Below, in pieces: positions 1 to 64,000 of a stretch of 64,000 bases of DNA. The stretch covers positions 62,001 through 126,000 of the forward strand of contig CAXHJY010000023.1 in the NCBI GenBank assembly GCA_964016885.1, written 5' to 3'. The notes beneath the pieces were generated by a model that was given only the letters and a program-made list of their open reading frames with translations, ran no database searches and had not been told where the DNA came from. The position numbers and the translations under genes were made by a program. How positions within the stretch are numbered: position 1 is the stretch's first letter; each line of letters starts with the position of its first letter. Origin of the DNA: Eledone cirrhosa. Taxonomy: Eukaryota.

Positions 1-19494: not shown

Positions 19495-20352
19495 ATATTA
19501 GAAAGATCGAGTATCGAAAAATCGGCGCACGAGTTCACGATAAACGAAATTCGATATGAGCGGCAGAGGGCTCAATAATTCAGATGAATCAGAGCTATAA
19601 CTATCGTTAAAATACCGTCACATATAGAACAAGTCTACAATCAACCATACGATTTAAAATCGATAAAGGAAGATTCGGGCCAAACAGATAAAAAATATCA
19701 ATAAAACAATACGTCAATAATTTAAATGAATGTAAAATCATACCCGGACCCACTAGACAGGTGTTAAATCTAGCTTCATGGGTTTCTGTAAATCCTTAGA
19801 CTGTACTCTATCAGCTCACATATAAATATAAAAGCCTACTAGAGTAAGTGGAACGGAGGTTTACGTTATCAACGAGTTTTTTCCTGGCGGCAGAGGAGCC
19901 AACTACCAGTGAAAAACGCACATGGCATTAGACAAGGGAGATGACCCCTATATCCGCGAAAACAATTCGAGTGAATGTGGAAATACACATATCGAATTAG
20001 AGTGCTCAATAGACATGTTAAAATAAAACAAAAGCTATTCATCACTCAATAGAATTGACAAAAAATGAGCAATAAAATTAACTGGTGGATAGCTATGTCC
20101 AGAGCTAAATATATTAGAAAGATCGAGTATCGAAAAATCGGCGCACGAGTTCACGATAAACGAAATTCGATATGAGCGGCAGAGGGCTCAATAATTCAGA
20201 TGAATCAGAGCTATAACTATCGTTAAAATACCGTCACATATAGAACAAGTCTACAATCAACCATACGATTTAAAATCGATAAAGGAAGATTCGGGCCAAA
20301 CAGATAAAAAATATCAATAAAACAATACGTCAATAATTTAAATGAATGTAAA

Positions 20353-20358
<6 letters not shown>
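19495..20358. mobile_element. Element with ~247-bp apparently identical direct terminal repeats (period 616 bp), pLTR/LTR-like, in a TA tract
   Basis: 19495-19742 repeated at 20111-20358; non-coding interior. Confidence 0.75.
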
Positions 20359-20392
<34 letters not shown>

Positions 20393-20394
20393 TC

Positions 20395-20441
<47 letters not shown>

Positions 20442-21039
20442 CATATATATATACATATATATATATACGTATATATATATAAATATATATAAATATATAT
20501 ATGGATATATATGTATATATATATACATATATATATATACATATATATATATACGTATATATATATAAATATATATATGTATATATATACATATATACAT
20601 ATATATATAAATATAAATATGTATATATACATATATATATATACATATATACATATATATAAATATATATATGTATATATACATATATATATATATGTAT
20701 ATATACATATATATATACATATATATAAATATATATATGTATATATACATATATATATATATACATATATATATATACATATATATATGTATATATACAT
20801 ATATATATATATACATATATATATATACATATATAAATATATGTATATATATGTATATATACATATATATATATACATATATAAATATATGTATATATAT
20901 GTATATATACATATATATATATACATATATATATATATGTATATATATGTATATATACATATATATATATACATATATGTACATATATATACATATATAT
21001 AAATATATATATGTATATATACATACATATATACATACA

Positions 21040-21077
<38 letters not shown>

Positions 21078-21094
21078 CACATACATATATATAT

Positions 21095-21168
<74 letters not shown>

Positions 21169-21219
21169 TTATATATATATGTATATATATATTTATATAT
21201 ATATATGTATATATATATT

Positions 21220-21312
<93 letters not shown>

Positions 21313-21638
21313 TTATATATATATATATGTATGTATATATATGTATATATATATGTATATATATATTTATATATATATATGTATGTATATATATGTATAT
21401 ATATATGTATTTATATATATATGTATATAGATATATATTTATACATATATATGTATATATATATATGTATATATATGTATATATATATGTATATGTATAT
21501 ATATATGTATATGTATATATATATGTATATATATGTATATATATACGTATATATATATATATATGTATATGTGTATATATATATATGTATATATGTATAT
21601 ATACAAGTATATGTATATATATATATATATATGTAGAG

Positions 21639-21694
<56 letters not shown>

Positions 21695-21869
21695 GTATAT
21701 GTATATACATATGTATATATATATATATATGCATATATGTATATATATATATGAATATATATATATATATGAATATATATATATATATATATGAATATAT
21801 ATATATATGAATATATATATATATGAATATATATATATATGAATATATATATATATATGAATATATATG

Positions 21870-21936
<67 letters not shown>

Positions 21937-22260
21937 GTATATATATATACAAAGATCGGAATAAAGAGTATTCCGCAGTTCACTGTAATAATAATAATAG
22001 TATTAGCTCAAAGAAGAATAGAGAATTTCCTTCTGGGCTCAAATGCAAGTATATATTACACAAAGAGAAATGTGTTACACAGTGAGATGTGTGTAAAGAA
22101 TTATCACAAGTGATTTTACTGATTTAAACTCTAATCCAAAGATTTGATTCTGAAATAGTTTTTTTCTACTTAATTGCTAACCTGTAGATATTGTTCTCTA
22201 TACAGTAACGGTAAAATCACTTGCAATAATTGTATATATATATGTATATGTATATATATG

Positions 22261-22324
<64 letters not shown>

Positions 22325-22364
22325 TGTATATATAAATATATGTATATATATATATAAATATATG

Positions 22365-22428
<64 letters not shown>

Positions 22429-22492
22429 TATATGTATATATATATACATATATATGTATATATATATATGTATATATATATATAAATATATG

Positions 22493-22560
<68 letters not shown>

Positions 22561-22572
22561 CATATATATATG

Positions 22573-22604
<32 letters not shown>

Positions 22605-22616
22605 TATATGTATACA

Positions 22617-22757
<141 letters not shown>

Positions 22758-22786
22758 GTATATAAATATATGTATATAAATATATG

Positions 22787-22817
<31 letters not shown>

Positions 22818-23486
22818 GTATATATATATGTATGTGTGTGCGCCCGTATGTATGTGTATGTATACGTATTGATTAAGGTGGGATTTGAACTCAACTCGTA
22901 AAAAATTGTAAACTAAATACGGCACCGAGGTTCTATCGATTTTTAAATTCACCGCCCCACGGTAGTATATTTTTGGGGGAGAACATAAAGAAAATGAATA
23001 CGTAGTTATTAATAACAAATTAAACTAAAAGATATGAAAGGAACTTATTAATATTTATGCTGTGAGTGTTACGGGAATTTATGTGCGTACTGTTGTGTAT
23101 GTGTGTGTATATTTGTGTATGAATGTGTGTCTATGTTTCCATCTGTGTGATGATAAGTGTAGACGCCTCTACTTCCAGCATTTATGAAGGTTTTTATTTT
23201 ATTTTCAGTATGGTAATTTAATATGGAATTAGTTATTTAATTTAAGACCAATATGCTTAAAACCTCTCAAAAAGACACCACTCTTAAACATTTAAAGTTT
23301 AGAACAGACATTTGGGATTGCAAATATATATCGGAAAATCAGAATCAAATTAGTATAATTTATTTTACATCTTCAAAAGAATTATGCCACCCATACTGTC
23401 ACCGACCGAAATAGATATATGTACACCTGCAATATAGGTCTTTATAGATATGTATGTATATATATGTATATATATACATACGTATG

Positions 23487-23567
<81 letters not shown>

Positions 23568-23588
23568 ATATATATATATGTATATATG

Positions 23589-23629
<41 letters not shown>

Positions 23630-23666
23630 GTATATATATGTATATATATATATATGTATATATATG

Positions 23667-23735
<69 letters not shown>

Positions 23736-23770
23736 CTATATATATATATATGTGTGTGTATATATATATA

Positions 23771-23807
<37 letters not shown>

Positions 23808-23820
23808 GCATATGTATACT

Positions 23821-23865
<45 letters not shown>

Positions 23866-23872
23866 GTATATA

Positions 23873-23965
<93 letters not shown>

Positions 23966-24024
23966 GTGTATATATATATATGTATATATATGTATATATA
24001 TATGTGTATATATATGTATATATA

Positions 24025-24091
<67 letters not shown>

Positions 24092-24251
24092 ATATATATA
24101 TATATATATGTGTATATATATATATATATATGTGAATATATATATATATATGTGAGTGTATATATATATATATGTGTGTATATATATATATAAATATATA
24201 TATGTATATGTATATATATGTATATATATGTAAATATATAAAATATATAAA

Positions 24252-24677
24252 AGGAATTTCTTCAGAGCTGCTATGGAGTCTGTGCTTCTTTATGGGTCTA
24301 TCACTTGGACGCTAACGTCGAAACTGGAGATAAAGGTTGACGGGGCATACATACGTATGCTCCGTGCTGCGTCAAACGTGTCTTGGAAGGAACACCCAAC
24401 AAATAAGGATCTCTATGGCAATATACCACCTACCAGCAGATCAATGCTTGGATTCAGATTTGCTGGCCCCTGTTGGCGCAGCAAGGAAGAAATAGCAGGT
24501 GACGTGTTGTTATGGAGTCCATCTCATGGATCAACAAATCGCTGGCCGTCCCAAAAAGACATACGTCAAGCAACTTGAGGACGATACTGGATGCACTGCG
24601 GAAGAAGTTGCAAACGCTATGAGAGACAGAGATGGATGGACGAGGCGTGTCGTAGAAAGCCGAGCAAGCTTGACCAG

Positions 24678-24684
<7 letters not shown>
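24252..24684 (+). pseudogene. 5'-truncated, frameshifted RTE-type LINE; C-terminal part of the RT ORF
   Basis: Translation [79 protein letters not shown], typical of RTE ORF C-termini. Confidence 0.85.
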
Positions 24685-24730
<46 letters not shown>

Positions 24731-24732
<2 letters not shown>

Positions 24733-25013
24733 GATATTAACAAATGGAAACTATATTTATAAAACCATATTTATTTCATTATACATATTTCAAGGATACC
24801 AAGTTAAATTATGTTATGCCTTCATCAGACAAAATACAATATATAGCAGTTTTATAAATAAACATTGAGGTGCGCTTTCAAAATGCAACCGTTACTTTTG
24901 GAAGACATCAGGATATATATACACATATATATATATATGTATACATACTATCCTGATGTCTTGCAAAAGTAACGGTTGCATTTTGAAAGGGTACGTCAAT
25001 GTTTATTTATAAA
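24731..25013. mobile_element. Family B-related foldback element; HHR at 24772-24836 (-)
   Basis: Left part homologous to 9485-9625; inner inverted repeat ~24851-24915 / 24949-25013. Confidence 0.75.
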
Positions 25014-25035
25014 TATGTATATATATATATATAAA

Positions 25036-25176
<141 letters not shown>

Positions 25177-25197
25177 GTGTATATATGTATATATAAA

Positions 25198-25228
<31 letters not shown>

Positions 25229-25310
25229 ATATAAATATATATATATGTATATATGTATATATGTATATATGTATATATAAATATATATATATGTATATAT
25301 GTATATATGT

Positions 25311-25342
<32 letters not shown>

Positions 25343-25376
25343 GTATATATAAATATAAATATATATATATATATGT

Positions 25377-25409
<33 letters not shown>

Positions 25410-25411
25410 TA

Positions 25412-25700
25412 TAATTTTTATTATATATTTTTGCAATACTTTAGTGTATGTACACTCCATATTCTTCGGAGCTTCCGGCTTGTATCTGCCGATATTACTT
25501 CTTGTTGTTTTAATTGCCCTGATGAGTCCTTAATAGGACGAAACATTGTCGGCTAATAAAGACTTTCGATGTATTGAAGGCTTCTTTGTTTTACTCTCTT
25601 AATTTTTCGGCTCTGTTCAACTACATTGAGCTATACCTTTTACTGTCATTTCTATAATACGAAGAGGGTGTTTAACTCCAACACGCTCCAGTATTTTAAC

Positions 25701-25704
<4 letters not shown>
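25412..25704 (+). mobile_element. Family F HHR-bearing island in a TA tract
   Basis: Complex ~290-bp sequence bounded by TA repeats with a central HHR. Confidence 0.6.
25507..25563 (+). ncRNA. Canonical-core type I hammerhead ribozyme
   Basis: GCC-CTGATGA-GTCCTtaatAGGAC-GAAA-CattG-TC^GGC; all core nucleotides canonical, GUC triplet, predicted cleavage after 25550; stem I can extend imperfectly. Confidence 0.85.
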
Positions 25705-25751
<47 letters not shown>

Positions 25752-25870
25752 CGTATATATATATATATTTACATATATATATATATATTTACATATATAT
25801 ATATATATATTTACATATATATATATATATAAATATATATATTTACATATATATATATACATATATTTAC

Positions 25871-25931
<61 letters not shown>

Positions 25932-25948
25932 CACTGTATATATATACA

Positions 25949-25988
<40 letters not shown>

Positions 25989-26939
25989 CATACATGTGTA
26001 TATATATATATATTCCTTTCAACTAAACTGTATCCATTCAAATCTTTCTATTTTTCTCCGGATTACTTTTGGAACTACAACTGGAACCGTCGAGCAAACT
26101 CTACGTGAGCTGATAATCTACTGTGTGTAATATTTATATTACAACACAACGGAAAATACTGTATATATATATATATATATATATAACTGCATATATAGAG
26201 ATATACATTCAACGCTTACTTTGTATATATATACTTAATGCATAAATATATTTAGCCGCCCTAATATATTAGCGGTTATGGTGAAATCCTCATAGGGATA
26301 GTGTATGCTAGCAACGATTTCGTTCAAAATATCATTTGAATTGAAATTTAAATGTTAATACGTGTATAAATTTAGCAGATGGATATATGTCTGTATGGCG
26401 TCTGTCCATGTGTATGATCAGAGTTATATACGTGCCCGTGTGCAATATTTCTAGAAACTTTACAGATTATACTCTTAGACAAATTTGAGTAGCTAATGTA
26501 GATAACAAGTTAAAGGACTTATTTAGAAATCATGGTTTTCCTTGTTTCTGTTGTGTGAAAATAACCCATATTATCTGTGACTCCGAAAATTCAACATTTG
26601 TTCGTTTTCACGGATATTATACATTTTAAATATTTAACGATTGCTTTGCATTTATGAGACACATTTAGACTGTCCTCTTGTATTATGAACTAAAAAATAT
26701 ATTTTGCAGAAAGGATGCGTTACTCGATAAAGTGAATAACTCGCATATCAGAGTCACTCCAGGTAGAACTGTTAGTTCTCTGAATTAAGAGATCACAGCT
26801 CCGATACAATGGTCATGTGGTTAGAATATCACATGAAAGAATCGCTGGACAGATTTTACCGGCAAAATCAACGGGTAGCAGACCCACGGTTAGACCCCGA
26901 GCAAGATAATTGGTTAACATCCAGGAGCTTGGCTGGTCA

Positions 26940-27300
26940 CACTTTGATCAATTGGAGACAGCATGCTCATGAAGGTATCCTACAGGTGACTGAGCATACA
27001 ATCCACATGACTACACCTAACGTAATTATCCAGGTGATTGAATGTGATCATTCTCACATTTTTGACAAGGCTGGTGTTTGAAATAGAAGTACAGTGAATC
27101 CGACGGGCTTAGAAATAGATTCTGTCCACAAAATCTCCTCACAAGTCATTGAATTTAAAACTGATTTATATTAGTTAAGTGGACTGGAGCAAAGTGATAC
27201 AAGGTTCCTTGCCCAAGTACACAACGTGCCTCGTCATATCGAACTTATGATCTTATGATCGTGCACCAAACACCCTAACCTCTAAGCCCTAAGCCACCTA
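26940..27300 (-). mobile_element. Degenerate SINE fragments
   Basis: Similar to 37820-37975, 38460-38665 and 38190-38305. Confidence 0.5.
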
Positions 27301-28229
27301 GCCTCAGACCTAACCACTAAGCCACATACCTTCAGATACTTAAATGAGAAGATACTACACACATACACGCACCAGACGTATTACAGGTCTTTCACACACC
27401 CTAACCACTAAACCACGTGTTTTCAGAGAAGTATATAAGAAAAGTATACACACATACACTCACTAGACATACATACGTACTATAGGCCGTTTTCAAACAC
27501 AGCTGACTACAGGTAACAAGTCCAACTGCCTTGTAGTGGGATTAAACTCGGGGCTTAATGTTTGCAAACTTAACCATTTCACCATTGTCCGTGCACACTT
27601 TATAAAGAGACAGTAAGAAAGGAATAACATATGTTAGCAGGGCAGCAGAAAATAGATATGTTGGTAGTAATAGCTATATACATATGTTCATGTATCACTC
27701 TTGATTAAGAAATTCACGGATAGAGAATGATTGATACGTGGTGTATGTAAATTACATTTCCTTTTCTAAGATCGGCACGAAATCGAAGAGAAAATAGACC
27801 TACTTTTAGCGGTAACAAGCAGAAATAATTTACTGTTTCAGTTGTTCTTTCAGCTAAGAACATGTCTTGTATTGAGACTAACTAAAAGAAGTAATTCCGG
27901 TGGAAGTAGGAAATTCGGTTGCTGCAATGGATGAAGAAAGGATGCATAACTATAAATATGTCAGCAACAAAATGGCTTGCAGCTGTAATTACTAGGAAAG
28001 CTATGACATGTCTTGTGTCTCTAATACATACAAGATGGCCTGTGGCAGTATGATGTTAATTCCTTTGTGATTCACCTTTCACTCCGCAAGCATTAAGTCG
28101 CGGTTTCAATCGCACTGAATGATATTAAGAACACGTGCTTTTTAAAATAACCTCGGATCAAGCCATGACTTGTGAGTGGAACTGTGTGGACAGAACCTGT
28201 TCGGAAGACCAGCAAATTGACGGTTTTTA

Positions 28230-28390
28230 TAATGGAAAAGGACATCATTGTGATACGATGGGTCACACTGAATCTCAACAAGAACGAGGTTAATGATACA
28301 CGTGTCTGTGGAATAGTCAGCTTCTTAAATATTAGTTTAGTAGACAGGCTGGTCTGTTGAACCGAATAACTGGAATAGCTGTCGTCAATG
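28230..28390 (+). mobile_element. Degenerate SINE fragment, opposite orientation to 37820-37975
   Basis: Reverse complement ...TATTCCACAGACACGTGTATCATTAACC... resembles TATTCCAGAGATACGTGTAACCTT at 37883-37906. Confidence 0.5.
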
Positions 28391-28429
28391 GAAGTCAACT
28401 CTATTCTACTCTGTTTATACATGTTGAAC

Positions 28430-29244
28430 ATGGTGGTGGTGGTGGTGGTGGTCGTCGTCGTCGTTATAGTGGTGGTGGTGGGTATGGTGGGGGTGGTGGT
28501 TATAGTGGGGGCGGGGGTGAGTAGTGGTGGTGGTATTGTTGTTGTTGGTGGTGGTGGTGTTGATGGTTGGTGGTGGTTGTAGTGGTGGTGGTGGTGGTGG
28601 TGATGTTGGTGGGGAGATGGTGGTGATGGTGGTGGTAATGGTGGTTGTGGTGGTGGTAATGGTGGTTGTGGTGGTGGTGGTGGTGGCGGTGGAGGCTGTG
28701 GTGGTGTTGATAGTGGTGGTGGTGGTGGTGGTGGTGCTGGTGGTGGTGCTGGTGTTGATGGTGGTGAAGGTTTTGATGGTGGTGAATGTGGTGGTGGTTG
28801 TTGTGTTGATGGCGGTGGTGGTCGGAGAAGGCGGTGGTGTTGGTGATGGTGGTGTTGATGGTGGTGGTGGTGGTGGTGATGGTGGTCGTGATGGTGAAGG
28901 TTTTCATGGTGGTGAAGGTGGTGTTGGTGGTGGTGTTAGTGGTGGTGGTGGTAGTAGTAGTAGTAGTAGTGGCGGTGGTGGTAATAGTAATGGTAGTAGT
29001 AGGTAGTAGTAGTAGTAGTAATGGTAGTAGTATTAGCGGTGGTAGTACTGATAGTATTAGTAGTGGTGGTAATGGTGGTAGTAGTAGTAGTGGTAGTAGT
29101 AGTCGTAGTAGTCGTATTAGTGGTGGTAGTAGCAGTAGTAGTAGTAGTAGTGGTGGTGGTGGTGGTGGTGGTGGTGGTGGTGGTGAATAGTGGTGCTGTG
29201 GTGCGATGTGTTGGCATGATGATGATGACGACGATGATGATGAT
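28430..29244. repeat. Degenerate (GGT)n/(AGT)n/(GAT)n trinucleotide repeat
   Basis: Direct inspection; explains the poly-V/G/S/T/H ORFs. Confidence 0.95.
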
Positions 29245-29906
29245 TATATATAAATATATATATTAAAATGTGTATTTTAACTCCTAGAATTAACGATTAA
29301 CTGATTAATTTAATTAGACAATTCTATTGACTGATTAATTGTTTATGGTTGTTAGATAACTTCTTTTTAGTGCTTAATTCGGTTTGTCCAAGGGAATTGC
29401 ATTCCTTTGTCTCAAATTTCGAATTCACCGCCAAAACGGGGTTACCTCCATAGCGAAATGTAGTGCTAGAGAACACCCGCAGAGGCTAAAGAACACAAGA
29501 CTTGGTGAAGAAGTAAATCCTTTGTTCTGTCGTCAAAAACCATTAACTTGCAGACCCCTGCAAGCGGAATTAGTCGATCTCGGATTTACAGAAACCTAGC
29601 GTGGATGTTGTGTGTTGTATGTGAAGTATATCGTATGCTATACGATATGCATTATATATTGCATTCGCTCCCCGCGCGATGGTCCAGGTCAGTCTCAAAA
29701 TCTTTTCCTGAGTCTAACCATTTTCGTTGCTATGGCAATGCGGCTGGACTGCCGATCGCTATATTTGATTTGCAAAGCTGCCTAAACGTATTGTTATTAC
29801 TCTGGGGTATCATTCTCTATCGAGTGCTAAAGCTACATTCCGAATTTGCATTCGTTAGCTTAGCCGCTGCCTAAAGCTTCGTTAATATTGTACTAAAATG
29901 TGTGTG

Positions 29907-29946
<40 letters not shown>

Positions 29947-29950
<4 letters not shown>

Positions 29951-30243
29951 GGAGGTGAGTTTTATTGTAGTACAATAAAGCAATGCAGATATCGGATAAG
30001 AAGCACTCTACAGTTTGTAGGACTGGAGTATACATAATATATCAGAACAAAAGATGGTTAAAAGATATGCTCTGATATGTTGATTTAAAACTGCACTATC
30101 CACAAGTGTTTTTTAAACTTCATATCATGTCTTCCTGTTTTATCTGATGAAAACACAAATATTATTGCATGATGATATTTGTTTTTGAAATGCGCATAAT
30201 AAAATACATGGAACTCTTTTAACCATCTTTTGTTCTTATATAT

Positions 30244-30245
<2 letters not shown>
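29947..30245 (-). mobile_element. Family C PLE-like element (tail at left, short direct arm, inverted arm with HHR at 30136-30206 +)
   Basis: TGTTTTAT-CTGATGA-long stem II-GAAA-TGCGCA-TA^ATAAAATA; tail matches 58866-58953. Confidence 0.85.
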
Positions 30246-30276
<31 letters not shown>

Positions 30277-30397
30277 ATATATATATAAATATATGACCTT
30301 GAAAGGTTTTGGCCAGTATCGGTCCAGGCGATGTCTAACATAATAGCACCACCTGGAAAATATGTATATATATATATATATATATAGATATAGATAT

Positions 30398-30545
30398 AAA
30401 TGAAATAATACTGTCGGAAAGGTACAGGAAAAAAGAGTGCTCTGTTTAGGCTACAGAGCTTTCTGACGACTGAAAACATAAAACATCTGCTTTCAAGAAA
30501 CCACTGGTAAATGAAATGATTATCTTATGTTGTTTATTACATAAC

Positions 30546-30604
<59 letters not shown>

Positions 30605-30665
30605 GAAGTAATTCCGTCGGAAAGGTACAGGAAAAAAGAGTGCTCTATGTAGGCTACAGAGCTTA
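30398..30665 (+). mobile_element. Family E partial tandem (30398-30461 repeated at 30601-30664) with a possible degenerate HHR at 30458-30515
   Basis: CTGACGA-cTGAAA...TTTCAa-GAAA-CCactGG-TA; stem I is weak. Confidence 0.5.
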
Positions 30666-30726
30666 TAATCACAAATTTATCACTGCGTCACGCGCCTTCA
30701 TTATATGCAGTATATATTTACAGAAG

Positions 30727-30911
30727 GGCGGTGGATTGGCAGTGTGGGTAGAGAGTCGGACGCCATGCTTTGAAGTATAGAGTTACTGCCTTTGCCATTC
30801 TGAGTTCAAATCCCGCCGAGGTAACTTTGCCTTTCATCCATACGGTGTCGATAAAATAAAGTACCAGTAACACACTGGGGTAATTGCTGGCCTTGTTCCA
30901 AAAGTAGAAAC
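30727..30911 (+). mobile_element. tRNA-derived SINE, same family as 16893
   Basis: A and B boxes plus homology with 16893-17075. Confidence 0.8.
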
Positions 30912-30942
30912 ATATATATATATATATGTGTATATATATATA

Positions 30943-30983
<41 letters not shown>

Positions 30984-31018
30984 CGTGTATATATATATAT
31001 ATATATATATATGTGTGC

Positions 31019-31091
<73 letters not shown>

Positions 31092-31102
31092 ATATATCAA
31101 TA

Positions 31103-31180
31103 CTATTAATAAATGGAACTATATTTATAAAACAATATATATTTCATTATATATATTTCAAGGGTACCAACATGTTGGTA
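31103..31180 (-). mobile_element. Truncated family B arm
   Basis: TATTAATAAATGGAACTATATTTATAAAAC..ATTTCATTATATATATTTCAAGG. Confidence 0.6.
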
Positions 31181-31637
31181 CATATATCACATATATATGT
31201 GCGTGTGTGTGTATGTGTGTGCGTGTGTGTGTATGTGTGTGTGTATGTGTGTATGTGTGTGTGTATGTGCGTGTGTGTATATATGTATGTGTCTATATAT
31301 ATATATATATATAGAGAGAGACACGTACATATATACATACACACACACATACATATACAGTATATATATAAAGTCACAAATTTATCATATACCAACACGA
31401 GCGCAGGTAATATTATTACCTTTATCAAGAAATATTTCAATAAGTGATAGGTTATATAAGCTGAGCTGTACTTATATGTACAATATGCTATAGCTGAGGT
31501 CCCCACGTCCTCGGGGACCTCAGCTTTAGCATATATTTTTATTTTATCATTAGTCTTGAATATATATAGATATAACCATATCACTGGACTATATATATAT
31601 CTCTCTCTTTTCTCTCCTCTCTCTCTCTCTCTCTCCC

Positions 31638-31672
<35 letters not shown>

Positions 31673-31770
31673 TACAGAGAGAGATAGAGGCAGGGAGAGA
31701 GAGATAGTGAGAGAGATAGAGAGATAGAGAGGAAGATATAGATATATACTTAGACAGATACAGACGCACA

Positions 31771-31801
<31 letters not shown>

Positions 31802-32036
31802 AGTCAGAGAGAAAGAGAGAGAGAACGAGACAGGGAGATAGAAATAGAGATAGAAAGAAAGAGAGAGAGAAAGACAGAGTGGGAGAGAGAGAGGTAGAGA
31901 GAGAGAGAGAGAAAGCATATAGAAATGACCAATAACCTATATCGGGTTATTGGTCATTTCTCTGCCAGTCTTGTTTACATGAGGAGAATGATAAAGCCAG
32001 GATTACTAGAAAGTCTATTGGATAAAATGAGAACTT

Positions 32037-32072
<36 letters not shown>

Positions 32073-32324
32073 GCACACACATCCACACACTTCCGCTCGC
32101 TTTCTCTCCATTTACGGGTCATTGCTGTCTGACATTCGACGTGCAGTTTATATAAACAGACGTAATATCCACACACTATCAACACACACACACACACACA
32201 CACACTGACAGACATACGCATAGAATCACAAGCCGTGTGTACAGATACATACACACTCAGATATACATACAAACACACAACATATATATATATAATATAT
32301 AATATATATATAAGTTGATATAGA

Positions 32325-32791
32325 TATCCCAGTAGGTACTAGGTACCCAAAGAAATATATATGGTGTCTATAATAGTGGTTGTTCTATGGTACTAATTTG
32401 AGATACCAGGACTGTAAATATGAGCGGAACAAGTAAACATTAAACAATCTTTTAAATAATTAAAAATACTATTTAAATATTTACCTCTTCTAGTGCCATG
32501 ACGACGGTTTCGCTTATCAAAAGATTGGAATTCAGAGAATTTCCAATGGAAGGATATAGCTATTTTATCGGCTTGATTCATTCACTGGGCAGAGGGTGAT
32601 ATATCTACATCTATACGGACTTATGTCTAGTAGATTTGGAAAACCTATCTGAAGAACTATATCTTTCATTGGAAATTCTCTGAATTTCCAATTTTTGATA
32701 AGTGAAACCGTCGGTCATGGCACTAGAAGAGGTAAATATTTAAATCGTATTTTAATTTATTTAAAAGATTGTTTAATGTTTACTTGTTCCG

Positions 32792-32798
<7 letters not shown>
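32325..32798 (-). mobile_element. Family D foldback element (arms ~32418-32560 and ~32656-32798, tail at left); HHR at 32645-32720 (+)
   Basis: ~140-bp inverted repeat; CTAT-CTGAAGA-ACT..ATTGGAAATTctctgAATTTCCAAT..AGT-GAAA-CCgtcGG-TC^ATGG. Confidence 0.8.
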
Positions 32799-32849
<51 letters not shown>

Positions 32850-33174
32850 GTGTGTGTGTACATATTTATATATATATATATGTACATATTTATTACAATA
32901 TATTAATTCAAAACATTAATAAATATAGACAGTCATGTGATCAAATATATTTTATTATATATATTTCAGAGGTATTGTGCTGTTTCCTTAGTACGTCCTC
33001 ATCAGATAAATAATTGATGCTGACATACCTCAACGGGGCTGATGGTTCAATTCCAACAACGTTTAACTGGGTTATATATATATATTTATAACGTAATATG
33101 TACAATAAAAATGGCCGCACAACCTGGGGTTCCTACACACACACCTTTCCTAATTTATCTACTATAGCTAGACA

Positions 33175-33350
33175 TATATGGTTTTGTATTGTAAATATAC
33201 CGTTATATATATGAGTACATGTATAGTTATGTATTGTAAATATACGGTTATATATATGGTTACATATATAGTTATGTATTGTGTATATATGGTTACATAT
33301 ATAGTTATGTATTGTGTATATATGATTATATATATGTATTGTATAGATAT
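33175..33350. repeat. Degenerate ~33-45-bp minisatellite
   Basis: Recurrent ATATATGGTTACATATATAGTTATGTATTGT. Confidence 0.75.
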
Positions 33351-33354
33351 AGTT

Positions 33355-33560
33355 ATTATCAGCATCCTCGTTTAACATCTATCTTCCACGCTAGCAGGGG
33401 TTTATACGGGAATGGTCCCACTTGAGGCCAGATTGGTTGTCTCGCTCGTATAGGACTGTCTGGCAGGCTTTCTACGGCTGGATGCCCTTCCTAACACTAA
33501 CCACGTTTACAGTGTGGACTGGGGGGTTTTCACCGTGTTACCTACACGACCACATTACAG
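33355..33560 (-). mobile_element. SINE/LINE 3' fragment
   Basis: TTCTACGGCTGGATGCCCTTCCTAAC motif recalled from mollusc interspersed repeats; not verified. Confidence 0.45.
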
Positions 33561-33931
33561 TGTTGACTGTGTGTTTTTTTTGTCGTGACACCTACATGAC
33601 CTCATTTATTTAGGACTGGATGTTGTGGTACCAACATAACTTTACAGAGAAAGGGGTGGTGTTGATGGAGGTGGGGGAGTTGGGGTAGTGTGATGGGGTG
33701 TATATTTGTTTTTTATATATGTAGTGTATATATATATATATATATATATGGTTATATATATATATATCTATATAAATGTAATCTGAGATTTTTGAATATT
33801 AATAATAATATTCGATTTGTTATACATATATATGTGTGTGTGTGTGTGTGAGTGTATGGTTTGTGGTGTGTGGTGTGTGTGTGTCTGCGCGCGCGTTTGT
33901 GTGGGCGAATATAATATATGTATATATATAT

Positions 33932-34088
33932 AACAAAATATAATATAAAAAGGCTTCTACAGTACTAGAACAGTTTCATTTGAAGGAAATCGTCAGGAAA
34001 GCTTCTCTAATGATTTCCTTCTAGTATTATATATTAAATTTTGTTGTATATCTTACTGTGGTTACGCCTGATTGAACTCGGGACTCAC
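33932..34088 (+). mobile_element. Diverged family A-like element with a degenerate HHR (-)
   Basis: GGCTTCTACAGTACTAGAACAGTTTCAT..AAATCGTCAGGAA; tail CTTACTGTGGTTAC..TTGAACTCGGG. Confidence 0.65.
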
Positions 34089-34153
34089 ACCCACACACAC
34101 AAAGACCTATATATATATATTATATATATATATGTATATATATATGTATAAAT

Positions 34154-34482
34154 ATATTAATAAAAGGAATTCGATGTTTGTCTGATTTACTCGTTTTATT
34201 TACAATCCTTTAAAATTATAATGATATTATTATAATTGCAAACAATTTTCAACTGACTGTTGAAAATTGCAAACTTGACTGTCACCATAGAATATGAACC
34301 TGAAGATTGCGGAAGCATGAAAGAACTTGTTCACTTAACATTTAACATTTAATATTCTACCATATTATTTCATTCTAATATCATTATAATTTTAAAGGAT
34401 TGTAAATAAAACGAGTAATTCAGACAAAGTTGGAATTCCTTTTATTAATATAATATTCTATACACAATCATACACACCCGTG
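34154..34482 (+). mobile_element. Family G foldback element (arms 34154-34229 and 34376-34451); HHR-like motif at 34295-34333 (+)
   Basis: ~75-bp inverted repeat; TGAAC-CTGAAGA-tTGCggaaGCAt-GAAA-GaaC-TT^GTTCA. Confidence 0.75.
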
Positions 34483-34670
34483 TATATTTATTTATCTATC
34501 TATCTATTTTTATATTTTGTTATTGCCTCCTCCTTATTGAGGACGCCTTGTTTTGTAAACTCCCCCTTTGTACTTGTCCCACTTTTGACGCCCTGGTGGC
34601 AAATAAAAGAAACATATCTATCTGTGTGTGTGTGTGCATGCATGCATGCATATATGTATGTATGTATGTA

Positions 34671-35064
34671 TATTGTTATACTTGGGGAGGGTCATATTTG
34701 TGTAATATTGCCAGAATTAATAACAGAACACACTCACTGTTTGATTGGTTTCCGCTTCTCGCTTCTGTGTATTTTATATCGGTAATCTAACTTACTCGGT
34801 CCTCAGTGTTGCCATTGACTGACCGACGGTCAAAAATAATACAGATACAATATAGACACAAACACATATATATAGTTTATCATAAATCTTTCGTTGCACA
34901 TTTGGAACATCGTCAGTGGTGCTATATTTTCCTCCTGTTGTATTGTATGTCTACGCCATTTGTGTTCTGTTATTAATTCTGGCAATATTACACAAATATG
35001 ACCCTCCCCAAGTATAACAATATTTGTTTCGACTCACAATTTCATATAAAAAACCTCGAAATCT
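34671..35064 (+). mobile_element. Family I foldback element; degenerate HHR at 34878-34921 (-)
   Basis: 34671-34731 is inverted at 34961-35021, followed by a tail; minus strand CTGACGA-tGTT..AAC-GAAA-gatt-TA. Confidence 0.7.
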
Positions 35065-35115
<51 letters not shown>

Positions 35116-35117
35116 GA

Positions 35118-35296
35118 TGGCTTCCACAGGACTAGAACTGTTTCATTCAAAGGAAATCATTAGTAAAGCCCTGATGATTGCGTTGGAATGAAACATTTCT
35201 CGTCCTGTAGAAGCCATTTCTATATTAAATATGTATACCCTACTATGTATTGATTACCTTACTTACTGTGATTACCACCGTTTGAACCCGGGATAC
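35118..35296 (+). mobile_element. Diverged family A-like foldback element
   Basis: ATGGCTTC.ACAGGAC.AGAA..GTTTCATTC inverted with GAATGAAAC..TTCT.GTCCTGT.GAAGCCAT; tail homologous to family A. Confidence 0.75.
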
Positions 35297-35329
<33 letters not shown>

Positions 35330-35618
35330 CTATAAATTCTGTCCATAGAATCATTTGATAAGATATATACACCATTTCCTCTCCCAATTAGCATAATCAA
35401 CCACACAAAAAACAATTAAACCAGGCTGTAAGAGTAAAAGGCACCTATGAAGAAATAATTGATAAATAAACGACAGCCATCTATTCGCGATAGCTATAGT
35501 ATATTTACCCAGCATTTCAATAGCATGTGGAAATCGATTAAATATATCGTCAACCATACACAATTAGGTATAAAATTAAAGTTAGAAGAAAAAATGCATA
35601 TACACATACCAGGATTAC

Positions 35619-35700
35619 GTCGCTACCCTTTAGGGTTTCGTTCGCTTTTGGAAATATCCTATCAAGGATAAATTCTCGAGCTTCGAACTCATCAGGAAAC
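35619..35700 (-). ncRNA. Hammerhead ribozyme motif (family L) within a ~550-bp island (35330-35885)
   Basis: Minus strand: GTTTC-CTGATGA-GTTCG..TATCCTtgatAGGATA..CGAAC-GAAA-CCCtaaaGGG-TA^GCGAC; stem I is imperfect. Confidence 0.65.
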
Positions 35701-36740
35701 AAACTCACTTGGACGAACATTTTACTTAAATGATCCCCGCCAAAGACGAATTCAAAATGCCTAAGAACTGTGACGCGGCAGTGGTCAAGTCAGAAATAAT
35801 ATGATTGGTGCCTTACGGCGAGTGGGCTGGTTGCTAAAAAGCGCAGCCTAATATTGCCTAAATTGCATCTCAACCTTATGGGATATATATATATATATAT
35901 GAATATATATGCGTGTATATATCAATATATCTGCGTGTGCCTAAATTGCATCTCAACCTTATGGGAGATATATATATATATATATATATATGAATATATC
36001 TGAGTGTGTGTAGTGTGTGGTTGTTTGTAGCTGGGTATATATGTGAGAAGTAATATGCGAAGGTGGCAGGAGCAGTATCAGAAGTAATATCATTACCAAA
36101 TCTATTCGTAGACATCAGAAAATATCGGTTATCCGGTGCAAATCTTTAAACGATTTTCTTTTTGTTATTCTAGGTCTTTCATGTGTATTTCTGGGGGTTG
36201 ATTTAGCGAAGTGTGTGTATTTGTCTTGCCTATATGTGTGTGTGCATATGCGTGCAAGTTGGTATGTTTTGAGCTAACGCATGTTCTAAGTGTGTGAGAC
36301 TATGTGTTTTTGTGAATTGCATATATATGTATTTGTATGTGATATCTATTCTTACTTGATATATATAGGGCTTTCTGCCTTGGTATGTATGTATTTGTCT
36401 ACACAAATATCTATCTCTCTAACTATCTATCTGTTTTCAATATATATATGCAAGCGGATAAATATATTTATTTATTTATAGCAGATAGATAGTTAACCAA
36501 TATATATATATACATATATACAGAGAGAGAGAGAGAGAGGTGGAGGAAGAGGGGTGGGGGGACAGAAGGTTACACAAATAGATTAAAGGACAGGTGTGTG
36601 TTGGTGTCCACGTCTCAATATGTATGCGTGTGTTTGTGGGCGTCTAATTTCATGATTTAAAAATACAGCCAGAATTTCAGAAAAAGAATCTAGACAAATA
36701 TCTATTTACTGATGTGGGAAGTATCTAAACATTTGTTGAT

Positions 36741-36850
36741 AATCCCGCCGAGGTTAACTTTGCCTTTCATCCTTACGGGGTCGATAAAATAAAATACCAG
36801 TAACACTCTGGTATAATTGCTGGCCTTGTGCCAAAAGTAGAAACAATTAT
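36741..36850 (+). mobile_element. 5'-truncated SINE, same family as 16893
   Basis: AATCCCGCCGAGGTTAACTTTGCCTTTCATCC...GCCAAAAGTAGAAAC. Confidence 0.8.
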
Positions 36851-37819
36851 TATCATGTATAAATATTTTGTATCTCCAAAGAAATAGAAATACAGTTTTA
36901 GGAAGCCGTAGCTATGCAAACACCGGGAGGGGGGGGGGGGGCTAACGGCCTCTGGTGATGTCCAGCAGAAGCAAGGGGGACAACCGTCTATGCATTTTAG
37001 GCTTAACTGGCCTTCGTCAGGACGGTCCTTCCCACCGCTCATGTTTATTCTTGATGACCGACCTTGTCCTAGCTGCCGTTGTTTCTGTTGTTGTTACTGT
37101 GGTTGTTGTTACTGCTGTTGTTGCTGCTCTAGGTGTAGTAGTCGCTGTTATATTATTCTTTTAAATTTCTTTGTATGTTCATTTCCCCTTCGTTTCCTTG
37201 AAATATTTTATTTCATAAAGTTTGATATAATTATATTTGATCATCAGAGAATTTCCTTTATTTCTAAATATATTTCGTTGTTAATAGTATTATTGCTATA
37301 GTATGAATGTGTGATATATGTGTGTAAATGGTGACTGTAAATTTTAGGACTAAATATGACATATGTTATGATGTTTGTAGCGTAGGTTTGGTTTCGTTTG
37401 GAAGCAATTATTCTGCGTAGAAGATAGAGCCTATAAGAAAATATATATTTGAGTATCTCCGTCTCAGTGCAGCGTAAAACTAAAATATATTTGAAATATA
37501 TTTGAAATATATATATAAACACACAGCAGTGCAGTTGGAGATACACTGACACACTCATACACATATCTAGTATGTAAAGAGAGAAAGAGTGTGAGTTATT
37601 TAGGAAAAGATCGACTGACACACGATTCGTGATATTTTTAAAAATGTAAATAAGTCGTAAGTTGAACACTAAAGATCGATATATGTGAAAGGGTGAGTCA
37701 TGCCTATAGGGAGATATCTAATAAATCGAATACATAAAATTGAAGACGTTTCTCTGTCATAGTTTTAGAAATTCAACTCGTAATGATCTTATATATGTGT
37801 GTAGAGGATCTCCGTCCAT

Positions 37820-38665
37820 TGGATCGACGAATTTTCTAGTTGATTCGATCGATGAGTCAGCCAGCTAGTGCACATAGTTGAATATTCCAGAGATACGTGT
37901 AACCTTGGCGTAGTTAGTTCTCAGGGAAATTCGGTTTCACAAAATATGTTTAATAATACTGGCCCTTTGAATCACAAGTTTAAAGACCCCCTTCGGTCAC
38001 GAATGACCATGGGAATTTGCACCTAGAAAGTTCCCCTCCAAGGCAGAAGTCCAGGCAAAGTTGTTTGTGGAAGACCAGCAGTCGCCCTTACATACCAGTC
38101 TTCCCTCCCCTCGCCACAAATGTTGTCCAGGAAAAAGCAATGGCTGACACAGTTTGATACCAGTGGCACCACAACTCATTTCTACAGCTGAGTAAACTGG
38201 AACAACGTGAAATAAAGTGTCTTGCTCAAGAACTCAACGCAAAGCCCGGTCCGAGAATAGAAATCACATCCTCATGATTGTAAGCCCGACACTCTAACCA
38301 CTGAACTATAAGTACAACATATATTAACCTTTCTCAGTTTCTTGCTGGAAATTGAACTCACGATATTTTGATCGACTACCAAGAACCCTAAACCACATGT
38401 CTACACTATATCACATGTAGAAAAGAAATAAGACACTCGTTAGATTGGTGCAAGTTGAAGGAATAGACATCCGTCGTTTTTCAAGATGAGCATCCTATTT
38501 GATCGATCAACTAATCAGCCGGCTCGTGATATTAATATACAAGCGGCTGAGTATACCTTAAAGCAACTCTTAAGGTGATTTAATGGAACACACAGTGTAG
38601 CAAGGCTGACCCTTTAAATTCACACAGTGTAGCAAGGCTGACCCTTTAAATTAAAGGTACAGTAC
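37820..38665 (-). mobile_element. Cluster of SINEs: near full-length tRNA-derived SINE at ~37978-38308 flanked by fragments of a second family
   Basis: Reverse complement begins TAGTTCAGTGGTTAGAGTGTCGGGCTTACAATC (tRNA-like head); mutually similar fragments at 37820-37975 and 38460-38665. Confidence 0.7.
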
Positions 38666-39299
38666 ATCCTAGTGGCTTCCAAAGAGTTGCTGTCTACCCA
38701 ATGTCGCTCACAAGATACCTGTCAAAACAAGCCATACACTGTTAAAAACCCGGAACATAACGATTACGAAAAGAACGTGTTAACCATACGGAGATACTAC
38801 GTCCCCCACATGAAGTAATATCGCTAACAATTTAAGACGTGGATTAGCAGAGTCTTATAACGGTGGGATGGGGCCCAAGTTCGGACCATGGGGACTGATC
38901 CCTGATCTCTAAACTCGATCAGGCGAACAACAACATGGCTTCAACTAATAAAGTAGAAGAAAAAGAAGAAGAAGGGTCCGTACCTCCCGTCTATCTTTCC
39001 ACCCTACTAGAAGTATTCCGTCGAGGACTATGTTTTGTGAACACGTCTCCCCCCCCCCCCAGCCCTACTTACCCCCGAAAGTCATCAAAGCCATGATAGT
39101 ATGAATGGACCCGTAATTCCTGAAGGAGCCACGGCGGTGTGGTTATGACATACGGCATATCATGGGCAATTGTAACCTTGGTGAAACATATCTCCTTTCC
39201 AGGTATGAAAAGAGCGGCTTTCTTCCAGATAAGGAAGGAGTGTGAGAGAATAGAATAAAGAAAGAGATATAGACTGTGCTTCGACCGCAATACAAGATT

Positions 39300-39440
39300 G
39301 CTACATTTTTCATCAACCTCAACATCATGAAAAACAGGATTGACATCGGCGGGATTTGAAATAGGAATGCAGAGATCCAGACGGATTTCAGCAAAACTTA
39401 GTATCCGTTGTTCTAACGACTCTGCCAATTTGCCGCCTCC
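39300..39440 (-). mobile_element. Diverged SINE related to 16893
   Basis: Reverse complement GGAGGCGGCAAATTGGCAGAGTCGTTAG...TTCAAATCCCGCCGATGTCAA. Confidence 0.6.
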
Positions 39441-41189
39441 TTTCCTGATTACACAGTATAAAAATGTCAATAAGTTCTCTCAAAAAACGTACTATTCTTG
39501 TAATCGATCTTGCAACGACGAAAGATAATGTCGCAAAATTTGAGTAAAAATCTCACACAATTTATTCTCTAAGTATATCTTTTGGCTAATCACACCCATG
39601 CACTAAATAAGTTTTCAGTTGCCGATAGCTATAACAGAACATATAAGTTTATTATTTTTTTCCTACCTGTACCCTTATTATATATTTAAAGCATGGCTGT
39701 GATTTTATGATTCCTCAGGGAGAACATATTACGAATTTCATTCCTACTTAGAGACGACTAAACACAGGAAATTAATTTTTCTTTCGACAGAATTAGAGAA
39801 TTTCGTAACTTGTCATTGAACATCGATTCTTGCAGCCATGAAGTTTTTCACCAAAATTTCTATGGAAATATTTATAATATAATGCATAACCGGCGAAAAT
39901 ACGACTTCCATAAGAGATGTTATGGAAGTTTTATAAATATACATATGTGTGAGTGTTTTTGTTTGTATTTATGTCCGTGTGTGTATATATGGAAAGATAA
40001 ATACCTGGGTGTGCATACTTGTATGTATATGTTTGGCTTACTATATCTCTATATCTATCTATATGCGTGATGTGTTCATATAAGCTGAGACGAGAATACA
40101 TTGAAAGATATTCATCCTCGCACAGGCAAACTTATTGTCTACACACACACACACACACATACACACACACACATATATATATATTTGTGTGTGTGTATTT
40201 ATGTATGTATACATGTGTTTTTACATTCCTCCATCCATTCGCACACATACATACACACACACATACATACAGATTCATAGACACGCATATATGCATACAT
40301 AATACATCCATACATCCATACATTATCCTTGTTCGGAAATTTTTAAAAGACCAATATCGAAGTCAAAATATTCACAATTGAAATAGATTTAAAATTCCTC
40401 TCCCAGTCCTTCGACAAAGTTATTGCCCGAAGTCCGTTTGAAGTGTGTTAAATATATTTTAAATATACATTATTACATTTCCTTTCAGACACCATAACGA
40501 TTAATATTTAATATTTTATTTGTGACTTCGAATCTATGTTTTTGTTGAAGTGGTCAAACCTCATCTCTCTATCGGCCTTTCTTGCAATAATTAACTCGAT
40601 AGTTCAGAACAAAGCCTAGACAGCACGTCTATTCAGCAATCATTACAATCACACCAACACACGCACATACACAGGCATACACTCCCAAACACACACGGAT
40701 ACATTCACACACACACGGACTCATTCACAAACACAAACATATATATGTATACTTGTGTGTGTGTGGGGGGGGGGGGGTATATATATATATATATATATAT
40801 ATATTTGGCGCTAGGCTTTTATGTAATTCACAGTCGAGTTGTGTTATATATAGACTACTATCCAGGATTTTACTAATGCGTGTGAAGAGCAAAGAACTGG
40901 TGAAACGATATGTGATAGTGCATCCCAAAAAGATGTATTAGCATGTCTATATATAAACTATTTGTGAGTTGTACCTCAGTACGGAGAAATTAAAAGTCAC
41001 ATAACATGGATAAAGATACAAAAAAAAAAATAATCTTTATCCATGTAACAATAACTGCGAGAGATGTGACATTATCACAGCTTTCAATACCCACTGGGAG
41101 ACATATATTTGCTATATATAAACATATTTCATATTCTTCTATATAAGTCTCTATACCATATAATGCCATGTTAGTGGTGTGGCCAAATG

Positions 41190-41275
<86 letters not shown>

Positions 41276-41276
<1 letters not shown>

Positions 41277-41883
41277 TATATTAATAAATTGAAACTATAT
41301 TTATAAAACCATATTTATTTCATTATACATATTTCAAGGACAGCGAAGCAAAGTAGGGTGCGCTTTCATCAGATAAAATATAATAGAGATAAGTTTTGTA
41401 AACTAATATTGACATACCCTTAAAAGAATGCGACCATGTCTGTTGGAAGCTCCCGGATAGTGGGATTACTAATTTTATTATTGGTCTATTATGCAAATTA
41501 GTGTCCGAGAGGTTTAAATCCCATACATTAAAATTAAGCCGTTGGAATAGGGAAAAAATGAAAAGGAGAAAGAAAGAGCAGACCAATAATAAAATTAGTA
41601 ACCCCACTATCCGAGAGCTTCCAACAGACATGGTCGCATTCTTTTAAGGGTATGTCAATATTTGTTTATAAAACTGATCCCTATTATATTTTATCTGATG
41701 AAAGCGCACCATCATTTGCTTTGGTGTCCTTGAAATATATATAATGAAATAAATATGGTTTTATAAATATAGTTTCCATTTATTAATATATTGTATTTTT
41801 ACTCCAAAAATGTGTTGAGTGCTTTATATCAGTTATTAAAATATTTGCTTGTTACATCCCAACAAATTAAATATAACTTCTAC
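41276..41883 (+). mobile_element. Family B foldback element (arms ~41277-41487 and ~41580-41790, tail ~90 nt); HHRs at 41316-41380 (-) and 41687-41751 (+)
   Basis: ~210-bp inverted repeat; TATTTTAT-CTGATGA-AAGcGCACCA..TGGTGTcCTT-GAAA-TATATA-TA^ATGAAATA. Confidence 0.85.
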
Positions 41884-41902
41884 ATATATATATATATATA
41901 TC

Positions 41903-43409
41903 AACGCATACGCGGACCTCTCAACATTCGTTGGATTTTCTGATTGTATACTACCCAGGGAGCTGAGAGAAGGCACAATATGCCCTATACATAAAGGAGG
42001 TAGCAGAGCGGAGGCCAAAAACTATAGGCCAGTCTCCCTGACTTCGCATATCAGTAAGGTCATGGAGCGAGTTGTCAGAAAGAAACTGATCACTTTCCTC
42101 GAGGAAAATGACCGCCTGACTAGCACGCAGCATGGGTACTGAAACAACTAATAGACAGCTCACATGTAGACGTGATGTATCTTGACTTTGCGAAGGCCTT
42201 TGACAAAGTCGACCACGGAATGATATGTCACAAACTACACGGACTCGGCATGACTGGAAAAGTAGGTGAGTGGCTGCATGACTTCTTAAAGGACAGAAGC
42301 CAAACAGTCGCAGCAAACGGGGCCCTCACAAAGGAAACATTAATAACAAGTGGTGTGCCCCAAGGGACAGTCCTGGAACCACTACTGTTTTTGGTGGCTC
42401 TCTCCGACATGCCCTCTGTAGTACATACAACAACATCCCTCACTAGCTATGGTGATGAGACTAAGGTAGCACAGAAATCAGAAACCCGGCTGACGCTACC
42501 CTTTTACAACAAGATCTGGATGCTATATACAAATGGTCAGAAGAAAACAACATCCAGTTTAATGCTGGCAATTTCCAAGCCCTACAATACAAAGCTGCAA
42601 ACGCAAATACAGTACAACACAGTTACGCAGGACCAGGAGGGACGGTTATCCCCGTGTCAAAATCGGTACGTGACCTGGGTATAGACATGAGCGATGATGC
42701 ATCTTTTTCCTCACACATCATGAAAGTGCAGACGACTCGCTGGCTGGATGTTGAGGACTTTCCGGACAAGAGACCGTGACACCATGTTGACACTATGGAG
42801 GACAGTTGTCCTAAGCCGCCTGGACTATTGCTTCCAGTTGTGGTCACCCCATAGTATCAAACTTGAGGAAATCCAACGAAGCTACACCAAGAAGATTGCC
42901 ACGATGAAGGAGATAAGCTACTGCGAGAGGCTAAACGAACTGAAACTCTACTCCTTGGAAGGAAGACGGGAGAGATACGCAGTGATCTACATGTGGAAAA
43001 TCCTGGAGGTACTAGCACCAAACTTTGGCATTGGTAACTGGACCAACCGTCGAGCAGGTATCACTGTGTGGTGCCAAATGTCCTGTCTTCCACATCTAGA
43101 ATAAGGAGCAGATACTGTAATAGCCTGGGATTCAAGGGCCCTCAATTCGTCAACAAGCTGCCGAGGGATCTGAGAGATCTGCATGGTGTGGAGGTGAATG
43201 TCTTCAAGAAATATCTCGACACCTTGCTATCCAGTATCCCGGATGATCCCACAGCAAGTCATGAGGGAAATCTAAGGGCAGCAGCAACAAATTCCCTCTT
43301 ACACCAGTGGCCAACCTATACAGGCTGGAGATAAAATGTGTAGCAACAAGGGCGGGGCCCCAGCATGGCCACAGTCGGATAGCTGGAGCAGGTAAAGAGT
43401 AAAAGAGTA
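41903..43409 (+). pseudogene. 5'-truncated, disrupted CR1/L2-group non-LTR retrotransposon (RT domain and 3' end)
   Basis: Motifs PIHKGG..KNYRPVSLTS, QHGY, YLDFAKAFDKVDH, SGVPQGTVLEPLLF, YGDETK (decayed YADD), RLDYCFQLWSP, IQRSYTKKI across several frames; ends in an (AAAGAGT)-type tail. Confidence 0.9.
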
Positions 43410-43599
43410 TATACATATACATATATATACATATACATACATATATATATACATATACACACATATTTATATATATACATATATATGTATACATATACAT
43501 ACATACATATATGTATACATATACATATATATGTATACATATACATATATGTATACATATACATATATATACACATATACATATACATATACATATATA

Positions 43600-44161
43600 T
43601 CTCTATATATATAAAGATGAGGTTTTCTGTATGTGTGTGTATGTGTGTGTGGACAATTTTTAATGAGGGCTCATATATTCTAAACCATTCATGCGATTTC
43701 TTTGAAATTGTTTACAGAGATTCTGCTTGCAGAAAACCTGTGCATGATCTACAAATGCTCTCAAAAATCGATAATGGGGACTTTGGAGACATTAAAAGAG
43801 TTTCTGTTATTTGTGTCAATTTTCGTGATTAAGTAAGACAAGAGTTATCTTTCGTCAATACAATAGGAACTCATTTTTTATGTTGTCAATAATTTTGTGT
43901 GGGGATTTTGATTATTACAATTCGGCTTATTCGGATTTTACTTTACTCTTTGTACTTGAAACAAAAGTTTTCCTCTTGTCCAAAGAATGTATAAGACGGA
44001 TCACACCGAGCTCACGTTAATTATTTCGCTGGAATAGTGCCTAAGGTCTAATGTTTACATAGAGTACTTTTTTCTTCTATGTATTCAAGTTTACATTTTT
44101 TAGTTTAACGAGCTACATCGAAAGCTAATTGAACCATCCAAAGGACGTGTACTTTAGCTAG
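43600..44161 (+). mobile_element. Possible non-autonomous Helitron
   Basis: 5' TCTCTATATATATAAAGATGAG followed by a (TG)-rich tract, 3' ...GCTAG; subterminal hairpin is unconvincing. Confidence 0.45.
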
Positions 44162-47969
<3,808 letters not shown>

Positions 47970-48165
47970 GTTTTAATATAGATGAGATTCTACAGGACTA
48001 GAACTGTTTCATTCATAAGAAATCATCAGGAATCTGGGTATGAAAAAATAAATATGGTATTTATAGGTCTCTACAAGTGGTAGGAGAGGGTGGGGAGTGG
48101 GATGGGTGCAGGTCATTGGTTGATAGAAAAGGGAATTCATTAAAAGCTAATTCTACAAAGCTATC

Positions 48166-48210
<45 letters not shown>

Positions 48211-48223
48211 ATGTGTGTGTGTG

Positions 48224-48262
<39 letters not shown>

Positions 48263-49065
48263 GTATTATATATGTATGTATGTATGTGTGTATGTATGTG
48301 TGTGTACATGAATATATATTTATATATATTTATATATTTTTATATATGTGTGTGTGTTTTTATGTGTGTATATGTGTTTGTGTGTGTGTTTATGGTTGCG
48401 CGTAAGTGTGTGAGTGAGTATGTGTTTTTTTGTTTTTTTGTTTTTTTGTTTTTTTGTTTTTTTGTGAATGTGCCTGTTGATTTTTGGCATATAGTTGATT
48501 AGTTTAAGAGAAGTTCGAAGATAATAGTAAGATATGCACTCAGTATTTTGAATCTGTCTGCAGAATTCTCTAGACCTTTGTCACTTAGTAGAACCTTAAT
48601 GACTTTAGCTTTTAAAGAATCTCCCTTTTCTTTAATTCTAACGACCATGACTGACCCCCCACTGATTTTATAGACACCTGTTAGCTTAAGAGAAACTTAT
48701 TGACAGGGAATGGTATGCCATCCGGAACCTGTTTATAGAATTCTGTCTGCCTTTGTTACTCTAAAAACATAAATAAATATAAATCAAAATAAAAATAAAT
48801 TATAGCTTTGTAGAATTAGCTTTTAATGAATTCCCTTTTCTATGAACCAATGACCTGCACCCATCCCACTCCCCACCCTCTGCTACCACTTGTAGAGACC
48901 TATAAATACCATATTTATTTTTTGATACCCAGATTCCTGATGATTTCTTATGAATGAAACAGTTCTAGTCCTGTAGAATCTCATCTATATTAAAACTGTT
49001 ATACTCTGCTATGTATTGAGTACCTTACTTACTGTGGTTACCTCCGTTTCAACCCGGAATAACGT
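47970..49065 (+). mobile_element. Longest family A element (arms 47970-48164 and 48802-48996, tail to 49065); HHRs at 47985-48035 (-) and 48931-48981 (+)
   Basis: ~195-bp inverted repeat; AGATTC-CTGATGA-tTTCttatGAAt-GAAA-CAGttctagtcCTG-TA^GAATCT. Confidence 0.88.
48847..48908 (+). promoter_or_regulatory. Putative Pol II promoter in the family A repeat (CCAAT, CACCC boxes, TATAAATA)
   Basis: CCAAT at 48847, C-rich CACCC tract, TATAAATA at 48901, 30 nt before HHR stem I; motif match only. Confidence 0.35.
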
Positions 49066-49076
49066 ATATATACATA

Positions 49077-49184
<108 letters not shown>

Positions 49185-49189
49185 TATAC

Positions 49190-49232
<43 letters not shown>

Positions 49233-49237
49233 TATAC

Positions 49238-49280
<43 letters not shown>

Positions 49281-49303
49281 TATACATATATATACATATA
49301 TAT

Positions 49304-52300
49304 ATAAAAACAAATAACGAAACGAAATTAAATTTCGTTTCGTTTGTAACTCACTTTTGTATGACTGACGCTTAAACAATTAAGTTAAAAATGTACATCC
49401 ACATATGTATACTGAAATACTAGTATGCATATGAATACACACACGTGTACATATGTAGATGTACCGAGTTTTCACTGGTCACTTTACTGTGAGTGTCCAG
49501 CTATTCTGTATGTAGACACACAGACAAACCGGTTCTTAGAGTCATACTGGTTTTTGAGGAAACACCTTTCCTCTATTCTCCAGAAAGCCAGACAAGGAAT
49601 ATTGGACTAGTTTCGATGTTGTTACATCTCATCAGCAATATTTACCTATCTTCCGGCTTCTCTAGAGAATCGTGAAAGCACATATCGTTATATGCTTTTT
49701 CTATGAAAATTAGTAGTGGGCAGACCAATTTGCATAGAGCGTGAGTACGTACCGGTTCAACGGAGACGATAAAAACAAATAACGAAACGAAATTAAATTT
49801 CGTTTCGTTTGTAACTCACTTTTGTATGACTGACGCTTAAACAATTAAGTTAAAAATGTACATCCACATATGTATACTGAAATACTAGTATGCATATGAA
49901 TACACACACGTGTACATATGTAGATGTACCGAGTTTTCACTGGTCACTTTACTGTGAGTGTCCAGCTATTCTGTATGTAGACACACAGACAAACCGGTTC
50001 TTAGAGTCATACTGGTTTTTGAGGAAACACCTTTCCTCTATTCTCCAGAAAGCCAGACAAGGAATATTGGACTAGTTTCGATGTTGTTACATCTCATCAG
50101 CAATATTTACCTATCTTCCGGCTTCTCTAGAGAATCGTGAAAGCACATATCGTTATATGCTTTTTCTATGAAAATTAGTAGTGGGCAGACCAATTTGCAT
50201 AGAGCGTGAGTACGTACCGGTTCAACGGAGACGATAAAAACAAATAACGAAACGAAATTAAATTTCGTTTCGTTTGTAACTCACTTTTGTATGACTGACG
50301 CTTAAACAATTAAGTTAAAAATGTACATCCACATATGTATACTGAAATACTAGTATGCATATGAATACACACACGTGTACATATGTAGATGTACCGAGTT
50401 TTCACTGGTCACTTTACTGTGAGTGTCCAGCTATTCTGTATGTAGACACACAGACAAACCGGTTCTTAGAGTCATACTGGTTTTTGAGGAAACACCTTTC
50501 CTCTATTCTCCAGAAAGCCAGACAAGGAATATTGGACTAGTTTCGATGTTGTTACATCTCATCAGCAATATTTACCTATCTTCCGGCTTCTCTAGAGAAT
50601 CGTGAAAGCACATATCGTTATATGCTTTTTCTATGAAAATTAGTAGTGGGCAGACCAATTTGCATAGAGCGTGAGTACGTACCGGTTCAACGGAGACGAT
50701 AAAAACAAATAACGAAACGAAATTAAATTTCGTTTCGTTTGTAACTCACTTTTGTATGACTGACGCTTAAACAATTAAGTTAAAAATGTACATCCACATA
50801 TGTATACTGAAATACTAGTATGCATATGAATACACACACGTGTACATATGTAGATGTACCGAGTTTTCACTGGTCACTTTACTGTGAGTGTCCAGCTATT
50901 CTGTATGTAGACACACAGACAAACCGGTTCTTAGAGTCATACTGGTTTTTGAGGAAACACCTTTCCTCTATTCTCCAGAAAGCCAGACAAGGAATATTGG
51001 ACTAGTTTCGATGTTGTTACATCTCATCAGCAATATTTACCTATCTTCCGGCTTCTCTAGAGAATCGTGAAAGCACATATCGTTATATGCTTTTTCTATG
51101 AAAATTAGTAGTGGGCAGACCAATTTGCATAGAGCGTGAGTACGTACCGGTTCAACGGAGACGATAAAAACAAATAACGAAACGAAATTAAATTTCGTTT
51201 CGTTTGTAACTCACTTTTGTATGACTGACGCTTAAACAATTGAGTTAAAAATGTACATCCACATATGTATACTGAAATACTAGTATGCATATGAATACAC
51301 ACACGTGTACATATGTAGATGTACCGAGTTTTCACTGGTCACTTTACTGTGAGTGTCCAGCTATTCTGTATGTAGACACACAGACAAACCGGTTCTTAGA
51401 GTCATACTGGTTTTTGAGGAAACACCTTTCCTCTATTCTCCAGAAAGCCAGACAAGGAATATTGGACTAGTTTCGATGTTGTTACATCTCATCAGCAATA
51501 TTTACCTATCTTCCGGCTTCTCTAGAGAATCGTGAAAGCACATATCGTTATATGCTTTTTCTATGAAAATTAGTAGTGGGCAGACCAATTTGCATAGAGC
51601 GTGAGTACGTACCGGTTCAACGGAGACGATAAAAACAAATAACGAAACGAAATTAAATTTCGTTTCGTTTGTAACTCACTTTTGTATGACTGACGCTTAA
51701 ACAATTAAGTTAAAAATGTACATCCACATATGTATACTGAAATACTAGTATGCATATGAATACACACACGTGTACATATGTAGATGTACCGAGTTTTCAC
51801 TGGTCACTTTACTGTGAGTGTCCAGCTATTCTGTATGTAGACACACAGACAAACCGGTTCTTAGAGTCATACTGGTTTTTGAGGAAACACCTTTCCTCTA
51901 TTCTCCAGAAAGCCAGACAAGGAATATTGGACTAGTTTCGATGTTGTTACATCTCATCAGCAATATTTACCTATCTTCCGGCTTCTCTAGAGAATCGTGA
52001 AAGCACATATCGTTATATGCTTTTTCTATGAAAATTAGTAGTGGGCAGACCAATTTGCATAGAGCGTGAGTACGTACCGTTTCAACGGAGACGATAAAAA
52101 CAAATAACGAAACGAAATTAAATTTCGTTTCGTTTGTAACTCACTTTTGTATGACTGACGCTTAAACAATTAAGTTAAAAATGTACATCCACATATGTAT
52201 ACTGAAATACTAGTATGCATATGAATACACACACGTGTACATATGTAGATGTACCGAGTTTTCACTGGTCACTTTACTGTGAGTGTCCAGCTATTCTGTA

Positions 52301-55300
52301 TGTAGACACACAGACAAACCGGTTCTTAGAGTCATACTGGTTTTTGAGGAAACACCTTTCCTCTATTCTCCAGAAAGCCAGACAAGGAATATTGGACTAG
52401 TTTCGATGTTGTTACATCTCATCAGCAATATTTACCTATCTTCCGGCTTCTCTAGAGAATCGTGAAAGCACATATCGTTATATGCTTTTTCTATGAAAAT
52501 TAGTAGTGGGCAGACTAATTTGCATAGAGCGTGAGTACGTACCGGTTCAACGGAGACGATAAAAACAAATAACGAAACGAAATTAAATTTCGTTTCGTTT
52601 GTAACTCACTTTTGTATGACTGACGCTTAAACAATTAAGTTAAAAATGTACATCCACATATGTATACTGAAATACTAGTATGCATATGAATACACACACG
52701 TGTACATATGTAGATGTACCGAGTTTTCACTGGTCACTTTACTGTGAGTGTCCAGCTATTCTGTATGTAGACACACAGACAAACCGGTTCTTAGAGTCAT
52801 ACTGGTTTTTGAGGAAACACCTTTCCTCTATTCTCCAGAAAGCCAGACAAGGAATATTGGACTAGTTTCGATGTTGTTACATCTCATCAGCAATATTTAC
52901 CTATCTTCCGGCTTCTCTAGAGAATCGTGAAAGCACATATCGTTATATGCTTTTTCTATGAAAATTAGTAGTGGGCAGACCAATTTGCATAGAGCGTGAG
53001 TACGTACCGGTTCAACGGAGACGATAAAAACAAATAACGAAACGAAATTAAATTTCGTTTCGTTTGTAACTCACTTTTGTATGACTGACGCTTAAACAAT
53101 TAAGTTAAAAATGTACATCCACATATGTATACTGAAATACTAGTATGCATATGAATACACACACGTGTACATATGTAGATGTACCGAGTTTTCACTGGTC
53201 ACTTTACTGTGAGTGTCCAGCTATTCTGTATGTAGACACACAGACAAACCGGTTCTTAGAGTCATACTGGTTTTTGAGGAAACACCTTTCCTCTATTCTC
53301 CAGAAAGCCAGACAAGGAATATTGGACTAGTTTCGATGTTGTTACATCTCATCAGCAATATTTACCTATCTTCCGGCTTCTCTAGAGAATCGTGAAAGCA
53401 CATATCGTTATATGCTTTTTCTATGAAAATTAGTAGTGGGCAGACCAATTTGCATAGAGCGTGAGTACGTACCGGTTCAACGGAGACGATAAAAACAAAT
53501 AACGAAACGAAATTAAATTTCGTTTCGTTTGTAACTCACTTTTGTATGACTGACGCTTAAACAATTAAGTTAAAAATGTACATCCACATATGTATACTGA
53601 AATACTAGTATGCATATGAATACACACACGTGTACATATGTAGATGTACCGAGTTTTCACTGGTCACTTTACTGTGAGTGTCCAGCTATTCTGTATGTAG
53701 ACACACAGACAAACCGGTTCTTAGAGTCATACTGGTTTTTGAGGAAACACCTTTCCTCTATTCTCCAGAAAGCCAAACAAGGAATATTGGACTAGTTTCG
53801 ATGTTGTTACATCTCATCAGCAATATTTACCTATCTTCCGGCTTCTCTAGAGAATCGTGAAAGCACATATCGTTATATGCTTTTTCTATGAAAATTAGTA
53901 GTGGGCAGACTAATTTGCATAGAGCGTGAGTACGTACCGGTTCAACGGAGACGATAAAAACAAATAACGAAACGAAATTAAATTTCGTTTCGTTTGTAAC
54001 TCACTTTTGTATGACTGACGCTTAAACAATTAAGTTAAAAATGTACATCCACATATGTATACTGAAATACTAGTATGCATATGAATACACACACGTGTAC
54101 ATATGTAGATGTACCGAGTTTTCACTGGTCACTTTACTGTGAGTGTCCAGCTATTCTGTATGTAGACACACAGACAAACCGGTTCTTAGAGTCATACTGG
54201 TTTTTGAGGAAACACCTTTCCTCTATTCTCCAGAAAGCCAGACAAGGAATATTGGACTAGTTTCGATGTTGTTACATCTCATCAGCAATATTTACCTATC
54301 TTCCGGCTTCTCTAGAGAATCGTGAAAGCACATATCGTTATATGCTTTTTCTATGAAAATTAGTAGTGGGCAGACCAATTTGCATAGAGCGTGAGTACGT
54401 ACCGGTTCAACGGAGTCGATAAAAACAAATAACGAAACGAAATTAAATTTCGTTTCGTTTGTAACTCACTTTTGTATGACTGACGCTTAAACAATTAAGT
54501 TAAAAATGTACATCCACATATGTATACTGAAATACTAGTATGCATATGAATACACACACGTGTACATATGTAGATGTACCGAGTTTTCACTGGTCACTTT
54601 ACTGTGAGTGTCCAGCTATTCTGTATGTAGACACACAGACAAACCGGTTCTTAGAGTCATACTGGTTTTTGAGGAAACACCTTTCCTCTATTCTCCAGAA
54701 AGCCAGACAAGGAATATTGGACTAGTTTCGATGTTGTTACATCTCATCAGCAATATTTACCTATCTTCCGGCTTCTCTAGAGAATCGTGAAAGCACATAT
54801 CGTTATATGCTTTTTCTATGAAAATTAGTAGTAGGCAGACCAATTTGCATAGAGCGTGAGTACGTACCGGTTCAACGGAGACGATAAAAACAAATAACGA
54901 AACGAAATTAAATTTCGTTTCGTTTGTAACTCACTTTTGTATGACTGACGCTTAAACAATTAAGTTAAAAATGTACATCCACATATGTATACTGAAATAC
55001 TAGTATGCATATGAATACACACACGTGTACATATGTAGATGTACCGAGTTTTCACTGGTCACTTTACTGTGAGTGTCCAGCTATTCTGTATGTAGACACA
55101 CAGACAAACCGGTTCTTAGAGTCATACTGGTTTTTGAGGAAACACCTTTCCTCTATTCTCCAGAAAGCCAGACAAGGAATATTGGACTAGTTTCGATGTT
55201 GTTACATCTCATCAGCAATATTTACCTATCTTCCGGCTTCTCTAGAGAATCGTGAAAGCACATATCGTTATATGCTTTTTCTATGAAAATTAGTAGTGGG

Positions 55301-57668
55301 CAGACCAATTTGCATAGAGCGTGAGTACGTACCGGTTCAACGGAGACGATAAAAACAAATAACGAAACGAAATTAAATTTCGTTTCGTTTGTAACTCACT
55401 TTTGTATGACTGACGCTTAAACAATTAAGTTAAAAATGTACATCCACATATGTATACTGAAATACTAGTATGCATATGAATACACACACGTGTACATATG
55501 TAGATGTACCGAGTTTTCACTGGTCACTTTACTGTGAGTGTCCAGCTATTCTGTATGTAGACACACAGACAAACCGGTTCTTAGAGTCATACTGGTTTTT
55601 GAGGAAACACCTTTCCTCTATTCTCCAGAAAGCCAGACAAGGAATATTGGACTAGTTTCGATCTTGTTACATCTCATCAGCAATATTTACCTATCTTCCG
55701 GCTTCTCTAGAGAATCGTGAAAGCACATATCGTTATATGCTTTTTCTATGAAAATTAGTAGTGGGCAGACTAATTTGCATAGAGCGTGAGTACGTACCGG
55801 TTCAACGGAGACGATAAAAACAAATAACGAAACGAAATTAAATTTCGTTTCGTTTGTAACTCACTTTTGTATGACTGACGCTTAAACAATTAAGTTAAAA
55901 ATGTACATCCACATATGTATACTGAAATACTAGTATGCATATGAATACACACACGTGTACATATGTAGATGTACCGAGTTTTCACTGGTCACTTTACTGT
56001 GAGTGTCCAGCTATTCTGTATGTAGACACACAGACAAACCGGTTCTTAGAGTCATACTGGTTTTTGAGGAAACACCTTTCCTCTATTCACCAGAAAGCCA
56101 GACAAGGAATATTGGACTAGTTTCGATGTTGTTACATCTCATCAGCAATATTTACCTATCTTCCGGCTTCTCTAGAGAATCGTGAAAGCACATATCGTTA
56201 TATGCTTTTTCTATGAAAATTAGTAGTGGGCAGACCAATTTGCATAGAGCGTGAGTACGTACCGGTTCAACGGAGACGATAAAAACAAATAACGAAACGA
56301 AATTAAATTTCGTTTCGTTTGTAACTCACTTTTGTATGACTGACGCTTAAACAATTAAGTTAAAAATGTACATCCACATATGTATACTGAAATACTAGTA
56401 TGCATATGAATACACACACGTGTACATATGTAGATGTACCGAGTTTTCACTGGTCACTTTACTGTGAGTGTCCAGCTATTCTGTATGTAGACACACAGAC
56501 AAACCGGTTCTTAGAGTCATACTGGTTTTTGAGGAAACACCTTTCCTCTATTCTCCAGAAAGCCAGACAAGGAATATTGGACTAGTTTCGATGTTGTTAC
56601 ATCTCATCAGCAATATTTACCTATCTTCCGGCTTCTCTAGAGAATCGTGAAAGCACATATCGTTATATGCTTTTTCTATGAAAATTAGTAGTGGGCAGAC
56701 CAATTTGCATAGAGCGTGAGTACGTACCGGTTCAACGGAGACGATAAAAACAAATAACGAAACGAAATTAAATTTCGTTTCGTTTGTAACTCACTTTTGT
56801 ATGACTGACGCTTAAACAATTAAGTTAAAAATGTACATCCACATATGTATACTGAAATACTAGTATGCATATGAATACACACACGTGTACATATGTAGAT
56901 GTACCGAGTTTTCACTGGTCACTTTACTGTGAGTGTCCAGCTATTCTGTATGTAGACACACAGACAAACCGGTTCTTAGAGTCATACTGGTTTTTGAGGA
57001 AACACCTTTCCTCTATTCTCCAGAAAGCCAGACAAGGAATATTGGACTAGTTTCGATGTTGTTACATCTCATCAGCAATATTTACCTATCTTCCGGCTTC
57101 TCTAGAGAATCGTGAAAGCACATATCGTTATATGCTTTTTCTATGAAAATTAGTAGTGGGCAGACCAATTTGCATAGAGCGTGAGTACGTACCGGTTCAA
57201 CGGAGACGATAAAAACAAATAACGAAACGAAATTAAATTTCGTTTCGTTTGTAACTCACTTTTGTATGACTGACGCTTAAACAATTAAGTTAAAAATGTA
57301 CATCCACATATGTATACTGAAATACTAGTATGCATATGAATACACACACGTGTACATATGTAGATGTACCGAGTTTTCACTGGTCACTTTACTGTGAGTG
57401 TCCAGCTATTCTGTATGTAGACACACAGACAAACCGGTTCTTAGAGTCATACTGGTTTTTGAGGAAACACCTTTCCTCTATTCTCCAGAAAGCCAGACAA
57501 GGAATATTGGACTAGTTTCGATGTTGTTACATCTCATCAGCAATATTTACCTATCTTCCGGCTTCTCTAGAGAATCGTGAAAGCACATATCGTTATATGC
57601 TTTTTCTATGAAAATTAGTAGTGGGCAGACCAATTTGCATAGAGCGTGAGTACGTACCGGTTCAACGG
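49304..57668 (-). repeat. 18 head-to-tail copies of a 465-bp HHR-containing unit (family H); last copy 5 nt short
   Basis: Exact 465-bp period (ORF track starts 49425...57330); about 10 substitutions seen and no indels. Confidence 0.98.
49598..49642 (-). ncRNA. Minimal type I hammerhead ribozyme, first of 18 (repeats every 465 bp)
   Basis: Minus strand: AATATTG-CTGATGA-GATGTaacaACATC-GAAA-CTAG-TC^CAATATT; 7-bp stem I, 5-bp stem II, canonical core, GUC triplet. Confidence 0.9.
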
Positions 57669-58107
57669 TCGAAACTAGTCCAATATTCCTTGTCTGGCTT
57701 TCTGGAGAATAGAGGAAAGGTGTTTCCTCAAAAACCAGTATGACTCTAAGAACCGGTTTGTCTGTGTGTCTACATACAGAATAGCTGGACACTCACAGTA
57801 AAGTGACCAGTGAAAACTCGGTACATCTACATATGTACACGTGTGTGTATTCATATGCATACTAGTATTTCAGTATACATATGTGGATGTACATTTTTAA
57901 CTTAATTGTTTAAGCGTCAGTCATACAAAAGTGAGTTACAAACGAAACGAAATTTAATTTCGTTTCGTTATTTGTTTTTATCGTCTCCGTTGAACCGGTA
58001 CGTACTCACGCTCTATGCAAATTGGTCTGCCCACTACTAATTTTCATAGAAAAAGCATATAACGATATGTGCTTTCACGATTCTCTAGAGAAGCCGGAAG
58101 ATAGGTA

Positions 58108-58152
58108 AATATTGCTGATGAGATGTAACAACATCGAAACTAGTCCAATATT
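58108..58152 (+). ncRNA. Same hammerhead in the inverted arm (predicted cleavage after 58145)
   Basis: AATATTGCTGATGAGATGTAACAACATCGAAACTAGTCCAATATT read directly. Confidence 0.9.
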
Positions 58153-58376
58153 CCTTGTCTGGCTTTCTGGAGAATAGAGGAAAGGTGTTTCCTCAAAAAC
58201 CAGTATGACTCTAAGAACCGGTTTGTCTGTGTGTCTACATACAGAATAGCTGGACACTCACAGTAAAGTGACCAGTGAAAACTCGGTACATCTACATATG
58301 TACACGTGTGTGTATTCATATGCATACTAGTATTTCAGTATACATATGTGGATGTACATTTTTAACTTAATTGTTC

Positions 58377-58407
<31 letters not shown>

Positions 58408-58443
58408 TATACATATATATACATATATATACATATATATACA

Positions 58444-58485
<42 letters not shown>

Positions 58486-58496
58486 CATATATATAC

Positions 58497-58529
<33 letters not shown>

Positions 58530-58606
58530 CATAAACATATATATATATATATATATACATATATATACATAAACATATATATATATATATATATACATAT
58601 ATATAC

Positions 58607-58695
<89 letters not shown>

Positions 58696-58700
58696 TATAC

Positions 58701-58807
<107 letters not shown>

Positions 58808-58808
58808 C

Positions 58809-58856
<48 letters not shown>

Positions 58857-58865
58857 ACATATATA

Positions 58866-59291
58866 TGTAGGAGGTGAGTTTTATTGTAGTACAATAAAGC
58901 AATGCAGATATCGGATAAGAAGCACTCTACAATTTGTAGGACTGGAGAATACATAATATAAGATCAAAAGATGGTTAAAGGAGTTCCATGTATTTTATTA
59001 TGCGCATTTCAAAAACAAACATCATCATGCAATAATATTTGTGTTTTCATCAGATAAAACAGGAGAACATGATATGAAGGCTAAAAAACACATGTGGATA
59101 GTGCAGTTGATAGTGCAGATAGATATGTTGATTTAAAACTGCACTATCCACAAGTGTTTTTTAGCCTTCATATCATGTTCTCCTGTTTTATCTGATGAAA
59201 ACACAAATATTATTGCATGATGATGTTTGTTTTTGAAATGCGCATAATAAAATACATGGAACTCCTTTAACCATCTTTTTATCTTATATTA
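58866..59291 (-). mobile_element. Family C full foldback element; HHRs at 58991-59061 (-) and 59184-59254 (+)
   Basis: ~155-bp inverted repeat 58954-59109 / ~59137-59291 plus ~88-nt tail; palindromic TGCGCA stem III. Confidence 0.88.
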
Positions 59292-59569
59292 TACATATAT
59301 ATATATATTTATATAAACATATATATATATATATATAAACATATATATACATATATTTATATAAACATATATATATAGAAACATATATATATATATAAAC
59401 ATATATATATATATATATATACATATATATACATACATATATACACACATTAATTAACACGTTGATATTTGTCTGTATTATTCCGGGCGAATTGAAAAAG
59501 AAAGATAGCCAAAATATCTAAAACGAGCGGTCAATATAAATGACATTTTATTACACGGATTCTACAAAA

Positions 59570-59830
59570 CCGACAACAAGAACAATACTAACAACATGCA
59601 GCAACAATATCAACAACAAACGAAACAAACAACGAAACAACAACAATAAAACATCAAGTACAAGAATTTCAAAAACATCAACAACAAAACCGCCGTTGTG
59701 CAACACAAACAACAACAACAACAATACTGAAAGCGACAACCTAGAAAGAAAAATATAATAACAACAACTACTAAACAAACAAATATTGAAACTATAACAA
59801 AATCAAACGAAAAATCGAAATCGACGAGAA
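59570..59830. repeat. Degenerate (CAA)n-rich low-complexity tract
   Basis: Direct inspection. Confidence 0.7.
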
Positions 59831-60006
59831 AGAGAATGTTAAAATTATTAAGAAATGTCTAAATAAAAGAAATAATGAAAAAGAAGACAATGTTCCGATC
59901 AAAATGTCAGACGAGACGTGAACAGATTAAGAAGCTTAGTGGGTCTTAATTTGTTGTATGGCTTAAGTGGGGAGGGCTTAAGGGTGGAGAGAATGGTGTG
60001 TTTATA

Positions 60007-60710
60007 AGAGAGAGAGAAAGAGAAAGAGAAGGGAGAGAGAGGGAGAGTGAGAGATTTGTGAGAGGGAGCGAGAGAGAGTTGTGAGAGGGAGAGCAAGAGC
60101 TGTGAAAGGGAACGAGAGAGATTTGTGAGAGGGAGAGAGTTGAGAGATTTGTGAGAGGGAGAGAGTTGAGAGGGAGCGAGAGAGATTTATGAGAGGGAGA
60201 GAGTTGTGAGAGGGAGTGAGAGAGATATGTAAGAAGGAGAGAGTTGTGAGAGGGAGTGAGAGAGATGTGTGTAAGGGAGAGAGCTGTGAGAGGTAGTGAG
60301 AGAGATGTGTAAGAAGGAGAGAGTTGTGAGGGGGAGTGGGAGAGAGTTGTGAGAGGGAGTGAGAGAGATTTATGAGAGCGAGAGAGCTGTGAGAGGGAGT
60401 GAGAGAGATTTGTGAGAGGGAGAGAGCTGAGAGAGATTTGTGAGAGGGAGAGAGCTGTGAGAGGGAGAGAGCTGTGAGAGGGAGAGAGCTGTGAGAGGGA
60501 GAGAGCTGTGGGATGGAGCGAGAGAGAGTTATGAGAGGGTGTGAGAGAGATTTGTAAGAGGGAGAGAGTTGTAAGAGAGAGAGAGAGACATTTATGAGAG
60601 GAAGAGAGCTGTGAGAGGGAGAGAGAGAGATTTATGAGAGGGAGAGAGTTGGGAGAGGGAGTGAGAGAGATTTATGAGAGGGAGAGAGTTGTGAGAGGGA
60701 GTGAAAGAGA
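60007..60710. repeat. GA-rich minisatellite with ~17-21-bp units (e.g. GAGAGGGAGAGAGCTGT)
   Basis: Direct inspection. Confidence 0.9.
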
Positions 60711-61180
60711 TCTGTCCGACGCCAAAAACAAGATGGCGTAGGACAGAACAAAGGAGAGGCACAAAACAAAGAGAAAAATCCCCAGTCACTGAAAAGGTCA
60801 CAGGATGTGTCACGAAAGAACTTTGACAATATATGAACAACCGTCTGGTTGTGGAACCAACTAACCAAACGGAAATTTATAAATTTATGAATTTAATTTA
60901 TAATAAGTATTGGTAACATCTACATCTCAGGCGGGTAAAATTCCCCGAGATCCATGGACGAGTTCTCTCAAGCGGTCTCTGTCCCTCATTATCGTTGCTA
61001 TCTCCTGCGTCTCCAACAGACCAGTGTCTATCCTTAGGGCATCAACATACGTTAACCTTGGTCTTCCTCTTCTAGCGTGTCCATGTAGGGGCTCCCACCA
61101 TGACCATCCGAAAGTATAACAATATCGGTTTCAACACATGTTTTCGGATAAATAATCTTGCTAAACAAGTTCAGAAACGA
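60711..61180 (+). mobile_element. Family J element with a decayed HHR (60784-60828), interrupted by an RTE fragment
   Basis: Reverse complement of 9925-10206 in two pieces (to ~60912 and 61112-61180); core reads CTGAAAA. Confidence 0.7.
60916..61107 (-). pseudogene. RTE-type LINE extreme 3' fragment
   Basis: Minus strand translates WEPLHGHARRGRPRLTYVDALRIDTGL..IATIMRDRDRLRELV, similar to 24510-24681; short GATGTA repeat tail. Confidence 0.8.
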
Positions 61181-61196
61181 TATATATATATATATA

Positions 61197-61314
61197 TATT
61201 GTTATGCTTTGGGAGGGTCATGTTGCCAATAAGAAACACGCGTACCAGTTGCTTTCACTTCAATTTATTATAATACATTTATAAATTTAGGAATTTATAA
61301 ATTTCCGGTTGGTT

Positions 61315-61317
<3 letters not shown>
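61197..61317 (-). mobile_element. Further family J fragment
   Basis: Matches 9987-10108. Confidence 0.75.
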
Positions 61318-61361
<44 letters not shown>

Positions 61362-61596
61362 GCACACATATATATATGTACGTATGGATTCACCGAACAT
61401 TTATTATAATGCTCGGCGTGTTTGTAAACAAACATCCCTTATTAAGCCGTAGTGTCCAGCAACCATCGTTGCTCGTTTGTTCAACACTGACAAAGGAACG
61501 CTGTACTAGTTTCAAGCTTATTAGGTATCGTCAGCAACGTATACCTTCCTGCCAGATTGTTGAACGTATATACTTACATTATGCACATTAACGGCT

Positions 61597-61740
61597 GAGT
61601 AGCTCAATTTGCATATCGAGTGGATTAATCGGCCGGGTGCACCGAAAACGATAAACGCAAAAAATGAAACCAAATTTCATTTCCCACACCTAACCGATTA
61701 ACCCCCGATTAACCCACTCGATATGCAAATTGGGCTACTC
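61597..61740. mobile_element. MITE-like foldback with 36-bp terminal inverted repeats
   Basis: GAGTAGCTCAATTTGCATATCGAGTGGATTAATCGG / CCGATTAACCCACTCGATATGCAAATTGGGCTACTC (2 mismatches); interior resembles the reverse complement of 18328-18398. Confidence 0.7.
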
Positions 61741-61757
61741 AAATTGGGCTAATATAT

Positions 61758-61943
61758 ACGATTTATTAACAAATGGAAACTATATTTATAAAACCATATT
61801 TATGTCATTATACTAATTTCAAGGACACCAAGTTAAATTATGGCGTGCTTTCATTAGATAAAATATAATATAGACCAGTTTTATAAATAAATATTCACCA
61901 TACCCTTAAAGAATGCCAGTATTTCTGTTGGAAACTCTCGGAT
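61758..61943 (-). mobile_element. Family B single arm with a decayed HHR (core CTAATGA)
   Basis: Homologous to 41276-41457 and 24731-24870. Confidence 0.75.
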
Positions 61944-61979
61944 ATATACTTATATATATATATGTATAAATATATACAC

Positions 61980-62049
<70 letters not shown>

Positions 62050-64000: not shown

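What the first reader, a model, noticed from the sequence alone, without database searches (positions are those of the whole stretch)
57661..58375. The array is capped by an inversion and has a 71-nt unpaired tail, the same architecture as the small PLE-like elements
Seen: at 57668/57669 the array flips. The inverted arm begins inside HHR stem II (TC-GAAACTAGTC), runs about 1.5 units and ends at the equivalent of 49375, leaving 49304-49374 unpaired; TA repeats lie on both flanks. Families A, B and C show the same layout with ~70-90-nt tails. Established: PLE insertions often have an inverted 5' pLTR lacking the 3' tail. Inference: the 9-kb block derives from one insertion made by PLE machinery, directly linking a retrozyme-like array to PLE retrotransposition. 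The inverted arm also crosses a unit junction, so its template was already multimeric or circular.
Basis: partly seen in the sequence, partly recalled or inferred. Interest (0 to 1): 0.78.

Follow-up and report, generated by a model that had tools for sequence, protein, structure and literature searches.

The report
Ribozyme arrays inserted Penelope-style, two-ended
This 9-kb block of 465-base ribozyme repeats with one flipped arm has the same two fixed ends as relatives at about 2,000 sites in the genome and the same layout as intact Penelope retrotransposons there, so it was likely pasted in one step by a Penelope enzyme copying a probably circular RNA from both sides of a DNA break.

Summary
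Observation confirmed to the base: 17.99 units of 465 bp (49304-57668), flip at 57668/57669, a 707-nt inverted arm ending at unit position 72, TA repeats on both sides. It is no assembly fold-back. The unit is a hammerhead retrozyme with 1,940 exact TA-joined tail ends genome-wide, against 6 ends at the ribozyme cut (background 5). Of 101 complete two-armed copies, 91 pair a tail end (position 1-7) with a short end (69-78); none pairs two short ends. Inversion points of the two arms are independent and ignore the ribozyme cut; both arms are often multimeric and share locus-specific variants. Best reading: a Penelope enzyme primes two cDNAs at two fixed internal RNA sites from both ends of a (TA)n break, probably on a monomer circle, and the cDNAs are joined head-to-head. 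Not shown: the partner element (no shared sequence found), the RNA circle, reads across this junction. Retrozyme-Penelope links were proposed before; insertion-level evidence was not found in my searches.

The parts
49065..49303 (.). (TA)n target, left flank
   Evidence: sequence
49304..57668 (-). Tail arm: 17.99 tandem 465-bp retrozyme units, ribozyme sense on the minus strand; 7 single-unit variants and one variant (position 423) in units 7, 10, 14
49304..49374 (-). 71-nt tail = interval between the two fixed termini (inferred RT start sites at unit positions 1 and 69-78)
49316..49344 (-). 13-bp hairpin inside the tail, ending 12 nt before the terminus (predicted)
49595..49647 (-). First of 18 type I hammerhead motifs; predicted cut after GUC between 49605 and 49604 (unit 302/301)
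57668..57669 (.). Head-to-head inversion junction, blunt, unit position 460 joined to 313; unique in the assembly
57669..58375 (+). Inverted arm, 707 nt, 1.52 units, identical to the array consensus, ends at unit position 72
58097..58168 (+). Complete hammerhead in the inverted arm; Rfam Hammerhead_HH9 38.9 bits, E 1.8e-8, below the gathering score of 52
58377..58866 (.). (TA)n target, right flank
58867..59292 (.). Comparator, family A: head-to-head pair of termini of a Hydra-type PLE (long end left, short end right)
47969..49064 (.). Comparator, family C: short-end arm 47969-48164 and tail arm 48802-49064; in L065 this sequence runs on into a PLE ORF
9478..9902 (.). Comparator, family B (also 41278-41879); in L091 joined to a PLE ORF
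34670..35058 (.). Comparator: small head-to-head remnant of the autonomous 4,117-bp PLE (PLE-A)
61337..61741 (.). Sister retrozyme family R2 (434-bp unit, 295 of 482 aligned columns identical to the 465-bp unit)

Best explanation
The block is one copy of a dispersed, protein-free hammerhead-ribozyme repeat (a non-LTR retrozyme) with two fixed ends and a variable inversion point, and it was likely inserted in one event by a Penelope-element enzyme that primed two cDNAs from the two ends of a cut (TA)n target on a probably circular 465-nt RNA. Shown: family size, TA targets, strict pairing of a tail end (position 1) with a short end (69-78), independent inversion points, multimeric arms, same layout in intact PLEs. 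Inferred steps: (1) arrays are transcribed, cut by the ribozyme and ligated to monomer circles; (2) a PLE RT/GIY-YIG protein acting in trans cuts both strands of (TA)n; (3) one DNA end primes at RNA position 1, just 3' of the tail hairpin, the other about 70 nt upstream; (4) each RT runs round the template for a random length, through the ligated cut site; (5) the two cDNA 3' ends are joined with short microhomology or filler, giving the head-to-head junction; (6) some arrays later gain or lose units locally.
For: Ends: 1,940 exact TA+position-1 junctions; 540 short-end matches on the strand counted without overlaps; 6 at the ribozyme cut, control 5. 19 of 20 loci chosen by similarity alone have a tail end at position 1-2. 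91 of 101 complete two-armed copies are tail+short, 0 short+short, 1 tail+tail, 9 other; none tail-to-tail. Junctions: 6 of 103 within 10 nt of symmetric against 5.4 by permutation; 1 of 206 arm ends within 3 nt of the cut against 2.7 expected; 53 with 1-8 nt overlap, 15 blunt, 33 with filler, 2 longer overlaps. Arm lengths uncorrelated (rho 0.03, n 85); both arms over one unit in 26 of 85; inverted arm the longer in 35 of 85, so it is not copied from the finished tail arm. One template: L062 has 19.7 units with no internal difference yet lies 0.65% from the nearest sampled locus, likewise L122, L089; in 45 of 56 loci no other arm is closer than the partner arm, median 0.3% against 4.1%. PLE-A (1,217 aa; Atlas RT, GIY-YIG and HTH_animal look-alikes at 0.96-0.98): 15 of 15 head-to-head copies with both ends in view pair a short end (506-513) with a long end (556-572) in TA, with arms up to 2.45 units. 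Sister family R2 has homologous termini. In vitro a PLE cuts and extends both strands and starts RT at two internal sites that bound the tail (PMC11167929). Ribozyme stem II varies by a compensated pair across subfamilies; unit folds at z -9.9.
Against: No autonomous PLE shares sequence with the unit: none in 20 PLE-A loci, 24 stretches behind PLE ORFs or 30 R2 loci; this is a sample, not a whole-genome search. Older arrays L063, L125, L117, L098 carry variants shared by subsets of units, so local duplication or conversion also happens, and the window array has one variant in 3 non-adjacent units. A transcript of a young homogeneous array would also give identical units. PMC11167929 found ribozyme cleavage dispensable in vitro, and the Xenopus preprint saw cleavage in 1 of 9 dimers. 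Target duplication cannot be read in TA repeats.
Confidence: 0.74

Rival explanations
1. Same PLE two-ended insertion, but the template is an uncut linear multimeric transcript of a parent array, not a circle.
For: No pause or end at the cut site fits an uncut RNA equally; cleavage is dispensable in vitro; 8 of 9 Xenopus dimers did not cleave; no circle was shown here.
Against: Linear copying alone can only shorten arrays and cannot fix new variants across all units; many loci have their own fixed haplotype in both arms and their own period of 465-470. Ribozyme structure is conserved with compensation.
Confidence: 0.13
2. A short PLE-type insertion (about one unit plus inverted arm) came first and the arrays grew later by unequal exchange, as the 2026 preprint proposes for retrozyme arrays.
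For: Subset-shared and locally periodic variants in older arrays; most copies are short (median arms 540 and 451 nt).
Against: The youngest loci, identical to the family consensus, already hold 7-19 units with 0-0.1% internal divergence, mostly singletons; both arms are multimeric in 26 of 85; 4.1-kb PLE-A units also exceed unit length.
Confidence: 0.08
3. The inversion arises by fold-back: self-priming of one cDNA or antisense RNA (proposed for PLEs in PMC3846280), or a palindromic assembly or read chimera.
For: A few junctions are symmetric and sit on hairpins or palindromes of the unit (L039, L074, L079, L121). No raw read was seen across this junction.
Against: Symmetric junctions are no more frequent than chance (6 of 103 against 5.4, p 0.46); the window junction joins 460 to 313; the second end is fixed and joined to TA; head-to-head joints at other positions appear in public contigs (one joint in both X1 and X4).
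Confidence: 0.02
4. A LINE (for example the RTE elements common here) or a DNA-transposon system moves the unit; the PLE likeness is convergent.
For: No PLE partner identified; LINE twin priming also makes 5' inversions (recalled, not read); one RTE fragment sits at a junction in L106.
Against: No priming from the ribozyme-made 3' end and no tail repeat; two fixed internal start sites always paired; unequal ends and variable arms do not fit terminal inverted repeats; at least five PLE families here share target and layout.
Confidence: 0.03

Closest known systems
Metazoan non-LTR retrozymes (Cervera and de la Pena 2020, PMC7229834; passages and whole Discussion read)
   Same: Protein-free tandem repeats with one type I hammerhead per unit, low GC, dimers to large multimers, strongly folded; circular-RNA template and PLE helper proposed there.
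   Different: Unit 465 nt against about 170-400 there; circles were shown there and not here; that paper names PLEs only as strong candidates and the word 'inverted' does not occur in its main text, whereas here termini and inversions are mapped.
Li, Clavereau, Pollet 2026 bioRxiv 10.64898/2026.07.22.740005 (parts 1-3 of 5 read, abstract to Discussion; supplements closed)
   Same: Argues that retrozymes are non-autonomous PLE derivatives.
   Different: Evidence is co-occurrence and pLTR homology in Xenopus; arrays are ascribed to local amplification. Here no pLTR homology was found, the link is insertion architecture, and young arrays look born multimeric.
Canonical EN+ PLE insertions: inverted 5'-truncated copy plus tail (Craig et al. 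2021, PMC8557442; Arkhipova et al. 2013, PMC3846280; passages read, Hydra section whole)
   Same: Head-to-head inverted copy, tail at one end only, (TA)n bias, partial tandems; seen here in PLE-A and families A, B, C.
   Different: Tail 70 nt against 30-40; no ORF; up to 20 units; both arms multimeric.
Anolis Poseidon PAc in vitro (Frangieh et al. 2024, PMC11167929; main text read, parts 1-2 of 4)
   Same: Both strands cut and extended; two internal RT start sites bound the tail; little homology to the primer; predicted dimer.
   Different: Autonomous RNA, linear templates; strict pairing of the two sites on opposite ends and rolling-circle copying were not tested there.
Non-autonomous Chlamys PLEs such as MRC1 (one passage in PMC8557442)
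   Same: Non-autonomous PLE passengers with multicopy head-to-tail insertions.
   Different: They generally share 3' sequence with an autonomous family and Chlamys mostly lack hammerheads; here the reverse.

Membership tests
Non-LTR retrozyme | Tandem repeats with a type I hammerhead in every unit | tested here: met
   18 motifs on the minus strand plus one in the arm; HH9 model E 1.8e-8 but under its gathering score; nothing at gathering level
Non-LTR retrozyme | No protein coding, no LTRs | tested here: met
   No ORF of 120 aa or more in the block; no ORF continuous with the unit in the loci parsed
Non-LTR retrozyme | Dispersed mobile copies | tested here: met
   8,377 exact 34-mer hits, 1,940 TA-joined ends
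Non-LTR retrozyme | Self-cleavage of the RNA | not testable with these tools
   Only structure and a compensated stem II pair
Non-LTR retrozyme | Expressed as monomeric circular RNA | tested here: inconclusive
   Three runs of unrecorded kind each hold one closed-loop contig of 465, 466 or 467 nt; a tandem DNA array gives the same loop
PLE-type insertion | Inverted 5'-truncated copy head-to-head | tested here: met
   105 two-armed elements in 140 stretches, none tail-to-tail
PLE-type insertion | Tail at one end only (two fixed RT start sites) | tested here: met
   91 of 101 tail+short; PLE-A 15 of 15
PLE-type insertion | AT-rich or (TA)n target | tested here: met
   Flanks
PLE-type insertion | Target-site duplication or empty allele | tested here: inconclusive
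   Not readable in TA repeats; the right flank is single-copy in the assembly, so no empty allele
Non-autonomous derivative of a named PLE family | Sequence shared with the pLTR or 3' end of an autonomous PLE | tested here: not met
   None in the sampled PLE loci; search not exhaustive, so not filed under any PLE family
Autonomous PLE | RT plus GIY-YIG ORF | tested here: not met
   Absent from the block; present in PLE-A
LINE/SINE-type insertion | Priming at the RNA 3' end | tested here: not met
   6 TA-joined ends at the ribozyme cut, control 5

The most novel reading that the evidence does not exclude
A Penelope dimer loads on one circular ribozyme RNA at two sites about 70 nt apart and performs double rolling-circle reverse transcription from both ends of one (TA)n break, so that satellite-like arrays of up to 9 kb are born in a single step; the passenger is recognised by RNA shape, not by shared sequence, and the same cycle explains the tail, inversion and tandem structure of PLEs in general.
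Probability: 0.42. Interest if true: 0.84.

Novelty: new variant of a known kind. Interest (0 to 1): 0.7.

Why it matters
Who moves animal retrozymes, and why Penelope insertions carry a tail and an inverted copy, are open questions. This family gives about 2,000 natural integration products, some identical to each other and so very recent, beside intact PLE ORFs, and it names exact nucleotides for the two start sites. That makes the circular-template and two-ended priming model directly testable in an existing in vitro assay, argues that some satellite-like arrays arise at insertion and not only by unequal crossing-over, and points to a 465-nt cis element that may let a PLE enzyme write multimeric cargo into DNA.

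Tried and rejected
Raw-read check of the junction: the run search listed no RNA holder and only assembled contigs; no listed piece bridged 57668/57669 in X1, X2, X3, X4, with 917 pieces not shown; this says nothing either way. Empty-site search: flank single-copy. Partner search: no similarity to PLE-A, its relative A2, Hydra-type or Poseidon-like 3' regions; a pattern for related hammerheads found only the sister family R2 (1,680 hits, control 14). Tail folds of seven families show no obvious common structure. Head-to-head joins of a retrozyme arm with a PLE fragment (L031, L053, L075, L106) involve four different families and could be later insertions with deletion; none more in 40 further loci: kept as a lead only. 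Pfam found nothing in the PLE-A ORF and PDB sequences only weak RT hits. Enrichment of arm ends at the ribozyme cut, suspected by eye, was not borne out. Periodic variants that would mark a multimeric circle were not clear. Earlier scan notes: nothing. Rows dropped: L087 (duplicate of L086); elements cut by a stretch edge (4 of 105) for end counts; L038, L051, L052, L068 and arm pairs sharing under 150 positions.

Full report
Observation. The window holds 17.99 copies of a 465-bp unit at 49304-57668, then an exact reverse complement of unit positions 313 down to 72 at 57669-58375 (707 nt, 1.52 units), between TA-rich runs. Units differ by 7 singletons and one change at position 423 in units 7, 10 and 14; the arm equals the consensus. 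Each unit carries a type I hammerhead on the minus strand, predicted to cut between positions 302 and 301; Rfam's HH9 model matches at E 1.8e-8 but under its gathering score. The unit folds far better than shuffles (z -9.9), and stem II shows a compensated pair between two large subfamilies (31 and 30 loci). No ORF lies in the block.

The family. G000 is 3.0 Gb; the closest named relative of a PLE protein here is from Octopus vulgaris at 69%, so the host is probably an octopod (inference). A 34-mer of the tail has 8,377 exact hits. TA joined to unit position 1 occurs 1,940 times; TA joined to the short end 540 times on the reverse strand (the forward count of 1,367 is inflated by overlapping matches); TA joined to the ribozyme cut 6 times against a control of 5. 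I parsed the window plus 139 stretches: 20 chosen by similarity, 20 by the first places of the 34-mer on C1, 79 by the tail end, 20 by the short end. Selection fixes one end in the last two sets, so the other end is the test. Of the 20 chosen by similarity, 19 have a tail end at position 1-2. Of the 20 chosen by the short end, 15 have the far end at the tail (12 by program, 2 tiny arms by eye, 1 through the overlapping L098). Overall 105 elements are two-armed and head-to-head, none tail-to-tail; of 101 complete ones 91 are tail+short, 0 short+short, 1 tail+tail, 9 other, mostly interrupted.

The junction. Fold-back, biological or technical, gives symmetric junctions. Here 6 of 103 lie within 10 nt of symmetry against 5.4 by permutation (p 0.46), median offset 99 nt; 1 of 206 arm ends lies within 3 nt of the cut against 2.7 expected; joints show 1-8 nt overlap (53), blunt ends (15), filler (33) or longer overlap (2). 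In the 85 complete elements not chosen by similarity, arm lengths are uncorrelated (rho 0.03), medians 540 and 451 nt, the tail arm crosses the cut in 67, the inverted arm in 61, both exceed one unit in 26, and the inverted arm is the longer in 35. So the arms behave as two separately terminated cDNAs, each attached to its own TA end.

The template. Arms of one locus share a haplotype: in 45 of 56 loci no other arm is closer than the partner, in 55 of 56 the partner is in the top 5%, median 0.3% against 4.1%. Private variants are fixed in all units of both arms (L039 7 of 7, L041 12 of 12). L062 (19.7 units) and L122 (7.9) have no internal difference, yet lie 0.65% from the nearest sampled locus. 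This points to a monomer bottleneck at insertion, most simply a circle; an unsampled homogeneous parent array cannot be excluded per locus. Against a pure picture, L063, L125, L117 and L098 have variants shared by subsets of units, so local exchange acts later. Three public runs of unrecorded kind, from three studies, each hold a single closed-loop contig of 465, 466 or 467 nt; loops arise from tandem DNA too, so this is a lead only.

The PLE comparison. [quoted passage not shown] I picked inverted pairs from that list; all 15 with both ends in view pair a short end (506-513) with a long end (556-572) in TA, with variable junctions and arms up to 2.45 units. Family C runs into a PLE ORF in L065, family A follows one in L092 and L106, family B in L091; their CxCX5C linker matches the Hydra clade as described in PMC8557442. 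A sister retrozyme R2 (434 nt, 295 of 482 columns identical, alignment score 358 against 161 +/- 10 for shuffles) ends at the homologous two places. The distance from cut to short end is 229 nt in this unit, 223 in R2, 222 in PLE-A, 157 in A2 and 33-59 in A, B, C, a weak hint at a Neptune-like partner (clade name by motif, not by tree). No sampled PLE shares sequence with the unit. Four loci join a retrozyme arm head-to-head to a PLE fragment of four different families; later insertion with deletion explains these as well.

Mechanism. Most likely a PLE protein cuts both strands of (TA)n, the two DNA ends prime at positions 1 and 69-78, RT runs round a monomer circle for random lengths, and repair joins the cDNA ends. 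The strict tail+short pairing implies the two starts are coordinated, as by a dimer; whether one RNA molecule or two identical ones are used is not resolved. Published support: both strands cut and extended, two internal starts bounding the tail, predicted dimer (PMC11167929); circles as templates for more-than-unit copies proposed for PLEs (PMC4209133, passages) and for retrozymes (PMC7229834).

Known and new. The element fits non-LTR retrozymes on the features testable here; cleavage and circles are untested. It works like a PLE insertion but is not filed under a PLE family. A PLE origin was argued in a 2026 preprint from co-occurrence and pLTR homology, with arrays ascribed to local amplification. 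Six literature searches listed no paper that maps retrozyme termini and inversions; most hits were seen as listings only, PMC8490949 as passages with nothing relevant, subscription journals and the supplements were not seen. LINE twin priming is recalled, not read.

Verdict. Real, genome-wide and mechanistically informative; known kind of element, new insertion-level evidence. Limits: partner unknown, no RNA data, this junction not read-validated, no empty allele. Interest 0.70.

Noticed in passing
L146-L165 (for example G000:C1:307336000-307352900); remnants at window 17653-17745 and 34670-35058: Very young autonomous PLE (4,117-bp unit, 1,217-aa intact ORF with a long asparagine-rich insert, hammerhead-like core in the pLTR); many identical copies, inverted arms that reach deep into the ORF, tandems up to 2.45 units.
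   Followed up: partly
window 61337-61741 and 18266-18398; L152, L163, L166-L195: Sister retrozyme family R2, 434-bp unit, at least 1,680 hammerhead hits for one subfamily, same two-ended layout with a tail of about 50 nt.
   Followed up: partly
L031:9340, L053:4439, L075:1860, L106:5504: Retrozyme tail arms joined head-to-head, without TA, to truncated PLE pieces of four families; in L106 the PLE piece ends at its own short end, with a 144-nt RTE fragment between.
   Followed up: partly
runs X3, X5, X7: Each holds the unit as one closed-loop contig of a single haplotype (465, 466, 467 nt) at low depth, unlike the fragmented picture in X1 and X8; the search lists holders under many organism labels.
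   Followed up: partly
L229:870-934: 65-nt GC-rich foreign sequence captured between two arms that both end at unit position 288; no Rfam match.
   Followed up: partly
unit position 423 (window units 7, 10, 14; L045; L031): Recurrent variant site in otherwise identical young arrays; the variant base is common in other subfamilies; could be an RT error hotspot, template switching or conversion.
   Followed up: no
L063, L125, L098, L117: Older arrays with variant blocks repeated every 2-6 units, a record of local duplication after insertion.
   Followed up: partly
window 32415-32801 and 34153-34452: Two further inverted-repeat elements in TA with hammerhead-like cores, probably ends of other PLE families.
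   Followed up: no
L051:4288-7407; window 42124-43101: An intact RTE-type LINE (endonuclease, RT, PHD) interrupts one retrozyme copy; a broken RT of another LINE lies in the window.
   Followed up: no
window 19499-19742 and 20115-20358: Exact 244-bp direct duplication between long TA tracts.
   Followed up: no
L107:961-1060 and many loci: Another abundant TA-inserted family with a palindromic head-to-head junction and a tail resembling family C.
   Followed up: no
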